Part shown: one piece after another, positions 1 through 57,831 of the stretch
Numbering within the stretch: the first letter of the stretch is position 1
Layout: each line of letters starts with the position of its first letter
Assembly: GCA_001793865.1 (NCBI GenBank)
Contig: MGIS01000023.1
Span: 1 to 57,831 of the forward strand
Origin: Candidatus Wolfebacteria bacterium RIFCSPLOWO2_01_FULL_47_17b
GTDB lineage: Bacteria; Patescibacteriota; Minisyncoccia; UBA6257; JAGOQP01
Length of the DNA: 57,831 nucleotides
Direction of reading: 5' to 3'
The notes under the pieces: generated by a model
Told to the model about the DNA's origin: nothing
The model's input: the letters and a program-made list of their open reading frames with translations, nothing else
Databases searched by the model: none
Position numbers and translations under genes: made by a program

Positions 1-677
1 AAATATCCCTCTTTCAATAAAAGAAGATTGGTGAGCACGCGACTAAGACGGCCATTGCCATCTTGAAATGGATGGATCTGCAAAAATTCAACAAGAAAAC
101 TGGCAACTATGAGGAGTGGATGATATTTTTTCTCCGCGATAACTTCTCCCGTCCATTCAACTAACTCTTGCATTTGTTTGGGAGACAGATATGCAGGCGT
201 GGTGTCAAAAAGTATTCCAATGGATTCACCAGCGGCATTTACCATTTGCACCTGATTTTCTCTTTTTTTGTATTCGCCGCGATGGTCTTCGTCCTTCTTT
301 ACATATTTCAGGAGCTCCTTATGGAAGTGCTTGATAGTGCTTTCATTGAATTTCAAACTTTTCCAGGAATTCAACATATTCTCAAGCAACTCATAATATC
401 CTTTGACTTCCTGCTTATCGCGATCAGTAAATTTTTGGATATCAATACCTCGCATGAGTTTTTCTACATCTTCATCAGAAAGCCTCGCCCCCTCGATACG
501 AGTTGATGCTCCGGTTGAAGTAATCAAAACAGATCGTTTGAGACGACCTAATACTTGGGGTGAGAGTTGCGCTCCGGCAATCCATTGGCCCTTTAACTCA
601 TCAATTTTTGCTATTTTTGACCAGATTTCGGCCGGTAAATGTTCTAGCCGACGGTCTAATTTGTTGTTATTTGCCAT
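1..677 (-). CDS. Fic/DOC-domain protein (partial, C-terminal part lies beyond window start)
   Basis: Not in ORF track (no stop in window). ATG = revcomp of cat 675-677; translation MANNNKLDRRLEHLPAEIWSKIAKIDELKG...; canonical Fic motif HPFQDGNGRLSR encoded at 39-74. Confidence 0.85.
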   Translation of the reverse strand, partial: MANNNKLDRRLEHLPAEIWSKIAKIDELKGQWIAGAQLSPQVLGRLKRSVLITSTGASTRIEGARLSDEDVEKLMRGIDIQKFTDRDKQEVKGYYELLENMLNSWKSLKFNESTIKHFHKELLKYVKKDEDHRGEYKKRENQVQMVNAAGESIGILFDTTPAYLSPKQMQELVEWTGEVIAEKKYHPLLIVASFLVEFLQIHPFQDGNGRLSRVLTNLLLLKEGY

Positions 678-794
678 GTATTTAATCCGATATATCAACT
701 ATAGCGAATTGTAACGAATAAATCAAGCCTATGTAATAAGGCCTAAAGACTAGAAATAGGCACTTTAGGGTTAAGGGAACTTTCGTGTCTCATC

Positions 795-823
795 TTGCTT
801 TTTTGCCTTTTTTCTCATATATT
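795..823 (+). promoter_or_regulatory. sigma70-like promoter TTGCTT-17-TATATT upstream of the tRNA-Asn unit
   Basis: ttgctt 795-800, 17-nt spacer, tatatt 818-823. No comparable promoter lies directly in front of the intact tRNA at 1034. Confidence 0.35.
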
Positions 824-860
824 CTAATGGTTAGTAATTAATAAAATTGCATAGAAATCT

Positions 861-1033
861 GCGCTCCCCGGTAGCGAAATGGGTTAAAGCAAACGATTTT
901 GCTTTAACGGGTACTATGAGGCAACGCCGAATCTAGTACGAATCTAGTACCCAGGAGGAGTAACGCACGAAGTGATAGTTGCGTGCATTGCCTCAATCGC
1001 CGCCGCGGTGGAAAAGTAGGTAAAAATACTTAT
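861..1033 (+). other. decayed tRNA-Asn 5' fragment plus ~150-nt hairpin-rich insert
   Basis: tccccggtagc (865-875) equals the first 11 nt of tRNA-Asn, with 16/20 identity through the D-loop. Hairpin 883-908; tandem gaatctagtac x2 (929-950); long-range pair tgaggcaa 917-924 / ttgcctca 988-995. Confidence 0.5.
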
Positions 1034-1105
1034 TCCCCGGTAGCTCAATGGTGGAGCAACTCCCTGTTAAGGAGATGGTTGTAGGTTCGAGTCCTACCCG
1101 GGGAG
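1034..1105 (+). tRNA. tRNA-Asn(GTT)
   Basis: Acceptor tccccgg/ccgggga, D-arm gctc..gagc, anticodon loop ctGTTaa, T-arm gtagg ttcgagt cctac, discriminator g. No encoded CCA. Confidence 0.9.
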
Positions 1106-1134
1106 CGCAGAAATGTTTATGCAATTACAAACCT

Positions 1135-1260
1135 ATGGCAAAACGAAGGACAGGGCTGGGAAAACCGAGAAAAACGCGTTCCCACAAAACAAAAAAGCGT
1201 CTTGAGATAAAACGCACAATGCTCGAGGAACGGGACGCGAAACGAAGGAAAAAAAGATAA
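1135..1260 (+). CDS. hypothetical very basic 41-aa peptide
   Basis: MAKRRTGLGKPRKTRSHKTKKRLEIKRTMLEERDAKRRKKR, followed at once by a perfect terminator. No clear SD. The longer track ORF from 1048 overlaps the tRNA and is rejected. Confidence 0.3.
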   Translation: MAKRRTGLGKPRKTRSHKTKKRLEIKRTMLEERDAKRRKKR

Positions 1261-1264
1261 TGTC

Positions 1265-1291
1265 AAAAATCCCCCTCCCGGGGGATTTTTT
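1265..1291. terminator. bidirectional intrinsic terminator
   Basis: aaaaatccccc tccc gggggattttt: 11-bp stem flanked by A- and T-runs, between convergent genes. Confidence 0.7.
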
Positions 1292-1295
1292 CTTT

Positions 1296-3176
1296 TTATT
1301 GCCGAATCCGTTTTTTGCTTTTGTATATGTACCAGCCGGTTCCGATAAGCACGAGCGCAAGGAACCACCACCAGATATTTCCTCCCTGGAACAGATCCAG
1401 GATAGTCGCGGTCTGCCGGCTGTTCTCTTCGCTTTCCTCCGGTGATTCCTGCGGCAATTCCTGCGGCGTGGGCGTAATGAGCGTTAATTCCTCGAACGAA
1501 GATGCCGCCGTCGGCGTCGGGTTTATTCCCGCACTCTGACTCTGCGCAACAAATAATACAGGGGAAGGCGTAAACAAGGCTGTTTGCGGTGTTTGGGATG
1601 GTTCGGGGCTTGGAGATGTCCGCGCTCTGCTCCCGCCGCTTGTCGTTCCTCGTCCCGAAGAATCGTCTTGCTCCGGAGATGGGGTTGGTGTGACGGCAGT
1701 AGAAGTAGACATTTCACCTCCCACTGTCTCGGGGGACGCGCTTGAAATGGCGCGGAAATAATACATGGTTCCTGACTCAAGGTCCGAGATCGCCACCGAG
1801 TGACTGATCACTTTCGGATCCACGTCTGCTTCGTCGGTTGAAAATGGATATCCGTAGTTCGGAGATTCGCCCAGTTCTGCGTCTGAAATTGAACTGGTTC
1901 CGTATACGACGCGGCTTGTCGCGGGCTTGTCGGTCGTCCACGTGAACGTAAATCCGCTATCGGTGATTTCCGTGGTTTCTTCATCTGAAATCTGAACCTG
2001 ATTTCCTTCCGATTCCGCGTACACACTGCACTCTCCAGCCATATTGCAGTATTCAAACGCAATCCACTCCACGGAGCGGGCGACGTTGGAAACTCGCACT
2101 TCATCCAGAATACCGTCTAGCGGATATTGGTTCACCGGGTCATCTTCGTCACTGCTTCTCCCGAGCGCAAGCTTTGCAGATCCTGTTGCTATAGAAAATA
2201 TTTCATCCTTTGCCGCGTCCTCCTCTCCATTTATGAATAGTTTTTGAGCACTGCCATCGTACGTCCCGATAAGCAGATACCATTCATTAAGAGGGATGAC
2301 GTTTGCGCCGGACACATAGGGATCCAATCTGCCGCCTCCGAATAAATAAAATTTGGATACTCCCTCATCATTATGATAGAGCTGGAAAATCCGCTTGCCG
2401 CCTAAGTTATCCCTCCACATAAGAACTGACGCGGGGGAGACAAACGATCGGGTCATGGCGAATGCTTCAACCGTTATCTGGGCGGGCGTGTCGAGTCCAT
2501 CGCTGTTTTCCATCTGCACGCGGTCGCTTTCTTCCTCTCCCCCGAAGCTAAGCGCGTTTCCGAGCGCTCCTTGCACCAGGTCCGTGCTTGTGAGTGTCGC
2601 GGATCCTGTGCCGTCCACATCGTTATCCGTGGAATCTTCTATTGTTTCCATTGGGTCCTGATTCAAATGCCACACGCCAAGGTAATGCTCATCCCAGACA
2701 TCTGCGGGACTTTGATCATCTTCGGCATCGGGATTTCCGTAATACATCCAGATGTGGTCGGCATCGGAGTTCTTGTCTATCTGCGGAACCTTGACCCAGG
2801 TGGTTGAGATTCCCGTTTCGTCCCACAGTTCTATTTCGTAGGGCAATTGGGTCGCATTATCCGAATCAAGAAAACGAATGTCCTGGCCCTGATCCTGCGT
2901 GTCGTCGTATGAGATAAGTAAGCCGGTAAGCTGGACGAGTGCGGGAAAATTAATGAGATTTTCGTTTTGTGCCGTTTCGGTCGTATCAAAAGTGATCTTG
3001 ATGCGATGAGAAAAGGCATCATTCCACCAGGCGTTTGAGATGACCTCCTCGGTGTCAGCGGATTCGTGTACATTCGCTTGTGCGTAGTGCGGAAGCATAA
3101 AAAACGAGAAGGCTAGCGCAAACACAAGCAGAAGCGTTCCGACTTTTACGACAGCCGATGATGTTGTTTTTTTCAT
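1296..3176 (-). CDS. surface protein: signal/TM, DUF2341-like + LamG (concanavalin-like) module, FN3-like domain, P/S/T linker, C-terminal TM anchor
   Basis: 626 aa. N-terminal hydrophobic segment. WWNDAFSHRIKITFD...DIRFLDSDNATQLPYEIE...HIWMYYGN is DUF2341-type. FN3-like TFTWTTDKPATSRVVYG...MYYFRAIS. C-terminus ILDLFQGGNIWWWFLALVLIGTGWYIYKSKKRIRQ. Confidence 0.85.
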   Translation of the reverse strand: MKKTTSSAVVKVGTLLLVFALAFSFFMLPHYAQANVHESADTEEVISNAWWNDAFSHRIKITFDTTETAQNENLINFPALVQLTGLLISYDDTQDQGQDIRFLDSDNATQLPYEIELWDETGISTTWVKVPQIDKNSDADHIWMYYGNPDAEDDQSPADVWDEHYLGVWHLNQDPMETIEDSTDNDVDGTGSATLTSTDLVQGALGNALSFGGEEESDRVQMENSDGLDTPAQITVEAFAMTRSFVSPASVLMWRDNLGGKRIFQLYHNDEGVSKFYLFGGGRLDPYVSGANVIPLNEWYLLIGTYDGSAQKLFINGEEDAAKDEIFSIATGSAKLALGRSSDEDDPVNQYPLDGILDEVRVSNVARSVEWIAFEYCNMAGECSVYAESEGNQVQISDEETTEITDSGFTFTWTTDKPATSRVVYGTSSISDAELGESPNYGYPFSTDEADVDPKVISHSVAISDLESGTMYYFRAISSASPETVGGEMSTSTAVTPTPSPEQDDSSGRGTTSGGSRARTSPSPEPSQTPQTALFTPSPVLFVAQSQSAGINPTPTAASSFEELTLITPTPQELPQESPEESEENSRQTATILDLFQGGNIWWWFLALVLIGTGWYIYKSKKRIRQ

Positions 3177-3184
3177 AGGCCTTT

Positions 3185-3880
3185 TTATCTATTTTTTTTG
3201 GTGGTGTATGCGTACCACCCGAATATGACAAGAATAAGTATAAACAGCCACATCCATATATCCCCTCCTTCAAACACCGATAGTATATTCGCGGCAAGCG
3301 ATTCTTCCTGCGCGTTTTCTTCTAATATGGGTTCTACGGATGTCAGGACTCTAATCCCGTTTTCGGCAAGGGGGCTTGCAGAAGCGGTCGGCTCAGGCGC
3401 CGCAACAACGGGTTCATTTATAGTGATGATTTCATAGTCCCCGCCCCTGGATGCCACCTGCACCGCCGCGCCTTCTCCCAGCACTTCCACTTCCGAAAGA
3501 TTTAAGGAAGCGGTTCCCCCGTTTCCGGCTCTAAGCGACAAGGTAAACAATGTTATGTCCGAATTTTGCGCCGCACAACCGGGGATGCCTATCAAGAAAT
3601 CCGGATCCGCGCATGTCGGCGCCGACTGCGGCACCAGCCCGTCCGATATTGTTATGCTTTGGCATGTGAGATTGGCAAACGTAACCCTTCCTTCAACCGC
3701 GCACACCTTGTTTTCCGATGTGGAAAGCTCAACCGAACCGCGCAGTAAAATGCCCGGCGTCAGCTGGGTTGCCGGCGGGAACACGTATAACAAGCTTTCG
3801 GCAAATGCCGCTCCGGTACTGCCCATGCCTGCGAAAGCCATTATTATTGCCACGCCGATTTTTATTTTCATGCTTTTCAT
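3185..3880 (-). CDS. secreted, C-terminally membrane-anchored cohesin-like beta-sandwich protein
   Basis: 231 aa. Signal peptide MKSMKIKIGVAIIMAFAGMGSTGAAFA, about 130-aa beta-rich domain, linker, C-terminus ILSVFEGGDIWMWLFILILVIFGWYAYTTKKNR. The cohesin assignment is from pattern memory only. Confidence 0.5.
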   Translation of the reverse strand: MKSMKIKIGVAIIMAFAGMGSTGAAFAESLLYVFPPATQLTPGILLRGSVELSTSENKVCAVEGRVTFANLTCQSITISDGLVPQSAPTCADPDFLIGIPGCAAQNSDITLFTLSLRAGNGGTASLNLSEVEVLGEGAAVQVASRGGDYEIITINEPVVAAPEPTASASPLAENGIRVLTSVEPILEENAQEESLAANILSVFEGGDIWMWLFILILVIFGWYAYTTKKNR

Positions 3881-3895
3881 GGTGATTTGTGTTAG

Positions 3896-6800
3896 TTAAT
3901 TCTGTGCCCAGTACGACATAAACAAGGCGAAATCGTATTTATCTACTGTCAGGTCATTATTGATGTCCGAGCCGTTCGATCCGGCCGATCCCCACTGCGC
4001 CATAAGCAGGGCAAAGTCATATTTATCCACGGTGCCATCCTTATTTAGGTCGCCAGGAAGAGCAGTGATTGCGTTACTGCCGCCTCCGATGCTACCTCCA
4101 CCTCCACCGGTAGATTGGGATGGTCCAGTATCGGCTACAACGGCGAAAGTCCGGGATACACTTTCCGCATTTTTATAATCGTCGTCGCCCTCTTGGCTGG
4201 CGATAATCGTACATGCGCCTGCTCCCAGAATGTGGACGATGGAGGATCCACCTTCCCCGACAAGCTCGCAGATGCTTCCGTCTCCCACCGAATATACCAC
4301 CGGAAGTCCGGAGCTGGCATCTGCGTGCAACTCAAAATCGGGGTCGCCATATACTCTATCCTCCAATGGATTGAAATCAACGGTTTGATCCGCCTTGGTG
4401 ATAGTGAATATCGATCCGATAAAATCAATGTCATAATTAAGGTTGTCAAGCGTACCCTGCGTGATATCGTATGCACCCGCGTGCTCACCCGTTTCTCGAA
4501 CCAAAGAACCGAATAGTACATCATCCCCCATCAGCCCTCCTTCGCTTGTTATGCTGTATGAAAGTTCCGGATCAGGCGACTCTCCATACATTTTGCTTTT
4601 CTCGTCTGCTGTCACGGTGATTTCTGCCTTGTTAACGTAAAGTGTGGCGGTATTGGACCCGGCATAATTTACATCGGTAATCAACGCTGATACTTTATAT
4701 TCTCCGACGTTAACGGGAGGCGTTGTCAAGCCGTCGTAGAGAATTACAAACTCTAAGCCCTCGGGATTGGTTGCCGCAGAAACTGTGTGTTCGTTGCCGT
4801 CATACGTTGCGTGCAATTCTCCTTGGAGAGCGATGGCGGCAGCTTGGGGCGAAATATTTGCAGTGGTGCTTGTCGGCGGAACCAGAAGATTATAATTGTT
4901 TGCATCCGCGCCGGCAATGGAAATATCGGGCACATTAACGTTCTTATTGGCCCCAACTTCAGGATCGCCAAACGATGGGCTACCGGAAATAACATCAACA
5001 TCATCCCCCGCGAGTATGTCCTCGCTCCCCAATAACACCGTTGCGCTCGTGGTGCCGTCATATATCTTATTCCCTCCGGTAACCGTAACCCCAAGATTTT
5101 TTGGTGAGATAACAATATTCTCGTTTCCACTCGCGTTATGATAATTGCCGGTTATATCTATAAACGTCCAGTGGGCGGTGCCGCCGGGAACATCGGTAAA
5201 AGAATCTCCGGGATCAAATCCCGCCAATGATTCTTCCGCTATGCCCGTCGCTGCGCCCGTGGTGCCGTGCGGTGTTCCATCATAGACGCCGTTATAACCT
5301 TCAACCGCGATAGTTGCGCCGGCTTTATCTATAACATTGGAAATGACGCCATCATCATCGCTGTAGTTTGCCCCGCCCATAAATCTCCACGTATCGGAAT
5401 ACGTGCCGGCATTAGTGTGCGTGGTTCCGGAAAGATCGAGGTCTGCGCTTAAATCTTCGCCAAACGCCCCGTGGACGGTTCCCGCGGCCGTATGAGAACT
5501 TCCGTCATACACCAACGAGTAAGGGTTAATGGCAATATCGGCATCCGCTTTTTTAATCTCAAAACTGCCGACTGGTGCGTCATCAAGACTGTTGTAATTC
5601 GCCAAATCGTCTGGAATAAAATCAGCCGTAATAGCGTATACCCCCGCATCGGTCGGAATGGTCAAAGAGCCGCTGTATGTAACGTCACTGACGGTACCGG
5701 GGGTGGAACTTATTACTTCTGCGGACTGCGGAGAACCGTTATATGTTTTGTATTCGTTTTCCAGAGATAACACCGGATCGGCGGGAACCGATTCGCTGGG
5801 ATTATTCTCCGGAGCCTCATAACTTTGACATTCCCCCGCCATATTGCAGTACTCAAACGCGATCCATTCCGCAGAGCGGGCGATGTTTGAGATTCGAGAT
5901 TCATCAAGCGCCGCATTGGCATAGAACCCTCCGTTATTCTCATCGCTTGCCGCTCCAAGCGCAAGACGAACATTTCCGGTCTGTATGGCGAATGATTCAA
6001 CAACTTCATTCTGATCCTTCGATCCGTTTATATAAAACTTCATCGCATCCCCATCATACACGGCGGCAATCTGGTACCACGAGCCGAGGGATATTTCTTC
6101 ATCGCTTACAAGGATATGATCGATATCGCCCGCGTCCCGCAGATACCATCTTATATTTCCACCGCCGCCAAACCCCTGATACAATTGAAATATCCGTTTC
6201 GATCCGACAGCGGTATTGTCCCGCCACATAAAGACAGACGCATCATCCGGCCAATTTTGCAGGCGTACCCATGTCTCCAGCGTAATCTGATGGGAAGCGT
6301 CCAGAGCGGATGTATTTTGGGTCTGGAGCACATCATCAACACCATCAAAATCAATTGATCCGCCAAGAACACCATCTATCTGCTGACCGCTCGCCATAGC
6401 GCCGCCAGACAGAGCGTCCATCCCGTTATCGGTAGAATCTTCCATGGTAGCGCTAGGATCCTGGCTCATGTGCCACACGCCAAGGTAATTTTCGTTCCAT
6501 ACCGCTGCTGGCTGTTGCGCATCGGCCGCATCAGAGTTTCCATAATACATCCAGATATGGTCGGCGGTGGAATTGTGGTCTATCTGAGGAGCCTTGATCC
6601 AAGCAAGCGTCTCGGTATTCGTTTGCGTTTCGATTTCATATGGAAGGAGGGTTTGGTTATCGGAGTCAAGAAAACGAATATCCGATCCAAATTCACCCGA
6701 AGCGCGCACAAAATAGGGAAAATTAACAAGATCCTCAGTTGGTGCTGTTTGGGTTGTATCAAAAACGATTTTAACGCGGTTTTGCCACGATTCGTTCCAC

Positions 6801-8044
6801 CATTCGTCTGAATCGGGATTTGGGGACGGAGATGATGTGGGAGTTGGGGTTGGAGGCGCCTGCGGGGTTGGAGATGGCTCCGGAGACGGGCTGGGATTGC
6901 CTTCGGAGAGAAAATCAACTATTGCGTCCGCGATTCGAGTATGGGCATTGGAATCCGGGTGCACATCGCTTCCGCTGTATGCCGAATCGAACGTAACGCC
7001 TCCTGATATATTTTCAATATCCAGATATTCCCATGGATCTCCCGTCACGGCTGCGATGTTTTCTTGAATTTTTTCGTTGTATGGCCGTGCTGTCTCCGTA
7101 TCCAATTCCCCATTCGTTAAGCGAGGAGGAATGCTTATGCGAACGAGTCGAGCATCGGGGAATATGTCCCGTATGCTTTGTGCCATGTGCAGATCCGCCG
7201 CGGCAAATTCTTCAAGCGATTCTCCCGATTCGCCCACGTCGTTTGTCCCGTACATAACCAAAACCACATCCGGCTGTGGTGAAACGGAAGCGAGCGCCGC
7301 CAACCGCTCGTCGGAACTGCCTGGATAAACCCACACCTCCGCCACGTGCGAACCTCCAACACCTTGGTTTGAAACTGCGTAGCCAAGTTGTCTTGCCGCC
7401 TTGTGCGGAAAACCAAGCGTTATGTCATCAAAATGGCAACAGGTGATGCTGTCGCCGTATGCGAGCAATAACGGGCGGGACGCTATCGGAGAAGACGCAT
7501 CCAGTTCTCCGTTTTCCACGCGCAACTTAGCAATCTCCCACGTGCTGTTTTCGTCGTCTTTCCAGTCCACGACTTTTATGACAATTTCATGCGGCTCCGC
7601 GGATATGCCGTTTGCAACCTCCACCCATCCATATCCTCCGCCGCTTGGCGCGGTTACGACGGATCCATCTTCTCCATCAATGGTCGCCACAAACGCCGCC
7701 CCGTTCAACAGTACTTCCATTGAGATCGTTCCGCCGCCTGCGTATGTGAAATATCCTCGGACTGACTGCTCTATGTTTTTCGTGCCGGTGGGGAGTCCGT
7801 TCGCTTTCATTGCCGTAGACGTGCCGTACGGAATTTCTTCCCAGTTGTTGGCAGGACCTTCAAAACTGATATATGGCTCTACGCCGGGATCCGTTACGCT
7901 GTATTCAAACACCGCTTCCGCCGCCTTAATGTTATGTGAGATATTTTCGTCCGCATGCCCAAACCACACGTATATTCCCGCGAACAAAAGGACACACACG
8001 GGTATGAGGTAGTAATATTCTCTTTTTTTCATTCTGCTTCGCAT
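3896..8044 (-). CDS. 1382-aa multidomain surface protein: CBM-like + SGNH/GDSL hydrolase + DUF2341-LamG + YDG-type Ig-like (MBG-like) repeats + Big-like + C-terminal dockerin
   Basis: N-terminal signal anchor. GDSL blocks YGDSIT / GVGGS / YGTNDV / DVHPD. P/T/S linker. WWNESWQNRVKIVFD...DIRFLDSDNQTLLPYEIE. Repeated YDG(S/T)..H/T motifs. Alternative start MKK at 8032. Confidence 0.9.
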   Translation of the reverse strand: MRSRMKKREYYYLIPVCVLLFAGIYVWFGHADENISHNIKAAEAVFEYSVTDPGVEPYISFEGPANNWEEIPYGTSTAMKANGLPTGTKNIEQSVRGYFTYAGGGTISMEVLLNGAAFVATIDGEDGSVVTAPSGGGYGWVEVANGISAEPHEIVIKVVDWKDDENSTWEIAKLRVENGELDASSPIASRPLLLAYGDSITCCHFDDITLGFPHKAARQLGYAVSNQGVGGSHVAEVWVYPGSSDERLAALASVSPQPDVVLVMYGTNDVGESGESLEEFAAADLHMAQSIRDIFPDARLVRISIPPRLTNGELDTETARPYNEKIQENIAAVTGDPWEYLDIENISGGVTFDSAYSGSDVHPDSNAHTRIADAIVDFLSEGNPSPSPEPSPTPQAPPTPTPTSSPSPNPDSDEWWNESWQNRVKIVFDTTQTAPTEDLVNFPYFVRASGEFGSDIRFLDSDNQTLLPYEIETQTNTETLAWIKAPQIDHNSTADHIWMYYGNSDAADAQQPAAVWNENYLGVWHMSQDPSATMEDSTDNGMDALSGGAMASGQQIDGVLGGSIDFDGVDDVLQTQNTSALDASHQITLETWVRLQNWPDDASVFMWRDNTAVGSKRIFQLYQGFGGGGNIRWYLRDAGDIDHILVSDEEISLGSWYQIAAVYDGDAMKFYINGSKDQNEVVESFAIQTGNVRLALGAASDENNGGFYANAALDESRISNIARSAEWIAFEYCNMAGECQSYEAPENNPSESVPADPVLSLENEYKTYNGSPQSAEVISSTPGTVSDVTYSGSLTIPTDAGVYAITADFIPDDLANYNSLDDAPVGSFEIKKADADIAINPYSLVYDGSSHTAAGTVHGAFGEDLSADLDLSGTTHTNAGTYSDTWRFMGGANYSDDDGVISNVIDKAGATIAVEGYNGVYDGTPHGTTGAATGIAEESLAGFDPGDSFTDVPGGTAHWTFIDITGNYHNASGNENIVISPKNLGVTVTGGNKIYDGTTSATVLLGSEDILAGDDVDVISGSPSFGDPEVGANKNVNVPDISIAGADANNYNLLVPPTSTTANISPQAAAIALQGELHATYDGNEHTVSAATNPEGLEFVILYDGLTTPPVNVGEYKVSALITDVNYAGSNTATLYVNKAEITVTADEKSKMYGESPDPELSYSITSEGGLMGDDVLFGSLVRETGEHAGAYDITQGTLDNLNYDIDFIGSIFTITKADQTVDFNPLEDRVYGDPDFELHADASSGLPVVYSVGDGSICELVGEGGSSIVHILGAGACTIIASQEGDDDYKNAESVSRTFAVVADTGPSQSTGGGGGSIGGGSNAITALPGDLNKDGTVDKYDFALLMAQWGSAGSNGSDINNDLTVDKYDFALFMSYWAQN
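3899..4063 (-). other. type-I-like dockerin module (C-terminus of the 1382-aa protein)
   Basis: Duplicated Ca-binding segments GDLNKDGTVDKYDFALLMAQWG and SDINNDLTVDKYDFALFMSYW. Confidence 0.7.
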
Positions 8045-8073
8045 AGCATAAAGACAGCACTCTTAAAAGGCGC

Positions 8074-8102
8074 AATGTAGCACACAATGCTAATTTCGTC
8101 AA
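8074..8102 (-). promoter_or_regulatory. promoter TTGACG-17-TACATT for the surface-protein operon
   Basis: Minus strand: ttgacg (8097-8102), 17-nt spacer, tacatt (8074-8079), about 30 nt upstream of ATG 8044. Confidence 0.55.
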
Positions 8103-8105
8103 TCC

Positions 8106-8558
8106 CTATTCCGATTTCGGGCTTTTCTTTCTGTTTATCTTCTTGATGGGCACGGACGTAAGGTGTTTTTTGATCTCCGTCACATCTTTCTGGATTTGAG
8201 CGATTTCTTCAAATATATGCTGTAACCGCCGTTCCTCCATTTCCAAATCCGCTTCGGTCTGCTGGTCGATACGCTTTTCCTCTTTGATGCCCGAGATGAG
8301 GATCTCTTCCCCCACGAAGAATGAGATGAATGTGCCGGTCAGAAGCATCAGCACCACCGATACGATGAGCGATTCCCATGAGGTCATGCCGTAATCATCG
8401 GCAAGATGCCACACGCCGCGCCAAAAAAGCACGATCGCGATGCCCGCTATGAACGCGTACACCACGGGGCGGCGGCTGAGTGAATGTCGCACCTTGTCTT
8501 CAAGCTTGTCAAAGAATTTGACTATGAACTTCATGGAAAAAAGTATAACATATACCAA
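8106..8558 (-). CDS. hypothetical membrane protein with C-terminal coiled coil
   Basis: 150 aa, two predicted TM segments, E/K-rich tail. Alternative start MKFIVKFF at 8534. Confidence 0.7.
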   Translation of the reverse strand: MVYVILFSMKFIVKFFDKLEDKVRHSLSRRPVVYAFIAGIAIVLFWRGVWHLADDYGMTSWESLIVSVVLMLLTGTFISFFVGEEILISGIKEEKRIDQQTEADLEMEERRLQHIFEEIAQIQKDVTEIKKHLTSVPIKKINRKKSPKSE

Positions 8559-8583
8559 AAAGCCCCGATAGTCGGGGCTTTTG
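8557..8583. terminator. intrinsic terminator hairpin
   Basis: aaaa agccccga tag tcggggct tttt, immediately downstream of the 8588..9076 gene. Confidence 0.65.
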
Positions 8584-8587
8584 TGTC

Positions 8588-9076
8588 TTATTTATTAACT
8601 GGGCGGAATGTAGCCTTTTTTTTATATTTTCTGCTGTTTAACAGCATCCATTGCTCATCCGAGAGTAGCCGCCCTCTGCCGTCTTCCTTAATTTTGTTGA
8701 CAATTTTCTTTTCGTCAGACATTTCAGTTGCTTTTTCGTTTATATGGAAAATCAACTCCTTCCCGTCTTTTATAACCCGTATGATGTAGCCGGATTTTTT
8801 TACGTATTTTATCCTGACTTCAGCTACATTCAACAATTTACAGTACGCGTCGGCTACGGTCTCGTTCCTGATGGTGTCGACTATTTTTTCGTTGCTCAGA
8901 TTTCCGGGTTTCGGATCCTTCATTACAATGTTGAATACCGGTTCAATTTTCATACTAACAGCATTATCATTAAAGCACTCGGAAAAATCTTTAAGCTGAT
9001 CTCTCTGAATTTCTGATACTTTAATCGTACCGGTTACAACGGCGTGCGGAGATTTATATCTATCGTCTGGTTCCAT
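8588..9076 (-). CDS. hypothetical protein (162 aa)
   Basis: Clean ORF with own terminator and an upstream TTGACA box (tgtcaa near 9131). No recognisable motif. Confidence 0.65.
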   Translation of the reverse strand: MEPDDRYKSPHAVVTGTIKVSEIQRDQLKDFSECFNDNAVSMKIEPVFNIVMKDPKPGNLSNEKIVDTIRNETVADAYCKLLNVAEVRIKYVKKSGYIIRVIKDGKELIFHINEKATEMSDEKKIVNKIKEDGRGRLLSDEQWMLLNSRKYKKKATFRPVNK

Positions 9077-9187
9077 TATTCCTCCTACTGTTTATTTAAA
9101 AATAGCTAGCTATATCTTTACATACTATTCATTTTGTGTCAATAAAAATCAGCCCCTGGTTAGGAGAGCTGATTTTGTAAACTTTAA

Positions 9188-9664
9188 TTAAAGCAGATCC
9201 AGATACCATGCTATCGCAACGATGAAGATTGGTATTTTGAGCAGATTGAGCTCTTCCATTCTGCTGCCTGAGTTTCTTGAAACATAAAACGCTGTCAGAC
9301 CACGTTGCTTGTTTAAGCTGATGTCGTACGTGGTCCAGAATAGTATTCCTGACAGGAGCAGGTCCTTCATCGCCTGCAACGGCTCGAAGTCGCTATGTAG
9401 CGCGATACTCACACCAAGGCCGATTGCCGTTACACGCTCCATAAATTGCCAATCGTGCCATGTACGACTGTGATGATCTGAGTACCCGTCCAATCCCCAT
9501 CGCTGATTGTGGTACTCAGCAGTTGAAGATATAAGCGGCAGCGCAAGCGATAATGTCAGATGCGCAACTCTTTCAATAACTTTCCCCTCCTCCTCTTTTT
9601 CCTGTGGGAGAGTTTGAGTGGCCAGGAAAAAGATCAACAATGACGCGCTAATGATCTTTTTCAT
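9188..9664 (-). CDS. hypothetical secreted/membrane protein (158 aa)
   Basis: N-terminal signal-like MKKIISASLLIFFLATQT and hydrophobic C-terminal segments. Confidence 0.65.
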   Translation of the reverse strand: MKKIISASLLIFFLATQTLPQEKEEEGKVIERVAHLTLSLALPLISSTAEYHNQRWGLDGYSDHHSRTWHDWQFMERVTAIGLGVSIALHSDFEPLQAMKDLLLSGILFWTTYDISLNKQRGLTAFYVSRNSGSRMEELNLLKIPIFIVAIAWYLDLL

Positions 9665-9778
9665 GATTCGGACTCCAATTCTATATTTTTTAATTTTGTG
9701 TTCTAGTAAACATTAGACATATATTTTATATAAAGTCAAATTTTTGCGCCAAAAAACCGGTCTGTTTGCGTATCTGTT

Positions 9779-10114
9779 CTATACGGCAAACTGACCGGTG
9801 TAAATATTGTCTTTGTAATAGAGGCGCGCGAAAATTTTTTCCACAAGGCCTGCCGTTAAAGTTTTCTCATCCGTGCCAACTATTATTCTCTGCATGGACT
9901 CGACAACATCATTGAACGCTTCTTCAAGTATGTCTATCGGCTCCTTGCGGCTGGAAACTTCATCCACAAACGTTCTGGTAAATATTGGATCTTTCTGGTC
10001 TTTTTCACCCCATATTTGTACGATCATTGATCGTCTTGTTATTTCAATGTATATATTGTATGGGTTTTTAAAAAGCTTCCCTTTCGCCTCTCCGCTAAAG
10101 CTAATCTTTTCCAT
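9779..10114 (-). CDS. hypothetical protein (111 aa)
   Basis: ORF only, no motif recognised. Confidence 0.55.
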   Translation of the reverse strand: MEKISFSGEAKGKLFKNPYNIYIEITRRSMIVQIWGEKDQKDPIFTRTFVDEVSSRKEPIDILEEAFNDVVESMQRIIVGTDEKTLTAGLVEKIFARLYYKDNIYTGQFAV

Positions 10115-10173
10115 CGCTTCCCTCTTTTATTATTAATATACTGCCCCCTGTATACCAGCCCTCGCTCAAGAAG

Positions 10174-10497
10174 TCAAGCCCCGTTCTCAATATCCCCCGT
10201 CTTCCTCTCTATTTCCGAAATCAGTTCGGTGTCATGCATTTGAGATGCATAAATATGAGCATCGTACAAATTTTCCATCGCTTCCCCAATCATTCCCGCT
10301 TCGGCAAAAATGTCCGCGCTTTCAATAAGTAGCCGGATCGCGCCTTTTTCTTTGCCAAGAATTTCCACCTCTGCTTCCCGCAACAGCCGCCATTCCAAAA
10401 ATAGCTCCTTTGCGCCCTCTGCATTGTTCTTCAAGGCCTCAACGGCCTTGCTCCGCAGATCCTTTTCGCTGTTTTCCGGACTGGACATTTTTTCCAT
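10174..10497 (-). CDS. hypothetical helical protein (107 aa)
   Basis: ORF only, acidic and helix-rich. Confidence 0.55.
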   Translation of the reverse strand: MEKMSSPENSEKDLRSKAVEALKNNAEGAKELFLEWRLLREAEVEILGKEKGAIRLLIESADIFAEAGMIGEAMENLYDAHIYASQMHDTELISEIERKTGDIENGA

Positions 10498-10562
10498 GTT
10501 TTCTATTCAAGCACTATCCGTTCCAAAACGCAATTGCGGGGCCGCATATTTTTTTACAAACC

Positions 10563-10600
10563 CATTCCCCAAAATTCGTTATAGCGAATTTTGGGGAATG
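10563..10600. repeat. perfect 16-bp-stem hairpin
   Basis: cattccccaaaattcg ttatag cgaattttggggaatg. Confidence 0.8.
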
Positions 10601-10660
10601 AAAAGATTTATCCACCAAAGTTTTAACGTAAGAGGAGGATTATTTACCATGAGCCGGTTG

Positions 10661-10735
10661 AATTCACATGCCAGCCAATGACCTGCCTGCGCAGGCAGGG
10701 GCGCTGTTTACCCTGAGTTTATCGAAGGGTTGAAA
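10661..10735. repeat. ~75-nt intergenic repeat, copy 1 (downstream flank of the NYN gene)
   Basis: ...cctgcctgcgcaggcaggggcgctgtttaccctgagtttatcgaagg... is roughly 88% identical by eye to 11446-11520. Contains hairpin cctgcctg cg caggcagg. Confidence 0.85.
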
Positions 10736-10744
10736 CCGCTATTA

Positions 10745-11323
10745 TTAGACAAGTGTCCTATCAAATTCAAACAATTCGGAATTTCGAATAAGGATTGTTT
10801 TGTTTGTAGTAAACGTCATGCCTTTGTTTGGCTGCGCTTCAAAACCAAGATATATACAGCTGATACCCCTGTTCCGAACCTCTTTTATGGCTGGCTGTAA
10901 ATCGGAGTCCGAACTGCCGAGAATAATTTCTTTTACCGTCCCGTCGCACGCCATAGTAACCATATCCACGGCAATGCGCACGTCAACACCTTTTTCCTTA
11001 AAGATTAGACTCTTATGTTTTTCATCAACGTATCCCCTTACTCTGCCGCTCAAAATAACTTCAAATCCTTGCGACTCGAGGCGTGTTTTCAATAACCGCT
11101 GTTCTTCGATAAGTTGTTTGGATTTTTCTTTACTTTCGGTGTGTTCTGTCACACGAGCAAAATAAAATACTTTTTTATCCATCCGCATTCCTGAAAGAAT
11201 CTTATTAAAAAGTCCCAGGAAATCATACGCGTGCCAAATGGGCCTCTTTTTATCAGCTTCATGAAATACACTCTTAATTTTCCCTTTTAAGTTTTCACCG
11301 TCAATTAGAAGAATTCTCTCCAT
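10745..11323 (-). CDS. NYN-domain (LabA-like) predicted RNase
   Basis: 192 aa. LIDGENL..., KGVDVRIAVDM, ILGSSDSDLQPAIKEVRNRG are typical NYN/LabA acidic motifs. Confidence 0.8.
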   Translation of the reverse strand: MERILLIDGENLKGKIKSVFHEADKKRPIWHAYDFLGLFNKILSGMRMDKKVFYFARVTEHTESKEKSKQLIEEQRLLKTRLESQGFEVILSGRVRGYVDEKHKSLIFKEKGVDVRIAVDMVTMACDGTVKEIILGSSDSDLQPAIKEVRNRGISCIYLGFEAQPNKGMTFTTNKTILIRNSELFEFDRTLV

Positions 11324-11350
11324 TTGACCTCATTTTACCACATAAAAACC

Positions 11351-11383
11351 AAAAACCCCAGCGGACCTTTCGGCTGGCTGGGG
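11351..11383 (-). terminator. hairpin plus T-run between an upstream promoter and the NYN start
   Basis: Minus strand ccccagc..gctgggg followed by tttttggttttt. Could be a terminator or attenuator. Confidence 0.45.
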
Positions 11384-11396
11384 CGTGTATGCGTCT

Positions 11397-11425
11397 ATTA
11401 ATACACATATTTTGCCAAAATGCAA
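11397..11425 (-). promoter_or_regulatory. promoter TTGCAT-17-ATTAAT
   Basis: Minus strand ttgcat (11420-11425), 17-nt spacer, attaat (11397-11402). A perfect DnaA box lies 5 nt upstream. Confidence 0.4.
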
Positions 11426-11430
11426 CAATC

Positions 11431-11439
11431 TGTGGATAA
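11431..11439 (-). promoter_or_regulatory. perfect DnaA-box 9-mer TTATCCACA
   Basis: tgtggataa on the plus strand. Same context (atgcaaca..ctgtggataac) as at 32120-32144. Confidence 0.3.
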
Positions 11440-11445
11440 CCATTG

Positions 11446-11520
11446 TCCGCCCAATTGCCTGCCTGCACAGGCAGGGGCGCCGTTTACCCTGAGTTTATCG
11501 AAGGATCGGAACCGCCATTT
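11446..11520. repeat. ~75-nt intergenic repeat, copy 2 (upstream flank of the NYN gene)
   Basis: Direct repeat of 10661-10735. Confidence 0.85.
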
Positions 11521-11528
11521 GTAACCAA

Positions 11529-11562
11529 TAAAAAAAGACCACTGGGCGAACCATGCGGTCTT
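11529..11562 (-). terminator. intrinsic terminator of 11585..11926
   Basis: Minus strand aagaccgc..gtggtctt followed by a T-run. Confidence 0.6.
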
Positions 11563-11584
11563 TTCCGATAATTATTACAAAGAT

Positions 11585-11926
11585 CTATATTTCCTCAATT
11601 TCCTGCTTTTGTTTATATAAAGGAACATAGCCCATGCCCAACGTCAGGTCTTTAAGAGCATCGGTGATCGCCATAGATTGTGATATCCCCTCTCCAACTG
11701 CATATCCGCCTTGGGTTTCCATTCTTACTTTCCATTCACCTCCACCCGCGTAATTTGCCTCAAGTTCTACCTGTTCCGATATAAGATGATCTGCCCGCGC
11801 TGCGTTCTTGGGCAAATCAATGGGGTCATCCGAAATAACGAAGAGTACATGTTTTTTAACTTTCATATCTTCCTCTTTTATTATCAAAGATTCATTTAAG
11901 ACTGGAGTTGTTATATCAGAGCTCAA
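11585..11926 (-). CDS. hypothetical protein (113 aa; possible start MKVKKH at 11866)
   Basis: ORF only. Confidence 0.55.
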   Translation of the reverse strand: MSSDITTPVLNESLIIKEEDMKVKKHVLFVISDDPIDLPKNAARADHLISEQVELEANYAGGGEWKVRMETQGGYAVGEGISQSMAITDALKDLTLGMGYVPLYKQKQEIEEI

Positions 11927-12054
11927 CCAATTTGTCCATCATTGTGAGCGGCTTTTCTATTTATATGAAAACCTCAGTCAACCCAATGGGACAAAGTTGG
12001 AACCGTGGTAATAAAAAGTGCGATTACTTGAGAACCGCACTTAAAACAAATACA

Positions 12055-12558
12055 TCAATTTTTTCTTAACCACCACACAGAAAACACAACGCACGGGACT
12101 CCTGTGATCCATGCCCAGAATTGGAACAGAGCATTATTTGGAAAGACCGATATTCCTTTTGGAACTGTTACATTAACAGAACTCTCTCCACTATCTAAGA
12201 GAGTTTCCCTTAATTTCATAAGCATATTACTTCTTTCTAAGGGAGTTACGTTCGCCGGCAATGAAACCAGTTCCTCGTAAGATTTTTTCAAATTGGAATA
12301 CCAGAACCCTAAGTCTTCACTTGGTGAATTGTAAAGTACAGAAGTATAACCCGATGTTAATCCTTCATGTTGTAGATAATCCAATACGGCTTTTAGTTCT
12401 TGTTTTGCAAGACCAACAGTATTCGCATCCGCGGCTCTTTTTAGCCTATCCTGACAATTAATGTTAAAAACAATATTGTCGTATATTCTTACGCCAGCCC
12501 AAATAACAAAGAGAGTAAGAAATATTAAACTGAGAGAGAACTGCGCTTTCCTTTCCAT
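12055..12558 (-). CDS. hypothetical membrane-anchored protein (167 aa)
   Basis: N-terminal TM LSLIFLTLFVIWAGV and C-terminal TM WAWITGVPCVVFSVWW. Confidence 0.65.
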   Translation of the reverse strand: MERKAQFSLSLIFLTLFVIWAGVRIYDNIVFNINCQDRLKRAADANTVGLAKQELKAVLDYLQHEGLTSGYTSVLYNSPSEDLGFWYSNLKKSYEELVSLPANVTPLERSNMLMKLRETLLDSGESSVNVTVPKGISVFPNNALFQFWAWITGVPCVVFSVWWLRKN

Positions 12559-12652
12559 TTTCTGATTCCTTTTCTTGTTGGAAATGTTTAGCTAAATGGA
12601 ACAAACCTGTTGCTCATTTCATTCGCTCTTTAGAACCCCGCGGTTCTGATAT

Positions 12653-12682
12653 TACGCCAATGTTCTGCAGAACATTGGCGTA
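12653..12682. repeat. 30-bp perfect palindrome, core ccaatgttctgcagaacattgg
   Basis: tacgccaatgttctg|cagaacattggcgta. The same 22-bp core recurs at 26461-26482. Confidence 0.9.
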
Positions 12683-12700
12683 AAAAAACGGAGGGAATAC

Positions 12701-12729
12701 TTGAAATACTGCGTATTTTGGACTATATT
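12701..12729 (+). promoter_or_regulatory. promoter TTGAAA-17-TATATT (probable original tRNA-Lys promoter)
   Basis: ttgaaa 12701-12706, 17-nt spacer, tatatt 12724-12729. The predicted start lies about 10 nt before the tRNA 5' fragment. Confidence 0.6.
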
Positions 12730-12746
12730 TTTGTAGTAACGTATAC

Positions 12747-12790
12747 CCACCCATAGCTCATCCGCCAGCTGGCGGAGGTAGAGCTACTCC
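12747..12790 (+). pseudogene. displaced, decayed 5' half of tRNA-Lys
   Basis: ccaccca ta gctc a[tccgccagctggcgga]ggtagagc t actcc versus functional ccgccca ta gctc agttggtagagc t gctcc. Similarity ends at the anticodon-loop boundary. Confidence 0.65.
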
Positions 12791-12801
12791 GGAGCTGTCA
12801 T

Positions 12802-13053
12802 ATGTTTAAAGTCTATTGCATCTACAATTCCTATCATAAAAAGCTGTATGTGGGGCAAACAAAAGATATCAACGAACGTAAGGAGCTTCATAATAGCCAT
12901 ATTTTTAAAAATTCCTACACGGCACGTTTTGACGGGGAATGGAAGATAATATACTCTGAAACCGTTGAGTCGCGAGAAGCAGCGTTAAGAAGAGAAAAAC
13001 AATTGAAAAGTTTCCGAGGAAGAGAATTCCTGAAAACATTTATCCGCCCATAG
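12802..13053 (+). CDS. GIY-YIG nuclease (small stand-alone URI-domain type)
   Basis: 83 aa. KVYCIY..KKLYVGQT..R..ELHN...E..A..REKQLK. The last codons plus stop (atc cgc cca tag) overlap nt 1-10 of tRNA-Lys. Confidence 0.8.
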   Translation: MFKVYCIYNSYHKKLYVGQTKDINERKELHNSHIFKNSYTARFDGEWKIIYSETVESREAALRREKQLKSFRGREFLKTFIRP

Positions 13054-13116
13054 CTCAGTTGGTAGAGCTGCTCCCTTTTAAGGAGAAGGTCCCAGGTTCG
13101 AGTCCTGGTGGGCGGA
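13044..13116 (+). tRNA. tRNA-Lys(TTT)
   Basis: Acceptor ccgccca/tgggcgg, anticodon loop ctTTTaa, T-arm ccagg ttcgagt cctgg, discriminator a. Confidence 0.9.
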
Positions 13117-13171
13117 CTGAAACAAAGTTGGAACAAAAGGGGCCTTGCATTACACAAGGCTCCTATATTTT

Positions 13172-13801
13172 TTATCCGTCTTCCACCATACATGATCGCT
13201 GAATGACAACATCCAACGATCCAAAAAGAATCGTTTTAGAAAGAAACTCAACGGATTCAGTAATTTTTCCTTTTACACTTCTCTTTTTACTTTCGGCAAG
13301 GAACTCTTTAAAGTCACCTTGCGCGCACACAAGCCCCGGCAGATACCATATTTCCCAGAATCGAGAATCTCTGCCGCGGCGGGATCGTAGACATGCAAAA
13401 CCGAAACTTTCCAATCTTTCCGCGTTTTCTTTGTAATTTTCAGGACTATAATGATATCCACACAAACTTGAGATATAGATGCTCGGAGAAATTAGGTGTC
13501 CAGAAATATCATCAAATTTGATCAGTTCTTTATCTTTAAATAATTCCCTTTGTTTTGCGGAGCTCCAGAATGGGAGCATATCTTCGTCCCGCGTAGGAGA
13601 AGGAAGTGGTTCTCTTCTTGGGTGCACTCGCAGTCGTCTATCATCGCCAGTGGTCACCCAGTTTCCTCCGCTAACAATCATTGCGGTCATATCTTCAAAT
13701 TCCTCTTTTGAAAGGCCTTCAATAGAGAGTCCGTTCCCAAAAGGATCATGAGAAGATTGTGTTGACCCAGAGATGCGTACAATCTTTTTATTTTCCGACA
13801 T
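13172..13801 (-). CDS. hypothetical protein (209 aa)
   Basis: ORF only, no motif recognised. Confidence 0.6.
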   Translation of the reverse strand: MSENKKIVRISGSTQSSHDPFGNGLSIEGLSKEEFEDMTAMIVSGGNWVTTGDDRRLRVHPRREPLPSPTRDEDMLPFWSSAKQRELFKDKELIKFDDISGHLISPSIYISSLCGYHYSPENYKENAERLESFGFACLRSRRGRDSRFWEIWYLPGLVCAQGDFKEFLAESKKRSVKGKITESVEFLSKTILFGSLDVVIQRSCMVEDG

Positions 13802-13950
13802 TTCTCACCTTTTAAATTGTTAATGGGCAGTTATTAGTTATATTTTCCTATATCAGAATGATACATCTCTGTCAATTCCTCAGCGTGAATTACTCGGAAA
13901 CGCCAGGTTTTAATAATTTTTTATTTTGAAATTTTCACTTTCAACTTATA

Positions 13951-15039
13951 TTATTCTCCCAGCTCGTCACGGAGATCCTCAGCGAGTTTCTTTGCCTTGG
14001 AGCTCATCTTTTTTGGCGTTTTGACGTTGAGCTTGATGATCATACTTCCTTTTTTGCCCATTCCCTCTTTGGGGATCACGATGTCATGGCGGATATTGTG
14101 ATGTGCCGGAATGGTAAATGTAATGCTACGGCCGTCCACATGCGTAATAGCAAATTCTTTGCCGAGCAATATGTCTGAAAATTGCACATCCTTTTCTGTC
14201 ACCAGATCGTCCCCAGCCACATCAAAATCCGGATGCTTTTGCACCATCACCCGCACGTACAGATCTCCAGTTGAATTTCCCTCCAGTCCCGCCTCTCCCA
14301 TACCGGTGATTTTAATAATTTGACCGCTCTGCACGCCCGCTTTAATGTCCATGTCCACGGTGCGATCGCCTTTGATTCGTCCGGCGCCTTTGCATACGTG
14401 GCATATTTTTTTGGGAATTTGGCCTTTGCCGCCGCACTTGTCGCATTCGCGGATCTGCACGAATGATCCCATAAAGGTGTTGCGCTGTTGGCGGATCTTG
14501 CCGTTTCCTTTGCATACATCACACGTCGTGGTGCCCGCTGATTTCTCGTGCCCAATGCCTTTGCAGGTTTCGCAGGTCACGAACGTCTTAAAGGATACTT
14601 TTTTCTTCACGCCCTCGTACGCTTCTTTAAGCGTGATGCTGATGTCGGCCTGGATATCCATCCCTCGCTTGCGCCTGCCACCCGTGCGCATGCCTCCGCC
14701 GAAAATATTGCCGAATATGTCGCCGAGATCTTCGCCTGCAAATCCTCCACCGCTGAATATATCGGAAAAATCAAAGCCGCCAAATCCCTGTTGGCCGAAT
14801 CCGAACGGGCCATACTGCCCTCCTTCCGCGCCCGAAAACGTACGACCGAACTGGTCGTACTGCGCGCGCTTCTCTTTGTTTGAGAGCACTTGATACGCCT
14901 CGTTTACTTCCTTGAATTTTTTTTCGTCGCCGCCCAGTTTATCAGGATGGTACTGGTGCGCGAGGCGCCGAAACGCCTTTTTGATATCGTCTTCAGAGGC
15001 GTCTTTGGAGACGCCCAATATTTCATAATAGTCGCGCAT
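13951..15039 (-). CDS. dnaJ: chaperone DnaJ
   Basis: J-domain YYEILGV...HPD, G/F-rich region, four CxxCxGxG zinc motifs. Confidence 0.97.
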
Positions 15040-15043
15040 ATTT

Positions 15044-16123
15044 TTACAATGTCACAATCTCCTTGGTCGCGTTCTCGTACACTATATGCGCAAACTTGGT
15101 GCGAAGCAATATCTCATACACCAGAAATGCCACCGGAATAAGCACTATTCGTATCACGATGGCCAATGCCTGTATGGAGAGTATGAATAAGATTGCCAGT
15201 ATCAAAAGCGCGGTTGATTTGATGCCCGGGTCCGCCGTATTGAATTTGTACAAGAGCGCGTCGTACAGCGCGTCGGACAGCGGTTTTGTTTCGTCTATCT
15301 CCACGCCGAACATATTATAAAAGCCATTCTGCATTTCGGTCACGTAGGTGTCTATGAGTTGCTGGCGTTGTGCCGGCGGTACGAGGGACGCCTGCGCTTC
15401 TCCCACCTGCTCCACAATCGCCTTGTCCACCTGTTCTTCAGCCGTTTGGCGAAGCGGCTTATTAAAATCGATATCGCCAAGCACATTGCGCAAAGCCGTC
15501 TGCAGAACCGGCACCACTTTCACAAATACCGACTTGGGCAGAAGAAAATTATTCTCATCAAGTTCTTTGCTTGCGAATGTGCCGTAGAGCGTCGCCGCCA
15601 GCAATATCGCTATCGCAAGCACGATCTTGGTGGTTACATTGTTAAGTGAATATACAAACCGTATTTTGATGTGCGTTTGGAGTTCGTTTTTTACCGAAAA
15701 CGCGGTGTACAGGAAGAGCAGCAAGCACAGTGCTATTCCTACCAAGAGCGGAGGGTTTGCCAGGTCGAAAAAATTCACCGCGATGCATGCCCATGAGCCG
15801 ATTGCCATAAGGGCGAGCAGATTCTTCTTGCGTACGAACAACACCGAATGGAAGAAGAATGTCAAAAACACCGCGAATGTAGTAACCAGCGGCACCGCTA
15901 TGGTCGGTAACGAAAGCACGTTCTGGTAGAACGAATAGCTCAAATACTGTCCCAACAAAAATGCCGAACCGAATGTAAGTATAATCAGCACTCCCACCTT
16001 TGCCAGATATATGTTTCGCTTACTCTGTTCGTTTTGCGAACCCGAGTAGTCTATGCTCAACGGCGGTTTTTGAGAGATGTCCATAATTGAGTTATGGGTT
16101 ATGGGTTTTTTCTCACCACTCAC
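15044..16123 (-). CDS. polytopic membrane protein of unknown function embedded in the dnaK operon
   Basis: 359 aa with at least 6 hydrophobic segments. Its start overlaps the dnaK stop by 1 nt (16123); its stop lies 4 nt before the dnaJ start. Confidence 0.75.
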
Positions 16124-17970
16124 TACTCATCGCCCTCCATTGGCTTTTCGTCTTGAGGGCGCTCATTACTCTTATTATACATCTGCTGGCCAATTTTTTG
16201 TAGTTCGGCGGAGAGATCCTGTGTTTTGGAGGTTATGGCGTCTTTATCCTCCTTTTGAAGCGCGTCGCGCAAATCTTTAATTTTTGTTTCGAGGCCTTCT
16301 TTAAGCACTGCGTCTATTTTATCTTTCCATTCACCAATGCTTTTTTCGGCGAGGTATGCCGTCTGTTCGCCCTGGTTGCGAGCTTCGATAAGCTCCTTTT
16401 TTTTCTTATCTTCGTCGGCATGGGCCGCGGCCTCTTGCTTGAGCTTTTCAACCTCGTCTTTGGAAAGCTGGGTAGATGCCTCAATACGGATAGACTGTTC
16501 CTTGCCGGATGCCTTGTCCTTGGCGTGCACTTGCAGAATGCCATTCGCGTCTATATCAAACATAACTTCCACCTGTGGCACTCCGCGGGGCGCGGGAGGA
16601 ATTCCGTCCAGTATGAACCTACCCAGCGTTTTATTGTCGGCGGCCATAGGGCGTTCTCCCTGCAACACATGTATTTCCACAGATGTCTGATTGTCCGCAG
16701 CGGTGGAATAAACCTGGTTCTTGCTCGTAGGTATAGTGGTGTTCTTTTCAATCATGGGTGTAAATACACCCCCGAGCGTTTCAATGCCCAGTGACAGCGG
16801 AATCACGTCCAGCAGAAGCACATCCTTCACATCGCCCTGGAAAATGCCCGCCTGCACCGCCGCTCCAATTGCTACCACTTCATCCGGATTAATCCCCCGG
16901 TGCGGTTCTCTGCCGAAGAATTTCTTTACCTCCTCCTGGATGAGCGGCATGCGCGTCTGGCCTCCAACCATAATGATTTCCTGAATATCCGAAAGTTTGA
17001 ATTTCGCGTCTTCAATTACCTTCTTGACCAAATCAATGGAATGCACCACCAAGTCCCCCACCAAGTCCTCTAATTTCGCGCGGGTCATTTTCATAACGAA
17101 GTGCTTGGGACCGTTTGCGTCCGAGGTAACATACGGCAGGTTTATCTCCGTTTCCATGGCGGTTGAAAGCTCGTGTTTTGCCTTTTCAGCCGCTTCTTTA
17201 AGCCGCTGTACCGCGAGCGGATCTTTTGAAAGATCAGTTCCCTCGTTCTTTTTGTACTCATCCAGCAGAAACTCAATAATGCGTCCGTCAACGTCGTCTC
17301 CGCCCAGGTGTGTATCGCCCCCCGTAGCGCGTACTTCCACGACATCATCCCCTATTTCCAGCACCGACACGTCGAATGTTCCTCCGCCGAAATCATACAC
17401 CACGATTTTTTCATTCTTTTTCTTATTCAGTCCGTACGCGAGCGCGGCGGCGGTTGGCTCGTTGATAATACGGCGTACTTTGAGCCCGGCTATTTCTCCC
17501 GCGTTTTTGGTCGCTTGCCTTTGAGAATCGTCAAAATAGGCAGGCACGGTTATGACCGCTTCTTCTATTTTCTCGCCGAGTTTGGCTTCGGCGTCGGCTT
17601 TCATTTTACCCAGTACCATTGCCGATATTTCTTCCGGCTTGTACCAACGTTCTCCCATTTTTACTTCCACGCCTCCGCCGGATGATTCCTGCATTTCGAA
17701 CGGAAGCGATTTTTTGTCCTGCTGAACCTCAGAATCGGTGAATTTTCTCCCGATAAAACGTTTGACTGAATAGACGGTGTTTTTTGGATTCACCACCGAT
17801 TGGCGTTTTGCCAAAAGCCCTACCAGCCGTTCCTGTGACTTGCTCAGAGCAACCACCGATGGGGTTGTGCGGTTTCCTTCCGCGTTTTCAAGCACCTTCG
17901 GTTCGCCTCCTTCCACGATCGCCGCCGCGGAATTTGTTGTCCCTAAATCAATTCCTAAAATTTTCGCCAT
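16123..17970 (-). CDS. dnaK: chaperone DnaK (Hsp70)
   Basis: [14 protein letters not shown]..., [10 protein letters not shown], full-length 615 aa. Confidence 0.98.
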
Positions 17971-18008
17971 AATTTTTAGTTTATAAAAAATAGTTATATT
18001 ACTAATCT

Positions 18009-18073
18009 GTCATTCTGAACGCAGTGAAGAATCTTCTGGTTTCTTTGCGATCCTTCGCTTCGCTCAGGATGAC
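18009..18073. repeat. imperfect 25-nt inverted repeat of the GTCATYCTGARCG family in the grpE-dnaK spacer
   Basis: gtcattctgaacgcagtgaagaatc ... gatccttcgcttcgctcaggatgac. Related ends at 18595-18622 and 27565-27575. Confidence 0.75.
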
Positions 18074-18083
18074 GGCATAGCCG

Positions 18084-18524
18084 TCACTTAGCCACCTTTA
18101 CCCTCGCTGCCCGGATGACCTTGTCTCCGAGCCGATACCCTCTCTCCACCTCTTCAACAATCGTGCCCAGTTCCTGATTGCTTTCCACGCTCGCGACCGC
18201 TTCGTGCACAGATGGATCAAAAGGATCTTGTGCTTTGACGGGTATCCGCTCAAGTCCGTACTTTTTGAGCACATCTTCCATCTGTGAACGGATCAAGTAT
18301 ACCCCGCGTTCTACCTTTTTATCCTCGCCAAGAGATTCCAGCGCAAGGTCAAATGAGTCAAGCACCGGTAGCAAGTCTCGGATAAGCTGTTCGTTGGAAA
18401 GCTTCAGAATGTTCTCCACGCGCTTGAGCTCATCTTTTTTATAATTGCTGAAATCCGCTTTCGCGCGCTTCCAGCCGTCGAGATATTCGTCCCGTTCTTT
18501 TTTGAGTTTTTCTAATTCTTCCAT
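18084..18524 (-). CDS. grpE: nucleotide exchange factor GrpE (short form, 146 aa)
   Basis: RAKADFSNYKKD..., FDP..HEAV, and its position upstream of dnaK. Confidence 0.93.
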   Translation of the reverse strand: MEELEKLKKERDEYLDGWKRAKADFSNYKKDELKRVENILKLSNEQLIRDLLPVLDSFDLALESLGEDKKVERGVYLIRSQMEDVLKKYGLERIPVKAQDPFDPSVHEAVASVESNQELGTIVEEVERGYRLGDKVIRAARVKVAK

Positions 18525-18533
18525 TCGATACGT

Positions 18534-18561
18534 ATTGTAGTCGTATTTTAATGTATGTCAA
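18534..18561 (-). promoter_or_regulatory. promoter TTGACA-16-TACAAT of the grpE-dnaK-dnaJ operon
   Basis: ttgaca (18556-18561), 16-nt spacer, tacaat (18534-18539). Only 9 nt separate the -10 box from the grpE ATG. No CIRCE element seen. Confidence 0.6.
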
Positions 18562-18564
18562 TAA

Positions 18565-18592
18565 TAAAAAAGAGGCAGATAATTTCTGCCTC
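18565..18592 (-). terminator. intrinsic terminator of 18630..19388
   Basis: Minus strand gaggcag aaattat ctgcctc tttttt. Confidence 0.65.
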
Positions 18593-18629
18593 CTGTCATT
18601 CCGTGCTTGACACGGAATCCATTCTTAAT

Positions 18630-19388
18630 TTACTTCGCCTCCTGCCAGATGTATCCCCTGGACACAAGGGAATCTGCGGTGCTTCCGTTCCTTCCATAAA
18701 TAACAGCTTTCTTTTCCATTCCTTCGAACACATGGATTCGAGGGTAGGGTAAGTGGAATATGTGTAATTTGTATTCCTTCGTATCAGCATTATATGACTG
18801 CAAGGAGACAGTGGCGCTGGTGCTATCCATCCTGATAATCCCCGACACGAATTTTATCGTGTCTACGGTTTGCATGTGGACCGTTTCCATCCCTGGGGTC
18901 GTTTGTTTCTGGCTTTTGGTGAGTCCATTTTCATCGGATACAGATTCCGTATCCGAATTAGAAATCAAGGAAACGAAAAGCCATGCAATTAAGCCAACGA
19001 CTATTATTAAAGTAGCGGCAAAGGCGTGAATTTTATGATCTTTCCATAGCGGCGTTTTATTTAAGGATGAATCCCCCTCGCGTTCTAGTTTACTCTTTTT
19101 GTCCCAATACCAACCTGGAACCTCTTTCTTAAACTGGTGCAGAATTTCATACTTATTTTTCTTGAACATCTTCTCTATTTCAGATATTCTCCTTTCCTGG
19201 TCCACTGATGGAACGGACTCAAGAGCAAGTTTTGCCAATTCTTCAAGCAGAGGTTTTATCTGGGAAAGAGGTGGGTTGTCATTTTCAACATCCCCGTTCT
19301 CATCGAATTTTACTACTTTTTTACCTGTGCCTGCGTCTTCATTCTCCCCTAATAACTTTTTCTTATTAATCATATTGTCGTCCATCAC
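18630..19388 (-). CDS. hypothetical single-pass membrane protein (252 aa)
   Basis: Central TM IHAFAATLIIVVGLIAWLFVSLI. Start overlaps the upstream ORF by 4 nt. Confidence 0.65.
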   Translation of the reverse strand: MMDDNMINKKKLLGENEDAGTGKKVVKFDENGDVENDNPPLSQIKPLLEELAKLALESVPSVDQERRISEIEKMFKKNKYEILHQFKKEVPGWYWDKKSKLEREGDSSLNKTPLWKDHKIHAFAATLIIVVGLIAWLFVSLISNSDTESVSDENGLTKSQKQTTPGMETVHMQTVDTIKFVSGIIRMDSTSATVSLQSYNADTKEYKLHIFHLPYPRIHVFEGMEKKAVIYGRNGSTADSLVSRGYIWQEAK

Positions 19389-19810
19389 ACATCCACCTCC
19401 TTTTTCCCTTTTTTCATTCTTGTTTCCATTTCCTTCTCTATGAGGAGCTGAATAGATTCTATGATCTCAATATGTTTCACTGTGTCTACATACAATGCAT
19501 TGGGAATCTTTGAGAAATCATTGAAGGCGTAAAGAGATTTGACGAAAAAGCCGTGTATTTTTGAAGTGTAATTTTCTTCTATATAACAAAAATCTTCTGC
19601 GTTATCCTGTTTTCCGTACCTAACGGCAAACGACTTTTTTACAATTTCATCAACGTCCATAAATTTCTTCCTACGAACCTTTGATGGCCCACTCAAAAGA
19701 AAAGATACCTTCTTTTTTCCTTCCAATGAATAGAACGTGAATTCTGTTGTCCCTTCATCGAAAAGATCAAGAAGGTGATCAATTGCTTGCGATACAGACA
19801 GTACTTTCAT
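19385..19810 (-). CDS. hypothetical protein (141 aa)
   Basis: Strong SD aaaggaggt and a consensus promoter upstream. Confidence 0.7.
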   Translation of the reverse strand: MKVLSVSQAIDHLLDLFDEGTTEFTFYSLEGKKKVSFLLSGPSKVRRKKFMDVDEIVKKSFAVRYGKQDNAEDFCYIEENYTSKIHGFFVKSLYAFNDFSKIPNALYVDTVKHIEIIESIQLLIEKEMETRMKKGKKEVDV

Positions 19811-19852
19811 GAGACCTCCTTTTTATTTTGTTTTAATTTCCTACTGGTGTAG

Positions 19853-19881
19853 AGTATATGCTATAATGTCTATATTGTCAA
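19853..19881 (-). promoter_or_regulatory. promoter TTGACA-17-TATACT
   Basis: Minus strand ttgaca (19876-19881), 17-nt spacer, tatact (19853-19858). Confidence 0.65.
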
Positions 19882-19886
19882 TACCC

Positions 19887-19915
19887 TTGACTTCCCTTTA
19901 TTTATAAGGTAACCT
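19887..19915 (+). promoter_or_regulatory. divergent promoter TTGACT-17-TAACCT
   Basis: ttgact 19887-19892, taacct 19910-19915. SD aagagga lies before ATG 19954. Confidence 0.45.
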
Positions 19916-19953
19916 TTACACTAGCGTTTTACAATTAAGATAAAGAGGATGTC

Positions 19954-20421
19954 ATGAATCTCAATGAAGCATGCAGGCACGGAGGGGAGATTCGAAGGCT
20001 GGAAATTCTCGACGTGGTAGAGATCGTGCACTATGAAGCCAGAGAATTATCAAGGTCGCTTGAAGAAAAGCTGGTGTTTAAGTTTTGTTTGGGTTCCAAT
20101 CTCTATGAGGAAATTCCTCTCTCGTTTGGCGCTCAATTAACGGAGTATTGTTCGGTGTTAAATAAGGCGGATAATGCCGTGCGAAGCGCGCATGAGGTAG
20201 TTGTTATTTTTCCTAGGCGATTTGGTGTCCCTCCGCGGAGATTTACATTCACTGATATGCCGACAGAAGCGGCTGGAGCGCATCTCATAGAGCAACTACA
20301 GAGGATGAGCCCTGATGAAATTATGCAACATTTTAAAAACACTTGGGACAATCAGGGAGAGCAGATAGAGGCCAAGAAACTTCCATCAAATGTTTTCACT
20401 ATATCAGGGAGAGCGATCTAG
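19954..20421 (+). CDS. hypothetical protein (155 aa)
   Basis: ORF with SD, followed by a terminator. Confidence 0.65.
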   Translation: MNLNEACRHGGEIRRLEILDVVEIVHYEARELSRSLEEKLVFKFCLGSNLYEEIPLSFGAQLTEYCSVLNKADNAVRSAHEVVVIFPRRFGVPPRRFTFTDMPTEAAGAHLIEQLQRMSPDEIMQHFKNTWDNQGEQIEAKKLPSNVFTISGRAI

Positions 20422-20469
20422 AAAAACTCTGCCTGCATCCCATATTATTTTTTCCGGCACTTTGATCGG

Positions 20470-20498
20470 AGCTCCGACTGAAACGTCGGAGCTTTTTT
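20470..20498 (+). terminator. intrinsic terminator
   Basis: agctccgac tgaaac gtcggagct tttttt. Confidence 0.75.
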
Positions 20499-20499
20499 A

Positions 20500-20529
20500 C
20501 CCCCACACCAAACTTGTTTGGTGTGGGGG
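20500..20529. repeat. C5ACACC/GGTGTG5 hairpin family, copy 1
   Basis: cccccacaccaaa cttg tttggtgtggggg. Confidence 0.85.
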
Positions 20530-20552
20530 TGTACTTTATACTGAATATGCCT

Positions 20553-21995
20553 ATGAAGTTATTTAATACTTTCTCCCGCAAACTCGAAGAATTGCATCCT
20601 ATCACGGGCAAAACCGCCCGCGTGTATTCCTGCGGGCCGACCGTGTACAACTACGCGCATATCGGCAACCTGCGGGCGTATGTATTCACCGATACGCTCG
20701 CGCGTTCACTCGCGTATCTTGGCTATGGCGTACGGCATGCGATGAATATCACCGATGTGGGACACCTCACGTCCGATGCCGATGAAGGCGAAGACAAGCT
20801 CGATACGGCGGCGAAGCGTGCGCGCAAAGATCCGCTTGAAATTGCCCGCGCGTACGAACAAGCGTTTTTTTCGGATATCCAAACACTCAATATCAAAAAA
20901 CCCGCGCATATAAAGCGCGCTACCCAAACCATTAAAGATCAGCTTGCCATTATTAAGCTCCTCGAAAAAAAAGGGTATACATACAAAACAACCAAAGCAG
21001 TTTATTTCGATATTTCGATATTTCGAAATTATGGCCTTTTGTCCGGACAGAAGCTGGACCAGAAGAAGACGCTTTCACGCGACGAGCTTGTGGAAGACCC
21101 AAATAAAAAACATCCGCAGGATTTTGCATTGTGGATGTTTACTGTCGGAAAGCACACGCACCATATCCTCCGCTGGCCGTCGCCGTGGGGAGAGGGATTT
21201 CCGGGCTGGCACATTGAATGCTCGGCTATATCGCGAAAACTTTTGGGACAGCCATTTGATATACACACGGGCGGCGTAGATCACATAGGCGTGCATCACG
21301 AAAACGAGATCGCACAAAGCACCGCCGCGTTCGGCACTCCCCTGGCGCGCATCTGGATGCACAACGAACACCTGCTCGTGGATAACGCCAAGATGAGCAA
21401 GTCGCTCGGCAATGTATATACGCTTGCAGATATTATAAAAAAACATATCGATCCCCTCGCGCTCCGCTATTTCTGCCTGCAGGCACACTACCGATCGTTG
21501 CTGAATTTTACCTGGGAGGGACTGGAAGCAGCTCAGACCGCGCTGGAAGAACTGAGAAAGTTTATGGGAACCACTTTTGTAAAAAATGCGGATTCTAAGA
21601 TTCAACCTTCCCAGACCAAGGTTGAACCTCGAATTAAAAAATACAAAAGCGACTTTCGCGCGACTATTTCTGCTGATCTCAACACACCCCAAGCACTCGC
21701 GGTCGCATGGCAACTTGTGAAGGATGCGAGTATTCCTCTTGAGGACCGCCAGAAACTTATGTTGGAGTTTGACAAGGTGTTTGGACTGGGTCTTTCCGCG
21801 TACCAAACGAAAGTGATTCCTCCAGCAATAAAGCGGCTTTTGCGGGATCGCGCGCTGGCCCGGAGCAATGCACAGTTTATGCAGGCAGACGGGTTGCGAA
21901 ACAAAATAAAATCGTTAGGATACAGCATAGATGACGCTCCCGAGGGGACGTATCTATGCTACTATGAATCCCAAACTTCCACCTCAAGACCTTGA
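20553..21995 (+). CDS. cysS: cysteinyl-tRNA synthetase
   Basis: MKLFNTFSRKLEEL..., HIGH-type AHIGN, KMSKS. Track ORF starts at 20514; ATG 20547 or 20553 is more likely by N-terminal similarity. Confidence 0.95.
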   Translation: MKLFNTFSRKLEELHPITGKTARVYSCGPTVYNYAHIGNLRAYVFTDTLARSLAYLGYGVRHAMNITDVGHLTSDADEGEDKLDTAAKRARKDPLEIARAYEQAFFSDIQTLNIKKPAHIKRATQTIKDQLAIIKLLEKKGYTYKTTKAVYFDISIFRNYGLLSGQKLDQKKTLSRDELVEDPNKKHPQDFALWMFTVGKHTHHILRWPSPWGEGFPGWHIECSAISRKLLGQPFDIHTGGVDHIGVHHENEIAQSTAAFGTPLARIWMHNEHLLVDNAKMSKSLGNVYTLADIIKKHIDPLALRYFCLQAHYRSLLNFTWEGLEAAQTALEELRKFMGTTFVKNADSKIQPSQTKVEPRIKKYKSDFRATISADLNTPQALAVAWQLVKDASIPLEDRQKLMLEFDKVFGLGLSAYQTKVIPPAIKRLLRDRALARSNAQFMQADGLRNKIKSLGYSIDDAPEGTYLCYYESQTSTSRP

Positions 21996-23316
21996 TGCCG
22001 AAAAGTCGGTACTCGGGGCACTTATGATCGATAAGCACGCGATATCCAGAGTCGCGGACGTGCTGAGTCCGCAGGATTTTTATGCTCCCGCCCATCAGAA
22101 AATTTTCTCTGCCATACTGGAACTTTTTTCAAAAAACAACCCCATCGATATTTTGAGCGTGACGGACGTGCTCAAATCCCGACATGATATTGATCGTGTC
22201 GGTGGCTCAGCCTACTTGGGGGATCTTATTAATACCGTTCCTTCCGCGTCCCACATCGCGCATTATGCAAAAATGGTGCGCGAAAAGCGCGTGCTCCGCG
22301 ACCTTATTACCGTTGCCGCTGATATTGAAGAATCGGTATTTACCAAAGGCACGAGTACCGAACACCTCATAGACCAAATCGAACAGCGGGTGTTTTCGGC
22401 GTCGATGAAATCGCAGGATAGAAACTTCGTACACATTAAAGACGAACTGCATGAAGCATATGAGCGTATTGAAAAGATCCACCAGGGCGAGGCGGGCGGG
22501 TTACGCGGCGTAACGACTGGTTTCCAGGGTTTGGACAATTACCTATCCGGATTCCAGAAATCTGACCTTATTATGGTTGGCGCGCGTCCATCGCTCGGCA
22601 AAACGACGCTCGCGTTGGATTTTATCCGCAATGCCGCGACAAAAGGCAATGTGCCGGTGGGGCTTTTTTCTCTCGAAATGTCCAAAGATCAGATTATTGA
22701 TCGCTTTATCGCCTCCGAAGCGGGCATCCCGCTGTGGAAGATGCGCACCGGACGACTCAACCGAGAATCTGATTTTGAACCAATTCAGACGGCGCTGGAT
22801 CGGCTGTCCAAAATCCCCGTGTATATAGATGACACGCCGGGGCTGACGATTATGCAGATCCGCTCCATCGCGCGGCGGCTTTTGTCCGAACACGGATTGG
22901 GGCTTCTGGTGATTGACTACGTACAGCTGATCCAGCCGATGAGCAATACCGACAATATCGTTCAGCAATTCACTGAAATCAGCCATGGGCTGAAAGCCCT
23001 TGCGCGCGAGCTTGCGATTCCCGTATTGGCGCTTTCCCAGCTGAACCGAAACGTTGATTCTCGTGAATCACAAATGCCGAAACTATCAGATCTTCGGGAA
23101 AGCGGCAGTTTCGAACAAGATGCAGATGTCGTTATGCTCATCCACCGCAAATCAGCGGGACGAACGGAACCGTCGCTTGATGAAGAAAATATGACATCGC
23201 TTATTATAGCCAAGCACCGCAACGGCCCCATCGGCACCGTGGATCTTAAATTCGACCAGGAACGCGTAACGTTCAAGGAAGTGGAGAAGAAATACAAACC
23301 GCTGGAGGAGTATTAA
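21964..23316 (+). CDS. dnaB: replicative DNA helicase DnaB
   Basis: PPQDLDAEKSVLGALMID, Walker A GARPSLGKT. Start MNPKLPP at 21964 (track 21931). Overlaps the cysS end by 32 nt. Confidence 0.95.
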   Translation: MNPKLPPQDLDAEKSVLGALMIDKHAISRVADVLSPQDFYAPAHQKIFSAILELFSKNNPIDILSVTDVLKSRHDIDRVGGSAYLGDLINTVPSASHIAHYAKMVREKRVLRDLITVAADIEESVFTKGTSTEHLIDQIEQRVFSASMKSQDRNFVHIKDELHEAYERIEKIHQGEAGGLRGVTTGFQGLDNYLSGFQKSDLIMVGARPSLGKTTLALDFIRNAATKGNVPVGLFSLEMSKDQIIDRFIASEAGIPLWKMRTGRLNRESDFEPIQTALDRLSKIPVYIDDTPGLTIMQIRSIARRLLSEHGLGLLVIDYVQLIQPMSNTDNIVQQFTEISHGLKALARELAIPVLALSQLNRNVDSRESQMPKLSDLRESGSFEQDADVVMLIHRKSAGRTEPSLDEENMTSLIIAKHRNGPIGTVDLKFDQERVTFKEVEKKYKPLEEY

Positions 23317-23415
23317 TTGAATTAGAGGTTTGGATGCGGATGGTTTGAAATTTACGAGGATTAGCCTCGTAAGATCCTCTTTATACTTTCTCCTTTCTCC
23401 TCTATACTTACGCAT

Positions 23416-24015
23416 ATGATCCCGGACGAAATCAAACACTTTGTGGCGTTGTTTTCAAAACTGCCCTCAATCGGGCCACGAGCTGCAACACGATTGGCAT
23501 TCCGGCTTGTTTCAAAAGGATCCGGGCCCGTACAGATGCTTGCAAAAGCGTTATTTGACCTTTCAAAACTCAAGCTCTGCAAAGAGTGCTTTTTTGTTCA
23601 TTCCAACGAAGGACCGCTGTGTGGCATCTGTAGCGACACAAAGCGTCACACCGGAACCTATATGGTTGTTGAAAAAGAAACTGATTTGATGACTATTGAA
23701 AAGACCCACGCGTTTGATGGTGTATATCTTATTATAGGAGAGCTCACCCGAAGCGGCGTGCTGGAAGACGAGCAGAAAAGTAGGCTTGAGGTACTGAAAA
23801 ACACGATTAGCAAAAAATCGAATGGCACGGCGCGGGAAATAATTTTGGCCTTAAACCCCACCACCTACGGCGACATAACCGCCTCGCTTATACAAAAGGA
23901 ATTAGCTCCGTTCGCGCAAAAAATATCCCGCATCGGACGGGGCATCCCCACGGGAGGCGAGATAGAGTTTGCGGACGAAGAAACATTGCATCATTCTCTT
24001 CTTCGAAGAGAATGA
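23416..24015 (+). CDS. recR: recombination protein RecR
   Basis: LPSIGPRAATRLAF helix-hairpin-helix, Cys4 C..C...C.IC, Toprim VVEKETD. Confidence 0.93.
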   Translation: MIPDEIKHFVALFSKLPSIGPRAATRLAFRLVSKGSGPVQMLAKALFDLSKLKLCKECFFVHSNEGPLCGICSDTKRHTGTYMVVEKETDLMTIEKTHAFDGVYLIIGELTRSGVLEDEQKSRLEVLKNTISKKSNGTAREIILALNPTTYGDITASLIQKELAPFAQKISRIGRGIPTGGEIEFADEETLHHSLLRRE

Positions 24016-24060
24016 TTCGTATTCCGTATTCGGTATACTGTATACGGTATTCGGCATACG

Positions 24061-24099
24061 ACAAACATAAAATCCGCATTATGCGGATTTTATGTTTGT
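24061..24099. terminator. bidirectional terminator shared by recR and rplU
   Basis: acaaacataaaatccgca tta tgcggattttatgtttgt. The 3-nt loop is the rplU stop codon. Confidence 0.7.
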
Positions 24100-24396
24100 T
24101 ATTTTCACCTCCGTGAACGGCTGGCGATGGCCTTTTAACTTGCGGTAGCGCGTCTTGGAATGGTACTTGAATACGATCTTCTTTTTATCACGCGCCTGGC
24201 GCATAATCTCGCCTTCCACGGCCGCTTTTGCCACAGTCGGCGTACCGACCGTGCAGGAGCCTTCGTCCCCCACCAAAAGCACGTCCGAAAACGATATCTT
24301 GTTTCCGGCTTCGCCGGTGAGTTTTTCAATTTTGATTGTATCGTTGGGAGAAACAATATACTGTTTTCCGCCCGTTTTAATAACCGCAAACGTCAT
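24079..24396 (-). CDS. rplU: 50S ribosomal protein L21
   Basis: MTFAVIKTGGKQYIV... Confidence 0.95.
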   Translation of the reverse strand: MTFAVIKTGGKQYIVSPNDTIKIEKLTGEAGNKISFSDVLLVGDEGSCTVGTPTVAKAAVEGEIMRQARDKKKIVFKYHSKTRYRKLKGHRQPFTEVKITNIKSA

Positions 24397-24418
24397 AATG
24401 TTTAAGATGCTACCAGAT

Positions 24419-24757
24419 TCAGTTCAGATTTGCAATAGATGAGATATATATGAGCGCAAGGACCCCGATCCATACATTTACGTATGACAGCATATATGAA
24501 AGCAGTCGCTCACGGGCATACGAAGCCCGTGCAAGGAACATATTCAACAGAAAAAACACCCATGCCGCTCCTGCCTCAAAAAAGACTTCTTTGCGCGGGC
24601 CGGTGAGGTCTATCTGCCCTTGTGTGTCTTCATGCAGAATGAGCCGGTCGGACACTTCGCTGAATTCGGTGAACCCCACAAAAAACGCGATAGCAAAAAG
24701 TATGCATGCGATAAGAAACGGGGCATATATATGGGGGTTTCGGTAGAAGGATTTCAT
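24419..24757 (-). CDS. hypothetical membrane protein (112 aa)
   Basis: Three to four hydrophobic segments. Confidence 0.65.
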   Translation of the reverse strand: MKSFYRNPHIYAPFLIACILFAIAFFVGFTEFSEVSDRLILHEDTQGQIDLTGPRKEVFFEAGAAWVFFLLNMFLARASYARERLLSYMLSYVNVWIGVLALIYISSIANLN

Positions 24758-24790
24758 AGCGATTCATTTTAGTTTATACTACTATCATCT

Positions 24791-25624
24791 ATGCAACAAC
24801 TGGTGCTGCGACACGTGCAAAATTATGAGCTCCTTGATTCCGGAGGTGGGGTTAAGCTTGAGCGGTTCGGCTCCTACATACTTTCCCGCCCCGACCCCAA
24901 CGCCATATGGAACAAGCGGCTGCCGGACACCGAGTGGCGCAAAGCGGACGCGACTTTTACGAAGGGCTGGGACAATAAGCGGGTGCAGGAGCCGTGGACG
25001 TTTGCGTATGAACAACTTTCACTTCTTTTAAAGCTTACGCCGTTCAAACATACGGGGCTGTTTCCCGAACAGATAGAAAACTGGGAGTGGTTCGGAGATC
25101 TTTTACGCGGGCGCAAAGACCCCAAAATACTCAATTTATTTGGTTATACCGGGGGTGCAACATTGTATACCGCCGCGTGCGGTGCCACCGTCACGCATAT
25201 AGACGCGTCAAAGCCCGCCATGATTTGGGCACACGAGAGCCAGGAAGCGAGCAAACTGACTGCCGCGCCCATACGCTGGATAACGGACGACGCGCTCGCG
25301 TTCGCCAAGCGCGAAGTTCGGCGCGGGAACACGTACGACGGCATCATATTGGACCCTCCCTCATTTGGCAGATCGCCGAAAGGAAAGGTGTTTAAATTCG
25401 AAGAAGATATGCATCCCCTGTTGGATACCATCCGACAACTGCTTTCCAAAGAACCGTTGTTTATACTTTTAAACTCATATGCAACTGGATTTTCAGCCGA
25501 AACGATCAAGAATCTCGTCGCCGACCATATCCGTGGGACGTACGAATACGGCGAACTCAACATCAAAGAATCCCACACCGACCGCCTGCTCCCCTGTAGC
25601 CAATTCGTGCGGGTGATGTTTTGA
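24791..25624 (+). CDS. class I SAM-dependent methyltransferase (RlmI/YwbD-like)
   Basis: LNLFGYTGGATL..., ILDPPSFGRS. Confidence 0.8.
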   Translation: MQQLVLRHVQNYELLDSGGGVKLERFGSYILSRPDPNAIWNKRLPDTEWRKADATFTKGWDNKRVQEPWTFAYEQLSLLLKLTPFKHTGLFPEQIENWEWFGDLLRGRKDPKILNLFGYTGGATLYTAACGATVTHIDASKPAMIWAHESQEASKLTAAPIRWITDDALAFAKREVRRGNTYDGIILDPPSFGRSPKGKVFKFEEDMHPLLDTIRQLLSKEPLFILLNSYATGFSAETIKNLVADHIRGTYEYGELNIKESHTDRLLPCSQFVRVMF

Positions 25625-25635
25625 TTCTGGTCAAG

Positions 25636-25660
25636 GTGGTCAAGGTTTAACCTTGACCAC
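25636..25660. terminator. hairpin shared by the methyltransferase gene and the tRNA-Glu unit
   Basis: gtggtcaagg tttaa ccttgaccac. Confidence 0.55.
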
Positions 25661-25668
25661 TAAAGAAA

Positions 25669-25829
25669 ATCCCATCGGGAATCTCACAACTTCGTTTCAC
25701 GAAGTTTTCAAAACCCTCGGTTTTGAATAATTTCCTACACGAAAACTTACAAAGTTTTCGACCTTTCAAGATTCGAATCCCGAGGAATCATACAAAACAA
25801 AATCCGCCATAAAGGCGGATTTTGTTTTG
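25669..25829 (-). ncRNA. tRNA-3'-appended structured module, copy D (after tRNA-Glu)
   Basis: Block-wise homologous to 41047-41207. Identical 22-nt hairpin attcaaaaccgagggttttgaa (25707-25728). Ends gtgagattcccgatggg, repeating the tRNA-Glu 3' end. Unclassified. Confidence 0.5.
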
Positions 25830-25904
25830 TGACCCCATCGGGATTCGAACCCGAGTTCCAGGAATGAGAATCCTGTGTCCTAGACCGGACTAGACGATAG
25901 GGCC
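25830..25904 (-). tRNA. tRNA-Glu(CTC)
   Basis: ggcccta tc gtc tagtccggtctag gac a cagga ttCTCat tcctg gaac tcggg ttcgaat cccga tggggtc a. Confidence 0.88.
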
Positions 25905-25979
25905 GATCAGCAAGAGTATAAATGAGAATGGACAAAGAAGCAATAAAAGGCCCGCGTATAGCGCGGGCCGTGCAAGAAT

Positions 25980-26366
25980 CTAAGCAACTTCCTTCTTTGG
26001 ATAATTCAAATGATATTTTGCATGGAGAGGACATAATTCTACGATAGGGAGCGCGGGACTATTATTGCACGCTGGAGCTAATCTACATTCCACAAAACCG
26101 GGACTTAAACTATCTATGAGAAGGAGAGCTTCTTCTCGCTTCTCTCCATGGAGTCCGTCCATTTTATCGCTTTCTTTTAATAAACTCTCTAGTCTCTCAC
26201 ATCCTGAGAGATTTTGAATATTATTACTAAGCTCGGAAAGGCGTTTTATTCTTTCTTCTTTGTTGGAGATGGATTTTATAATACCAACACATTCCCTCAA
26301 TTCTTCCGACATTAAATGTTCGGTTTTGCTTTTTTCTAGAAGCCCCTGCAATGTTAGTTTTTCCAT
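25980..26366 (-). CDS. hypothetical protein (128 aa)
   Basis: ORF only. Confidence 0.55.
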   Translation of the reverse strand: MEKLTLQGLLEKSKTEHLMSEELRECVGIIKSISNKEERIKRLSELSNNIQNLSGCERLESLLKESDKMDGLHGEKREEALLLIDSLSPGFVECRLAPACNNSPALPIVELCPLHAKYHLNYPKKEVA

Positions 26367-26455
26367 TTTTTCCTTCTGTTTATTTGTTTAAATTTTCTGT
26401 TTTTATTTTATATACAATTATGCCATATAGCAACCCCTGCTTGCTATTTTCCTCA

Positions 26456-26487
26456 TTATTCCAATGTTCTGCAGAACATTGGAATAA
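26456..26487. repeat. 32-bp perfect palindrome with the same 22-bp core as 12653-12682
   Basis: ttattccaatgttctg|cagaacattggaataa. Confidence 0.9.
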
Positions 26488-26489
26488 TA

Positions 26490-26517
26490 AAAAAGCAGCT
26501 TTTGGGGGCTGCTTTTT
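26490..26517. terminator. intrinsic terminator hairpin
   Basis: aaaaagcagc ttttgggg gctgcttttt. Confidence 0.7.
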
Positions 26518-26528
26518 GTCTTAAGTTA

Positions 26529-26891
26529 TTACCGCCTGCCAGGGCTGTTATTTCGAACCCTGCGGGTATCGCTACTTCTGCGATGATCCGCCGCCGGTTT
26601 TTCTTTATAATTTTTCGGCGGGCAATATTCCCTTCGATTATATCCGTAGTATGATCGATAATATGGGTTATAATATCGCGGGCGAGGACCATAGTATCTG
26701 TGACCCGCATACATCATGTAGTACAAATAATATCCGGATACGGGAGTTGATACTTGTTTTGTCTTTTCAACGACTTTTACGGTGTCGCTTCCGTCCATGT
26801 ACACTTCCGTGTATTTCTCCACATATCTTGGAGATATACATCCGGTGAGAAAAAGAAATGTAGCAAAGAAAACCGTTGCTAATGACTTCAT
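26529..26891 (-). CDS. lipoprotein with Tyr/Arg-rich low-complexity tail
   Basis: Lipobox FLTGC. C-terminus GYYLYYMMYAGHRYYGPRPRYYNPYYRSYYGYNRREY... Confidence 0.7.
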   Translation of the reverse strand: MKSLATVFFATFLFLTGCISPRYVEKYTEVYMDGSDTVKVVEKTKQVSTPVSGYYLYYMMYAGHRYYGPRPRYYNPYYRSYYGYNRREYCPPKNYKEKPAADHRRSSDTRRVRNNSPGRR

Positions 26892-27376
26892 TTTTCTACC
26901 CCTCCTTTCACTTTTTTGAGAAGTTCTTCGTACCCTCGTTTTATATCGTAGAAATATTTCTTTTCGAGTTCAGGAAGGAAATTATGTACACCATCTTCTC
27001 TGACCTGATACCCAAAGAAATGCTCTTGGTCACGGATGCCCTTTTCATATGCCCATACACTAATCTGATCCACTACTCCGTTCATTGATGGCATTCCGTT
27101 TCCATCACGTTTGATGGTTATCAATGCATGACGATTCCCGTGTGAATCATAAAATGTATATTGGTGATCACAGGGTATTCCTCTATCAATAACTACAAAC
27201 CCATTTTTTTCTATGTATGAGACAAGTAGGTTAAAATTTTCTTCTCCCACAACAATAGCTTCCTGATACGCAGGGGTGTTTGTACCAGAAATTTTTTCAT
27301 TCAAATCAACTTTTGGCTGTTCAGAACAACCAAAGAAGATGGTGATGACGGCAAGAATTGAGACAAAGAGTTTCAA
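26888..27376 (-). CDS. putative lipoprotein (162 aa)
   Basis: MKLFVSILAVITIFFGCSEQ. 4-nt overlap with the downstream gene. Confidence 0.7.
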   Translation of the reverse strand: MKLFVSILAVITIFFGCSEQPKVDLNEKISGTNTPAYQEAIVVGEENFNLLVSYIEKNGFVVIDRGIPCDHQYTFYDSHGNRHALITIKRDGNGMPSMNGVVDQISVWAYEKGIRDQEHFFGYQVREDGVHNFLPELEKKYFYDIKRGYEELLKKVKGGVEK

Positions 27377-27575
27377 GTGAACCTCCGTTTATTAGTGAAT
27401 AAATTTAGTTTTAATCAATGCTATTCATATTATACCATACTCTATATATAAATGCAATGGCAAAAAGAGCCGCTTAAACTGCGGTTTTTATGCGTATGAG
27501 ATTTGCAAACCAAAGTAGATTATGGATCCTGAATCCGCAGCACTAGAGCAAAGCTCAGTGCTGGGCACGGCAAGT

Positions 27576-28814
27576 TCAGGATGACAGAGAACGGACTTCC
27601 TCCACCACTTTTTCAAGTCCTATGGAGTGAGATCCCTTAATAAGTATGATATCACCCTCCCTCATAACCTCCTGCAATTTCCTGCCTGCTTCCTGCGCTG
27701 TTTCGAATATATGCACCTGCTCCTGTGCAAGACCTTTTTCACGTGCTTTATATGCAATAAACTTTGCCCGTGTACCAACGGTTATGAGCACATCAACCGA
27801 CTCGGCCGCTTCTTCCCCCGCTTTCTCGTGCGCCTTGAGCGTATATTCTCCCAATTCAAGCATATCCCCGAGCACCGCGATACGCCGTTTGAACGTGATC
27901 ATCTTGAGCGTCTTTAGAGCGGTTTCGAGCGCGAGTGGAGATGAATTGTAGCTTTCGTCCACAAGCTGTGTGTGCTTGATGCCCTGAATGAGCACCGAAC
28001 GTCCGTGCACCGGCCGATACGTATGAATAAGCGCAGAAGCGTCTATGGGATTGATGTCCCGCTCGGCAGCGACCGCAAGCGCGCATGCCGCGGCATAGGC
28101 ATGTGATACCGAAAATGCTGTCGGGATGGATATGGGGATAGTGGAATTTTTATATTGTATTTTGAACGCCACGCCTTCAACCCGCATCTCTTTCAGCACG
28201 TGTGTGAAGTGCAATATGCGCATATCAGCTTTTTCGTTGAACCCATACGATACCACCTTTGCTCGGGTACGCTCTTTGAGCCGTTCATACAATGGATCGT
28301 CCGCGTTCAGTACGGCTGTTTTTGCCGCCGTAAGAGCCGAAATCAGCTTTGCTTTTTCACGAAACACATCCTCGATGCCGTTGGGGTAATTTTCGACGTG
28401 TACCGGTATGTTTCCGATGGCCGTTATCACGCCTATGTCCGGTTTTGCGATGGCAAGCAGTTTTTGTATATCTCCGGCTCGATCGGCACCATACTCAAGC
28501 ACAAGGATATCCGAATACGGCTTTAACGGCACGATAAGCTGTACTGCCGCCGAAATGATGACCCGCAGCCAAAAGAACCATACCGGCTTTTGTATGGCAC
28601 TCCAGTCGCCGAGTATGGAAAGCGGCAAACCGAGTTCATTATTGAAATTCGCCGATGTCCTGCGCACCTTTCCCTTCGGGCTTAGCGAGGCGAAAATCGC
28701 TTCTTTTGCCGAGGTCTTCCCTGCGCTTCCGGTTACGCCTATAATAAAGGGCTTGTAACGCTTCACGGTAAGCCGTGCAAGTATTTTGAGAATCTTGGTG
28801 AGTGTTTTAACCAT
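27576..28814 (-). CDS. murF: UDP-N-acetylmuramoyl-tripeptide--D-alanyl-D-alanine ligase
   Basis: GVTGSAGKTS P-loop, Mur ligase middle and C-terminal domains, position after ftsI. Confidence 0.9.
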   Translation of the reverse strand: MVKTLTKILKILARLTVKRYKPFIIGVTGSAGKTSAKEAIFASLSPKGKVRRTSANFNNELGLPLSILGDWSAIQKPVWFFWLRVIISAAVQLIVPLKPYSDILVLEYGADRAGDIQKLLAIAKPDIGVITAIGNIPVHVENYPNGIEDVFREKAKLISALTAAKTAVLNADDPLYERLKERTRAKVVSYGFNEKADMRILHFTHVLKEMRVEGVAFKIQYKNSTIPISIPTAFSVSHAYAAACALAVAAERDINPIDASALIHTYRPVHGRSVLIQGIKHTQLVDESYNSSPLALETALKTLKMITFKRRIAVLGDMLELGEYTLKAHEKAGEEAAESVDVLITVGTRAKFIAYKAREKGLAQEQVHIFETAQEAGRKLQEVMREGDIILIKGSHSIGLEKVVEEVRSLSS

Positions 28815-30393
28815 TCGCTATTCGGTCTGGCGCTATTTGATAATAATTCAAAAGATACTCGGTCAGCTTCTTGAACGCCGGCACGACCGTTTGGCCCGCG
28901 AGCGGCGCATTTTTAGGCTTAACTAATTTGATAAGAATGGTAAATTTCGGATCCGACGCCGGCGCATAGCCAATGAACGTGTTTATAACCTGATCCGTAT
29001 ATCCCCCTCGCGTGAAATCCGGAACAAACGCGGTTCCTGTTTTTCCCGCGACTTCGTACTGAGGAATATGCGCGAGCACATTTACATCAACCGATCCCAC
29101 GAGCACACCGGTCATTTCCCGCGCCGTTTCCTCACTCATAACCCGCCGGATCACTTCCTGCGCTTCATCGGCGCGTATAAGGGGCCGCATTAAAAGGCCT
29201 TTGTTCGCGATCGCCGAGGCCGCCGATATCATCTGTATTGGCGTAACCGATATCCCTTGCCCGTAGGAGGCGGTCGCGTAGTTCACATCTTCACGCTTTG
29301 AAATGTTATGCAAGCTTCCGTCCACTTCGCCGGGCAGACGAATGCCCGTTTTTTCGCCAAATCCGAACGCGCGCACATAGTCACGGAACGTATCGTGGCC
29401 GATGCGCCGTTCGGCGAACACCGTGCCGGTGTTAAGCGATTTTTCAATAACCTGGCGCATCGTTTGCAGGCCGTGCGCCTTCAAATCCCAGTTTTGCAGT
29501 TTCTTGCCGTTTAAGATCACATAGCCGGGATCTTCGTATGTCGTTTCGGGAGTAAGCTTCCCGGAATCAAACCCCGCCGACATAGTGATTATTTTAAAAA
29601 CGGAACCTGGCTCGTATACCGATTGCACCGATTGATTCAAGAAGGAACTGATGGGATACGAGCCGTAGGTATTTGGGTCGAATGCCGGCAGGTTTGCCAT
29701 TGCCAGTATCTTTCCTGAAATCGGTTCCTGCACGAGAACACTTGCCGATTCCGCCTCCCATTCCTCCACCAATTCGCGGATTATGCGCTCGCTTTCCACC
29801 TGCACGTTGCGATCAATGGTCAGGTGAATGTCCTTTTCTTCGCGAAGTTCTTCGTTGAAAAGAAGTTCAATACCGTATTTCCCTTCCACACCCCCCGCCG
29901 GAGCAGATGCCACGAACCCGAGCACATGCGCCGCCATTTCTTTGCCGGGATAAAAGCGGAATATTTCGCTTCGCGTATGTATACCCTGTATGCCAAGGTC
30001 GCGCACCTGCGCAACCTGTTGCGGATTGGCTTTTTCGGCTATGACCTCATATTGGTCGCGCGGTTTTGCGAACGATACGGCAAGCGCGTCCGCATCAAGT
30101 CCGAAGATGGGGGCAATCGCGGAGGCGTCGGACCTGGGATTTTCTATTTCGATGGGGACGGCGAACACGAGCGGATATTCCTTATTCACCACGGCGGGAT
30201 AGGTGTTCTGATTCTTGTCGGTAAAAAACAAAACGCCCCGTGAGGGCTCAAGTGCTCCGGCCGCTTCTGCTTGCGCGGCGGCACGTTGGGTGTAATAGGG
30301 CTTTTGGAGCACCTGTACGTTATAGATATGCGCCAAAAGTCCGCCGAAGAGGAGCAGAAAACCTATTCGTATGAGCCAGAATTTTATGCGCAT
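28807..30393 (-). CDS. ftsI: class B penicillin-binding protein / transpeptidase
   Basis: N-terminal TM, SxxK (GSVFK), SxN (SLN), KTG (GKTGTA). Confidence 0.92.
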   Translation of the reverse strand: MRIKFWLIRIGFLLLFGGLLAHIYNVQVLQKPYYTQRAAAQAEAAGALEPSRGVLFFTDKNQNTYPAVVNKEYPLVFAVPIEIENPRSDASAIAPIFGLDADALAVSFAKPRDQYEVIAEKANPQQVAQVRDLGIQGIHTRSEIFRFYPGKEMAAHVLGFVASAPAGGVEGKYGIELLFNEELREEKDIHLTIDRNVQVESERIIRELVEEWEAESASVLVQEPISGKILAMANLPAFDPNTYGSYPISSFLNQSVQSVYEPGSVFKIITMSAGFDSGKLTPETTYEDPGYVILNGKKLQNWDLKAHGLQTMRQVIEKSLNTGTVFAERRIGHDTFRDYVRAFGFGEKTGIRLPGEVDGSLHNISKREDVNYATASYGQGISVTPIQMISAASAIANKGLLMRPLIRADEAQEVIRRVMSEETAREMTGVLVGSVDVNVLAHIPQYEVAGKTGTAFVPDFTRGGYTDQVINTFIGYAPASDPKFTILIKLVKPKNAPLAGQTVVPAFKKLTEYLLNYYQIAPDRIANG

Positions 30394-30402
30394 ATGTAAT
30401 GT

Positions 30403-30687
30403 TTAGTCCGAATACTTCGGATTTTTCTCAAACACATATCCTTGGGCGAGCAAATATTCTTCCGCATCGAATTCCGCAAGCCGGTTTGAAAGGGCGGTTT
30501 TTAGTTCGGCATTGCGTACTTGTTCGTGCGCTATATCTTTTTCCAGCTTCTCCGTATTATGCTTGAGCGATGAGAGCCGACTATACGAAACGATGCTGAA
30601 AAAAACCGAGCACACGACAAGTACTCCCATAACGATGTAGAGAGCATTTATTCGTATATCTTTTTGTCCAAATTCAATGACTGTCAT
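30403..30687 (-). CDS. FtsL/DivIC-like septation protein
   Basis: 94 aa, single TM plus coiled coil, position between rsmH and ftsI. Confidence 0.65.
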   Translation of the reverse strand: MTVIEFGQKDIRINALYIVMGVLVVCSVFFSIVSYSRLSSLKHNTEKLEKDIAHEQVRNAELKTALSNRLAEFDAEEYLLAQGYVFEKNPKYSD

Positions 30688-31579
30688 TTTTTTTGACGCC
30701 GCGGAGCTTTGCCGATCTTGACCGCGGGTTTGCCGTACTTTCCTCGACGGTCGGCGTGATTGGTTTTTTTGTCAGGAGCTCGATAACCCCTTCCTTTTTA
30801 AAATTTCTGAACGATTGCTTTACCATTCGGTCTTCCAGCGAATGAAACGAGATGATCGCGCATCTGCCTCCCGGCGCCAGGAGTGATGGCACAGTTTCCA
30901 GAAAATGCGCCAGATTACCCAGCTCGTCGTTTACATATATCCTCAAAGCTTGAAATGCGCGCGTTGCGGGATGGATTTTTCCCCATGGCTTTGTGCCAAG
31001 GACGTCTCCGATAATTTTTTTTAACTGCCCGGTACGGATAATTCTCTCTTTTTTTCGATGTTCAACAATCGCTTTGGCTATCTTTCTGGATTGGCGCTCT
31101 TCACCATACGCAAACATTATATCGGCTAGTTCTTTTTCGCTGAGTTCATTGATTGTCACGTATGCGGGATCTCCCTGAGACTGGTTGTAACGCATATCAA
31201 GCGGACCATCGTGCTGAAACGAAAATCCTCGGGATGGATCCTGTATCTGGTGGGATGAAAATCCCAGGTCCAGCAGAATTGCATCCGCGTATGTCACGCC
31301 CAGTTTATGCATGATTGCTCTCGCATCTCGGTAGTTTGCGTGTACAAAATGCGTGCGTGCGTCGCTCGGATTCGGCATTTCTTTTTTTGTTGTTTCCAGA
31401 ATGCGTTTGTCCGTCTCTATACCAATAAAAGTTCCGCCTGGTCCGAGTCCTTGTAGGATCTCTTTCGCGTGGCCTCCTCCGTTAAGTGTGCCGTCCACGA
31501 CTGTATCTTCTTTCTGCACATCCAGCAGTTGTATAATTTCGTGTAAAAGAACTGGCTGGTGCATATTCAAAACCCTCAC
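30674..31579 (-). CDS. rsmH: 16S rRNA (cytosine1402-N4)-methyltransferase
   Basis: HQPVLLHE..., DGTLNGGGH, DLGFSSHQ. Likely start MHQPV at 31564. Confidence 0.95.
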   Translation of the reverse strand: MRVLNMHQPVLLHEIIQLLDVQKEDTVVDGTLNGGGHAKEILQGLGPGGTFIGIETDKRILETTKKEMPNPSDARTHFVHANYRDARAIMHKLGVTYADAILLDLGFSSHQIQDPSRGFSFQHDGPLDMRYNQSQGDPAYVTINELSEKELADIMFAYGEERQSRKIAKAIVEHRKKERIIRTGQLKKIIGDVLGTKPWGKIHPATRAFQALRIYVNDELGNLAHFLETVPSLLAPGGRCAIISFHSLEDRMVKQSFRNFKKEGVIELLTKKPITPTVEESTANPRSRSAKLRGVKKNDSH

Positions 31580-32011
31580 CTATATCCCCAATTCCCCAAG
31601 TTTCTCCGCGATCTCATCCGACGCCTGCTCGGTCTTGGCTTTGTATCGTGCCCACTCTTCCGCATCCCACACTTCGATGCGATTAAAGAGCCCGGTGACC
31701 ACCGTCTTTTTGGTCAGATGCGCGTAGGAACGAAGATGTTCCGGAATAAGCACACGGCCTTGCCCGTCGAAAGCGACGTCCGACGCTCCCGAGAGCATCA
31801 AACGCACGAATGCTCGTGAATCCGCCTGAGCGAGCGGCAGATTCACGAGCTTTGCAACGAGCGTGTCCCATTCCTTTTTGGGGAACAGGAAAAGGCATTT
31901 ATCGAGGCCTCGAGTCAGTATCGCTCCGCCATCCAGTTGCGTCCGAAATTTGGCGGGTACGGCCATCCTGCCTTTCGTGTCTATTGAGTGTGTATATTCG
32001 CCCAAAAACAT
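31580..32011 (-). CDS. mraZ: transcriptional regulator MraZ
   Basis: MFLGEYTHSIDTKGRMAVPAKFR... with duplicated SpoVT/AbrB-like halves. Confidence 0.95.
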   Translation of the reverse strand: MFLGEYTHSIDTKGRMAVPAKFRTQLDGGAILTRGLDKCLFLFPKKEWDTLVAKLVNLPLAQADSRAFVRLMLSGASDVAFDGQGRVLIPEHLRSYAHLTKKTVVTGLFNRIEVWDAEEWARYKAKTEQASDEIAEKLGELGI

Positions 32012-32061
32012 AGTGCTAATGCCAGCGCAAATGAGGTGTTAGATGGGTAATTATCGACATT

Positions 32062-32087
32062 CCACACAGTTGTCCACAATTCCCCAC
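32062..32087 (-). promoter_or_regulatory. putative MraZ operator (three GTGG repeats)
   Basis: Minus strand ggtGGGGaatt GTGGacaactgt GTGGaatg with 10- and 12-nt spacing, between the -10 box and the mraZ ATG. Confidence 0.35.
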
Positions 32088-32096
32088 CTATTAGAC

Positions 32097-32125
32097 ATTA
32101 TCCTGCACAATTCCTTACAATGCAA
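32097..32125 (-). promoter_or_regulatory. dcw promoter TTGCAT-17-GATAAT
   Basis: Minus strand ttgcat (32120-32125), 17-nt spacer, gataat (32097-32102). Confidence 0.55.
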
Positions 32126-32134
32126 CACCTTTAC

Positions 32135-32143
32135 TGTGGATAA
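32135..32143 (-). promoter_or_regulatory. perfect DnaA-box 9-mer TTATCCACA upstream of the dcw promoter
   Basis: tgtggataa on the plus strand, 9 nt upstream of the -35 box. Confidence 0.3.
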
Positions 32144-32192
32144 CTAAAAGCGGGCCTGCTGGGTCCGCTTTATAATTAAATATTTAACATTG

Positions 32193-33113
32193 TTAATACG
32201 CCCTAAACGTTTTTGCTATTTCTTGCGGGTCTATAGCGTCGCGTGGCGGATCGGAAGATGCGAAGTCAATCAGTATAACGTACGCGTGCGATCCCGATAC
32301 GGTCACAAACATCTCATCGGGCGAGGTGCGCGTGCGAATATCATCCGATTCCCCCGCCATACGGAACCGATACATATTCGAATTGAAATCCGTTCTGCGC
32401 TTTGAATTGTACGCGCGTTCAAGCCCGCTGTGTAATTCGAGCCATTCATCAAGTCCCTTATTTTTTGCGCTAAACGTTAGCACCTGCACAGTAGGAAATT
32501 CACGCCCTCCTTGCGTCGGGGTGATCCTGACGCCTTTTATAAAATCTGATAAAAGAATATTGTATTGCTTCTGCGGATACGTGTCTTCCTGTTCAACATC
32601 ACGTGTTGTGATTTCCGCTGGGTACTGGATCTCAAACAAATTTCGCGGGTCCACATACACCGACCAGCCCGATGCGGTTAGTCGCGGTCCGATTTGAAGC
32701 GATGTCCGAGCGGTTTTATTTCCATCCGTCACTTGCAGTGTGTAGCGGCCGGAAAGATGCGTGGGTACATATAGTACGTACGAACCCGTGTTGCGAATAT
32801 TGGAAATATTCCATACCGCCGCGCCCCGAGATAGGAATGAACTCTGCGAAAGCAACAACGATACCTGCGGACCACCCCCTGTCCAGGAAATTGTTTCTAC
32901 GGTTCCTTGTTGAAATACGTCTCTGCTTGTCGGCGATGTTATTCTGATGGTCGTGCTGCGTGGGGTGACCGTGTCACTTCGTTCCACTACGCTGTCCTGC
33001 ACGCGAAACAAATCGGTAATGCCCGCCGAGTTCTGGGATACAACATAGCCGAGGGCGACCACAAGCCCAAACACGATAATAACCACAATAGCAAGAATAA
33101 TTTTGTTGTTCAT
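32193..33113 (-). CDS. hypothetical N-terminally anchored extracytoplasmic protein (306 aa)
   Basis: Start MNNKIILAIVVIIVFGLVVALG at 33113. The track start 33173 runs into tRNA-Val. Confidence 0.7.
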   Translation of the reverse strand: MNNKIILAIVVIIVFGLVVALGYVVSQNSAGITDLFRVQDSVVERSDTVTPRSTTIRITSPTSRDVFQQGTVETISWTGGGPQVSLLLSQSSFLSRGAAVWNISNIRNTGSYVLYVPTHLSGRYTLQVTDGNKTARTSLQIGPRLTASGWSVYVDPRNLFEIQYPAEITTRDVEQEDTYPQKQYNILLSDFIKGVRITPTQGGREFPTVQVLTFSAKNKGLDEWLELHSGLERAYNSKRRTDFNSNMYRFRMAGESDDIRTRTSPDEMFVTVSGSHAYVILIDFASSDPPRDAIDPQEIAKTFRAY

Positions 33114-33115
33114 AG

Positions 33116-33187
33116 TGCGCCTTGGAAGGATTGAACTTCCGGCCTTTCCGATGTGAACGGAACGCTCTACCACTGAGCTAAAGGCGC
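33116..33187 (-). tRNA. tRNA-Val(CAC)
   Basis: gcgcctt ta gctc agtggta gagc g ttccg ttCACat cggaa aggcc ggaag ttcaatc cttcc aaggcgc a. Confidence 0.9.
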
Positions 33188-33206
33188 GGTAAGAAAAGCG
33201 TATATC

Positions 33207-33275
33207 AAAAAGCGGCGTTTTGCAACGACCCGTTAGAGCTTTTTTAAAGCTCTAACGGGTTAACGCCGCTTTTTT
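33207..33275 (-). terminator. long nested terminator hairpin after rplL
   Basis: aaaaagcggcgtt..cccgttagagct..agctctaacggg..aacgccgcttttt. Confidence 0.7.
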
Positions 33276-33291
33276 CCGTGTAGTTCCGCGT

Positions 33292-33660
33292 TTAAGATAA
33301 CTCCACAGTCGCGCCCGCTTCCTCGAGTTTCTTTTTTATCTCTTCGGCCTCTTCTTTCTTTATATTTTCTTTGATCGGCTTTGGTACGCCGTCAACGATA
33401 TCCTTTGCTTCCTTGAGGCCCAGGCCGGTTACTTCCTTAACCACCTTGATGACGTTGATCTTCTGTTCGCCTCCTGCCTTGAGCACCACGTTGAACGCGG
33501 TTTTCTCTTCGGCGGCACTCCCCGCGGCCCCTCCTGCGGCAGCCACCGGCATTGCGGCGCTTACGCCAAACTTCTCCTCAAGGGCTTTTACGAGATCCGC
33601 GATCTCCAAGGAGGTCATTTTCTCGATCTTATCGAGTATGTCTTTGTATTTTTCGTCCAT
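33292..33660 (-). CDS. rplL: 50S ribosomal protein L7/L12
   Basis: Ala-rich hinge, C-terminal domain [19 protein letters not shown]. Confidence 0.96.
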
Positions 33661-33664
33661 ATGT

Positions 33665-34168
33665 TTATGATTTATTTTTACCTATTTCACTGAGTGTGTA
33701 CGCCAACAGCTTCATTGGCGTGTTGAGCATTCCTGCCAGTTGCGCAAGAAGTATCTCGCGTGACGGCAGATTGCCTATGCGCGATATGTCTTGGGCGCTG
33801 TATACAACCCCGGTTTCCATATCGGCTCCTCCCAGAAGGGAAAAGTCCGACCCATCCTTTTCAAGGCTTTTAGCGAAGCGGAACGCGGCTCCTGCCGGAT
33901 TTGAAATATCTTTATCCGAGAAGATTGCCGCGAATTGGTTGTCGAACTGACTCATATCGACCGAAAGATTCTTTTCTTTGAAAAGAATGTTATACAGTCG
34001 CTTTTTCATTACCTTGTAAGCGCCTCCTTCGTTGCGGAGACCTGCTTTTAGCTCGGCTACTTTCGCAACCGGTGTCTTTGAGAAATTAACGAATACAAGC
34101 GACTTTGCTTTTTCAAACAATCCCCGCGTATCCGTAAGTTCCTTTGATTTTTGCTTTTTTGATTTCAT
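33665..34168 (-). CDS. rplJ: 50S ribosomal protein L10
   Basis: Start [11 protein letters not shown] at 34168 (track 34252). Lies upstream of rplL. Confidence 0.88.
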
Positions 34169-34295
34169 ACGAATGTTATCGGAATAAAAAACGACCTTTA
34201 TTAGATCGCGCGTACCAAAAAGTGTACTCCTCGATAGACGCCTGTATGGCATTAATCCTTTTTTCAGGAATCTATGGTCTACGGATCTTTCGCTA

Positions 34296-34324
34296 AAGTT
34301 ATCTTATATAAGCCCGGGTGTCAA
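34296..34324 (-). promoter_or_regulatory. promoter TTGACA-17-TAACTT with ~120-nt 5' UTR (possible L10 leader)
   Basis: Minus strand ttgaca (34319-34324), 17-nt spacer, taactt (34296-34301). Leader structure not verified. Confidence 0.4.
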
Positions 34325-34342
34325 CTGCCTCCTAGTATGTTA

Positions 34343-34386
34343 TGTACATCCAGAGTTCACGCTATAGCGTGAACTCTGGATGTACA
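34343..34386. repeat. 44-bp perfect palindrome
   Basis: tgtacatccagagttcacgcta|tagcgtgaactctggatgtaca, followed by a second hairpin at 34387-34420. Confidence 0.9.
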
Positions 34387-34485
34387 AACCAAAAACGGCT
34401 TGTGTAGCCGCTTTTGGTTTGTTTCAGATGAGTGTCTACCCTCGTCTTCGTCCGCGTATAGTCTGCATGAATCTGCGTTGGACAG

Positions 34486-37400
34486 TTACGTTCTCAATAC
34501 GTCAACCTGCGCTTCCTCCGCTTCCCTGCGGTCCTTTCTGAAAAATATCCAGAAAAGAAGGAAGAGTACGGCGAGAAGAAGTAGTAAGCTGAACCACCAG
34601 AATCCGAAGAGTGCCCTGAACGCATCCAGGATGGTTGCGGTCAGCGTGCGTCCTGAGGTCACATCCGCGGTTAGATACGCGCTGATGGATTGCGGGCGGT
34701 CGCGGTCATCCTCGAAGTTGAGTATTGCGCTGAAGATGAGCACATCTCCCTTACTGGCAGAATTTGCCACCTTTGCGTTGATCGTGATCTCGGTTTCCGC
34801 GTCCTGCGGAATAGTGCCGAGTTCGTACGTGATGCTGTTCTGCTCGCGATCCGCCACCGGGTAGTTTGAAGAATCATATGCAACTTCCGTAGGCAAGATG
34901 ATCTTTAGGTACGCGTTGGAAAGATCGTAGTTGCAATCATTGCGATAGGTTATCGTGTACACAAACTCCTGACCCGCGGCGAGCTGATTGTTATCAAGCG
35001 TCGGCACCAGAAGCGCGCATGAAGCGCCGGATCCGAATGAGGTCGTTACCACAGTCGGAATTCCTCCTCCAGACGGGATTGTGCCTGCTCCGGTCGTCCG
35101 TACAACATAGATAATGCCCTGCGCCTTGCCGTAGCGGTTTTCACCGACAACACGGAAGAAATAGATCGTATTTGGAACAAGCCCTGTTATCGCGTGCGAT
35201 ATCTGCGCGGCTCGCGTGCCCGAACCGATTGGCTGTTCGAATGTTTTTGATCCAAGCGCCGCTGTGCGGCCGTATTCGAACCATGCCGTTGCCGGTTCGC
35301 CGTTCGGATTTACCGTGCCGTTCAAGAGTGCCGCATTCTGTGAAATGTTGGTCGCGAGCAGTGTTTGCACGATCGGTGCGCGCGCTCCCGAACCGAATGT
35401 GTTGAAGTCGAGTATTTCGCCTTCACCTGACGCGGTTCTGGTCTTTGCGACCGCGCGTACATAGTAGGTCGTACCGGGCCGCAAATCATCCACTTCAATC
35501 GAGAAGTCCACCAGGTCGCCTCCCTCGTACGTTTTTTCCTCCGTTTTCTGTGAAAGGTCGTCTTCCGAAGTGCCGTATTCAAACCATACGGTCGGATCGG
35601 ACACTCTGGAACGAACTGCCCCATAGAAGATAGCGGACGTGGAATTAATCACGGAAACGTTTTCGGTGCGGATGATCAGGCGTGAACCACCTCCGCCGCC
35701 CCCTCCACCGCCGATGCTCTCGTCATCATCGCCCTGTCCGGTAGTAAAGCTCAGAATCGCTCCTTGATCGGTGCCGAGTTCGTTGGATGCCGTAACACGG
35801 AAGTAATAGGTGGTGTTGTCGCTCAAGCCGCTGATCGGCACTGACACGTCTATTGCACTGGTGCCGGATCCCACCGAAGACACGGTTGTGTTCTGGAACG
35901 TATCGAATGTTGCGGATGTGCCGTACTGGAAACGATAGGATGTCGAAATGCCGTTCGGATCAACTGCACCATGCAGGCGAGCAGATGTCTTGGTGATGTC
36001 CGTCGCGTCCTGAGTCGTTGCATCCGGTGCGCTTCCCCCGCCGCCATTCCCATCGTCATTGGTTATAAACGTCAGGATGGCTCCGAATGATTTGCCGCGC
36101 TCGTTTTGCGCCACAATACGGAAGTAATAGCGGGTATCGGGGTTCAAGCCCGTAATAACAGATTCCACATCGCGCGCCACGAGACTCACGTCTTGTGTAG
36201 GCGTAACCGATGTAAGATTCGTTGATTGCGTTCCGTACTCAAACCAATAGCTTGCGCTGAATCCGTTTCCGTCTACATACCCCCTGAGTTGCGCGCTTGT
36301 ATGTGTAATCTCATGTGCCGGGTTTGTCTTGACCATCGGCAATCCACCTGGCTGATCTCCGGTAGTAAAGCTCAGAATCGCTCCTTGATCGGTGCCAAGT
36401 TCGTTGGATGCCGTCACACGGAAGTAATAGGTGCTATTGCCTGTAAGCCCCGAAATGGTGGCCGACACGTTGAACGCACCATCTTGCGATCCTGCCGAAG
36501 ATGCCGCCGTTCTTTGGAATGTTTCCAATGTAGGCGATGTTCCGTACTGGAATTGATAACCAGTCGAAAGTCCGTTTGGATCAACCTGCCCATTCAGGCG
36601 GGACGATGTCTGCGAGATGTTGGTCGCGGCAAGTGTCGTGGCTTTTGGAGCCGCTCCTTTGCCATCGTCTCCACCGTCTTTCTGGGTCGTAAAGGTGAAT
36701 ACGGAGCCGAATGATTTGCCCATTTCGTTCTGCGCGGCTACTCGGAAGTAGTAGGTTGTGTTAGGCGTCAGACCGGTAATAAATGCTGTGACATCTCCTG
36801 CTCCGGTTCCGATTGACTGGCTCGGCGTAAGTGAAGTCAAAGAAGTCTTTGCTGTGCCGTACTCAAACCAGTAGGTTGTACTGAGGCCGTTTGCATCCAC
36901 ATGCCCATTGAGTACCGCCCGAGTCTGCAATATATCTGTTGCCGGAGTTGTTTTGACGATTGGAGAACCTCCTCCCTGAATTGAAACTGTCTTGAAGCTC
37001 AAAATGTCTCCACGTACGGATCCCAGTTCGTTACTTGCAACAATGCGGAAATAATAAGTCGTGTCCGATTTCAATCCCGAAACAACCGAAGACACCGCTA
37101 CAGCTCCGTCTCCCGATCCAGCTGACACCAGCGGAAGCGAGATATGCGTAGCCAGCGTCGGCGAGGTGCCGTACTGGAAAGTATAAGTGGTCGAAATCGC
37201 GTTCGGATCAACTATTCCATTGAGTCGCCCTGCCGAAGTAGTTATATTCGTCGCGTGGCGTGTTTCAACAAACGGCGCGTTTCCATTGCCACCATTTTCA
37301 TCTTTGCCTGTCGTGAACATCAGCACTGAACCGAACGATTTTCCTTTCTCGTTCTGTGCCGCTACGCGGAAATAGTATGTGGTATTCGGTGTGAGTCCGC

Positions 37401-38931
37401 TCATGATTGCGTCTACGTCCCCTGCTCCGGTACCGATTGACTGACTCGGTGTAAGTGAGGTCAAGGAAAGCTTAGATGTGCCGTACTCAAACCAATAGGT
37501 AGTGTTGAAACCGTTTGGGTTGACCGAGCCATTGAGCGTCGCCTGCGCATGCGTAACGCCTGTCGCTTGCTTCGTCTGTACAATCGGCGAACCGCCCTGC
37601 GGTATTTCAAGTGTCTTAAAGCTCAGGATTGAACCCTGGTCGGTTCCGAGTTCGTTTGAAGCTGTGACACGGAAATAATAAGTCGTGTTGGACGTAAGTC
37701 CCGTAACGGGAGCTGAAACGCCCACGAGTAATTCACCTGACCCCGCGGAAGATATCGTTGCGCTCTGGAACGTGGCCAATGTCGGCGAGGTTCCATACTG
37801 GAAACGATAAGTCGTAGAAAGCCCGTTTGGATTAACCGATCCTTGTAAGCGCGCGGAATTGGTCGTTATCTGCGTTGCCGGATTGGTTAACGCGTTAGGT
37901 CCGCTTCCGCTGCCATCACCAACTGACTTTGTCTTGAATGAAAGTACTGAACCAAAAGACTTTCCGTGCTCATTTTGTGCCGCGATGCGGAAATAGTAAG
38001 TAACGTTCGGCTTCAGGCCGCTGATTGCCGCTTGTACGTCTTCTGCTCCGGTGCCGAGCGATTGACTCGAAGTAAGCGATGTAAGCGCGGTCTGCGACAT
38101 ACCATATTCAAACCAGTAGGTTGTTGCGGATCCCTTCGGGTCCACATAGCCATTAAGCTTTGCGCTTGCGTTCGAGATGCTCGTTGCGGCACGTGTTTCA
38201 ACAGCGGGTTTATTGTCCACTGGTTTTTTAGCCGCGACAAATTTAAACACCGAAACAAGCTGTCCAACCTGTAATTCACTCGGAGGTCCCACAACCGTTC
38301 CAAGATTTATTCCTTGTGAACTTGTGATAGTCGATCCGTCTTGGCCATTTGGCAACGGGTCTGGATTGTCTATATCATATCCGGGATACCATTTGGTGTA
38401 TTGAAACTGCAGTTCCCACGAACCGCTCGGCTGCTCTTCTACCGTAAGAGATGCGTCTCCGTACACTGCCGAGGCGTTATCCGCCCAGAGTTTTGCGGTT
38501 ATCTCCACTTTCTGCGAATTATAGTTGTAACGGATATCCGGAAGCGCGATTTTGGTATTGAGCGCGGATTCGTGCGAAGTATTGTGATAATACACATTAA
38601 AGCTGACAAGCTCACCGTCCTTGACCGGCTTTATTTTCTCCCAGCAGTTTTTATTGTCCGCTCCATCGCGTGTTATGTTGCAGGTGCGCAACGTAGGTTT
38701 GTCATTCGGATGATTGTTAAACACTGCGCCGCTGTCTGTTTCCTCTGGCGCTATGACTTTTCCTCCCGATCCACCTGATGTTTTCTTCGGCTGACTGATT
38801 GGAATTGCTTCCGAATCAGTGCCTATGCCGGGAACGCGCGCATCCGACGTGGATGCGAAAAATACGCCGTTTCCAGCTATCATACCGACCATGAGCAGCC
38901 CAATTACAATGTTTTTTGCTATATTTTTCAT
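34486..38931 (-). CDS. 1481-aa surface protein: signal peptide, N-terminal beta domain, ten FN3-like repeats, DUF11-like domain, C-terminal TM anchor
   Basis: Start MKNIAKNIVIGLLMVG at 38931 (track 38988). Repeats carry ..PNG..T.Y.F.YGT.....TYYFR..A.NE.G. C-terminus ILDAFRALFGFWWFSLLLLLAVLFLLFWIFFRKDRRE. Confidence 0.9.
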   Translation of the reverse strand: MKNIAKNIVIGLLMVGMIAGNGVFFASTSDARVPGIGTDSEAIPISQPKKTSGGSGGKVIAPEETDSGAVFNNHPNDKPTLRTCNITRDGADNKNCWEKIKPVKDGELVSFNVYYHNTSHESALNTKIALPDIRYNYNSQKVEITAKLWADNASAVYGDASLTVEEQPSGSWELQFQYTKWYPGYDIDNPDPLPNGQDGSTITSSQGINLGTVVGPPSELQVGQLVSVFKFVAAKKPVDNKPAVETRAATSISNASAKLNGYVDPKGSATTYWFEYGMSQTALTSLTSSQSLGTGAEDVQAAISGLKPNVTYYFRIAAQNEHGKSFGSVLSFKTKSVGDGSGSGPNALTNPATQITTNSARLQGSVNPNGLSTTYRFQYGTSPTLATFQSATISSAGSGELLVGVSAPVTGLTSNTTYYFRVTASNELGTDQGSILSFKTLEIPQGGSPIVQTKQATGVTHAQATLNGSVNPNGFNTTYWFEYGTSKLSLTSLTPSQSIGTGAGDVDAIMSGLTPNTTYYFRVAAQNEKGKSFGSVLMFTTGKDENGGNGNAPFVETRHATNITTSAGRLNGIVDPNAISTTYTFQYGTSPTLATHISLPLVSAGSGDGAVAVSSVVSGLKSDTTYYFRIVASNELGSVRGDILSFKTVSIQGGGSPIVKTTPATDILQTRAVLNGHVDANGLSTTYWFEYGTAKTSLTSLTPSQSIGTGAGDVTAFITGLTPNTTYYFRVAAQNEMGKSFGSVFTFTTQKDGGDDGKGAAPKATTLAATNISQTSSRLNGQVDPNGLSTGYQFQYGTSPTLETFQRTAASSAGSQDGAFNVSATISGLTGNSTYYFRVTASNELGTDQGAILSFTTGDQPGGLPMVKTNPAHEITHTSAQLRGYVDGNGFSASYWFEYGTQSTNLTSVTPTQDVSLVARDVESVITGLNPDTRYYFRIVAQNERGKSFGAILTFITNDDGNGGGGSAPDATTQDATDITKTSARLHGAVDPNGISTSYRFQYGTSATFDTFQNTTVSSVGSGTSAIDVSVPISGLSDNTTYYFRVTASNELGTDQGAILSFTTGQGDDDESIGGGGGGGGGSRLIIRTENVSVINSTSAIFYGAVRSRVSDPTVWFEYGTSEDDLSQKTEEKTYEGGDLVDFSIEVDDLRPGTTYYVRAVAKTRTASGEGEILDFNTFGSGARAPIVQTLLATNISQNAALLNGTVNPNGEPATAWFEYGRTAALGSKTFEQPIGSGTRAAQISHAITGLVPNTIYFFRVVGENRYGKAQGIIYVVRTTGAGTIPSGGGIPTVVTTSFGSGASCALLVPTLDNNQLAAGQEFVYTITYRNDCNYDLSNAYLKIILPTEVAYDSSNYPVADREQNSITYELGTIPQDAETEITINAKVANSASKGDVLIFSAILNFEDDRDRPQSISAYLTADVTSGRTLTATILDAFRALFGFWWFSLLLLLAVLFLLFWIFFRKDRREAEEAQVDVLRT
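35056..38205 (-). repeat. coding tandem array: ten ~103-aa FN3-like units with alternating A/B types (621-bp super-period)
   Basis: About 78 nt at 35737-35814 recur at 36358-36435 with 2-3 mismatches. A type has WFEYG..QNE.GKSFG; B type has FQYGTSPTL..ASNELGTDQG. Confidence 0.9.
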
Positions 38932-38978
38932 AGTATTGTTGTTTATATTGACGTACGCATAAAGCGCACAATTGCTAC

Positions 38979-39007
38979 AAGGTAGCATATTTACTGTTTC
39001 GTGTCAA
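38979..39007 (-). promoter_or_regulatory. promoter TTGACA-17-TACCTT abutting a hairpin
   Basis: Minus strand ttgaca (39002-39007), tacctt (38979-38984). Confidence 0.35.
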
Positions 39008-39073
39008 CCCCGCACCTTTAGGGCAGATGAAGCTTCGCTTCTCTAAAAAACAAACTGCCTTAAAGGTGCGGGG
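39008..39073. repeat. C4GCACC/GGTGCG4 long hairpin (family variant)
   Basis: ccccgcacctttagggcag ..28 nt.. ctgccttaaaggtgcgggg, with flanks gtcaa| and |tcaatcccc as at 40183-40242. Confidence 0.85.
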
Positions 39074-39238
39074 TCAATCCCCTCTGTACAATAAAGGGTT
39101 CCTGTTGTCCATTAAAAGATTTCAAGAATTGGATCAGAGGTTTGGCCTTGGTTTGGGAAGACCGAACCTCGGATACCGTTCTGTAAAACCTTTATAGTGG
39201 GCCCGATGCTGAAAATGATTTCAGCATCGGAACCTTGT

Positions 39239-40084
39239 TTAATTAAGTGCCATTTTGAATGAAAAGACATTTCTGAAAATTTCAGCTAATCTTTTCCCTG
39301 GCTTCGGATCTCCGGGGGGTACCCATCCGGTGTTATCATAGTGAATCTCTTTTGTTTCCTTTTCAGGAATCAAAAGATATATTACAGCGCCAATGACGAC
39401 GGTTGCGAGTGGTACGATCCATCCCCAGTTTCGTTCGAAATAACTTTTTTTATCAAGCTTTTCAAACAACTCAACAAAATAGCTTTCGATTCTTTTCTGT
39501 CCAGACGAAATTTCGTGCAATTCGCTTTCTACATTAGTAAACCAGGTAGAATCAGGTATATACACCAGTTGAGATTGGACCATTTCATTATTTGCAATAT
39601 CCACTTGTATACCATCGCTGTAGTATGCGAATGGAATTGTATTGGACAGATCCAGCGGAACAAGAGATTTCGCGTTCTTTCCGGCAATTTGAAATGTAGG
39701 ATTTCCGCATACCGCTATTAACCAGTCGCGAGCGGAGCCATTTTTAAATGCTACTGCATCCACAATGGCTATAGTTCCTTTCGGCATAAGGCCATTAGAC
39801 CTTTTACCGCTCTTGCCAAGAGTTGAAACGTAAATGTCTTCAGTTATTTTAACTGCCATTTCACCATCCTGAAGGACCCTATCCCACTCAACTGGATCTG
39901 CCCCAATTTGGAGGTATTTTTGCTTCTTAGCCGGTTTCTGGTTTGTTGTTGGTGCTTGATTCTTTACCGAATCAGGACACTCGACACCGTCATCCCTCTC
40001 CGGCATATTCGGAGGTTTGGAGTTTTGCGCAAAGGCAGAAATGACAATCACGAACGAAAAAAGTACCATAATGAGTGTTTTCAT
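39239..40084 (-). CDS. hypothetical secreted protein with C-proximal TM (281 aa)
   Basis: Signal peptide MKTLIMVLFSFVIVISAFA, TM WIVPLATVVIGAVIYLLI, strong SD aaaggagag. Confidence 0.75.
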   Translation of the reverse strand: MKTLIMVLFSFVIVISAFAQNSKPPNMPERDDGVECPDSVKNQAPTTNQKPAKKQKYLQIGADPVEWDRVLQDGEMAVKITEDIYVSTLGKSGKRSNGLMPKGTIAIVDAVAFKNGSARDWLIAVCGNPTFQIAGKNAKSLVPLDLSNTIPFAYYSDGIQVDIANNEMVQSQLVYIPDSTWFTNVESELHEISSGQKRIESYFVELFEKLDKKSYFERNWGWIVPLATVVIGAVIYLLIPEKETKEIHYDNTGWVPPGDPKPGKRLAEIFRNVFSFKMALN

Positions 40085-40153
40085 TTACACTCTCCTTTCT
40101 ATATTATTTATTTTCTTTTATTTAGTTAATTTCGTATGTATAGAACTGCATCT

Positions 40154-40182
40154 AACTTAGCATAAAACGAATATAAAGTCAA
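40154..40182 (-). promoter_or_regulatory. promoter TTGACT-17-TAAGTT abutting a hairpin
   Basis: Minus strand ttgact (40177-40182), taagtt (40154-40159). Confidence 0.5.
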
Positions 40183-40242
40183 CCCCCACACCTAGAAGCA
40201 GTTTTTACAGAAACGCGGAGCGTCTGCTTCTAGGTGTGGGGG
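40183..40242. repeat. C5ACACC/GGTGTG5 hairpin family, long form
   Basis: cccccacacctagaagcag ..22 nt.. ctgcttctaggtgtggggg (perfect 19 bp). Confidence 0.9.
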
Positions 40243-40318
40243 TCAATCCCCTTGCGGATATATTAAAAAATGGCCTATTTTGCCATTTTCCTCTTTCTCA
40301 CGACTCATACCACACTAC

Positions 40319-40945
40319 TCACTCCGCCGGTTGGCGGATCACCAACGGCACAAACCTAAAGCCAAAAAATTCTTTTTTGGTAAATTCCTGTTTGCCCGTT
40401 TTTTCCAGAAGCACAATCCGCTCATCCAACGGAGCCACGATTCGCCCGCCTATTGCTACCTGTTCTTGCCATGCGGCAGGTATTTCCTCCGCGGAGGCTC
40501 CCGCGATTATTTTATCGTAGGGGGCTTTTTCTTCATATCCTTTTGACCCGTCACTGTGTATAAACTCGATTCGTTGCGCAAGATTCGGATACACCGTGGC
40601 GTTTTGTTTCGCGAATTCATGCAGTTCGTGAATTCGTTCAATTGATACGACTTCACTTCCCGAAAGAAACGAGAGAAGTGCCGATTGCCAACCCGAACCG
40701 CTACCTATCTCAAGCACCCTATCCCCTGCACGCACCTGCAATAACTCCAACATAAAAGCAACCACAAGCGGCTGGGAGATGGTTTGTTCGAATCCAATGG
40801 GAAGTGGAATATTCTCATATGCGCGTTCTTTCATATCTGCCGATACAAAATGCTCCCGTGCTACGCTTAAAAACGCATCCTCCACGCGCGGCGTTTTTAT
40901 ATAGCCGAGTTTTATAAGCTCTTCCACCAGCTGTTCGTTTGTCAT
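40319..40945 (-). CDS. pcm: protein-L-isoaspartate O-methyltransferase
   Basis: Start MTNEQLVEEL at 40945 (the track start 41041 overlaps tRNA-Trp). VLEIGSGSGWQSALL SAM motif. Confidence 0.88.
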   Translation of the reverse strand: MTNEQLVEELIKLGYIKTPRVEDAFLSVAREHFVSADMKERAYENIPLPIGFEQTISQPLVVAFMLELLQVRAGDRVLEIGSGSGWQSALLSFLSGSEVVSIERIHELHEFAKQNATVYPNLAQRIEFIHSDGSKGYEEKAPYDKIIAGASAEEIPAAWQEQVAIGGRIVAPLDERIVLLEKTGKQEFTKKEFFGFRFVPLVIRQPAE

Positions 40946-40975
40946 ATAGTTCAATATATCATAGAATAAGGGCGT

Positions 40976-41046
40976 TGGGAGATTAGTTAAGTGGTATAAC
41001 GGGCGTCTCCAAAACGCCGGTCGGGGGTTCGATTCCCTCATCTCCC
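40976..41046 (+). tRNA. tRNA-Trp(CCA)
   Basis: gggagat ta gtta agtggta taac g ggcgt ctCCAaa acgcc ggtc ggggg ttcgatt ccctc atctccc g. Confidence 0.9.
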
Positions 41047-41207
41047 GCAGAGGATAAGGGAGTGTACGGAATCGAATCTTTGGGGGTCGGGGTATTTGTA
41101 AATACCCCGTGTAGGGATCCGCCGGATGGCGGAATTCAAAACCGAGGGTTTTGAACGAAGCTCCGCCAGCTGGTGGAGCGGAGGTGAGATTCCCTCATCT
41201 CCCGCAG
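41047..41207 (+). ncRNA. tRNA-3'-appended structured module, copy C (after tRNA-Trp)
   Basis: Four hairpins. Ends in an exact 21-nt repeat of the tRNA-Trp 3' end (41030-41050 = 41187-41207). Homologous to 25669-25829. Unclassified. Confidence 0.5.
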
Positions 41208-41237
41208 AAAAAATAACCCCATGGGGTTATTTTTTTG
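41207..41237. terminator. bidirectional terminator (tRNA-Trp unit / rpmG)
   Basis: aaaaaataacccc aat ggggttattttttt. The rpmG stop codon lies in the right arm. Confidence 0.75.
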
Positions 41238-41397
41238 CTTCGGTATGCTCGGTGTGTTTGCGGCACCATTTGCAATGCTTTTTAATGGTAAGCTTTCCTT
41301 CGCTTGTCTTCTTGTTCTTACGAGTGTAGTAATTAATCCGCTTACATACGTTGCACCGCATTTTTATGAGATTTTCGCTGAATTTGGATTTAGGCAT
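41227..41397 (-). CDS. rpmG: 50S ribosomal protein L33
   Basis: Not in track (56 aa). MPKSKFSENLIKMRCNVCKRINYYTRKNKKTSEGKLTIKKHCKWCRKHTEHTEAKK, with two CxxC pairs. Confidence 0.9.
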   Translation of the reverse strand: MPKSKFSENLIKMRCNVCKRINYYTRKNKKTSEGKLTIKKHCKWCRKHTEHTEAKK

Positions 41398-41451
41398 AGT
41401 TCAAATATGCAATACACAATATACAATAAACGGTCTGTTTGCAAGTTTATG

Positions 41452-41523
41452 AGCCGGAGGCGAGAATTGAACTCGCAGCCTTTTTCTTACCAAGAAAACG
41501 TTCTACCACTGAACTACTCCGGC
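41452..41523 (-). tRNA. tRNA-Thr(GGT)
   Basis: gccggag ta gttc agtggta gaac g ttttc ttGGTaa gaaaa aggct gcgag ttcaatt ctcgc ctccggc t. Confidence 0.88.
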
Positions 41524-41538
41524 ATATTGAATTTTTTG

Positions 41539-41611
41539 AGCCAGCGAAGGGATTCGAACCCCCGACCCGCGCTTTACAAAAGCGCTGCTCTACCAACTGA
41601 GCTACGCTGGC
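41539..41611 (-). tRNA. tRNA-Thr(TGT)
   Basis: gccagcg ta gctc agttggta gagc a gcgct ttTGTaa agcgc ... ttcgaat ... cgctggc t. Confidence 0.88.
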
Positions 41612-41617
41612 ATCATG

Positions 41618-41702
41618 TGGGTAGGGTGAGAGTCGAACTCACGCGAGCACAATGGCTAACGGTTTTACAGACCGGCCTCGGCCCCTACGAGACTACCTAC
41701 CC
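41618..41702 (-). tRNA. tRNA-Tyr(GTA), class II with long variable arm
   Basis: Acceptor gggtagg/cctaccc, anticodon loop ctGTAaa, T-arm gtgag ttcgact ctcac. I could not fold the D-arm cleanly by eye. Confidence 0.75.
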
Positions 41703-42047
41703 ATTTCCCTTATCTTTCTGCTCTTCTTCAGTCGCTTCCTTCAAAATGTGCTCTTTCTCCTCGGATTTCTGCTGTTCCTCAACTTTCGCCTTCATGGTAT
41801 CAAGCCGCCGGGCAATAAGGTTATCTACTTTGAGTATCATCAGCCGTACACGGCGCAAAACTTTCAATGACCCCGCGATAAATTTCTCGTCGGCAAGCAT
41901 GGTCATTTTTTCCTGCAGGAGCGGCTTCTTGCGGCTGAATTCCTCATCGCCGACCATTCCTTCCACGAGCGGCAATTTGGAAATAAGCAGGTACAGAACT
42001 GCCCCTGCGCTTAAGAAAAAAACGACTTCAAGTATATATGTAAGCAT
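41697..42047 (-). CDS. hypothetical small membrane protein (116 aa)
   Basis: N-terminal TM plus charged coiled-coil tail. The last codons overlap the tRNA-Tyr 5' end. Confidence 0.6.
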   Translation of the reverse strand: MLTYILEVVFFLSAGAVLYLLISKLPLVEGMVGDEEFSRKKPLLQEKMTMLADEKFIAGSLKVLRRVRLMILKVDNLIARRLDTMKAKVEEQQKSEEKEHILKEATEEEQKDKGNG

Positions 42048-42056
42048 ACCCGTTTA

Positions 42057-42497
42057 TTATAGTTCAAAACGGGCAAACCGTTCAACCTTCATATTCTCCC
42101 CGGTCGTTGCAATCGCCTGCGTAACCAAGTCCTGAATTTTTTGAGAAGGATCTTTAATAAACTCTTGTTCCAGCAGTTCATCAACGGTCTGCGGATTCAT
42201 TGATGCGATCTGCATCGCGATTTCGTGCGCGAGTTCACGGAATGTTTCGTTCTTTGCCACAAAGTCGGTTTCGCAGCGTAGCTCCAGCAATACACCGATT
42301 CTTCCGCCGTGCACATAGGTTTCCAACACGCCTGAGCCGGTTTTGCGTTCTGCCTTGGAAGATGCTTTCGCGGCTCCTCGTTCCATTAGCAATTGCTTTG
42401 CCTTTTCAATGTCTCCTCCGGCGTCTTTCATGGCTTTGGCGCAGTCCATAACGCCTGCCTGTGTTTCTTCTCTCAGTTTCAGTATAGTGTTGTCCAT
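42057..42497 (-). CDS. tsf: elongation factor Ts (short 146-aa form)
   Basis: UBA-like N-terminus LREETQAGVMDCAKAM, TDFVAKN core motif, downstream of rpsB. Confidence 0.9.
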   Translation of the reverse strand: MDNTILKLREETQAGVMDCAKAMKDAGGDIEKAKQLLMERGAAKASSKAERKTGSGVLETYVHGGRIGVLLELRCETDFVAKNETFRELAHEIAMQIASMNPQTVDELLEQEFIKDPSQKIQDLVTQAIATTGENMKVERFARFEL

Positions 42498-42577
42498 AAA
42501 ATATAATCCTAATATACAAATTTATCCGAATGCTTCCAATGTATTCGCGACATTCGAATTTTATTTGAAGATTTGCA

Positions 42578-43324
42578 TTATGATAGTTTCGCGATAAGCG
42601 AAGCTACCACCCAGTCGATCGACGCTTTCGCGTGGTCGTTTGCCGGAATAAAGTAATCGAATTCATCCGGGTTGTCGTCATTGTCTATTATCCCCAGCAC
42701 AAGCGATTTTTTGATGTGCGCCTCATGCAGTGCGGTTTTATGGTTCTTTACCGATGCGTCAACGACAAACAGCACATCCGGCACTTTATCCAACTGTTCA
42801 ACGCCCTTAAAGGTCGCTGACATTTTTTCGATCTCCCGCTCGATCATAAGCCGTTCCTTCTTCGTGTAGCGATCAAATGCGCCATCTCTCATATCCTGTT
42901 GGCGCTTTTTGAGATATTCAATCCGTTTGGATATAACCGGAAAATTGGTCATAAGTCCCCCCACCCACTTGCCTGTTACGTACGAGCAGTCGCCAAGCGC
43001 CTTGGAAAGCGCTTCGATTGCGCCGTACGCGGCGGGCTGTGTTCCGATTAAAAGGAATGCTTTTTTTTCCGCTTTTGCCTTCTTGAGCACCTGCGCTACG
43101 ATCCCGATGCCCTGCATCGTTTTCTGCAAATCGAGCATTTCAAGCCCGTTGCGTGTCGCGAATACATACTCGCCGAATTTCGGATTTTTTCTCGATTTTT
43201 TGTGGCCGTAGAGTACGCCGTTTTTCGCCATATCTTCATATACCTCGTCGCTCACCTCCACCTGCGTAAAATCAAGCGTGAGTCCGACGCTTGTCTGTTT
43301 TTCGGTTGTCTTATGTTCTGCCAT
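42578..43324 (-). CDS. rpsB: 30S ribosomal protein S2
   Basis: GVLYGHKKSRKNPKF..., 248 aa. Confidence 0.95.
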   Translation of the reverse strand: MAEHKTTEKQTSVGLTLDFTQVEVSDEVYEDMAKNGVLYGHKKSRKNPKFGEYVFATRNGLEMLDLQKTMQGIGIVAQVLKKAKAEKKAFLLIGTQPAAYGAIEALSKALGDCSYVTGKWVGGLMTNFPVISKRIEYLKKRQQDMRDGAFDRYTKKERLMIEREIEKMSATFKGVEQLDKVPDVLFVVDASVKNHKTALHEAHIKKSLVLGIIDNDDNPDEFDYFIPANDHAKASIDWVVASLIAKLS

Positions 43325-43333
43325 ACCCGCAGA

Positions 43334-43362
43334 AATGTACTACACTGGCACACAAAAAGCAA
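43334..43362 (-). promoter_or_regulatory. promoter TTGCTT-17-TACATT abutting a hairpin, 9 nt before the rpsB ATG
   Basis: Minus strand ttgctt (43357-43362), tacatt (43334-43339), ATG at 43324. Confidence 0.5.
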
Positions 43363-43390
43363 CCCCCACACCAAAGCTTTGGTGTGGGGG
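43363..43390. repeat. C5ACACC/GGTGTG5 hairpin family, 28-bp perfect palindrome
   Basis: cccccacaccaaag|ctttggtgtggggg. Confidence 0.9.
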
Positions 43391-43406
43391 CAAGTCCCTG
43401 TTTTCT

Positions 43407-43832
43407 TCAATCAATGTTTGATGTAGCCGTTTTTTGTGTGTGCACCACAATCGGCTCCATTTCTATCCTTCTGCAAATCTCTTGAAAGAAATGATATCCA
43501 TTCTCCCCGACTGCGAATTTCAGGTTATCTTTCTCGTTCTGCAATTTTGAGAGAATGCGGCTTGTTCCGTCTTCTTTTGTTGAGACAATAAATTCAAAAG
43601 TAGCTTTATTCAACCAGTTTGTGCCGTCGGCATAGAGCTGCAATTTAATTGGTGTGGCATCGCACAAGACAAGGACGAGCGTGCCAATGAATTCCTGAAG
43701 ATAATACACGTTCACACACATATGGGACACTTTTATCTTCTCATCGTAGAACAACTGCCCTTTGCCGAGTTCGGATCGAAATGTATGAAATGCGCAGTAC
43801 AAAACATCCGGAAGTGTTTTGATTTTTTTCAC
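43407..43832 (-). CDS. hypothetical protein (141 aa)
   Basis: ORF only. Occupies the position where rplS usually follows trmD. Confidence 0.6.
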   Translation of the reverse strand: MKKIKTLPDVLYCAFHTFRSELGKGQLFYDEKIKVSHMCVNVYYLQEFIGTLVLVLCDATPIKLQLYADGTNWLNKATFEFIVSTKEDGTSRILSKLQNEKDNLKFAVGENGYHFFQEICRRIEMEPIVVHTQKTATSNID

Positions 43833-43868
43833 TGAATCACCTCTTTATTTGAATTTTCTGCCTTTATC

Positions 43869-44501
43869 CTACTCCACCCTTCGCCATTTGTCTATGTTCT
43901 TATGGTGCCCCGAAAGAAGCGTTTTAGGGACACGCCATCTGCCGAATTTCTCTGGCCGAGTGTACACGGGATACGAGCCTTTTATATCCTCAAGCGATTC
44001 GTTCTTCCCGAGCACTCCCGGAGTGAGCCGCGAAACGGCATCTATGGCCGCGAGTGCCGGCATTTCACCTCCGGTGAGCACGTATTCGCCTATTGAGAGC
44101 TCCTCGTCGGCTATGTGCTTTGCGACTCGCTCGTCTACTCCTTCGTAGCGCCCACATATCAAAATAAGATCGTCGTATTTCGCCAACCTCTTCGCTTCTT
44201 TTTGGGTGAATAGTTTTCCTCGTGTACTGAATAAAATCACCCGCGTTTTTCTTTTCGGTATACGGTATACGGTATTCTGTATACGTGAAACCGCATCGTA
44301 GATCGGTTTCACTGCCATCACCATCCCCGGCCCCCCTCCAAACGGCCGATCGTCAACTTTCTTGTACTTGCCCATCCCCCATTTTCGCAGGTCGTAGGTT
44401 TTGACGGATATTTTTTTGCTCTTCTGTGCCCTGCCCAAAATAGAGGAATTAGCATATTCCTCTATGGTTTTGGGAAGAAGTGTAATAACGTGGAATCGCA
44501 T
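43869..44501 (-). CDS. trmD: tRNA (guanine37-N1)-methyltransferase
   Basis: Start MRFHVITLLP at 44501. DDRPFGGGPGMVM, ICGRYEGVDERV. Confidence 0.95.
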   Translation of the reverse strand: MRFHVITLLPKTIEEYANSSILGRAQKSKKISVKTYDLRKWGMGKYKKVDDRPFGGGPGMVMAVKPIYDAVSRIQNTVYRIPKRKTRVILFSTRGKLFTQKEAKRLAKYDDLILICGRYEGVDERVAKHIADEELSIGEYVLTGGEMPALAAIDAVSRLTPGVLGKNESLEDIKGSYPVYTRPEKFGRWRVPKTLLSGHHKNIDKWRRVE

Positions 44502-44506
44502 GTATC

Positions 44507-45985
44507 TCAACTTTCAATCCAACCTAGTGCCTTAAGCTGTGCGTGGGCGCTATGGAATGCCGCCATATTCCCCATGAGGTTTTTGGGGACCTTATATTTT
44601 TTAAATCCGGTCCTCAGTTTTGCCGCCTGACGCGTGTCGGGATCAAATACTTCATATGCTCCTCCAGCTTCTTTAAAAAGGCTTGCCAGTTCGGCGAGAT
44701 CTTCTACTGCTTCTTTTTTGAATCGTTCACGTACATCATCTTGCGGATGTTCAAGCGCTATTTTTATCTTCGCTTGAATGTTTTGCGCGGTTACCCACGG
44801 CCAAACGCATTCATTGTGGTATCCTCCCATGCCAATCAGCCGCAGTATGGGATATATTTTGTTCTTTGGGTATGGCGGATCGAAGTTTTTGAGCCCAGCA
44901 TTTGTAGTAAGACGGTTTCTCATTGTGTCCTGCACCAGTGCACCTTCCTCAGCAGAAAGCATATACAGACAGCCGAACACGCTTGCTGTGGCATCGACTC
45001 GATCTTCTCCTTCTCCCGTTCTGAAATAATGCCCATCTTTGTCATAGAGCTTTTCCAACACTCCTTTTTGCACCTTTTCATGTTTTTTCCTGTATGCCTG
45101 CGCCTCTTCCGATTTTCCAAGTCCCTCTGTGATAAGGACCATCATTCGTAACGCCCGGGCGTACCAGATGTTAATGGTGCCTATTTTTTTGTTGCCACGA
45201 TTGAGGCTGTCCGCCCAATCGGGATTCGATTTTTTTGATATCTCCAATCCATCCTGTGGATCTGTACGCTGCATAAAGTTCTCCATCGCACTCTGCACCT
45301 GTTCAAAATGATTGGCAACGAACTGCCGTCCTTCTTTTGAGGATAAAAAGAGCTCTCCGAGCGTTACCACGATCGAAGGAATGGTGTCCTCGGCATTTCC
45401 GCCATCCTGGCCTTCATATACCGGGCGATCTTTTTTTCTGGTAATCGGATCTATCCCTATTTTCTTCAAAATGTTCAGATCAAATCCGAACAGCGCTTTG
45501 GTTGTGTGTTCCAGCAAAAAACGTTTCCGCTCAACCCTGTATGGGAGCGATCCATCATCTTTTTGATATGAAAACACCGTTCCGAGAGAATCTATAAGTG
45601 CTTGCGGTTTTTCGCGCGTGTAAAAATTCCCTCCCGCGTGCGCTAAATCCCGAGACCACATCGTATGATAAAAGCTGTCCTCGGGATTTCCCGATGGTGA
45701 TATACCAAATCCTTCCGCGTGGCATGCGTCTAGGTGTTGCTTTGAGTCCACCACTTCTTGCGTGATGTCTGCTTCTTTCTTTTCATCTAACTGCACTGGA
45801 GGTATTTCTCTTTTCTTATGGGCTTTATTCAACCGCATCGAATCAATGCGTTGGGCTTTTTCTTCAAACCTCTCCAAATATGCTTCCATCTTCTGACGTT
45901 CTTTTTCTTTATCTTTTTCGTCGTGTTCCTGTTTTTTCGGCTCTGATCCGTGAGAAAGATTTTTCTCAAATGATTTTTCTTGCAT
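44507..45985 (-). CDS. (alpha/alpha)6-barrel glycoside-hydrolase-like protein (GDE_C / amylo-alpha-1,6-glucosidase-like)
   Basis: 492 aa. MWSRDLAHA, DWADS, GGYHNECVWPW motifs recalled from GDE_C/GH100-type enzymes. K/E-rich N-terminus. Confidence 0.55.
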   Translation of the reverse strand: MQEKSFEKNLSHGSEPKKQEHDEKDKEKERQKMEAYLERFEEKAQRIDSMRLNKAHKKREIPPVQLDEKKEADITQEVVDSKQHLDACHAEGFGISPSGNPEDSFYHTMWSRDLAHAGGNFYTREKPQALIDSLGTVFSYQKDDGSLPYRVERKRFLLEHTTKALFGFDLNILKKIGIDPITRKKDRPVYEGQDGGNAEDTIPSIVVTLGELFLSSKEGRQFVANHFEQVQSAMENFMQRTDPQDGLEISKKSNPDWADSLNRGNKKIGTINIWYARALRMMVLITEGLGKSEEAQAYRKKHEKVQKGVLEKLYDKDGHYFRTGEGEDRVDATASVFGCLYMLSAEEGALVQDTMRNRLTTNAGLKNFDPPYPKNKIYPILRLIGMGGYHNECVWPWVTAQNIQAKIKIALEHPQDDVRERFKKEAVEDLAELASLFKEAGGAYEVFDPDTRQAAKLRTGFKKYKVPKNLMGNMAAFHSAHAQLKALGWIES

Positions 45986-46063
45986 ATCTTGAACTATAAC
46001 CTAGAAATATGTATAATGCAATGAGTCGCAACACATTAATTATCAATAATCGAAAGGACTACT

Positions 46064-46399
46064 ATGGGATTAGAACAATTTCCTAAAAAGGAGCAGAAAC
46101 TTCAGATAACCGCTGAGAATGTAAAAAAGTACATCAAAGGAACCCTAGAAGCTTTTCTGAATGAGCTAAAAGAAGAGCATCCCGGAGGAGTAAGAGAAGT
46201 TTTTAACAAGGTGGTCGGTAGCAAACCAATGATTCATTCTGAAATGAGAGAACGGATTGTTAATATAGCAGACGCCATAAGCGAGCAGCCCCCTACAACA
46301 ATGCAAGAAACGGAAGATTTGATTGAAAAACTTAATTCTCCGGAAATCAAAGAAAAAATAGAATCGGATCCCGAGGGGATTTGGGAACGAATAAAATAA
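46064..46399 (+). CDS. hypothetical protein (111 aa)
   Basis: ORF with a downstream hairpin. Confidence 0.6.
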   Translation: MGLEQFPKKEQKLQITAENVKKYIKGTLEAFLNELKEEHPGGVREVFNKVVGSKPMIHSEMRERIVNIADAISEQPPTTMQETEDLIEKLNSPEIKEKIESDPEGIWERIK

Positions 46400-46445
46400 A
46401 AAAACAGCCCTTCCGCTGGTTGGCGGAGGACTGTTTTTCTAAACA

Positions 46446-46796
46446 TTAAAGATTTTTGAGGTCTTCGACTGCTTTATCAACATCACTTGCTTGCGGTGAG
46501 CCAGTCGAACCCGTCGAAGGGCTGGCTTCTCTGGGCGCCGGACCCGTTCCTCCTTCCGGCTCGAGAATCTTCAGATTGACGCGAGCGTTGTTCTTCAAGC
46601 CCACGATTCTCAAAAGAGAACGGATGGCTTTTGCGGTTGCTCCCTGGCGGCCGACAATCTGTCCCATGTCCGCCCGGTTCACCTGCAATTTGAGAAGCAC
46701 GCCCATTTCGTCGATCTGCCGTTCGATCTTCACGTCATCCGGATAATTCACCAGCGACTTGATGACGAACTCTAAGAATTGCTGATCTCTTTCCAT
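46446..46796 (-). CDS. KH-domain RNA-binding protein (YlqC/KhpA-like) with C-terminal extension
   Basis: VGRQGATAKAIRSLL GxxG motif; conserved neighbour of rpsP. Confidence 0.88.
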   Translation of the reverse strand: MERDQQFLEFVIKSLVNYPDDVKIERQIDEMGVLLKLQVNRADMGQIVGRQGATAKAIRSLLRIVGLKNNARVNLKILEPEGGTGPAPREASPSTGSTGSPQASDVDKAVEDLKNL

Positions 46797-46875
46797 ATCT
46801 GTAGTCTATTGCTTCTAATCTCTCCAATCGACCTTTCAGTTGTATACCGCCATTATATAGCAAAGTTTTAAAAAG

Positions 46876-47307
46876 TCAAGCTTCAGGGGGCTTTTCTTCT
46901 TCTTTCGGCTCTTCCTTTGGAGGTTCAGCCTCGGTCTGAGGAGGTTGGACTTCGGTTACTTCCGCCGCTGGCACTTCCTCTTTTTTCTCCTCCTGTGCCC
47001 CGCTTGATACGGTATTCGGTATACTGTCTTCAGTCTTCGGTTTTGGCTTGCCATGCTTTGGCACCTTCGGCCCCTCATTCACCTTTTCCCGCACAAGCAG
47101 GTTGTGTACCGAATCCGTCGGTTGAGCTCCGCTTTTAATCCAGTATTCCATCCTGTCTTTGTTCACCGATGAAAGATTTGTGTGTGGATTGTACCAACCC
47201 AAATCTTCAATGAACTTTCCAACCAGTTTTGATTTTTTCTCCATCACGACCACGCGGTACGAAATCTGCTTTTTCTTGCCGATTGGTCTTAGTTTGATTG
47301 CTAGCAT
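46876..47307 (-). CDS. rpsP: 30S ribosomal protein S16 with ~60-aa P/E/K-rich C-terminal extension
   Basis: MLAIKLRPIGKKKQISYRVVV...GWYNP. Confidence 0.95.
   Translation of the reverse strand: MLAIKLRPIGKKKQISYRVVVMEKKSKLVGKFIEDLGWYNPHTNLSSVNKDRMEYWIKSGAQPTDSVHNLLVREKVNEGPKVPKHGKPKPKTEDSIPNTVSSGAQEEKKEEVPAAEVTEVQPPQTEAEPPKEEPKEEEKPPEA
46920..46953. repeat. EVQP-hairpin element, degenerate copy inside rpsP
   Basis: gaggttcagcctc ggtctgag gaggttggacttc (13+8+13), translated TEVQPPQTEAEP. Confidence 0.65.
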
Positions 47308-47316
47308 AATGCGTAA

Positions 47317-47345
47317 AATCTATAGGAAACGTGATAAAATGTCAA
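47317..47345 (-). promoter_or_regulatory. promoter TTGACA-17-TAGATT, 9 nt before the rpsP ATG
   Basis: Minus strand ttgaca (47340-47345, overlapping the smc stop), tagatt (47317-47322). Confidence 0.6.
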
Positions 47346-49519
47346 TGAACGGCTTGCTTTGCGTCCTCTAGGCGCAACGAAATTACCTTCGATGCGCCGC
47401 CTTCATCCATCGTCACACCGTAGAGAATATCCGCCGCCTCCATCGTCACGCGGTTGTGGGTAACGATGACAAACTGCGTGTGTTTTGAAAAATTGCCTAT
47501 AAGATCGGAGAATCGTTTTGAATTCTTTTCGTCCAATGCTGAATCGACTTCGTCCAGCACCAGAAACGGCGGCGGACTGACCGAGATGAGCGCGAACAGC
47601 ACCGCGATGGACACGAGCGATTTCTCCCCTCCTGAGAGCATATCCAAACTGGTTATCTTTTTCTGCGGTATGGAAAGGTCTATATCTATGCCGGCGATTT
47701 TTTCATCGGTGGCCTGAGGTTCAACCTCTCCAGATCGAGGTTGAACCTCGACCTCTTTCTTAATTATCTTCATCTTCGCCGATCCCCCGTTGAACATCAG
47801 CCGGAAATACGTATTAAATTCCTCGTTTACTTTTTTAAACGCCTTTTGAAAATCGGTTTCAATCTTTTCCTGAAGCTCGTCTATAAGCATAAATAAGTCC
47901 GCGGATGCTTTGGATAGATCGCCGGTCTCTTTTACAAGGTGCGTATAATGCACTTCAACCTCTTGTGCTTCTTTAAGCATCGCTTCGTCTACATCGCCGA
48001 TACTTGCCATCTCCCCCCGCAGGCGCATAATTCTGCGATCCATATCGGCAAGTTCTTGTTCTGAGTAGTGGGTGGTGGGTAGGGAGCTATGAGCGGCACT
48101 TTCGAATGCGTGAAAGTCTCCTCCAAACGACTGCGCATAATTGCGCAGCTCCTGCATTTTGTACTCGTTCTTCTCCTGCTCAAATGAGATCTTTGTCCGT
48201 GCATCCGCTATCTGCTTCAGATTTCCGCGCACAGCATCCAACTGTCCGTATATGTTTTTAAACTGCTCGTTGAATCGCGCCATCCCATGTGATATTTCTT
48301 CCTCCTCCGCGTCTATTTTTTGTAAGAGCAGGCGTGTTTCGTGCAGTTCCTTTTCCATCTTTTTCCGTTCTGCTGAAAAATCTTTTTTCTCCGCGTCTCC
48401 CTTCTCTTCTAGGGGGGCGAGGATGTGTTCGATTGTTTGGATGATTTTTCGAATTGATGCGAACAATGCATTGAGGTCGGTCAATCCCAACAGGGATTGC
48501 AGTTTATCTTTTGTCTCGGTGAGCGTTTTTGCCGTTACAACGGACGAAATATCGATATTTCGATATTTCGATATCTTGCTCTCTCGCTCTTCCTCCAATT
48601 CTAGCCTCATAAGTTCCCGTTCGTACTTCGATTGCTCCGCGAACAGTTCCCTGCGTTTAACCGAGAGTTCCTGCATGCGCGATTTGGACATGGATGTTTC
48701 CTCGAGCTTCGCAAGTTCTTTTTCGAGTTTTACGCGTTCATCGTCCGATGCCTTATATTTTTTTTCAAGTTCAGGAAGCGGCGCGACAATATGCTTTCGC
48801 TCGCTCTGTAGTTGGGCGATTTTGTACGCGAAGAAATCCTTTTCAATCGATTTGAGCTCTTCTTCTATTTCTGATCGTTTGTGCCATTTGGCGGTCTGGC
48901 GTTTGAGCATGCGCAGGCGCGGGGCTACTTCCTCGGTCATCGCGATAACCTTTTCGAGGTTGATGTGCGTGTTTTTGAGTTTTCGCTGGGCCTCGTGTTT
49001 TTTTAGTTCATATTCCCGCAAACCAAGAATTTCCTGTACCATCTGCATGCGCTCGGCTGCGCTCGCGCGCACGAATATATCCCCTGCTCCCTGCCCAATA
49101 ACGGTCAGCCCTTTTGTCCCTAACTTTATCTTTGAGAAAAAATCGACGACATCTTTGAGCCGCACCTCCGCGTCGTTTATGCGATATTCGCTTGCGCCAT
49201 CCCGGGATACGCGGCGGGTAATAATCACTTCCTTGAAATCAACGGGGAGATCGCCCGATGTATTATCGAACACCAGACTCACCTGTGCCTGCGACATACG
49301 GGGTTTTTTGGGCGTACCGGCGAAAATAAGATCTTCTATCTTGCCTCCGCGAAGGTTTTTTGCTTCGCGTTCGCCCAATAACCAGCGCACCGCGTCGATG
49401 ACGTTTGATTTCCCCGATCCGTTTGGTCCCACCACGCCAACAATGCCCGATGGAAAATCGAACACCGTTTTCTGCGCGAAGGATTTGAACCCGTTTATTT
49501 CTAATCGTTTCAGATACAT
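47342..49519 (-). CDS. smc: SMC-family ATPase, short (725 aa) with no recognisable hinge
   Basis: N-terminal head MYLKRLEINGFKSF..GPNGSGKSN. C-terminal head LSGGEKSL..LVLDEVDSALD. The middle is continuous E/K/L coiled coil. Confidence 0.9.
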   Translation of the reverse strand: MYLKRLEINGFKSFAQKTVFDFPSGIVGVVGPNGSGKSNVIDAVRWLLGEREAKNLRGGKIEDLIFAGTPKKPRMSQAQVSLVFDNTSGDLPVDFKEVIITRRVSRDGASEYRINDAEVRLKDVVDFFSKIKLGTKGLTVIGQGAGDIFVRASAAERMQMVQEILGLREYELKKHEAQRKLKNTHINLEKVIAMTEEVAPRLRMLKRQTAKWHKRSEIEEELKSIEKDFFAYKIAQLQSERKHIVAPLPELEKKYKASDDERVKLEKELAKLEETSMSKSRMQELSVKRRELFAEQSKYERELMRLELEEERESKISKYRNIDISSVVTAKTLTETKDKLQSLLGLTDLNALFASIRKIIQTIEHILAPLEEKGDAEKKDFSAERKKMEKELHETRLLLQKIDAEEEEISHGMARFNEQFKNIYGQLDAVRGNLKQIADARTKISFEQEKNEYKMQELRNYAQSFGGDFHAFESAAHSSLPTTHYSEQELADMDRRIMRLRGEMASIGDVDEAMLKEAQEVEVHYTHLVKETGDLSKASADLFMLIDELQEKIETDFQKAFKKVNEEFNTYFRLMFNGGSAKMKIIKKEVEVQPRSGEVEPQATDEKIAGIDIDLSIPQKKITSLDMLSGGEKSLVSIAVLFALISVSPPPFLVLDEVDSALDEKNSKRFSDLIGNFSKHTQFVIVTHNRVTMEAADILYGVTMDEGGASKVISLRLEDAKQAVH
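47716..47749. repeat. EVQP-hairpin element, perfect copy in frame inside smc
   Basis: gaggttcaacctc tccagatc gaggttgaacctc, translated EVQPRSGEVEP. Confidence 0.85.
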
Positions 49520-49635
49520 ATGTGAATCGATTCTTAATGCGAAACTACGAATGTTCCATGCAAATCTTGCGAAAGCGAATCTCTTTTAGTGCGTTTTTTT
49601 GCATGATACGCATTCTGCTGTTCGTATGATTAGCA

Positions 49636-50328
49636 TTAACTTTTCTGGAAAGATTTTAATGCGTTTTTCGCGGCATCTACTTCCGCTTCCTGCTTGGATG
49701 TACCAGTGCCTTCGGCTATTTTTTTGTCTTTGAGAAACACTCCCACCACGAATTCTTTTTTATGATCCGGCCCCAGCTCCTTGAGCACCGAATACGTCGG
49801 CGTCACGCGAATCTTATCCTGCGCGATCTCCTGGAAGTAGCTTTTCGCGTCACGGTATGAATCGTTTGCTACAATGTCGTCAGCGAGCACCAGCACCTGC
49901 TCCACGATAAAGAATGCAACGGCATCGTAGCCGCCATCCATATACAGCGCGCCCAAAAGCGCTTCGAACGCGTTGGCGAGTATCACTTCGCGCGCTTTGC
50001 CGGTGTCTTTCATCTCCCCTTTTGATAGGAAGAGGTATTTTTCCAGCTGTACCTGCTGAGCGACTTTCGCGAGCGTTTGGTAGTTGACCAGCGCCGCACG
50101 GATGCTGGTCAGCTTTCCTTCCTGCATATCTGGGTATTTGTGATAGAGGTTTTCGGTTACGATGAGTTCCAGCACCGCATCTCCCAAGAATTCAAGCCGC
50201 TCGTTATGCGGCAGATGCCACGAAGGGTTCTCGTTTAAATATGAGCGATGTGTGAGCGCCTCCTGCAGAACGTCCTTGTTCTTGAAGGCATAGTGTATGC
50301 TTTGTTCAAATTCTTGTATCTGATCCAT
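49636..50328 (-). CDS. rnc: ribonuclease III
   Basis: Start MDQIQEFEQSI at 50328 (track 50415). HRSY..NERLEFLGDAVL. C-terminal dsRBD. Confidence 0.93.
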   Translation of the reverse strand: MDQIQEFEQSIHYAFKNKDVLQEALTHRSYLNENPSWHLPHNERLEFLGDAVLELIVTENLYHKYPDMQEGKLTSIRAALVNYQTLAKVAQQVQLEKYLFLSKGEMKDTGKAREVILANAFEALLGALYMDGGYDAVAFFIVEQVLVLADDIVANDSYRDAKSYFQEIAQDKIRVTPTYSVLKELGPDHKKEFVVGVFLKDKKIAEGTGTSKQEAEVDAAKNALKSFQKS

Positions 50329-50450
50329 GATTTTATATGTGTCTCGCGTGTGAATGGGAGTGGGTATGGATGCTTGTATGGTCTGCGGGTATAGGCAGAA
50401 GTTTGTGCCCATCAACTTTATACCCTACACCATCCTAGCTTCTATAACCC

Positions 50451-50897
50451 TTACCCCTTACTCTTGCCTTCTGTCTCCAACTGCTCCACCTGCTTGAGCA
50501 CCGTACCCAGCACGCCGTTTATGAATTTGCCGGAATTGATGCCGCCGTAGTTTTTTGCCAGTTCAATCGATTCATTGATGGCGACCTTATGCGGAACCTC
50601 CTGTGGATCGGCGTAGAGGATCTCATACACGCCGATACGCAATACATTGCGGTCGATGATGGTTATTTGATCCAGCGGCCATTCGACGGCGGATTTGGAT
50701 ATAATGCCGTCAATCTGCGGCAAGTGTTCGGCAATACCTTTGATTATTTTCCACGCAAACTCGGGCTCGTCTATACCGGGCCCGAATTCATCGAGATTCC
50801 GCTGCACAATCTTCACCAAATCGAGCTCTTTTTTGAGAAAATCCCATTCATAGAGCGACTGTAGAATTATGGATCTGATAAGGTGCCGTGTAGCCAT
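50451..50897 (-). CDS. nusB: transcription antitermination factor NusB
   Basis: Start [20 protein letters not shown] at 50897, 2 nt after the rpmF stop. Confidence 0.88.
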
Positions 50898-50899
50898 TG

Positions 50900-51067
50900 T
50901 TACGCTTTCTTGCCTTTGTAGTAGCCGCAGTTCGCGCATGCCCGATGTGGCAGTAACGGATGTTTGCACTCAGGGCACGGAAACAGTTTTTTAGGTTTCA
51001 GCGCGTGATGTGATCTACGCCTGCCGGTTTTTGATCTCGTATGATGTTTTGTCGGTACTCCTCCCAT
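50900..51067 (-). CDS. rpmF: 50S ribosomal protein L32
   Basis: Not in track (55 aa). [55 protein letters not shown]. Confidence 0.9.
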
Positions 51068-51119
51068 AATTCAATCGAGCAGGAAGCCCGTAGGGTTTGG
51101 TCTGCGAACTTCGTGCGCG

Positions 51120-51812
51120 TTATTTTTTCTTAAGTGTAGTATAGTTGCGAATAAACGTCAATCTATGCGCCGTGCTTGGGCCGTGTTTTATAAGCGCGGC
51201 AGTATGCCCGCGAGTACCGTATCCCTTATTTACCACAAAACCATACGCTGGGTGCTTTTTGTGCAAACGGGACATATACCGGTCGCGATGGAGCTTGGCA
51301 ATAATGGACGCGAGCGCCACCGCGGGCACCGTCTCGTCCGCTTTTGGAAAACTTTTAAAATTCGGTGCGTTCACTTTAATCCCCGCGTCCGCAATCACCC
51401 TACTTTCATTGTGAGCGGAGTTCGTAAGGTTTGGTGCCGTACTTGATACGGTACCGAACCTTGGTTTGCGAACTTCGCGACGCAGTTCTGCGAGCACCTT
51501 ATGGTACGCGCGTTGAGCCGCCCTGTTCACCGCATGATGAATCCGCATCTTATCTATAGTCGCCGGACGTACGTACGAAAGCGCGAATGGAACCTGCTCC
51601 CTTTGTCTCCATACAGCCCAATATTCCCGCTGTATTGCCGTAAGTTTTTTTGAGTCGGCAAATTTTCTCTTTTCATTTTTACTGCGAGCGCATCGAAGCA
51701 ACCTCATCTCCTTCTCCTTTGACAACGCGACTGCGCACACGCACACCGGCCCAGCCAACGGTCCCCGTCCCACCTCGTCTATGCCGATCGTGCAGTCAAA
51801 TTTCCTTTTCAT
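51120..51812 (-). CDS. rnhB: ribonuclease HII
   Basis: Start MKRKFDC at 51812. GIDEVGRGPLAGPV. Confidence 0.92.
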   Translation of the reverse strand: MKRKFDCTIGIDEVGRGPLAGPVCVCAVALSKEKEMRLLRCARSKNEKRKFADSKKLTAIQREYWAVWRQREQVPFALSYVRPATIDKMRIHHAVNRAAQRAYHKVLAELRREVRKPRFGTVSSTAPNLTNSAHNESRVIADAGIKVNAPNFKSFPKADETVPAVALASIIAKLHRDRYMSRLHKKHPAYGFVVNKGYGTRGHTAALIKHGPSTAHRLTFIRNYTTLKKK

Positions 51813-52024
51813 CTTGTGTGTTAGTTTAACATAAAAAAGCCTGCACACCCCGTATTCAACTAGAGCATGTAGGCTTTAGGGCGTGCCGGGGGAAGGTATA
51901 TTATCCCCGCACGCACGCGTATTTGACGATAGCAGAGACGTATATCTCTCCGCGCATCCATGCACAGATGTTAAGTTACCAGATTAGTGCAGACGCGTAA
52001 TCTCATCAAAACATACAGCCCCAT

Positions 52025-52054
52025 CCAAAACTTCTGTCATGACAGAAGTTTTGG
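52025..52054. repeat. 30-bp perfect palindrome
   Basis: ccaaaacttctgtca|tgacagaagttttgg. Confidence 0.9.
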
Positions 52055-52071
52055 CCGCCCTACGCATGTTT

Positions 52072-52112
52072 GGAAAATAAAAAACATCCATAAGGCGTTT
52101 GCCTGGGATGTT
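52072..52112 (-). terminator. intrinsic terminator of 52133..52468
   Basis: Minus strand aacatcc..ggatgtt followed by a T-run. Confidence 0.6.
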
Positions 52113-52132
52113 CAAATAATTTTTTCACTGTG

Positions 52133-52468
52133 CTAAGTCCTTCTCGGAAATACTCCTTCACCTTCCCACCAATGTCTAATCTTATCATAATTGAAAAAAA
52201 ATTTTAGAAAATTACGGATCCATGATTCTCCTATAGTCGCACTACTATATTCTCCCGATTTCCTCCCATAATAAATTTTTCTTTCGTTAATTAAGTCGAT
52301 CCCAATTTCCTCAATCTCCATAAAAGAAGCGTATGTATCTCCTACTGGGATTAATAGTTTTTCTCCTACATGCAAAAGAAGATCTTTTTCCAGAGGAAAA
52401 TAATGGTTTCCACCTGCGCAAGTGGAAAGTTCTTCGTTAATGACGAAAACATAAATGCAGCATTTCAT
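52133..52468 (-). CDS. hypothetical protein (111 aa)
   Basis: ORF only. Confidence 0.55.
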   Translation of the reverse strand: MKCCIYVFVINEELSTCAGGNHYFPLEKDLLLHVGEKLLIPVGDTYASFMEIEEIGIDLINERKIYYGRKSGEYSSATIGESWIRNFLKFFFNYDKIRHWWEGEGVFPRRT

Positions 52469-52582
52469 TTTTTAACTCCTTAAATTTAAGTGGTAAGTTA
52501 CTGACCGTATGTAAACATTATACGATCCGTCTTGTCAATCCCCTGGTTGGCACAAAATATTTTTTGCGGGTATACTTTTGTC

Positions 52583-55500
52583 ATGTCTTTCGTCCATCTG
52601 CATTGTCATTCTCATTATTCCCTACTGGACGGGCTGGCGAAGATTGACGATTTTGTTGCTCGCGCCAAAGAGCTCGATATGCCCGCGCTTGCGCTCACTG
52701 ACCACGGCAATTTGTACGGCTCAATAGAATTTTACAAGCGCGCCACAAAGGAGGGCATTAAACCCATACTCGGCGTGGAGGCATACCTTGCACCGAAAAG
52801 CAGATTCGACAAAAGCGGTTCGCAAACAGACAAGTATTTTCATATTACACTCCTGGCAAAAAACAACGCCGGCTGGAAAAACCTCATCAAGCTCGTCACA
52901 CGCGCCAACCTTGAAGGATTTTATTACAAACCACGGATCGATAAGGAACTTTTGGAGAAATACCGCGAAGGACTTGTGGTGCTCTCGGGATGCCCAAGCG
53001 GAGAAATCCCCCGCTTACTGTCCCGCGGCCAGCGGGCGGAGGCGAAAGCGGCTCTTGAATTTTACAAGAGAAACTTCGGAGACGATTTTTATATTGAGAT
53101 CTGGAAACAGCCACGCATTGCCGATATGGAAAAGCTTGTGCCGCAGCTTGTGGCGCTTGCACGAGAAACGCAAACGCCGCTTGTTGCGACACAAGATATG
53201 CACTACCTACGCAAAGACGATTCGTTCTTTCACGATATTCTGCTTGCCGTACAGACTCAGAACAAGATCACCGATGAAGACCGTATGTCGTTGCGCGCGG
53301 GAGATTTTTCTATGCGCACGCCCGATGAAATGAGAGAATTATTCACGGAATACCCCGAAGCAGTCGAGAATACGCTCAAGATCGCCGAGAAATGCAATGT
53401 GGAGCTCGAGCTTGGAAAAACCCTTATCCCAAAATTTAAATTACCGGAAGGGGAAAATAATTTTTCGTATTTGCGGAAGTTGGTTGACCAGCGAGTAAAA
53501 GATCGATATTCGGAAATAACTACTGAAGTCCATGAACGGATACAGTATGAGCTTTCGGTCATAGAAAAGACCGGATTTGCCGATTACTTTTTGATTGTGC
53601 AGGATTTTATCAACTGGGCAAAGAAGCGCAAGATCGTGGTCGGGCCGGGACGTGGGTCTGCCGCGGGAAGCATTATCTCCTACATCCTCAAAATTACCGA
53701 TATAGACCCCATCCGCTACAATCTTCTGTTTGAGCGATTTTTGAATCCCGACCGCATCCAGATGCCGGATATCGATATTGACTTTACCGACGTGCGGCGC
53801 GACGAGGTGATGGGATACCTGAAGGAAACGTATGGCGAGAACAATGTCGCGCATATCATTACATTCGGGACCATGGCGTCCCGCGCGGCGATACGGGACG
53901 TCGGACGGGCACTTGGGTTTTCGTACTCGTTCTGCGACGGCATCGCCAAGCTCGTGCCATTCAATTTCTCCCTCCATAAAACCCTACAGCAGGTTCCCGA
54001 GTTCAAACAGCAGTACCAGACGAATACCGACGTTCGCAAGCTTGTGGATGCCGCCCAGCATTTGGAGGGTGTGGCACGGCATGCGAGCGTGCATGCCTGC
54101 GGCATCGTGATATCGGAGCACGCGCTGACCGAATACCTGCCCTTGCAGTTTGCTCCGCAGGACCCCAACACCATCATGACGCAGTTTGAGTGGCACACGG
54201 TGGAGGATATGGGACTTTTGAAAATGGACCTGCTTGGACTCAAGAACCTCACCATCATCGAAGACACACTTCGGCTCGTGCGTGACAAACAGGGCACCGA
54301 CATAGATATTTCCAAAATCCCGCTTGATGATACCGAGACGTTTAAAAATATTTTCCAACCGGGAAACACGACCGGCGTATTTCAAGTTGAATCCAGCGGT
54401 ATGCGCCGCTACCTCAAGGAGCTCAAGCCAAACGATCTGGAAGATATCATCGCCATGGTCGCATTGTACCGCCCGGGCCCGATGGAGCTTATCCCCCAGT
54501 ATATCGCCCGCAAATTCGGCAAGGAAAAGGTTTTGTACCTGCATCCTAAGCTTGAGCCGATTCTTTCACCGACGTACGGCATAGGGGTGTATCAGGAGCA
54601 GATGATGCGCATCGCCCGCGACCTTGCCGGCTTTACACTCTCAGAAGCGGACATTCTCCGCAAAGCGATCGGGAAAAAAATTCAGAAACTTCTGGACGAA
54701 CAGGAAGAAAAGCTCGTGCAAGGTATGATACAAAACAGCATTGATCCCAAGACCGCCAAAAAGATCTGGGACCTATTCCCGCCATTTGCCCGTTACGGAT
54801 TCAACCGCAGCCACGCGGTGTGCTATGCCATGATCGCGTACCAGACCGCGTATCTGAAGACGCATTTCCCGGTGGAGTTTACGACGAGCCTCTTTAACTC
54901 TGACAAAAACGATATCGACCGCATATCGTTCCTGGTTGCCGAAGCCAAAAAAATGGGCATCCAGACGCTCCCGCCGGACATCAATCAGGGCTTTTCGCTT
55001 TTTACTCCCGAGGGTGGCGATGTCCGCTTTGGGCTTCTTGCCATCAAAAATGTAGGAACCGGCATTGTGGAAGCGATCACTCAGGATCGCGCCCGCAGAG
55101 GGCCGTTTGGATCGTTTGAGGATTTTCTCTCACGTATAATCCATAAGGATCTGAACAAAAAGTCGTTCGAGTCCCTTATAAAGGCGGGGGTTTTCGATTC
55201 GCTGGGAACCGAGCGTAACCGGCTTTTGGAAAATCTGGATGTCATACTCGCCTCATCGCAGCACATCCGCAAGGCCGAGCAGAATAACCACCATTCCCTT
55301 TTCGGCGGATCTGCCGCGTCCACCCCTTCGTTGCGGCTCAAGGACGTCGCCGCCGCCACCAACGAACAAAAGCTGTTCTGGGAAAAAGCATTGCTTGGCT
55401 TTTATATATCAGACCATCCGCTCAAAAAGTACGAAAAATTTTACCGAGAAAAAAAGGCGGTACCGATCTCGTCCATTATTAAAAACGAGAACCGTTCTTC

Positions 55501-55753
55501 CCTTCCCCGTTTTATCCGGATCGGCGGTGTTATAACAAATGTCAAAAAAATTGTCGCCAAGAACAACAAAGAGATCGCGTTCGTGCGCATCGAGGATACA
55601 AGCGACAGTATGGAGCTTGTGGTATTTTCGGAGATACTTTCCAAAAAACCCGAGGCGTGGCTGCCCAACAGCATCGTCGTGGTGCAGGGCAAGCTGTCTA
55701 TGCGCGACTCTGAGCCCAAGCTTATCGCCGAGGAAGTTGTCCGGTTGAATTAA
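52583..55753 (+). CDS. dnaE: DNA polymerase III alpha subunit
   Basis: Start MSFVHLHCHSHYSLLDG at 52583 (track 52532). PHP, polymerase core and OB-fold regions present. Confidence 0.97.
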   Translation: MSFVHLHCHSHYSLLDGLAKIDDFVARAKELDMPALALTDHGNLYGSIEFYKRATKEGIKPILGVEAYLAPKSRFDKSGSQTDKYFHITLLAKNNAGWKNLIKLVTRANLEGFYYKPRIDKELLEKYREGLVVLSGCPSGEIPRLLSRGQRAEAKAALEFYKRNFGDDFYIEIWKQPRIADMEKLVPQLVALARETQTPLVATQDMHYLRKDDSFFHDILLAVQTQNKITDEDRMSLRAGDFSMRTPDEMRELFTEYPEAVENTLKIAEKCNVELELGKTLIPKFKLPEGENNFSYLRKLVDQRVKDRYSEITTEVHERIQYELSVIEKTGFADYFLIVQDFINWAKKRKIVVGPGRGSAAGSIISYILKITDIDPIRYNLLFERFLNPDRIQMPDIDIDFTDVRRDEVMGYLKETYGENNVAHIITFGTMASRAAIRDVGRALGFSYSFCDGIAKLVPFNFSLHKTLQQVPEFKQQYQTNTDVRKLVDAAQHLEGVARHASVHACGIVISEHALTEYLPLQFAPQDPNTIMTQFEWHTVEDMGLLKMDLLGLKNLTIIEDTLRLVRDKQGTDIDISKIPLDDTETFKNIFQPGNTTGVFQVESSGMRRYLKELKPNDLEDIIAMVALYRPGPMELIPQYIARKFGKEKVLYLHPKLEPILSPTYGIGVYQEQMMRIARDLAGFTLSEADILRKAIGKKIQKLLDEQEEKLVQGMIQNSIDPKTAKKIWDLFPPFARYGFNRSHAVCYAMIAYQTAYLKTHFPVEFTTSLFNSDKNDIDRISFLVAEAKKMGIQTLPPDINQGFSLFTPEGGDVRFGLLAIKNVGTGIVEAITQDRARRGPFGSFEDFLSRIIHKDLNKKSFESLIKAGVFDSLGTERNRLLENLDVILASSQHIRKAEQNNHHSLFGGSAASTPSLRLKDVAAATNEQKLFWEKALLGFYISDHPLKKYEKFYREKKAVPISSIIKNENRSSLPRFIRIGGVITNVKKIVAKNNKEIAFVRIEDTSDSMELVVFSEILSKKPEAWLPNSIVVVQGKLSMRDSEPKLIAEEVVRLN

Positions 55754-55768
55754 AGCGGAGAGCTTGTA

Positions 55769-55799
55769 AGGTTCAACCTTGTTGAGCGAGGTTGAACCT
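55769..55799. repeat. EVQP-hairpin element, intergenic copy after dnaE
   Basis: aggttcaacct tgttgagcg aggttgaacct. The 15-nt cgaggttgaacctcg is identical to 47736-47750. Confidence 0.8.
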
Positions 55800-55856
55800 C
55801 GGTCAAATTTCCCTTTCTACATAAAACCCCCCAACCGAAGTTGAGGGATTATATAT

Positions 55857-56087
55857 TTAAAAAATGAGGAAATCGTTGCGCACATCGGGTGGACACAATG
55901 CTTCTCGTAGAACTTTTTGGAGCGCTCTTGGGTTTTTTACCCATTCCTGCATAGTCATCGCATCTACCTGCGATGGCAAACAATCTACCACGGAACTTAT
56001 AAATTTTTTTGTGAGTCTATCTAATGTTTTCTGCCTTTTTGCAGTTTTTTCATTAGATTCATTAAAGGGCTTCTGTCCGTTTTCCAT
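55857..56087 (-). CDS. hypothetical protein (76 aa)
   Basis: ORF only. Confidence 0.45.
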   Translation of the reverse strand: MENGQKPFNESNEKTAKRQKTLDRLTKKFISSVVDCLPSQVDAMTMQEWVKNPRALQKVLREALCPPDVRNDFLIF

Positions 56088-56263
56088 GACAGTTTTCTCC
56101 TTAATATTTAATTATAAATGTGAATTAGGCTCATATCATACCACATCTTTTTCAAAATGCAAATGTACATTCACTGGCGATCGACGAGGAAGTGGTAATT
56201 CTAAAATATCAATTTTATTCTGTATTTTGTTTTTTGGGTAAAAATAAAGTAGAATTCATCTAT

Positions 56264-57831
56264 ATGAAAAAGAACTCTGCTGAGGATGCGATATTTAAAG
56301 CCCGGCATTCGCTCTCTCACCTGCTTGCGATTGCGGTGCTGGAGGCGCACCCGAAGACCAAGCTTGCCATAGGGCCGGTGATAGAAAACGGCTTTTATTA
56401 CGACTTCGATCTTCCCACGCCTTTATCCGATGCCGACCTTCCCGCGTTGGAAAAACGGGTGCGGGAGCTGGTGAAGGAAAAGATTGCTTTTAAAAAATCA
56501 GAACTCACGTCCGCGGGAGCAAAGAAACTTTTTAAACAGGCGCCGTACAAGCTGGAGCTCGTGCAGGAACTTATCAAAAACAAAAAGAAGATTACCGAAT
56601 ACACGTCGGGGGCATTTACGGATCTTTGTTTAGGGCCTCATGTCAAGAGCACGTCCGAAATCAATCCCGACGCATTCAAGCTTACGCACGTTGCGGGTGC
56701 GTACTGGCGAGGAGACGAGAAAAATAAAATGCTCACTCGCATATACGGAGTGGCATTCGCGACGAAAAAGGAACTGGACGAGTATCTCGCGCTACAGGAA
56801 GAGGCACGCAAACGCGATCATAAAAAACTTGGCGTGGAGCTGGATCTATTCACATTCTCCCCTCTAGTGGGGAGCGGACTTCCATTGTGGACGCCGAAAG
56901 GTTCTCTCGTACGGAACCTTCTTGATGATTTCGTTTGGAAACTTCGAAAGGACCGGGGGTACGAGCAGGTGGATATCCCCCATCTCACCAAAAAAGATCT
57001 CTATGAAAAAAGCGGCCATTGGGACAAATTCAAAGACGAGCTGTTCCGCTTCAAAACCCGTGAAGGGCATGAGTTTGCCCTCAAACCTATGAACTGCCCG
57101 CATCATACCCAGATATACGCGCGCAAGCCGCATAGCTATCGCGATCTTCCACAGCGATACGCAAACACAACCAAAGTATACCGCGATGAGCAGTCGGGCG
57201 AAATCGGCGGCCTTTCCCGCGTACGGTCCATTACACAGGACGATGCTCATGTATTTTGCCGGAAAAATCAGGTAAAAGAAGAGATGGGTAAGATTTGGGA
57301 TATTATTCAGATATTTTATGAGGGTTTCGGATTCAAACTGACGCTCCGTCTGTCGTTAAGCGACCCCAAAAATATGAAGGCCTACATCGGGGATGCGGAA
57401 GTTTGGAAAGAATCCGAAAAACAACTACGTGACCTCGTTAGGAGCCGAAAAGCATCGGCGATTGAGGCCCCTGGTGAAGCCGCGTTTTACGGCCCGAAGC
57501 TTGATTTTATTGCAAAAGATTCACTTGGACGCGAATGGCAGGTTGCTACCATTCAACTCGATATGAATATGCCTGAACGGTTTAATTTAGTGTGTACGAA
57601 TGAAAAAGGAAAAGACGAACGGATCGTTATGATACACGCGGCGATTATGGGCTCCATCGAGCGATTCTTGGCGGTGCTTATTGAGCACCTTGCCGGCTCC
57701 TTTCCGACGTGGCTTTCTCCTCTGCAAGTGGCCCTCATCCCGATTTCCGATAAACATATTTCATACGCGATGGACCTCCAACAGGAGCTTGAAGGCAGCG
57801 GCATACGTATGAAGCTTTTTTCAGACAACGA
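56264..57831 (+). CDS. thrS: threonyl-tRNA synthetase (partial; starts at the editing/SAD domain, no TGS domain)
   Basis: Not in track (no stop in window). MKKNSAEDAIFKARHSLSHLLAIAVLEAHP..., RDHKKLGVELDLF, class II core motifs. Antisense track ORFs here are spurious. Confidence 0.93.
   Translation, partial: MKKNSAEDAIFKARHSLSHLLAIAVLEAHPKTKLAIGPVIENGFYYDFDLPTPLSDADLPALEKRVRELVKEKIAFKKSELTSAGAKKLFKQAPYKLELVQELIKNKKKITEYTSGAFTDLCLGPHVKSTSEINPDAFKLTHVAGAYWRGDEKNKMLTRIYGVAFATKKELDEYLALQEEARKRDHKKLGVELDLFTFSPLVGSGLPLWTPKGSLVRNLLDDFVWKLRKDRGYEQVDIPHLTKKDLYEKSGHWDKFKDELFRFKTREGHEFALKPMNCPHHTQIYARKPHSYRDLPQRYANTTKVYRDEQSGEIGGLSRVRSITQDDAHVFCRKNQVKEEMGKIWDIIQIFYEGFGFKLTLRLSLSDPKNMKAYIGDAEVWKESEKQLRDLVRSRKASAIEAPGEAAFYGPKLDFIAKDSLGREWQVATIQLDMNMPERFNLVCTNEKGKDERIVMIHAAIMGSIERFLAVLIEHLAGSFPTWLSPLQVALIPISDKHISYAMDLQQELEGSGIRMKLFSDN

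What the first reader, a model, noticed from the sequence alone, without database searches (positions are those of the whole stretch)
12701..13116. GIY-YIG nuclease cassette inserted at the anticodon loop of tRNA-Lys; the ORF ends inside the functional tRNA
A good promoter (TTGAAA-17-TATATT, 12701-12729) is followed by a decayed 5' half of tRNA-Lys rather than by a gene (12747-12790). In that fragment the acceptor is ccaccca versus ccgccca, the D-arm is present, and the anticodon-stem strand is actcc versus gctcc. A 16-nt hairpin tccgccagctggcgga sits in its D-loop. Similarity stops exactly where the anticodon loop should begin. An 83-aa GIY-YIG ORF follows (12802-13053), and then the intact tRNA-Lys(TTT) (13044-13116). 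The last three codons and the stop of the ORF (atc cgc cca tag) are the first 10 nt of the tRNA. The simplest reading is a cassette consisting of the nuclease ORF plus a replacement tRNA 5' half. This cassette invaded a pre-existing tRNA-Lys gene at the anticodon loop and displaced the old 5' half. The tRNA is now transcribed by read-through from its old promoter. That is homing-endonuclease-like behaviour aimed at a tRNA gene with no intron or intein involved. The tRNA would have to be processed out of an mRNA.
Basis: partly seen in the sequence, partly recalled or inferred. Interest (0 to 1): 0.7.

Follow-up and report, generated by a model that had tools for sequence, protein, structure and literature searches.

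The report
Nuclease gene cassette living inside tRNA genes
An 83-residue nuclease gene sits inside a lysine tRNA gene that stays intact because its front half was duplicated, and it proves to be one copy of a large, apparently undescribed family of tRNA-gene-invading cassettes in ultra-small (CPR) bacteria, each marked by one conserved 16-base hairpin.

Summary
The window holds a sigma-70-like promoter, a 5' tRNA-Lys fragment carrying a 16-nt hairpin, an 83-aa GIY-YIG ORF and an intact tRNA-Lys(UUU). The ORF's stop codon is tRNA nucleotides 8-10.

Comparison changes its meaning. About 150 relatives share the layout: [local tRNA 5' copy with TCCGCC-NNNN-GGCGGA replacing 3 D-loop nt] - ORF - intact tRNA. 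The tRNA is usually Asn(GUU), sometimes Lys, Thr or Phe. So the hairpin is a conserved hallmark, not decay.

- The two closest relatives have an empty tRNA-Lys gene directly behind the same kind of promoter.
- Tandem arrays hold ORFs only 42-59% identical, which indicates repeated invasions.
- The ORFs are under purifying selection (median dN/dS 0.12).
- The protein is a single-domain YhbQ/Slx1-like GIY-YIG nuclease.
- Ignavibacteria carry the mirror image: a homologous palindrome replaces 3 T-loop nt of a displaced tRNA 3' fragment.

Best reading: a homing-type selfish cassette that targets tRNA genes and restores them by partial duplication. Cleavage, the exact junction and the hairpin's role are inferred, not shown. 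I found no published description. Interest is high.

The parts
12701..12729 (+). Native tRNA promoter (TTGAAA-17-TATATT). It now drives displaced fragment + ORF + tRNA.
   Evidence: Relatives have TTGACC-17-TATATT (L091, empty) and TTGACG-17-TAATGT (L095, filled) 16-18 nt before the tRNA-Lys +1 or the displaced copy.
12747..12790 (+). Displaced original 5' part of tRNA-Lys: acceptor CCACCCA, D-stem, hairpin in place of D-loop nt 15-17, then GGTAGAGC-T-ACTCC. It differs from the functional copy at 2 positions (A3, A27).
   Evidence: L095 has CCACCCA in both copies, so the window's fragment keeps the older state.
12761..12776 (+). Conserved 16-nt palindrome/hairpin TCCGCC-AGCT-GGCGGA, the family hallmark
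   Evidence: Found 11-62 nt before the ATG in about 76-79 of 80 loci. Variation is confined to the central 4 nt, and L010 and L020 carry compensatory stem changes. A homologous TCCGTTAGCTAACGGA occurs in Ignavibacteria. It folds as D-stem plus hairpin.
12791..12794 (+). GGAG, a likely Shine-Dalgarno sequence 7 nt before the ATG. The junction GCTGTCAT-ATG is shared with L095.
   Evidence: Inference.
12802..13053 (+). 83-aa single-domain GIY-YIG nuclease gene (YhbQ/UPF0213/Slx1-like). It has no stop codon of its own; it stops at TAG = tRNA nt 8-10.
   Evidence: Y5, Y16, G18, R26, H30, E65 invariant; pLDDT 93.7; dN/dS 0.205 against L095.
13044..13116 (+). Intact, functional-looking tRNA-Lys(UUU). 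Its first 10 nt overlap the ORF end.
   Evidence: It is the ortholog of tRNA-Lys in L091 and L093, differing mainly by a C1-G72 versus G1-C72 flip.
13138..13174 (+). Intrinsic-terminator-like hairpin plus T run that ends the transcription unit

Best explanation
The locus is one copy of a widespread family of small selfish cassettes that live inside tRNA genes.

Each cassette carries a gene for an 82-85-aa, single-domain GIY-YIG nuclease of the YhbQ/Slx1 type. In the CPR (Patescibacteria) version, the cassette sits between a displaced copy of the tRNA's own 5' part and a complete, functional tRNA. The displaced copy runs from the leader to about nt 25-38 and still lies behind the native promoter. 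Three loop nucleotides of its D-arm are replaced by a conserved 16-nt hairpin. The ORF runs into the intact tRNA and stops at U8-A9-G10.

In this window the target is tRNA-Lys(UUU).

What is shown by comparison:
- It is an insertion, because relatives have empty sites.
- It recurs at the same place in Asn, Lys, Thr and Phe tRNA genes.
- The same site has been invaded repeatedly.
- The protein is under purifying selection.

What is inferred:
1. The nuclease cuts the DNA that encodes a conserved tRNA arm: the D-arm in this clade and the T-arm in the Ignavibacteria clade. T4 SegB reads the TpsiC arm in a comparable way.
2. The break is repaired from a filled allele or a sister copy, which copies the cassette in. 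The partial tRNA duplication restores the essential gene.
3. The hairpin makes the displaced arm uncuttable and interrupts the direct repeat, which protects the cassette from nuclease-triggered deletion. Alternatively, it is the nuclease's own binding site.
4. In the window, ORF and tRNA are one transcript from the old tRNA promoter. RNase P cutting at the tRNA 5' end then removes the ORF's last codons and its stop codon, so only unprocessed precursor yields normally terminated protein. This would act as a built-in brake on nuclease expression.
For: Architecture:
- In 80 GTDB loci, tRNA-Asn starts at or overlaps the ORF end in 66, as called by ARAGORN. About 10 more have intron-bearing or truncated tRNA-Asn.
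- The stop codon is tRNA nt 8-10 in about 51 loci and nt 19-21 in about 12.
- The hairpin lies upstream of the ATG in about 76-79 of 80 loci.
- The reverse association holds: 66 of 80 metagenome sites with hairpin+GGTAGAGC are followed by the ORF. Of these, 50 are Asn, 6 Lys and 1 Phe.
- The displaced 13-mer is identical to its own tRNA in 53 of 79 loci, against 6% for non-self pairs.

Insertion and mobility:
- L091 and L093 have empty tRNA-Lys sites behind a native promoter.
- The window's own tRNA-Asn carries no ORF.
- Four tRNA species are occupied, each with duplicates of the target's own type.
- Nested arrays hold divergent ORFs: 42% aa identity in L031 and 59% in L042. I. album has a triple array.
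- 15 of 80 contigs break at the tRNA.

Function is retained:
- Catalytic residues are invariant.
- Median dN/dS is 0.12.
- The displaced copy and hairpin are far more conserved than flanks or synonymous sites.

Protein kind:
- Pfam GIY-YIG; UPF0213, I-TevI and Slx1 by sequence and by fold.

Mirror-image relatives:
- In Ignavibacteria a homologous palindrome replaces 3 T-loop nt of a displaced 3' fragment.

Precedent:
- SegB recognises a tRNA TpsiC-arm motif (PMC2330249).

Other mobility genes:
- No integrase or transposase lies nearby, and no ribozyme is present.
Against: - No cleavage activity or target site has been demonstrated.
- The protein lacks the DNA-binding domain of known GIY-YIG homing enzymes, so the source of its site specificity is unexplained.
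- The intact tRNA in a filled allele keeps any target that lies wholly within the tRNA. The element would therefore cut its own host gene.
- The ORF tree is star-like, and its clusters follow host taxon and acceptor type. That fits long vertical residence as well as homing.
- No filled/empty polymorphism was found within one population (a single pattern, exact match only).
- No close relatives occur on viral contigs.
- In jumps between tRNA species a simple homing model predicts chimeric tRNAs, yet both copies are of the target's type. Only L100 shows an Asn-like piece after the hairpin.
- The hairpin's position varies: after nt 8, 10, 13 or 25. The hairpin also occurs on its own in other RNAs. 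So it may move independently of the ORF.
Confidence: 0.68

Rival explanations
1. Hairpin-centred system, comparable to REP elements and their RAYT transposases. In this reading the nuclease's real substrate is the 16-nt hairpin, as single-stranded DNA or as a cruciform, in line with Slx1-type structure-specific cutting. The nuclease spreads or maintains the hairpins. The tRNA duplications are by-products of breaks made at hairpin-like tRNA arms, not a homing strategy.
For: - The closest folds are Slx1 and UPF0213, which are structure-specific nucleases.
- The hairpin co-occurs with the ORF across phyla and in both architectures, with compensatory changes.
- A second GIY-YIG subfamily (L031 ORF1) has different hairpins, CCTGCC..GGCAGG.
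- Nested and extended hairpins occur (TCCGCC TCCGCC ... GGCGGA GGCGGA).
- Solo hairpins are inserted into another conserved RNA in the window but are absent from its homolog in L093.
- A hairpin sits inside a group I intron in L015.
- ORF-less hairpin-tagged tRNA-Thr fragments exist.
Against: - Outside the window's genome, extra hairpins are few and lie close to the cassette.
- Only 4-5 copies occur in 57.8 kb.
- No mechanism is known by which a GIY-YIG enzyme inserts a 16-nt palindrome.
- This reading alone does not explain why the ORF always sits in a tRNA gene.
Confidence: 0.2
2. Domesticated or host-beneficial gene. In this reading a conserved CPR nuclease is co-transcribed with tRNA-Asn for a cellular role such as repair, tRNA-gene maintenance or regulation. 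The tRNA fragment is an old rearrangement kept as a 5' leader.
For: - Purifying selection is strong.
- At least 503 species representatives encode a relative.
- ORF clusters follow host taxa.
- The displaced copy and hairpin are conserved beyond neutral expectation.
- 40% of loci carry an internal TATAAT, most often exactly 6 nt before the ATG, which suggests regulated leaderless expression.
Against: - Close relatives have empty sites, and the window's own tRNA-Asn lacks the ORF.
- Arrays of divergent copies occur at one site.
- Four tRNA species are occupied, with fresh duplicates of the target's type.
- Decayed copies exist, for example L095 with half a hairpin and L021, L013 and L064.
- Mirror-image insertion occurs in another phylum.
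Confidence: 0.12
3. Interrupted tRNA. In this reading the upstream fragment is a 5' exon or split-tRNA half that is joined to the downstream 3' half, with the ORF lying inside an intron.
For: - The fragment ends near the anticodon loop, where bacterial tRNA group I introns sit.
- About 10 related tRNA-Asn genes do carry group I-like introns after CTGT.
Against: - The downstream tRNA is complete (68 bits).
- No ribozyme was found in 12300-13500.
- The fragment has a 16-nt hairpin in its D-loop and an A3 that would mispair with C70.
- The group I-like introns of related tRNA-Asn genes lie inside the downstream intact copy, separate from the ORF.
Confidence: 0.02
4. An att-site scar of a larger integrase-borne island that once integrated into the tRNA gene.
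For: Partial tRNA duplicates are the classic signature of integration into tRNA genes.
Against: - The insert is only about 300 bp.
- Neighbouring genes encode an NYN-domain protein, three proteins of unknown function and DnaJ, with no recombinase.
- The 5' part is duplicated, not the 3' part.
- The same compact layout recurs in hundreds of genomes.
Confidence: 0.02

Closest known systems
Phage T4 SegB (free-standing GIY-YIG homing endonuclease in the tRNA gene cluster; PMC2330249)
   Same: It is a GIY-YIG enzyme that uses no intron or intein. Its gene is embedded among tRNA genes. Its recognition site includes an 11-bp motif of a tRNA arm (TpsiC stem-loop). It drives inheritance of itself together with neighbouring tRNA genes.
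   Different: SegB recognises a defined 27-bp site, whereas this 83-aa protein has no room for a separate DNA-binding region. SegB lies between genes and is not wedged into one. It involves no partial tRNA duplication, no hairpin tag and no ORF/tRNA overlap. It is a phage gene rather than a cellular one.
Fungal mitochondrial free-standing GIY-YIG/LAGLIDADG ORFs that insert into the end of a host gene and carry a replacement gene end (e.g. Allomyces atp6-ORF, Paquin, Laforest & Lang 1994). Cited from my own knowledge, not checked here.
   Same: The mobile unit is a nuclease ORF plus a copy of part of the target gene. The displaced original part remains next door as a pseudogene. The ORF is fused to or overlaps the host gene.
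   Different: The target there is a protein gene, and the replacement segment is foreign, giving a hybrid gene. Here the target is a tRNA, both copies are of the target's own type, and a conserved palindrome marks the displaced copy.
UPF0213 / YhbQ (COG2827) proteins and the Slx1 URI nuclease domain
   Same: These are the best sequence and fold matches: 1ywl, 1zg2, 6seh, 7cq3. Size and catalytic residues are the same.
   Different: Only structural-genomics structures under the name 'hypothetical UPF0213 protein' turned up for these bacterial proteins, and a search for COG2827/UPF0213/YhbQ found no paper on their function. Slx1 needs Slx4 and a RING/PHD domain. A link to tRNA genes or to a cognate hairpin has not, to my knowledge, been reported.
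REP elements and their RAYT transposases
   Same: A short conserved palindromic repeat is paired with a nuclease gene that it flanks. Solo copies occur elsewhere in the genome.
   Different: RAYTs are HUH/Y1 enzymes, not GIY-YIG. REPs are intergenic and numerous. Here the copies sit in the loops of tRNA arms and are few.
Integrase-mediated genomic islands in tRNA genes
   Same: The tRNA gene is the target, and the gene is restored by an element-borne duplicate.
   Different: No recombinase is present. The insert is about 300 bp. The 5' part is duplicated in CPR. The insert carries a nuclease rather than an integrase.

Membership tests
GIY-YIG nuclease superfamily (PF01541) | Profile match above the curated cut-off | tested here: met
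   48 bits against 22.6, E = 1.6e-12
GIY-YIG nuclease superfamily (PF01541) | Catalytic motif residues: GIY Tyr, YIG Tyr-x-Gly, Arg, His, Glu | tested here: met
   Y5, Y16, G18, R26, H30 and E65 are invariant in 40 sequences
GIY-YIG nuclease superfamily (PF01541) | Beta-beta-alpha-beta-alpha fold | tested here: met
   AlphaFold pLDDT 93.7 with elements E-E-H-E-H-H. Foldseek hits to UPF0213, Slx1, HIGLE and I-TevI.
GIY-YIG nuclease superfamily (PF01541) | Nuclease activity | not testable with these tools
   Needs biochemistry
UPF0213 / YhbQ / Slx1-URI subgroup | Closest to this subgroup by sequence and structure; single domain of 80-100 aa | tested here: met
   1ywl and 1zg2 are the top hits at E about 1e-4. 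1zg2 and Slx1 have TM 0.55-0.68.
Homing endonuclease genes (free-standing, intron-less homing) | Presence/absence at a conserved site among related genomes | tested here: met
   The window and L095 are filled; L091 and L093 are empty
Homing endonuclease genes (free-standing, intron-less homing) | Repeated independent insertion at the same site | tested here: met
   Tandem ORFs are 42% and 59% identical. Asn, Lys (several lineages), Thr and Phe are all occupied.
Homing endonuclease genes (free-standing, intron-less homing) | Site-specific cleavage of the empty allele, with the filled allele immune | not testable with these tools
   The hairpin disrupts the arm of the displaced copy, but the intact tRNA copy stays unaltered. 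Immunity is unresolved.
Homing endonuclease genes (free-standing, intron-less homing) | Separate DNA-binding domain, as in I-TevI or Seg proteins | tested here: not met
   The whole 83-aa protein is the catalytic domain
Homing endonuclease genes (free-standing, intron-less homing) | Horizontal spread (ORF tree incongruent with host tree) | tested here: inconclusive
   The NJ tree is star-like, and its clusters follow host taxa and acceptor type. No viral carriers were found.
Group I intron / split tRNA | Ribozyme core, and an exon junction that needs splicing to make the tRNA | tested here: not met
   No Rfam hit other than the complete downstream tRNA
Integrase-type tRNA-targeting island | Tyrosine or serine recombinase within the element | tested here: not met
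   Neighbours are an NYN-domain protein, three proteins with no Pfam match, and DnaJ
REP/RAYT-like palindrome-nuclease pair | Dispersed copies of the palindrome in the same genome | tested here: inconclusive
   Window copies lie at 12761, 40323, 41118 and 41162, with a weaker one at 46412. About 0.007 copies are expected by chance (my estimate). Other genomes have few copies away from the cassette.
REP/RAYT-like palindrome-nuclease pair | HUH/Y1 transposase | tested here: not met
   The enzyme is GIY-YIG

The most novel reading that the evidence does not exclude
Small YhbQ-type GIY-YIG proteins, a family with no assigned function, would be the nucleases of a previously unrecognised class of mobile element found across bacterial phyla.

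The element would target the hairpin-forming arms of tRNA genes: the D-arm in CPR and the T-arm in Ignavibacteria. It would repair the essential gene by partial duplication. It would work together with a cognate 16-nt hairpin that it recognises by structure and can mobilise in trans. An 83-aa enzyme would then gain its specificity from DNA shape rather than from a DNA-binding domain.

The same process would create split, permuted-looking and fragment-flanked tRNA genes.
Probability: 0.3. Interest if true: 0.9.

Novelty: new variant of a known kind. Interest (0 to 1): 0.82.

Why it matters
- **A role for an orphan family.** It gives a concrete, testable role to a very large family of tiny nucleases of unknown function: 13,706 cluster representatives at E <= 1e-3.
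- **Colonised essential genes.** Essential tRNA genes of CPR bacteria are widely colonised. In cases like this window the tRNA can only be made by transcribing through a nuclease gene and cutting the tRNA out of the mRNA.
- **Annotation puzzles.** It accounts for ORFs that end inside tRNAs, tRNA half-fragments and contigs that break at tRNA-Asn.
- **Origin of fragmented tRNA genes.** It offers a natural route to split or fragment-flanked tRNA genes.
- **Enzyme interest.** If the enzyme reads DNA structure or a 16-nt hairpin, it would be an unusually small programmable-looking nuclease.
- **A way to test it.** A cultured carrier, Ignavibacterium album JCM 16511, with three tandem copies, makes experiments possible.

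Tried and rejected
1. **Chance similarity of the fragment.** The raw alignment score is not above that of other tRNAs. I rejected chance only after seeing recurrence across loci and the match of each fragment to its own tRNA.
2. **A tRNA-Asn remoulded into tRNA-Lys by a G34-to-U change.** Rejected. Relatives have an orthologous tRNA-Lys with nearly the same sequence, and the window has a separate tRNA-Asn.
3. **Intron, ribozyme or known RNA.** Rfam gives nothing but tRNAs at the locus, across the whole window, or in the side elements.
4. **Phage carriage.** IMG/VR has only 4 weak hits at 32-38% identity.
5. **An empty allele in the same population.** An exact-pattern scan of metagenome contigs found none. 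The result is uninformative because it tested one pattern with exact matching.
6. **The hairpin as an operator or -35 element of an internal promoter.** This is attractive for CPR loci: a TATAAT lies 6 nt before the ATG in many. But in Ignavibacteria the homologous hairpin lies after the ORF, so this cannot be its general role.
7. **The hairpin as P-nucleotide-like filler made from the flanks.** Rejected. Its sequence is unrelated to the flanks and is conserved across phyla.
8. **The hairpin as the fixed left end of the insert.** Weakened by its variable position, after nt 8, 10, 13 or 25.
9. **Other GIY-YIG copies in the window.** None were found.
10. **Literature.** Seven searches, including the palindrome sequences themselves, found no description. 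One paper only notes in passing that some CPR tRNAs have group I introns (PMC8172020).
Full report
**1. What is in the window**

The region reads as follows:
- a promoter-like site, TTGAAA-17-TATATT, at 12701-12729;
- 17 nt later, a tRNA-like 5' piece at 12747-12790;
- GGAG, 7 nt, then an ATG;
- an 83-aa ORF at 12802-13053;
- an intact tRNA-Lys(UUU) at 13044-13116;
- a terminator-like hairpin at 13138-13164.

The 5' piece consists of CCACCCA, TA, GCTC, A, the perfect 16-nt palindrome TCCGCCAGCTGGCGGA (12761-12776), GGTAGAGC, T and ACTCC. The ORF is a GIY-YIG domain (48 bits). Its last codons, ATC CGC CCA TAG, use tRNA nt 1-10, and the stop codon is U8-A9-G10. No other promoter-like site precedes the tRNA. 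No ribozyme or other Rfam family is present.

The fragment's raw similarity to tRNA-Lys is no better than what other tRNAs give, because the D-arm is shared. I therefore took its significance from comparison, not from the alignment score.

**2. The same layout is a family trait**

A protein search found 117 relatives, nearly all 82-88 aa long and from CPR/Patescibacteria. They share a conserved C-terminus, I-P-x-stop. A scan of one genome per species found 503 loci, and I kept the best 80.

- In 66 of the 80, ARAGORN places tRNA-Asn(GTT) at or overlapping the ORF end. L038 has tRNA-Thr(CGT) there.
- About 10 further loci continue into TAGCTCAG but carry a group I-like intron after CTGT, or hit a contig end.
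- I-P-x-stop is simply ATT CCN NNN TAG, that is tRNA-Asn nt -2 to 10.
- About 51 ORFs stop at nt 8-10 and about 12 at the TAG of GGTAGAGC. A few stop at the TAA of the anticodon loop.
- So most of these ORFs have no stop codon of their own.

Upstream of the ATG, about 76-79 of the 80 loci carry a copy of the local tRNA's acceptor strand plus D-stem, then TCCGCC-NNNN-GGCGGA in place of 3 D-loop nt. After that come GGTAGAGC and a variable length of the local anticodon stem.

- The hairpin varies almost only in its central 4 nt: AGCT 56, AACT 10, AGCC 6, AGTT 4.
- L010 and L020 carry compensatory stem changes.
- The window's "hairpin in a decayed fragment" is therefore the family hallmark.
- The displaced 13-mer equals its own tRNA in 53 of 79 loci, against 6% for non-self pairs. 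It follows local D-stem variants such as TAGCGC/GGTAGCGC.

The reverse test also holds. Of 80 metagenome sites holding hairpin+GGTAGAGC, 66 are followed by the ORF:
- 50 lie next to tRNA-Asn, 6 next to tRNA-Lys and 1 next to tRNA-Phe. For 9 no tRNA was called.
- 11 are ORF-less units directly before an intact tRNA, mostly Thr.

The Lys-type ORFs in that set are only 45-54% identical to the window's ORF. Asn-type ORFs reach 69%. So tRNA-Lys has been entered more than once.

**3. It is an insertion**

Using the neighbouring DnaJ, I found the closest available relatives.

- L091 (76% identical) and L093 (70%) have tRNA-Lys(UUU) directly behind a promoter; in L091 it reads TTGACC-17-TATATT + 18 nt. 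Neither has an ORF, a duplicate or a hairpin.
- Their tRNA is nearly identical to the window's apart from a G1-C72 versus C1-G72 flip. The window's tRNA is therefore a true tRNA-Lys, not a remoulded Asn.
- The window's fragment lies at the native distance from the promoter, so it is the displaced original 5' end.
- L095 holds the only close ORF relative (72% identical). It has the same cassette next to tRNA-Lys(CUU), with acceptor CCACCCA in both copies, half of the hairpin deleted, and the same junction GCTGTCAT-ATG.
- The window's fragment keeps CCACCCA while its working tRNA is CCGCCCA/..CGG. In this lineage the fragment is a slowly decaying relic.
- The window's own tRNA-Asn (1034-1106) has no such ORF.
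- No recombinase lies nearby.

**4. Evidence for repeated invasion and for retained function**

- Some loci hold two units in series. The ORFs differ strongly: 42% aa identity in L031, where ORF1 belongs to another GIY-YIG subfamily with different hairpins, and 59% in L042.
- Others have a second hairpin-tagged fragment with the ORF deleted: L001, L048, L176 and L177.
- 15 of 80 contigs end 47-318 nt after the ORF, at or just past the tRNA. This suggests heterogeneity at this spot.
- The ORFs are under purifying selection. Median dN/dS is 0.12 over 54 pairs, and 0.205 for the window against L095. The catalytic residues are invariant.
- Between close pairs the flank upstream of the displaced copy is almost random and third codon positions are 58-80% identical. 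The displaced 15-mer is still about 93% identical and the hairpin 81-100%. These parts are therefore held by selection, gene conversion or renewed insertion.
- The ORF tree is star-like, with clusters that follow host groups and acceptor types. Much of the history looks vertical or within-lineage.
- Viral contigs hold no close relatives.

**5. The protein**

- A profile search of solved structures puts UPF0213 proteins first (EF2693 and BH0048), followed by the I-TevI catalytic domain and Slx1.
- The AlphaFold model is confident (pLDDT 93.7) and has the GIY-YIG fold.
- Its best structural matches are BH0048, the Slx1 nuclease domain (TM 0.61-0.67) and HIGLE.
- The protein is a bare catalytic domain. 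The wider family is large: 13,706 representatives at E <= 1e-3.

**6. A mirror image in another phylum**

Distant homologs (44-51% identical) lie after a tRNA rather than before it.

- In Ignavibacterium album JCM 16511 the order is promoter, intact tRNA-Asn, terminator, and then a unit repeated three times.
- Each unit is an 85-aa ORF, then GGTTGCAGGTTCGA-TCCGTTAGCTAACGGA-CTGCTCGCGGAGCCA, then a terminator. The three ORFs are 83-91% identical.
- The tagged piece is a displaced tRNA 3' fragment whose T-loop GTC is replaced by a 16-nt palindrome.
- That palindrome is homologous to the CPR one: TCCG-CC-AGCT-GG-CGGA against TCCG-TT-AGCT-AA-CGGA, a compensatory pair of changes.
- L219 and L220 (Asn) and L222 and L223 (Met) follow the same plan.

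One rule therefore holds in both clades: a 16-nt palindrome replaces 3 loop nt of the tRNA arm in the displaced fragment.

**7. How it most likely works**

Shown:
- insertion into tRNA genes, restored by partial duplication;
- recurrence of the same layout and repeated invasion;
- a conserved nuclease gene and a conserved hairpin.

Inferred:
- The enzyme cuts DNA that encodes a conserved tRNA arm. T4 SegB provides the precedent: it reads an 11-bp TpsiC-arm motif.
- Repair from a filled copy inserts the cassette.
- Continued cutting of the intact tRNA, followed by unequal repair, would explain the tandem arrays.
- A hairpin in the displaced arm would stop cutting there. It would also break up the direct repeat that could otherwise delete the cassette.
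- In the window, ORF and tRNA share the old promoter. RNase P processing would remove the ORF's stop codon, which limits protein output.
- In about 40% of other loci a TATAAT lies between hairpin and ATG, most often exactly 6 nt before the ATG (25 of 49). Shuffled controls give 9.5%. This suggests a leaderless transcript from a promoter inside the cassette.

Open problems:
- An 83-aa domain has no obvious means of finding a specific site.
- The working tRNA in a filled allele should still be a target.
- Both copies are of the target's own type even after jumps between tRNA species. Only L100 keeps an Asn-like piece.
- The true junction could be the D-loop or the anticodon loop. The longest displaced copies reach nt 37/38.
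- The hairpin's position varies, and it occurs alone in other RNAs. That keeps a hairpin-centred, REP/RAYT-like reading alive.

**8. Comparison with known systems, and novelty**

The cassette works like a free-standing homing endonuclease gene. The nearest cases are T4 SegB and the fungal mitochondrial ORFs that bring a replacement gene end. It meets the comparative criteria for that class. It lacks the DNA-binding domain, and its cleavage is untested.

It is not an intron, a split tRNA or an integrase scar.

Seven literature searches, including the palindrome sequences themselves, found no description. One paper mentions only that some CPR tRNAs have group I introns.

I rate the finding as a new variant of a known kind. 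There is a real chance that the hairpin-nuclease partnership is something new.

Noticed in passing
window 41049-41210 (+), after tRNA-Trp 40977-41048: A hairpin-rich insert of about 140 nt follows tRNA-Trp. It holds two copies of the family palindrome (41118 TCCGCCGGATGGCGGA; 41162 TCCGCCAGCTGGTGGA, nested). It ends in a duplicate of the tRNA-Trp 3' end (GATTCCCTCATCTCCCGCAGA, 41187-41207) followed by a terminator. The homologous element in L093 (7140-7290, after tRNA-Lys) lacks both palindromes, and L092 has one at the same spot as 41118. There is no Rfam match.
   Followed up: partly
window about 25660-25790 (- strand), after tRNA-Glu 25829-25904 and its terminator: A second copy of the same structured element, with the core ATTCAAAACCGAGGGTTTTGAA identical over 22 nt. 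It starts with a T-arm-like GGGATTCGAATC and ends with ATTCCCGATGGGA, which copies the tRNA-Glu 3' end. It looks like a displaced tRNA 3' fragment with about 110 nt inserted in its T-loop.
   Followed up: partly
window 859-1033, upstream of tRNA-Asn 1034-1106: A partial 5' copy of tRNA-Asn (TCCCCGGTAGC, 866-876) is preceded by TCTGCGC, which is complementary to the tRNA's 3' trailer GCGCAGA. It is followed by a different hairpin (GTTAAAGCA...TGCTTTAAC) and a structured non-coding insert of about 157 nt. It contains no ORF, has no Rfam match and has no blastn match in other loci. It may be the remnant of another tRNA-targeting element.
   Followed up: partly
window 40323-40338 and 46412-46427: Two further palindrome copies. 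TCCGCCGGTTGGCGGA lies at the 3' end of the ORF 40319-41041 (-). A weaker copy, TCCGCTGGTTGGCGGA, lies inside a terminator-like hairpin.
   Followed up: no
window 12649-12686: A perfect long palindrome, CGCCAATGTTCTGCAGAACATTGGCG, lies just upstream of the tRNA promoter, between the divergent 167-aa gene and the cassette. Its function is unknown; it could be an operator or a terminator.
   Followed up: no
L009, L011, L014, L015, L019, L036, L047, L049, L054, L074 (tRNA-Asn downstream of the ORF): Group I-like introns of about 200-250 nt lie in the anticodon loop, after CTGT (between nt 35 and 36), of CPR tRNA-Asn genes. ARAGORN misses these tRNAs. The L015 intron holds a copy of the family palindrome at about 2837.
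   Followed up: partly
L031 2084-2453; also L003 about 985-1000 and L092: A second GIY-YIG subfamily (L031 ORF1, 42% identical, also ending IIPR-stop) sits at the same tRNA-Asn site. Its displaced fragment carries different hairpins (CTGCCCGCC...GGGCGGGTAG and CCTGCC..GGCAGG). This suggests that hairpin and nuclease are matched pairs.
   Followed up: partly
L225 1085-2215 (Ignavibacterium album JCM 16511, CP003418.1 about 2.972-2.975 Mb): Three tandem GIY-YIG cassettes lie after tRNA-Asn in a cultured organism. Each has a T-loop-tagged displaced 3' fragment and its own copy of the terminator.
   Followed up: yes
L118, L146, L152 (metagenome contigs): In L118, a hairpin-tagged 5' fragment of one tRNA-Thr gene (acceptor GCCGTTG) is followed by a complete, different tRNA-Thr, and then by a decaying 3' part whose acceptor strand (CAACGGC) pairs with the fragment. 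One tRNA gene is therefore split by another. L146 and L152 show a similar order (tagged fragment, complete tRNA-Thr, then tRNA-3'-like sequence), but I did not find a matching acceptor strand there. L148 and L167 have 5'-truncated tRNA-Thr pseudogenes with the palindrome in the D-loop.
   Followed up: partly
L086 (contig carrying the window's exact ORF): The downstream context differs from the window. The 167-aa neighbour appears on the other side and on the other strand, followed by a GH130 gene. This may be an inversion or a misassembly at the tRNA.
   Followed up: no
L007 3019-3276: A third, more distant GIY-YIG ORF (102 aa called, 29% identical) lies about 200 nt downstream of the same tRNA-Asn. 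It comes after two direct repeats of GTACCGGCTGGTACAGGGCGGAGCCACGGAAAAC.
   Followed up: no

Follow-up and report, generated by a model that had tools for sequence, protein, structure and literature searches.

Target-derived arms and a conserved fold in a family of small elements at gene 3′ ends of Patescibacteria

The module downstream of the tRNA-Glu(CTC) gene in the window, the 57,831-nt stretch of Candidatus Wolfebacteria DNA analysed here, is one copy of a folded element of ~150 nt that forms a large, hitherto undescribed family in Patescibacteria, located within the final few dozen bases of tRNA genes and of housekeeping protein genes. Comparative sequence analysis demonstrates the family and, through covariation, its fold, as well as the derivation of its arms from the target gene, the polarity of insertion at one locus and a distribution that is patchy but old. 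Taking the anatomy, the fold and the proposed steps together, we lean modestly towards the view that the Glu copy is a miniature protein-less insertion cassette of Patescibacteria (the candidate phyla radiation, CPR).

Results

Read in the sense of the host gene, the anatomy of the family comprises the gene with its terminal segment (X1), a spacer, an arm antisense to the start of that segment (X′), the core and a second copy of the segment (X2). The parts of the Glu copy and of its sister copy at tRNA-Trp are given in Table 1. At Glu, the terminal ~18 nt of the tRNA, from the T-loop onward, constitute X1, which spans the 3′ part of the T-loop, the T-stem 3′ strand and the start of the acceptor 3′ strand. 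It matches X2 exactly over 10 nt and at 92% over 13 nt. The sequence CCCATCGGGA occurs in the window only at 25671–25680 and 25834–25843, a spacing of 163 nt; 0.14 matches are expected by chance, and none of 100 shuffles contained two. The direct repeat at Trp has a spacing of 157 nt and extends over 30 nt at 90% identity, 21 nt of them exact. Both modules fold as a multi-helix junction with a closing helix of 11–12 bp (z = −3.9 for Glu and −5.0 for Trp); the shuffled sequences all folded less well. In the minimum free energy (MFE) fold of the Glu module, X′ pairs with 25669–25680; at the Trp locus an inverted-repeat search showed that X′ can pair with X1 as well as X2. A previous sequence-only reading of this stretch had reported the two repeat spacings, the closing helix and a hairpin 3′ of tRNA-Glu, and all were recovered where it had placed them, the hairpin being a perfect 17-bp stem rather than one of 16 bp.

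Table 1. Features of the Glu and Trp copies (window coordinates)
Feature	Position	Strand	Sequence or basis
tRNA-Glu(CTC), host gene	25829–25904	−	ARAGORN; Rfam tRNA 56.3 bits
X1, direct-repeat copy inside tRNA-Glu	25834–25846	−	Spacing 163
Spacer, perfect 17-bp hairpin	25792–25830	−	3′ arm TTTTGTTTTG; inverted-repeat search; intrinsic-terminator-like
X′, 5′ strand of closing helix P1	25770–25788	−	ATTCCTCGGGA then TTCGAATC; inverted repeat; MFE fold
Purine ‘third strand’	25763–25767	−	GAAAG; mirror image of P2 5′ strand GAAAA; family-wide mirror covariation
GTC turn, third strand to P2	25760–25762	−	Invariant columns, alignments A1 and A2
Hairpin P2	25741–25759	−	GAAAACTT-TGT-AAGTTTTC; inverted repeat; family covariation
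Conserved junction	25728–25740	−	GTGTAGGAAATTA; alignment A2
Hairpin P4	25707–25727	−	TTCAAAACC-GAG-GGTTTTGAA; sequence near-invariant across family
Variable hairpin P5	25688–25706	−	AACTTCGT-GAA-ACGAAGTT; MFE fold
Junction, 3′ boundary of core	25681–25687	−	GTGAGAT; conserved in tRNA-linked copies
X2, second copy of tRNA terminal segment and P1 3′ strand	25669–25680	−	TCCCGATGGGAT
Downstream 12-bp hairpin, no T-tract	25636–25660	−	Inverted repeat; no terminator call by scanner
Trp copy of element	41058–41208	+	3′ of tRNA-Trp (40977–41048)
Trp X′	41058–41076	+
Trp GTC	41086–41088	+
Trp P2	41088–41109	+
Trp P3	41118–41133	+
Trp P4	41135–41155	+
Trp P5	41160–41179	+
Trp X2	41188–41208	+	21 nt identical to 41031–41051
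Trp terminator-like hairpin	41208–41235	+	14-bp palindrome flanked by A6/T7; by eye, scanner made no call

The strongest terminator-like hairpin of the Glu locus is the spacer hairpin, which stands between the tRNA and the module, not 3′ of the module; the orthologous locus L121 has an equivalent hairpin. The hairpin downstream of the Glu module abuts the 3′ end of a convergent methyltransferase gene (24791–25624). The suggestion that a hairpin terminator follows both copies fits the Trp hairpin by eye, although the scanner made no call there, and does not fit at Glu, where the hairpin lacks a T-tract.

The sequence-only reading had described the Glu module as a T-arm with an expanded loop and had read ctcgggattcgaatc as mimicking, in sense orientation, the tRNA’s T-stem 5′ strand plus T-loop. 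This arm is instead the reverse complement of the tRNA-Glu T-loop and T-stem 3′ strand, 100% complementary over 12 nt (25772–25783 vs 25838–25849), and X′ as a whole is antisense to the T-loop, T-stem 3′ strand and acceptor; the sense and antisense readings coincide at Glu because TTCGAA is palindromic. The antisense match was better than the sense match in 72 of 79 tRNA-linked copies, and in L134 AATTGAA stands opposite the tRNA sequence TTCAATT. The further claim that the closing helix changes together with the host proved correct, as the helix tracks the host gene in ~80 distinct tRNA-linked copies of nearly all isotypes.

Given these results, it is extremely improbable that the element is a tRNA-like T-arm or minihelix, specific to tRNA genes, in which the T-loop has been expanded by ~115 nt. 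Such an arm would fit the P1 3′ strand of tRNA-linked copies, which is a true copy of the T-stem and acceptor 3′ strands, the T-loop-like TTCGAA and GAGATTCC that flank P1, and the ability of the tRNA-Trp acceptor 5′ strand to pair with X2. The antisense orientation of the 5′ arm speaks against it, as does the Rfam tRNA model (RF00005, clan CL00001), which detected the true tRNAs only (56.3 and 64.3 bits) and gave the module no score even at E ≤ 10. It is already contradicted by protein-gene copies, in which the same core follows the stop codon and P1 is made of the coding sequence of the target. Since the same core, with a closing helix and repeat of the same kind, occurs at protein genes, the resemblance to tRNA stems from the target and not from the element.

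About 40% of copies follow tRNAs, of any isotype, and most others lie directly 3′ of stop codons. A same-strand tRNA was found upstream of 51 of ~105 copies in one count and of 32 of 98 in a second; an ORF stop codon was upstream of 45 of 98. Protein hosts include rpsI, rpsJ, pyrG and rplK, and the copies at protein genes likewise have a target-derived closing helix and a flanking repeat. Direct repeats of at least 12 nt flanked 46 of 98 copies vs none in the control. The earlier description of the module as an insertion-type element with flanking direct repeats is supported. Repeat length across the family ranges from 10 to >90 nt, and exact repeats of 32–53 nt are found, for example, at L058, L083, L108 and L116. 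The start of the repeat coincides exactly with the core boundary and with the first P1 pair; in tRNA-linked copies it lies inside the T-loop, 14–20 nt before the tRNA 3′ end, and the repeat runs past that end.

A covariance model (R1), the search proposed with the sequence-only reading, identified exactly two copies in the 57.8-kb window, Glu and Trp (66 bits each, E = 1.5e-14), i.e. at two of its eight tRNAs. The core was found in >200 sampled copies, almost all from Patescibacteria. Searching with a 19-mer from the core yielded at least 119 genome loci, of which ~100 were real and nearly all came from Patescibacteria metagenome-assembled genomes, and a metagenome pattern independent of P4 returned 115 further loci. 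Among the viral contigs of IMG/VR the exact core was absent, and a degenerate pattern gave 43 matches of which the model confirmed none. We also searched Rfam 15 (4227 models, including the HDV, hammerhead, hairpin, twister, pistol and hatchet ribozymes and riboswitches). At the gathering threshold the window and 18 protein-linked loci contained tRNAs and one tmRNA and no family corresponding to the element, and at E ≤ 10 the two module regions gave chance-level matches only. Full-text literature searches for the core sequence and for structured RNAs of Patescibacteria or the candidate phyla radiation returned no description of the element. When 810 ORFs within 3 kb of the copies at ~100 loci were clustered all-vs-all, only housekeeping families emerged; no linked recombinase, reverse transcriptase or nuclease recurred.

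The core is ~85–130 nt long and consists, in order, of a purine strand, an invariant GUC, hairpin P2, a conserved junction, P4 and P5, the last of which differs in length and sequence among copies. At the position of the junction GTGTAGGAAATTA, other copies, including Trp, have an optional hairpin (P3). Double changes were present in seven of eight P2 pairs, with 98% of P2 cells paired; for P2 and P4 together 99% of cells were paired vs 89% in shuffles and at most 76% in shifted registers. The outermost P4 pair covaries between T-A and C-G, and compensatory P4 variants were found in L121 and L021.

The purine strand mirrors P2, such that 123 of 134 A positions face A or T (shuffle mean 72, maximum 90). 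Among 150 distinct copies, 84.5% of positions were compatible with base triples in register vs at most 63% in shifted registers, with layers 1–7 being G·G-C, A·A-T or T·A-T. Between the orthologous Glu copies of L121 and the window, the duplex strand changes from GGGG to GAAA and the third strand from GGGGG, which in L121 accompanies P2 GGGGT, to GAAAG. This register-specific covariation has the features of a purine-motif triplex, an antiparallel third strand and layers that covary three ways. From these data the purine strand, GUC and P2 look like an antiparallel triple helix of the purine·purine-pyrimidine type, with seven layers. DNA triplexes of the purine motif are well established; those with an RNA third strand are disputed, and the antiparallel type is not established for RNA (PMC7583470). 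The proposed helix would resemble those of the ENE (MALAT1, PAN), SAM-II and preQ1-II RNAs, in which a compact structure at the end of a transcript likewise contains an intramolecular triple helix in the major groove, with ~7 layers. The natural examples known, however, belong to the pyrimidine motif (U·A-U, C+·G-C) and have their third strand in parallel orientation, whereas the putative third strand of the family is purine-rich and antiparallel (G·G-C, A·A-U, U·A-U).

Other interpretations of the purine strand were considered and set aside. A G-quadruplex was rejected, as the Glu copy swaps G-runs for A-runs in a coordinated way. The purine run cannot form Watson–Crick pairs with the 3′ strand of P2, because it mirrors that strand and does not complement it. 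A pyrimidine-motif triplex on the opposite strand is less consistent with the data, since 15 of 134 A positions face a gene-strand T, and an opposite-strand A would be non-canonical there; the T·G pairs of P1 and P2 likewise favour the gene-sense strand. Separately, the AGGAG 3′ of P4 was rejected as a Shine–Dalgarno sequence; no start codon follows it.

We consider it quite improbable that the structured form is DNA, i.e. a single-stranded recombination site resembling attP(+) of CTX phage or attC of integrons, through which a host recombinase integrates a tiny circle. Folded gene-sense DNA would then display a duplex copy of the target (X′:X) beside a structured loop. Folded-hairpin integration by CTX phage leaves an inverted target copy, ~100 nt and a direct target copy at one end of the insert, and by analogy the anatomy of the element would resemble such a product. 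The attP(+) and attC sites also have two inverted target-like arms ~100 nt apart that pair only when single-stranded, and lie directly 3′ of a gene. Chemically, DNA is the best-documented setting for a purine·purine-pyrimidine triple helix (PMC7583470), and the tandem units in L021 and a surrogate gene end like that of integrase-driven elements (e14 in icd, PMC6379469) would fit as well. Unlike attP(+) and attC, however, the family lacks Xer or IntI binding motifs, its arms differ with each target, and it has a sequence-conserved hairpin, a putative triplex and a gene-end duplication. The target sequences are many and unrelated, and no Xer- or IntI-type enzyme is known that would recognise them; no recombinase was linked among the ORFs within 3 kb. 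Copies inside operons and 5′ leaders are certainly transcribed, and P1 and P2 contain T·G (G-U type) pairs. A duplex circle of 130–200 bp is also implausible, and no free form was seen.

The pyrG locus, which carries the element in L079 but not in its relatives L178, L180 and L181, allowed the insertion to be polarised. Compared with the empty allele, X2 of L079 showed 13 differences over 69 positions, which matches the gene-wide baseline (13.2 ± 3.6); it is contiguous with the native downstream gene. X1 differed at 20–25 of 69 positions, a modest excess (z ~1.9–2.6). At this one locus the sequence comparison identifies X2 as the native gene end, and X1, X′ and the core as the inserted part; the diverged X1 could also come from homologous recombination between element-carrying strains. 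By analogy with pyrG, the Glu X2 is probably the displaced native end of the tRNA. The pyrG polarity also implies that the terminator hairpin of the Glu locus would have arrived with the element. An insertion between the tRNA and its original terminator, as the sequence-only reading had envisaged, does not agree with a repeat that starts inside the T-loop or with a downstream copy that is native at pyrG. The comparison with empty sites suggested there found such sites for the family (pyrG) and none for the two copies of the window: among the relatives fetched via the Glu-side methyltransferase and the Trp-side Pcm, no empty allele was present at either locus.

Differences between X1 and X2 fall mostly at the third codon position (9, 4 and 32 at the three positions), and several X1/X2 pairs encode identical peptides with 3–7 synonymous differences. 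Coding constraint appears to act on some X2 copies, contrary to the expectation for pure relics; others (L022, L052) carry frameshifts. A diversity-generating retroelement acting through adenine mutagenesis was rejected, as the X1–X2 differences in L079, inspected by eye, cover all four bases; no reverse transcriptase family turned up among the neighbouring ORFs.

Translated X2 copies would be accounted for if the element were a self-cleaving and ligating, intron-like ribozyme, which we judge improbable. Guided by X′, cleavage would occur immediately before the first base of each copy of X, releasing X1 together with the spacer, X′ and core, possibly as a circle; the gene body would be joined to X2, and the reverse reaction would give insertion. 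X′ can indeed pair with X1 as well as X2 at both Glu and Trp, the repeat boundary is the first P1 pair, and in some X2 copies the only changes are synonymous, so that frame, stop codon and peptide are preserved, as if translated. Circular permutation exists in the family, as in small ribozyme classes, and theta HDV-like ribozymes of phages provide a precedent for a structured RNA immediately 3′ of tRNA genes that forms a helix with sequence 3′ of a defined boundary (PMC10879173). Unlike theta ribozymes, the family also occurs 3′ of protein genes, was missing from the IMG/VR viral contigs searched, has a different helix order and matches no HDV or other Rfam ribozyme model, even at E ≤ 10. Judged by our own comparison by hand, its helix order maps onto none of the HDV, hammerhead and hairpin folds; attempts with a circularly permuted HDV ribozyme, loops A and B of the hairpin ribozyme, the hammerhead and the archaeal bulge-helix-bulge intron likewise gave no fit. 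Moreover, many X2 copies are decayed or frameshifted (L022, L052, L091), and the Glu X2 departs from the tRNA sequence after 10 nt and could not rebuild the acceptor stem.

Relatives in which the proteins encoded next to the element are 64–67% identical still carry both the Glu and the Trp copy, with compensatory changes. The closest informative relative retains both modules (L121, L134), and the Trp module was present in nine of nine strain contigs examined. Such long-term conservation at orthologous sites argues against a purely selfish element. Within single genomes, cores can be 100% identical with target-specific flanks (L041, L051), and L021 carries tandem units of which the distal one is degenerate.

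Conservation of this kind raises the possibility, which we regard as rather unlikely, that the element is a host cis-acting RNA domain: a regulatory, processing or stabilising structure of gene ends, found in 3′ trailers and, in permuted form, in 5′ leaders. It would be recognised by a conserved CPR protein or ligand, with the flanking duplications as by-products of copying. Compensatory changes do preserve the structure between orthologs over large divergence, the hosts are highly expressed housekeeping genes, and P4 is near-invariant (63% exact in the metagenome sample not selected on P4), as expected of a specific binding site. In addition, a circularly permuted form of the core, of ~75 nt and lacking a gene-end repeat at its flanks, occurs directly upstream of start codons, among them those of atpD and rnhB. 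This explanation does not account for a closing helix and a 20–100 nt repeat that are made from the host gene each time, for tandem units, or for identical cores with different flanks in one genome. Terminators are also often located between the host tRNA and the core, and the host genes have no pathway in common.

Discussion

The explanation that we favour is an insertion cassette without a protein of its own. X1 would be a surrogate copy of the last 16–100 nt of the target gene; in a tRNA it would begin at the T-loop and run beyond the 3′ end, and in a protein gene it would comprise the last 6–35 codons and the stop codon. It would be followed by a short spacer, often with a terminator hairpin, and by X′, an arm of 6–24 nt antisense to the first bases of the terminal segment. 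With the cassette inside its 3′ end, the gene would remain intact by virtue of X1 while its native end, X2, is displaced downstream of the core. On the gene-sense strand, X′ would pair with X2 to form P1 and close the multi-helix junction. The active form is presumably RNA, as a trailer of the host gene, and P1 may be the helix with which the element recognises its target. The anatomy suggests that colonisation of a new gene by a core involves copying of the target sequence in both orientations, perhaps by template switching or by an RNA-guided reaction of host enzymes. Once inserted, the fold appears to be kept by selection, which would imply that the element also acts in cis for the transcript; our best guess is that it protects or defines the transcript end. 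Because a strong terminator-like hairpin lies between tRNA and core at Glu and at many other loci, the core may be transcribed only by read-through.

A stronger form of this proposal, in which the element is a protein-less RNA-guided mobile element whose core RNA, with its triplex, catalyses or templates its own insertion while the 5′ arm recognises the gene end, the target being copied in a way that leaves the gene whole, seems to us unlikely.

In several respects the cassette would resemble integrative elements of gene 3′ ends, such as e14 and phage 21 in icd and tRNA-gene islands. There, too, insertion occurs inside the 3′ part of a gene, the insert supplies the functional end, the displaced native end forms a direct repeat, most differences between the two copies are synonymous and tandem accretion takes place; e14, for example, inserts in icd and carries a surrogate gene end (PMC6379469). 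The repeat of tRNA-gene islands likewise runs from the T-loop past the 3′ end, and the family has the gene-terminal direct repeat with the functional copy on the insert side that characterises tyrosine-integrase elements (at pyrG, X2 is native). In contrast to these elements, the inserts of the family are only ~130–250 nt long, occupy dozens of unrelated targets and have no integrase inside them or within 3 kb, and, unlike att sites, they have an antisense arm and a conserved, covarying folded core.

Miniature inverted-repeat transposable elements (MITEs) and Rickettsia palindromic elements are also small, multi-copy, protein-less, patchily distributed and tolerated in or beside essential genes. 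MITEs, however, have terminal inverted repeats of their own and a short fixed target duplication, whereas the ends of the family are copied from the target, its arms differ between identical cores (L041, L051) and its internal structure is under selection. As in group I and group II introns, an element-borne guide would pair with the flanking target, and copies at orthologous sites in different genomes suggest a homing-like spread. Unlike those introns, the family has a core that is far too small, a guide that pairs with the downstream side only, duplicated exon sequence, no catalytic domains and no intron-encoded protein.

Much of bacterial diversity belongs to the CPR, whose members have tiny genomes that are considered repeat-poor. 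An abundant, phylum-wide folded element in the ends of their tRNA and ribosomal-protein genes is new to description, and model R1 can be used to annotate hundreds of ‘partial tRNA’ or ‘pseudo-3′-end’ fragments in CPR genomes. If its active form is RNA, the seven-layer helix of G·G-C, A·A-U and U·A-U triples would be the first natural purine-motif RNA triplex. If the RNA-guided mobile reading were true, the family would represent a novel class of mobile RNA, ribozyme-like or template-switching, and restricted to these ultra-small bacteria. With a target-derived guide arm and a surrogate end, a ~100-nt sequence could colonise essential genes harmlessly with no encoded enzyme, and whichever mechanism is responsible, be it a ribozyme, a template switch or a trans-acting enzyme, would be new biology and possibly a programmable principle of insertion.

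The tRNA-Glu and tRNA-Trp modules of the window

The sequence-only reading had described direct repeats, a hairpin and a closed, foldable module behind tRNA-Glu, and all of these were recovered. Past the hairpin the module runs through ATTCCTCGGGATTCGAATC and several further hairpins to GTGAGAT-TCCCGATGGG. The 10-mer CCCATCGGGA occurs in the window solely at 25671-25680 and 25834-25843; two matches compare with 0.14 expected by chance, and 0 of 100 shuffles reached two. Remeasurement gave the claimed direct-repeat spacing, 163 nt for Glu and 157 nt for Trp. Both modules folded as junctions with a closing helix of 11-12 bp (z scores of -3.9 for Glu and -5.0 for Trp relative to shuffled sequence). 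We therefore conclude that the observation is real. The blocks common to the two copies (TCGAATCTT..GGTCG, CGTGTAGG, ATTCAAAACCGAGGGTTTTGAA and GTGAGATTCC) are separated by hairpins whose differences are compensatory. The suggested covariance-model search, carried out with a model of the element (R1), returned exactly two copies from the window, Glu and Trp, each with an E value of 1.5e-14; the remaining six window tRNAs lack the module by R1.

Features by coordinates (window positions unless a locus from another genome or metagenome is named)
Feature	Position	Strand	Remark
tRNA-Glu(CTC)	25829-25904	minus	
Perfect 17-bp hairpin	25792-25830	minus	directly after tRNA-Glu; 3' arm ends in TTTTGTTTTG
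RlmI-like methyltransferase gene	24791-25624		convergent; T-tract-less hairpin separates its end from the Glu module
Permuted core	L063:1746-1800		
Permuted core	L075:5600-5830		two in tandem
Permuted core	L076		
Permuted core	L092		
Permuted core	L101:2800-2860		

Several neighbouring features were recorded. The T-tract-less hairpin beside the Glu module includes TGGTCAAGG twice in tandem (25628-25660). The acceptor 5' strand of tRNA-Trp (40977-40986) is as complementary to the second repeat, X2 (41194-41203), as to its own 3' strand, and in principle the Trp transcript could adopt an alternative tRNA fold built with X2, in which the module would project from the T-loop. A perfect 14-bp palindrome at 41208-41235 (AAAAAATAACCCCA/TGGGGTTATTTTTT), unreported by the terminator scanner, is probably a bidirectional terminator common to the Trp unit and a convergent small gene, which is called ribosomal protein L33 in strain contigs (L125 gene table). 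Elsewhere on the minus strand, a 1500-aa ORF (34486-38988) with an N-terminal signal-like segment, a C-terminal membrane anchor and about ten repeat units of ~95 aa ('..NGLSTTY.FQYGTS..YYFR..A.NE.G') probably encodes a large surface protein. EF-Ts (42057-42497, minus) has just 146 aa, which together with the gene content fits a Patescibacteria genome.

Family size and distribution

In one-genome-per-species contigs the 19-mer TCAAAACCGAGGGTTTTGA had at least 119 matches, about 100 of them with the full motif. Among the matches listed, full-motif carriers were nearly all Patescibacteria MAGs (Saccharibacteria, Paceibacterota, Staskawiczbacteria, Berkelbacteria and others) and several copies per genome were frequent. 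A second pattern, which drew on different portions of the motif, yielded 115 additional loci in metagenomes. L006, L007, L015, L033, L047, L086 and about ten more 19-mer loci were excluded as chance or unrelated matches; these lie inside unrelated coding sequence (Comamonas, Sporolactobacillus, Desulfobacteraceae and others) and lack the remaining motif. IMG/VR contained no real copy, Rfam 15 gave zero family matches even at E ≤ 10, no paper of the library searched contained the sequence, and keyword searches returned no description of the element. Compared class by class, the element is not a MITE, a DGR, a tRNA-like RNA or a member of any Rfam family, and it matches no known ribozyme.

Fold and predicted triple helix

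From 5' to 3' the element comprises the 5' strand (X') of the closing helix P1, a purine run, an invariant GTC and hairpin P2; a junction, GTGTAGGAA(ATTA), to which some copies add a hairpin P3 flanked by TGA..GGA; hairpin P4, (T)TCAAAACC-GAG-GGTTTTGA(A), followed by A(A/G)GAG; and a variable hairpin P5 that leads through GAC or GTGAGAT into the 3' strand of P1. Covariation of P2 was strong, with both-side changes in 7 of 8 pairs, and P2 and P4 jointly had 99% of cells paired, compared to 89% in shuffles and at most 76% in slid registers. P4 is conserved in sequence (63% exact in a sample not selected on P4). Its outermost pair switches between T-A and C-G in step, more distant copies have compensated stems such as TTAGAAACC/GGTTTCTAA (L121, a relative's contig, and the second copy of L021), and its loop tolerates an insertion of ~62 nt in the orthologous Trp copy (L134:2586-2722, minus).

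Unexpectedly, the purine run read backwards from GTC mirrors the P2 5' strand read forwards, with G against G and A or T against A. Watson-Crick pairing is impossible for a mirror repeat. The mirror rule held at 123 of 134 A positions, compared to a mean of 72 and a maximum of 90 in shuffles. Across 150 distinct copies, 84.5% of positions were triple-compatible in register and at most 63% when shifted, and layers 1-7 consisted almost exclusively of G·G-C, A·A-T and T·A-T. The orthologous Glu copies read GGGGG-GTC-GGGGTATT...AATACCCC in L121 versus GAAAG-GTC-GAAAACTT...AAGTTTTC in the window. This arrangement is the signature of a predicted intramolecular antiparallel purine-motif triple helix. 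The RNA triple helices known from nature belong to the pyrimidine motif. It is disputed whether RNA can serve as the third strand of a purine-motif triplex (PMC7583470). Both P1 and P2 contain T·G pairs, and these, like the T·A-T layers, favour the gene-sense strand as the one that would fold, be it as RNA or as DNA. Folding as DNA would suit a single-stranded recombination site of the CTX/attC type, which we regard as quite unlikely; the 810 ORFs neighbouring copies included no recurrent recombinase, reverse transcriptase or nuclease.

Host genes, repeats and the antisense arm

A same-strand tRNA lies 55-200 nt upstream of 51 of ~105 genome copies and 32 of 98 metagenome copies, and these tRNAs cover nearly every isotype. 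Protein genes host most of the remainder, with the copy placed immediately behind the stop codon (45 of 98 metagenome copies). The protein-gene hosts include rpsI (at least 6 genomes), rpsJ, pyrG and genes whose C-termini we take, from peptide reading, to be L11-like and L15-like. In protein- and tRNA-linked copies alike the gene-end segment X is doubled, with X1 in the gene and X2 right after the core, and a short arm ahead of the core, X', is antisense to the first 6-24 nt of X. At L108 an exact 32-nt repeat comprises the final eight codons of rpsI and 8 nt more, and ATTGTGGG after the first repeat pairs with CCCACAAT starting the second. Of 98 copies, 46 had flanking repeats of 12 nt or longer, versus 0 in a reversed-sequence control. 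Across the family, repeats as long as 53 nt occur.

The arm of the Glu copy had been read as a sense mimic of the T-stem 5' strand and T-loop. Antisense of the tRNA 3' part fits better (72 of 79 copies); the Glu arm resembled a sense T-arm only because TTCGAA, at the core of its T-loop, is a palindrome. The question is decided by the Trp copies, in which TTCGATT of the window tRNA-Trp faces AATCGAA in its X', and TTCAATT of the L134 tRNA faces AATTGAA in its X'. The L134 X' follows a G57-to-A change of the T-loop that X2 lacks, so there X' tracks the functional tRNA copy. In tRNA-linked copies the repeat does begin in the T-loop, 14-20 nt before the tRNA 3' end. The same anatomy after protein-gene stop codons is at odds with a tRNA-specific structure, and the expanded T-arm first proposed is now scarcely credible.

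In the circularly permuted copies listed above, the element is opened within the loop of P2, and AAAGAA takes the place of P1 and P5. A variable AT-rich hairpin stands on the 5' side and a conserved CTGTGATCGT tail on the 3' side, running into the start codon of atpD, rnhB or other genes; the gene-end repeat is absent. These copies indicate that the core can function within mRNAs.

Insertion polarity and persistence

The pyrG locus is filled in L079 and, by R1, empty in L178 and L180 (89% protein identity) and in L181 (78%). In the empty alleles of L180 and L181 the next gene lies within 29 nt of pyrG or overlaps it. Behind X2, L079 has the gene that also follows pyrG in the empty alleles. Over 69 positions its X2 shows 13 differences from L180 (gene-wide baseline, 13.2 ± 3.6), and its X1 shows 20-25 differences from every relative. 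As X2 is collinear and diverged at the baseline, we conclude that at this one locus X2 is the native end and X1-spacer-X'-core was added. By analogy, tRNA copies may have the same polarity. Third positions dominate the summed X1-X2 differences (9, 4 and 32 by codon position), X1 and X2 frequently encode the same peptide (NWYVQTHRVWK*, GVDISIKI*, PQWKKR*) despite 3-7 synonymous differences, and X2 is frameshifted or shortened elsewhere (e.g. L022, L052), all consistent with a native X2. A cleaving and ligating ribozyme that excised X1-X'-core would join the gene to X2, which keeps the peptide in some copies and is decayed or frameshifted in others; we consider such a ribozyme unlikely. The rpsJ bodies of the related genomes L078 and L105 differ by ~15-20%, mostly at silent sites; their X1 (27 nt) is identical and their X2 has four changes, all silent, including TAG to TGA, which hints that X2 may be, or recently was, under coding constraint.

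Several observations are signs of mobility. Cores at two tRNAs of one genome can be 100% identical, with X' and X2 tRNA-specific (L051 Val/Gly; L041). At L021:520-830 (minus), tRNA-Met is followed by a tandem pair of units, each with tRNA 3' part, terminator, antisense arm and core; the distal one is degenerate, its core being cut short within P4, and the arrangement resembles the outcome of successive insertions or unequal crossover. P1 helices are already perfect in young copies with exact 32-53 nt repeats, which argues that X' is made from the target at insertion and not by slow later adaptation. The Glu and Trp copies of the window are old. A relative with 64-67% identity in the neighbouring proteins keeps both, and the Trp copy is present in 9 of 9 strain contigs with identical Pcm; their compensatory helix changes indicate that the fold is under selection in place. 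A purely host-beneficial cis-acting RNA domain could share that selection; set beside target-made arms and identical cores at different tRNAs, it is possible and rather doubtful.

Proposed working

On balance we lean towards a protein-less insertion cassette. Its RNA would be transcribed as a gene trailer, by read-through where a terminator intervenes, with X' as the target-recognition arm and P1 as the record of recognition. Colonisation of a new gene would need the target copied in both orientations, and candidate routes to this are template switching and an RNA-guided reaction of host enzymes. Later, the cassette may pass from strain to strain through ordinary homologous recombination; this would also account for a foreign-looking X1. 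Integrative elements that carry a surrogate gene end, for instance e14 in icd (PMC6379469), likewise displace the native end and supply a new one; unlike them, the cassette has no integrase, many unrelated targets and a structured core.

The data establish the family, a fold with triplex-type covariation, target-derived arms and repeats, the pyrG polarity and a patchy but ancient distribution. The mechanism is a proposal, and the active form may be RNA or DNA. In old copies, selection on the fold implies a cis function, which may be to protect or define transcript ends.

Follow-up and report, generated by a model that had tools for sequence, protein, structure and literature searches.

Several described systems offer points of comparison for the short DNA module considered here. 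MITEs such as Correia, RUP and BOX are non-coding, multi-copy, foldable stretches of ~100-200 bp; their terminal inverted repeats are fixed, and the target duplication they make is short and constant in length. REPINs/REP sequences with RAYT and the miniature derivatives of IS200/IS605 elements (PATEs) are likewise small, non-coding and hairpin-rich, lie near gene ends and, with one of their strands folded as single-stranded DNA, are mobilised by an enzyme whose gene lies elsewhere; they possess two similar ends, employ 4-nt guides and produce no target duplication. IS608 recognises its cleavage and target sequence by base pairing with a short internal guide, located 5' of a hairpin. tRNA-targeting integrative elements and CIMEs keep the gene intact by providing a second 3' end, with direct repeats that start in the T-loop. 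In the single-strand integration of CTX-phi by XerCD and at integron attC sites, the stem of a folded strand replaces a duplex site, with structure being kept as sequence varies. Finally, BoxC (PIT) of E. coli is a repeated, stand-alone 37-nt motif that is able to form a purine-motif triplex within one strand and has been linked to genome rearrangement (PMC4666352).

The segment that follows tRNA-Trp(CCA) in the window (i.e., the whole 57,831-nt stretch of DNA analysed) is one copy of a small, widespread and previously undescribed repeat of Patescibacteria (CPR bacteria); literature searches for an account of such an element returned none. Every copy shares the layout U–X–E1–rcX–CORE–X–E2, in which X is the end of the local gene, rcX is the reverse complement of X, abutting the 5' side of the core, and the core is a hairpin-rich stretch of ~85-110 nt. 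The parts of the copy at tRNA-Trp are as follows:

40939..40967, + strand: candidate sigma-70-like promoter (TTGTCA-17-TAGAAT) 5' of tRNA-Trp, proposed by match to the consensus only
40977..41048, + strand: tRNA-Trp(CCA), located by ARAGORN, the target gene (U plus X1)
41031..41051, + strand: X1, copy 1 of the 21-nt direct repeat, covering the tRNA from the T-loop onwards, up to its 3' end, and 4 nt of trailer
41052..41057, + strand: E1 spacer, GGATAA
41058..41076, + strand: rcX, GGGAGTGTACGGAATCGAA, diverged reverse complement of the tRNA-Trp 3' end and 5' strand of the closing stem, a pattern seen family-wide
41077..41088, + strand: third-strand segment TCTTTGGGG and G-T-C turn, the putative reverse-Hoogsteen domain of a class I intrastrand triplex, proposed from mirror covariation across the family
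41089..41108, + strand: hairpin 1, GGGGTAT / ATACCCC with loop TTGTAA
41109..41117, + strand: conserved junction GTGTAGGGA
41118..41133, + strand: optional extra hairpin TCCGCC-GGAT-GGCGGA, missing in the second window copy and in most relatives
41134..41155, + strand: hairpin 2, the nearly invariant 22-mer ATTCAAAACCGAGGGTTTTGAA
41156..41187, + strand: hairpin 3 (stem 41160-41179) and 3' junction GGAG-GTGA
41188..41208, + strand: X2, copy 2 of the 21-nt repeat, also serving as the 3' side of the closing stem
41209..41237, + strand: hairpin and T-run, a bidirectional terminator shared with the convergent rpmG gene (stop codon 41227-41229)

The initial annotation of this locus had noted that the module ends in an exact 21-nt copy of the T-loop and acceptor 3' end of the tRNA. 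The repeat, gattccctcatctcccgcaga, is indeed identical in both copies, with its true sites (41031-41051 and 41188-41208) lying one base to the right of where it had been placed. The terminator hairpin reported directly 3' of the module was likewise confirmed. As this terminator also ends rpmG, X2-E2 represents the native continuation of the tRNA-Trp locus. Lying as it does between a promoter-like site and a terminator, the module is probably co-transcribed with the tRNA. Since the upstream tRNA is complete, there is no need to invoke a tRNA intron or a split tRNA.

A second copy, spanning ~25670-25790 on the opposite strand, was found downstream of tRNA-Glu(CTC):

25829..25904, - strand: tRNA-Glu(CTC), the target gene
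25793..25828, - strand: E1, a 15-bp terminator-like hairpin separating the tRNA from the element
25772..25790, - strand: rcX, TGATTCCTCGGGATTCGAA, diverged reverse complement of the tRNA-Glu 3' end
25684..25771, - strand: core
25760-25771, - strand: third strand and turn of the core
25741-25759, - strand: hairpin 1
25729-25740, - strand: junction
25707-25728, - strand: hairpin 2
25688-25706, - strand: hairpin 3
25684-25687, - strand: GTGA
25670..25683, - strand: X2', GATTCCCGATGGGA

The homology claimed between the two modules holds, with both matching a covariance model built from other genomes and both presenting the same blocks in the order described (tcgaatctt, ggtcg, hairpin 1, cgtgtagg, the 22-mer, hairpin 3 and gtgagattccc). 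The 22-mer, attcaaaaccgagggttttgaa, is identical in the two (two matches vs. 0.01 expected), and hairpins 1 and 3 keep their pairing despite the change in sequence, again as described. By way of correction, the second module is set apart from its tRNA by the 15-bp terminator-like hairpin, and decay has left only 10 nt of its direct repeat, with the match of X2' to the tRNA being left only in TCCCGATGGG (25671-25680, corresponding to tRNA positions 25834-25843). Absent from the initial annotation was the observation that the 5' ends of both modules are diverged reverse complements of the 3' ends of their tRNAs; in the two window copies, these rcX segments have decayed to 16 matches of 24.

To search for additional copies with a covariance model, as had been proposed, proved productive, yielding more than 100 in Patescibacteria MAGs. 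A 19-mer scan identified at least 119 loci, ~100 with a full core and all labelled Patescibacteria, while the covariance model gave 112 matches in 100 sources. In the 57,831-nt window, the model, built from other genomes, detected exactly two sites (58.6 bits, E 2.7e-14; 29.9 bits, E 1.8e-06) and no third copy. In agreement with the earlier statement that no described RNA family is involved, Rfam 15 at gathering score returned only tRNA and tmRNA matches in the window and 18 loci, and E-value scans (up to 10) of the tRNA-Trp module and of a typical copy (L108) gave chance-level matches far below gathering scores. ARAGORN placed no tRNA or tmRNA gene inside the modules, and a permuted tmRNA reached at best 9.6 bits, relative to a cut-off of 47. 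Self-cleaving ribozymes (hammerhead, twister, hairpin, HDV-like and hatchet) were considered by eye and with Rfam; the cores did not fit any of these.

Examination of the flanks revealed these to be derived from the target. Direct repeats of 10-53 nt start 0-1 nt past the 3' end of the core; in tRNAs they begin near position 57, within the T-loop, and reach or pass the 3' end, and in protein-encoding genes they begin among the final codons. The duplication of the gene end varies in length (10-80 nt) and is always present, with one core each. Because the terminal segment X-E is thereby present twice, the target gene stays intact, and because the start of X recurs in reverse complement directly 5' of the core, a locus-specific stem closes the core. 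Indeed, the flanking inverted repeat differs at each locus, where it equals the target sequence, and rcX changes along with the gene at the ribosomal S9 site. In 56 of 72 cases, rcX was closer in sequence to the upstream than to the downstream copy of X; the closing stem formed with the downstream copy scored 15.2, only a modest gain over the 11.5 of a cross-locus control. The duplicated gene ends are xenologous, presenting 8, 3 and 40 changes at codon positions 1, 2 and 3, respectively, with the stop codon being kept, and the terminators of the two copies of the gene end differ. A target-site duplication that subsequently decayed was rejected for the diverged cases, since 40 of 51 differences fall at third codon positions and stops are kept. 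Likewise, a TnpB- or CAST-type guide RNA (scaffold plus 3' guide) was rejected, as the second copy continues for up to ~80 nt as a diverged, translatable gene end.

The compensatory change read from the two window copies is real and is statistically upheld in more than 100 relatives. In hairpin 1, double changes were seen at all eight pairs and 97.7% of cells were paired, as compared to 85% in shuffles, with none of 500 shuffles being equally high. G.T outnumbered A.C by 20 to 5 in the hairpins, with G.T accounting for just 2.5% of cells; this excess indicates that the folding strand is the listed strand. DNA folding energies are alike on both strands. Moreover, the purine run 5' of hairpin 1 covaries with that hairpin in mirror symmetry (G:G, A:A, T:A), at 6.71 of 9 matches vs. 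5.08 +/- 0.14 in controls, in copies that are phylogenetically non-independent; mirror mutual information reached 0.4-0.7 at positions 3-8, the null maximum being ~0.25-0.29. The direct-repeat register, corresponding to alternative pairing, gave no signal; only the mirror register did. Judging from this covariation, the mirror code would correspond to a class I antiparallel purine-motif intrastrand triplex, with the strand order (reverse-Hoogsteen, purine, pyrimidine) and the G.G-C, A.A-T and T.A-T triplets of that class as defined by Holder et al. (2015; PMC4666352), who reported purine-motif triplexes to be unable to form in RNA. Of the earlier claim of a selected RNA structure, it is the compensatory change that stands; given the mirror covariation and the purine-motif code, the structure looks like one of DNA instead. 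Still, short purine-purine-pyrimidine triples are known in RNA, for instance in the tRNA D-stem, such that an RNA fold of the core could yet form.

As for targets, 55 of the 112 covariance-model matches lie within 200 nt downstream of a tRNA on the same strand, with none being found beside a tRNA on the opposite strand. Such strict co-orientation suits an RNA-level process as much as it does a replication-strand bias. In the 19-mer set, 49 of 98 copies are tRNA-linked, with 27 anticodons being represented among the tRNA-linked copies. The remaining targets include the ends of genes encoding S9 (six loci), EF-G and a protein of ~580 residues, as well as the start of pth, where one copy lies antisense to the 5' end of the gene. 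A hairpin and T-run separates the tRNA from the element in at least 29 of the 55 tRNA-linked copies, which argues against obligatory transcription, and no conserved promoter was seen for these copies.

Signs of mobility were also noted. Within one MAG, cores that are 100% identical over 56-58 nt occupy unrelated targets (tRNA-Glu in L068 and pth in L111); such cores also occur at two tRNAs within a single locus (L051) and across differently labelled MAGs. Gene conversion could account for identical cores at nearby loci, yet is less likely for L068 and L111, found on separate contigs. Several copies are present per genome, at unrelated genes. A metagenome scan revealed, in other genomes, one empty site, at a tRNA-Trp with an identical 3' half (L125, L126), and one site filled by a different element; in the same strain, no empty site was seen, with the copy at tRNA-Trp being present in all four near-identical contigs. 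Inserts with different cores and the same layout were encountered at tRNAs (L124, L040, L119, L051). No enzyme that would move the element was identified, and neither excised or circular molecules nor scars left by excision were observed.

Together, these observations are most readily accommodated by a Patescibacteria-specific, non-autonomous and horizontally spreading insertion element that folds as single-stranded DNA and whose flanks are copied by an enzyme encoded in trans, a reading to which we assign a probability of about 0.5. Rather than being an RNA gene, the module most likely works at the level of DNA, as the folded single strand of a mobile element. The mobile unit would be a core of ~85-110 nt that folds on one strand, namely the sense strand of the target gene, into a multi-helix junction, where a 5' purine strand would occupy the groove of hairpin 1 as an intrastrand purine-motif triplex, together with the invariant hairpin 2 and the variable hairpin 3, often with a GNA mini-hairpin. 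The folded species may be the lagging-strand template or incoming transforming DNA, for example. Insertion at a gene end would leave U-X-E1-rcX-core-X-E2; an enzyme encoded elsewhere would presumably copy the flanks from the target in the process, and filled sites may spread between lineages by homologous recombination via conserved flanking genes. Of the two readings offered by the initial annotation, that of a miniature non-autonomous element comes much closer to this proposal, with non-autonomy being upheld. Not upheld are specificity for tRNAs, about half of the copies lying at the ends of protein-encoding genes, and fixed att sites, the flanks being target-derived. It is tempting to go further and propose that the element represents a new class of mobile DNA in bacteria: a single-stranded core of ~90 nt, free of protein-coding sequence and with a triple-helix junction, whose insertion writes inverted and direct copies of the target, whose targeting relies on rcX-X base pairing rather than on the sequence preference of a protein, and which has spread across Patescibacteria on conserved genes by transformation and recombination; this broader suggestion is a tentative one, with the odds against it.

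Several insertion mechanisms were considered. Neither target-primed reverse transcription nor hairpin-capped breaks fit all copies, while fold-back priming at terminators fails where X and rcX lie 60-80 nt apart without a hairpin. IS608-like cleavage 3' of the guide-paired site predicts that rcX should best match the downstream copy, the opposite of what was observed.

The other reading, an ncRNA co-transcribed with the tRNA and ending in a tRNA-like 3' end, was weakened. In its broader form, the module would be a functional structured RNA that read-through from a tRNA, S9 or EF-G promoter produces at the 3' side of highly expressed genes. The rcX-X stem would then be a stalk for processing or protection, or else a minihelix resembling a tRNA and cleaved by RNase P, RNase Z or RNase III, and the core would be bound by a conserved protein. 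The strong covariation, the excess of G.T over A.C on the sense strand and the 55 to 0 co-orientation with tRNAs would all suit such an RNA, as would the placement of the tRNA-Trp copy within an apparent promoter-terminator unit, the presence of an RNase III gene in the window and the resemblance of the closing stem of tRNA-linked copies to acceptor and T stems. Circularly permuted variants also exist (L075, L092, L101), and circular permutation is typical of ribozyme-like junction motifs. However, the terminators that precede so many tRNA-linked copies, the lack of a conserved promoter among them and of any Rfam match, and the copy antisense to pth speak against such an RNA, as does the mirror covariation, purine-motif triplexes being no RNA motif (PMC4666352). 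Nor would an RNA explain multiple copies per genome at unrelated genes, identical cores at unrelated targets or gene-end duplications for which it has no obvious use, while rcX in both window copies has decayed as if free of selection. This account is, as such, unlikely.

A miniature tyrosine-integrase island (CIME-like), or a fused attL/attR scar, would employ a T-loop crossover and carry a replacement 3' end, the core being arm-type binding DNA. The direct repeats that run from near position 57 of the T-loop to or past the tRNA 3' end are of the type that T-loop-targeting integrases reportedly generate, and the replacement gene ends, their differing terminators and the same layout around other cores at tRNAs fit as well. 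Yet no integrase was detected in the window or at distances of up to ~4 kb from roughly 95 loci, no recombinase cluster emerged from 1,915 ORFs around 95 loci, where the neighbours are only housekeeping genes, and IMG/VR as well as phage and plasmid collections gave no match to the element. The larger, integrase-bearing relatives with the same termini, for which a search had been proposed, were accordingly not found in these collections or among the neighbouring ORFs. Dozens of unrelated targets for one core family exceed the specificity of a single integrase, the covarying hairpins and the mirror repeat suggest a single-stranded structure instead of duplex binding sites, and a duplex circle of 90-250 bp, very hard to form, would be needed, rendering an island or scar improbable. 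Also to be weighed is a SINE-like retroelement, in which core RNA made by read-through would be copied by a reverse transcriptase encoded elsewhere (by a group II intron, DGR or other), rcX would serve for primer binding or for pairing with the target, and the co-transcript would supply the duplicated gene end. Such an origin would account for location just downstream of highly expressed genes, sense-strand bias, the primer-binding-site-like complementarity of rcX to the tRNA 3' end and variable duplication length. It is, nonetheless, hard to reconcile with terminators that often lie upstream of the element, the copy antisense to pth, a triplex code that favours DNA and the lack of poly-A or another 3' signature; moreover, no retron, group II intron or DGR reverse transcriptase was found in the neighbourhoods of the loci or in the window. 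We consider a retroelement to be a poor candidate.

The genomes of Patescibacteria are tiny, and few mobile elements have been recognised in them. A repeat beside a sizeable share of tRNAs, as estimated from fetched loci in a sample biased to element-bearing sites, would be a main shaper of these genomes. The element is also a source of annotation errors, in the form of false tRNA fragments and duplicated gene ends, and a sensitive marker of DNA exchange among uncultivable lineages. The mirror covariation would rank among the clearest comparative evidence that natural selection maintains an intrastrand DNA triplex. Should the locus-specific stem determine where insertion occurs, the element would be a candidate simple programmable insertion system.

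In comparing the element with the systems introduced above, REPINs and PATEs are close in size, in position near gene ends and in the proposed movement of one folded strand by an enzyme encoded elsewhere, with one-strand hairpins and orientation bias being evident here from covariation, the G.T to A.C ratio (20 vs. 5) and the 55 to 0 co-orientation. Moreover, rcX is comparable to the IS608 guide. Unlike these, the element contains a single core instead of two related ends, its guide-like segment differs by locus and measures 8-30 nt, and the gene end is duplicated over 10-80 nt; no Y1/HUH gene was found at the loci or in the window. Like BoxC, it is a repeated bacterial DNA motif predicted to fold on one strand into a purine-motif triplex; BoxC, however, is of class II and comes without strand bias or covariation evidence, whereas the predicted triplex here is of class I, is supported by covariation, would make up a single arm of a junction that is larger and has flanks derived from the target, and shares no sequence similarity with BoxC. 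As in CIMEs, the direct repeats consist of the gene 3' end and start in the T-loop, keeping the gene intact, yet no cognate tyrosine or serine recombinase was found (95 loci, the window, and viral, phage and plasmid collections), the insert measures 100-250 bp, one core family has many unrelated targets and an extra inverted target copy is present. MITEs are similar in size, copy number and foldability, but carry fixed terminal inverted repeats and a short fixed-length duplication, in place of which the element has an inverted repeat made from the target and a long, variable duplication. Finally, as in CTX-phi and attC-type integration, which need replication to complete, insertion of the folded strand would also require replication; in those systems, the stems carry conserved recombinase-binding sequence (dif-like arms; the R''/R' boxes RYYYAAC / GTTRRRY), whereas the closing-stem sequences of the element are wholly locus-specific and unrelated between loci, with the conserved part lying beside the stem.

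The segment of approximately 160 nt that lies 3' of tRNA-Trp in the window (the Trp copy) terminates in an exact 21-nt direct repeat comprising the tRNA from the T-loop to the 3' end together with 4 nt of trailer. The repeat is as exact as the initial annotation had it, and its positions, placed there one base too far to the left, are 41031-41051 and 41188-41208. The relevant features of this site, and of the second site at tRNA-Glu (the Glu copy), are as follows.

40939-40967, promoter-like site upstream of the Trp copy
40977-41048, plus strand, tRNA-Trp(CCA), target of the Trp copy
41209-41237, hairpin and T-run directly 3' of the second repeat copy, also terminating the convergent rpmG
41227-41229, stop codon of the convergent gene rpmG
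25829-25904, minus strand, tRNA-Glu(CTC), target of the Glu copy

Because the hairpin at 41209-41237 also ends rpmG, the second copy of the repeat is continuous with native DNA. Sequence comparison bore out the proposal that the Glu segment contains the blocks of the Trp segment in the same order, with an identical 22-mer being shared (2 matches vs. 0.01 expected) and hairpins 1 and 3 differing in sequence between the copies with their pairing intact. Overlooked earlier were a 15-bp terminator-like hairpin separating the Glu copy from its tRNA, the decay of the Glu direct repeat to 10 nt, and the 5' end of each module, which is a diverged reverse complement of the tRNA 3' end. As such, each module is closed by a long stem. 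At 41180-41208 of the Trp copy, GGAGGTGAG of the element also pairs with CTCATCTCC of the repeated tRNA end in a 9-bp local hairpin when folded as DNA, which may be chance. Elsewhere in the window, a minus-strand cluster beside rpmG (41451-41702; tRNA-Thr(GGT), tRNA-Thr(TGT), and tRNA-Tyr(GTA)) contains no element, and very large surface proteins are predicted on the minus strand at 34486-38988, 3896-8044, and 1296-3176, one of 1500 aa with repeated units of ~90 aa and a C-terminal membrane anchor, and another of 1382 aa with GDSL lipase, laminin-G, MBG, YDG, and dockerin domains.

No Rfam family matched the module. Scanning a single genome of each species with a 19-mer from within hairpin 2 revealed at least 119 loci, with the whole core being present in about 100 of the matches listed, all of these in MAGs labelled Patescibacteria or CPR. 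The few matches in other phyla lacked the core and are chance. A covariance model trained on nine short copies, all from other genomes, detected precisely two sites in the window, namely the known copies (58.6 and 29.9 bits), and 112 sites in 100 sources overall, some with a different hairpin 2; several MAGs contained three to six copies each.

On the folding strand, all copies conform to the order U - X - E1 - rcX - CORE - X - E2 - D, where U is the upstream part of a gene, X and E together form its terminal part, and rcX, 8-30 nt long and abutting the 5' side of the core, is the reverse complement of the start of X. The second X begins 0-1 nt past the core 3' end, which reads ...GAGCGAC or, in many tRNA-linked copies, ...GTGAGATT; exact direct repeats range from 10 to 53 nt. 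A same-strand tRNA precedes 49 of the 98 copies in the 19-mer set, representing 27 anticodons, while 55 of the 112 model sites have a same-strand tRNA at most 200 nt upstream and no site adjoins a tRNA on the opposite strand. Where a copy is tRNA-linked, the start of its repeat lies in the T-loop, near position 57. The remaining copies adjoin protein genes, including the last codons of ribosomal protein S9 (six loci), EF-G, a protein of ~580 aa, and others, and one runs antisense to pth over its first 16 codons, the native promoter of this gene remaining beyond the second copy. With protein genes also among its targets, the element is not a tRNA appendage. In two fetched loci (L016:1-120 and L025:1057-1200), a same-strand tRNA gene begins immediately after the GCGACG of the core; the first copy is truncated by the edge of the locus, at its start, and hence not informative, while the second has no recognizable repeat or closing stem (rcX paired with X), such that the usual flanks may be missing from some copies.

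In agreement with the compensatory change initially claimed for hairpin 1, double changes were found at 8 of 8 pairs in a model-guided alignment, in which 97.7% of cells were paired vs. 85% upon shuffling (0 of 500 shuffles as high), although this alignment, being fitted to the model, somewhat favours structure. The same swaps are present in a MAFFT alignment, and pairing collapses in slid registers. G.T pairs outnumber A.C pairs by 20 to 5 (G.T occupying only 2.5% of cells), indicating the listed strand to be the folding strand. In the main set, hairpin 2 hardly varies, in part a product of the seed search having required it, and variants occur at three loci (L018, L021, and L043). Hairpin 3, flanked by GAGCGA...GAGCGAC, is of variable length and can be as short as GCGNAGC; d(GCGAAGC), with its GNA triloop, is a classic and very stable DNA mini-hairpin. 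Circularly permuted cores, whose ends fall in hairpin 1, were found at three loci.

L075:5650-5830, permuted core
L092:4741-4838, minus strand, permuted core
L101:2736-2853, permuted core

The conserved unit is thus a junction, not a linear string. All three come from a single MAG (C24_metabat.bin.172) and read pyrimidine strand, junction, hairpin 2, third strand, GTC, and purine strand, with ends lengthened by local pairing. At L023:1900-2200 and L037:2377-2700 (minus), several additional hairpins bring hairpin 1 to about 190 nt, and neither the junction nor hairpin 2 is altered.

A purine-rich run 5' of an invariant G-T-C turn, the third strand, mirrors the 5' strand of hairpin 1, as in AAAGGGG[GTC]GGGGAAA, AAGGAGGG[GTC]GGGAGGAA, and GAGGGGTGG[GTC]GGAGGGGAA. 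Across 77 distinct copies, the mirror register gave 6.71 of 9 matches vs. 5.08 +/- 0.14 when arms were re-paired among copies, and no direct-repeat register gave any signal. Mutual information reached 0.4-0.7 at positions 3-8 (null maximum about 0.25-0.29). The mirror pairs, G:G, A:A, and T:A, match the code of the antiparallel purine motif. Judging from this covariation, which is among copies related to one another, the third strand and hairpin 1 would form an intrastrand triplex in the order third strand - purine strand - pyrimidine strand, which is "class I" in the definition of Holder et al. (2015, PMC4666352).

Cores that are identical across 56-58 nt, including the loop, recur where neither targets nor flanks are related: on separate contigs of one MAG (L068 at tRNA-Glu and L111 at pth), at two tRNAs 400 nt apart (L051), and across differently labelled MAGs (L022, L071, L072, and L110). 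As such, the core is the moving unit and the flanks are target-derived. An empty site exists in another genome (L125 and L126), where tRNA-Trp has an identical 3' half, while in a third genome (L124) tRNA-Trp carries a different insert of ~130 nt in the same layout (27-nt repeat, rcX, other core). In the fetched DNA, the last 16 nt were duplicated downstream in 41 of 161 tRNAs, with this core accounting for 33, the hairpin 2 variants for three, unrelated cores for four, and a second tRNA-Ser gene alone for the remaining one (L082). The unrelated cores are given below.

L124:1500-1820, minus strand, insert with unrelated core
L040, insert with unrelated core at tRNA-Pro (tRNA at 5833-5904)
L119, insert with unrelated core at tRNA-Phe (tRNA at 5860-5932)
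L051, insert with unrelated core at tRNA-Val (tRNA at 5017-5090)

Such short inserts, of about 100-170 nt, share the order of gene end, hairpin, T-arm reverse complement, structured core, and repeat beginning in the T-loop, making the layout common to several element families. At L021:330-900 (minus) and L032:3700-4200 (minus), two elements stand in tandem, the second being degenerate and placed beyond the tRNA end and terminator regenerated at the first, as expected if a restored target can be struck again.

Where the two gene-end copies have diverged, codon positions 1, 2, and 3 account for 8, 3, and 40 of the differences, respectively, and reading frame and stop codon are retained in the displaced copy, such that both copies evolved as functional gene ends in different lineages. 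At 56 of 72 loci, rcX is a better match to the upstream than to the downstream copy, and at the S9 site it covaries with the gene (cccacaat/attgtggg, cccgcaat/attgcggg, and cagacaat/attgtctg). We infer that a new insertion would yield two identical gene-end copies, as in L108, L058, L083, and L116, and that recombination could then carry the filled site into related lineages. A pair of crossovers, the first within the gene and the second immediately to the right of the core, would leave the donor gene end and rcX on the upstream side, the downstream end being that of the recipient. This account would cover the above observations and would also explain why surviving copies lie beside very conserved genes.

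That the element is an RNA, one of the readings initially offered, would fit its sense-strand bias, the promoter-like site (40939-40967) and terminator flanking the Trp copy, and the resemblance of the closing stem in tRNA-linked copies to acceptor and T stems. However, a hairpin and T-run separates tRNA from element in at least 29 of the 55 tRNA-linked copies, and in more by eye, no conserved promoter was seen, and the pth copy is antisense to a gene start. Moreover, rcX has decayed in both window copies (16 of 24 matches in the Trp copy), as if selection were gone. The triplex code fits DNA, purine-motif triplexes being reportedly unable to form in RNA (Holder et al., 2015, PMC4666352). Folding energies are alike for both strands and do not separate them. 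For co-directional genes, the sense strand is the lagging-strand template, which could equally explain the tRNA co-orientation bias. An element acting at the DNA level, folding when its strand is single, is favoured over an RNA. The window also encodes RNase III and an NYN-domain nuclease (49636-50415 and 10745-11323, both minus), which would be candidates to cut the long closing stem were the element transcribed.

No recombinase, transposase, or reverse transcriptase was found in the window, none was enriched within about 4 kb of 95 loci, and no relatives appeared in IMG/VR, phage, or plasmid collections, pointing to a non-autonomous element. None of the insertion schemes considered accounts for all copies. 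Any mechanism has to accommodate a duplication whose left edge coincides with the core 3' end, an rcX complementary to that edge at a distance of 8-80 nt, and a variable right edge.

The element is rated a small non-autonomous mobile DNA, novel among such elements; that it constitutes a separate class of mobile DNA is less likely than not. REPINs and IS200/IS605 derivatives, with a folded single strand, a guide beside the hairpin, and a trans-acting enzyme, are closest in working principle, with CTX-phi and attC single-strand integration also being close in this respect. In layout, the nearest counterparts are tRNA-targeting integrative elements, in which the gene receives a replacement end, and the BoxC/PIT triplex motif is closest for one structural arm. 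At least one defining membership test of each family compared places the element outside that family.
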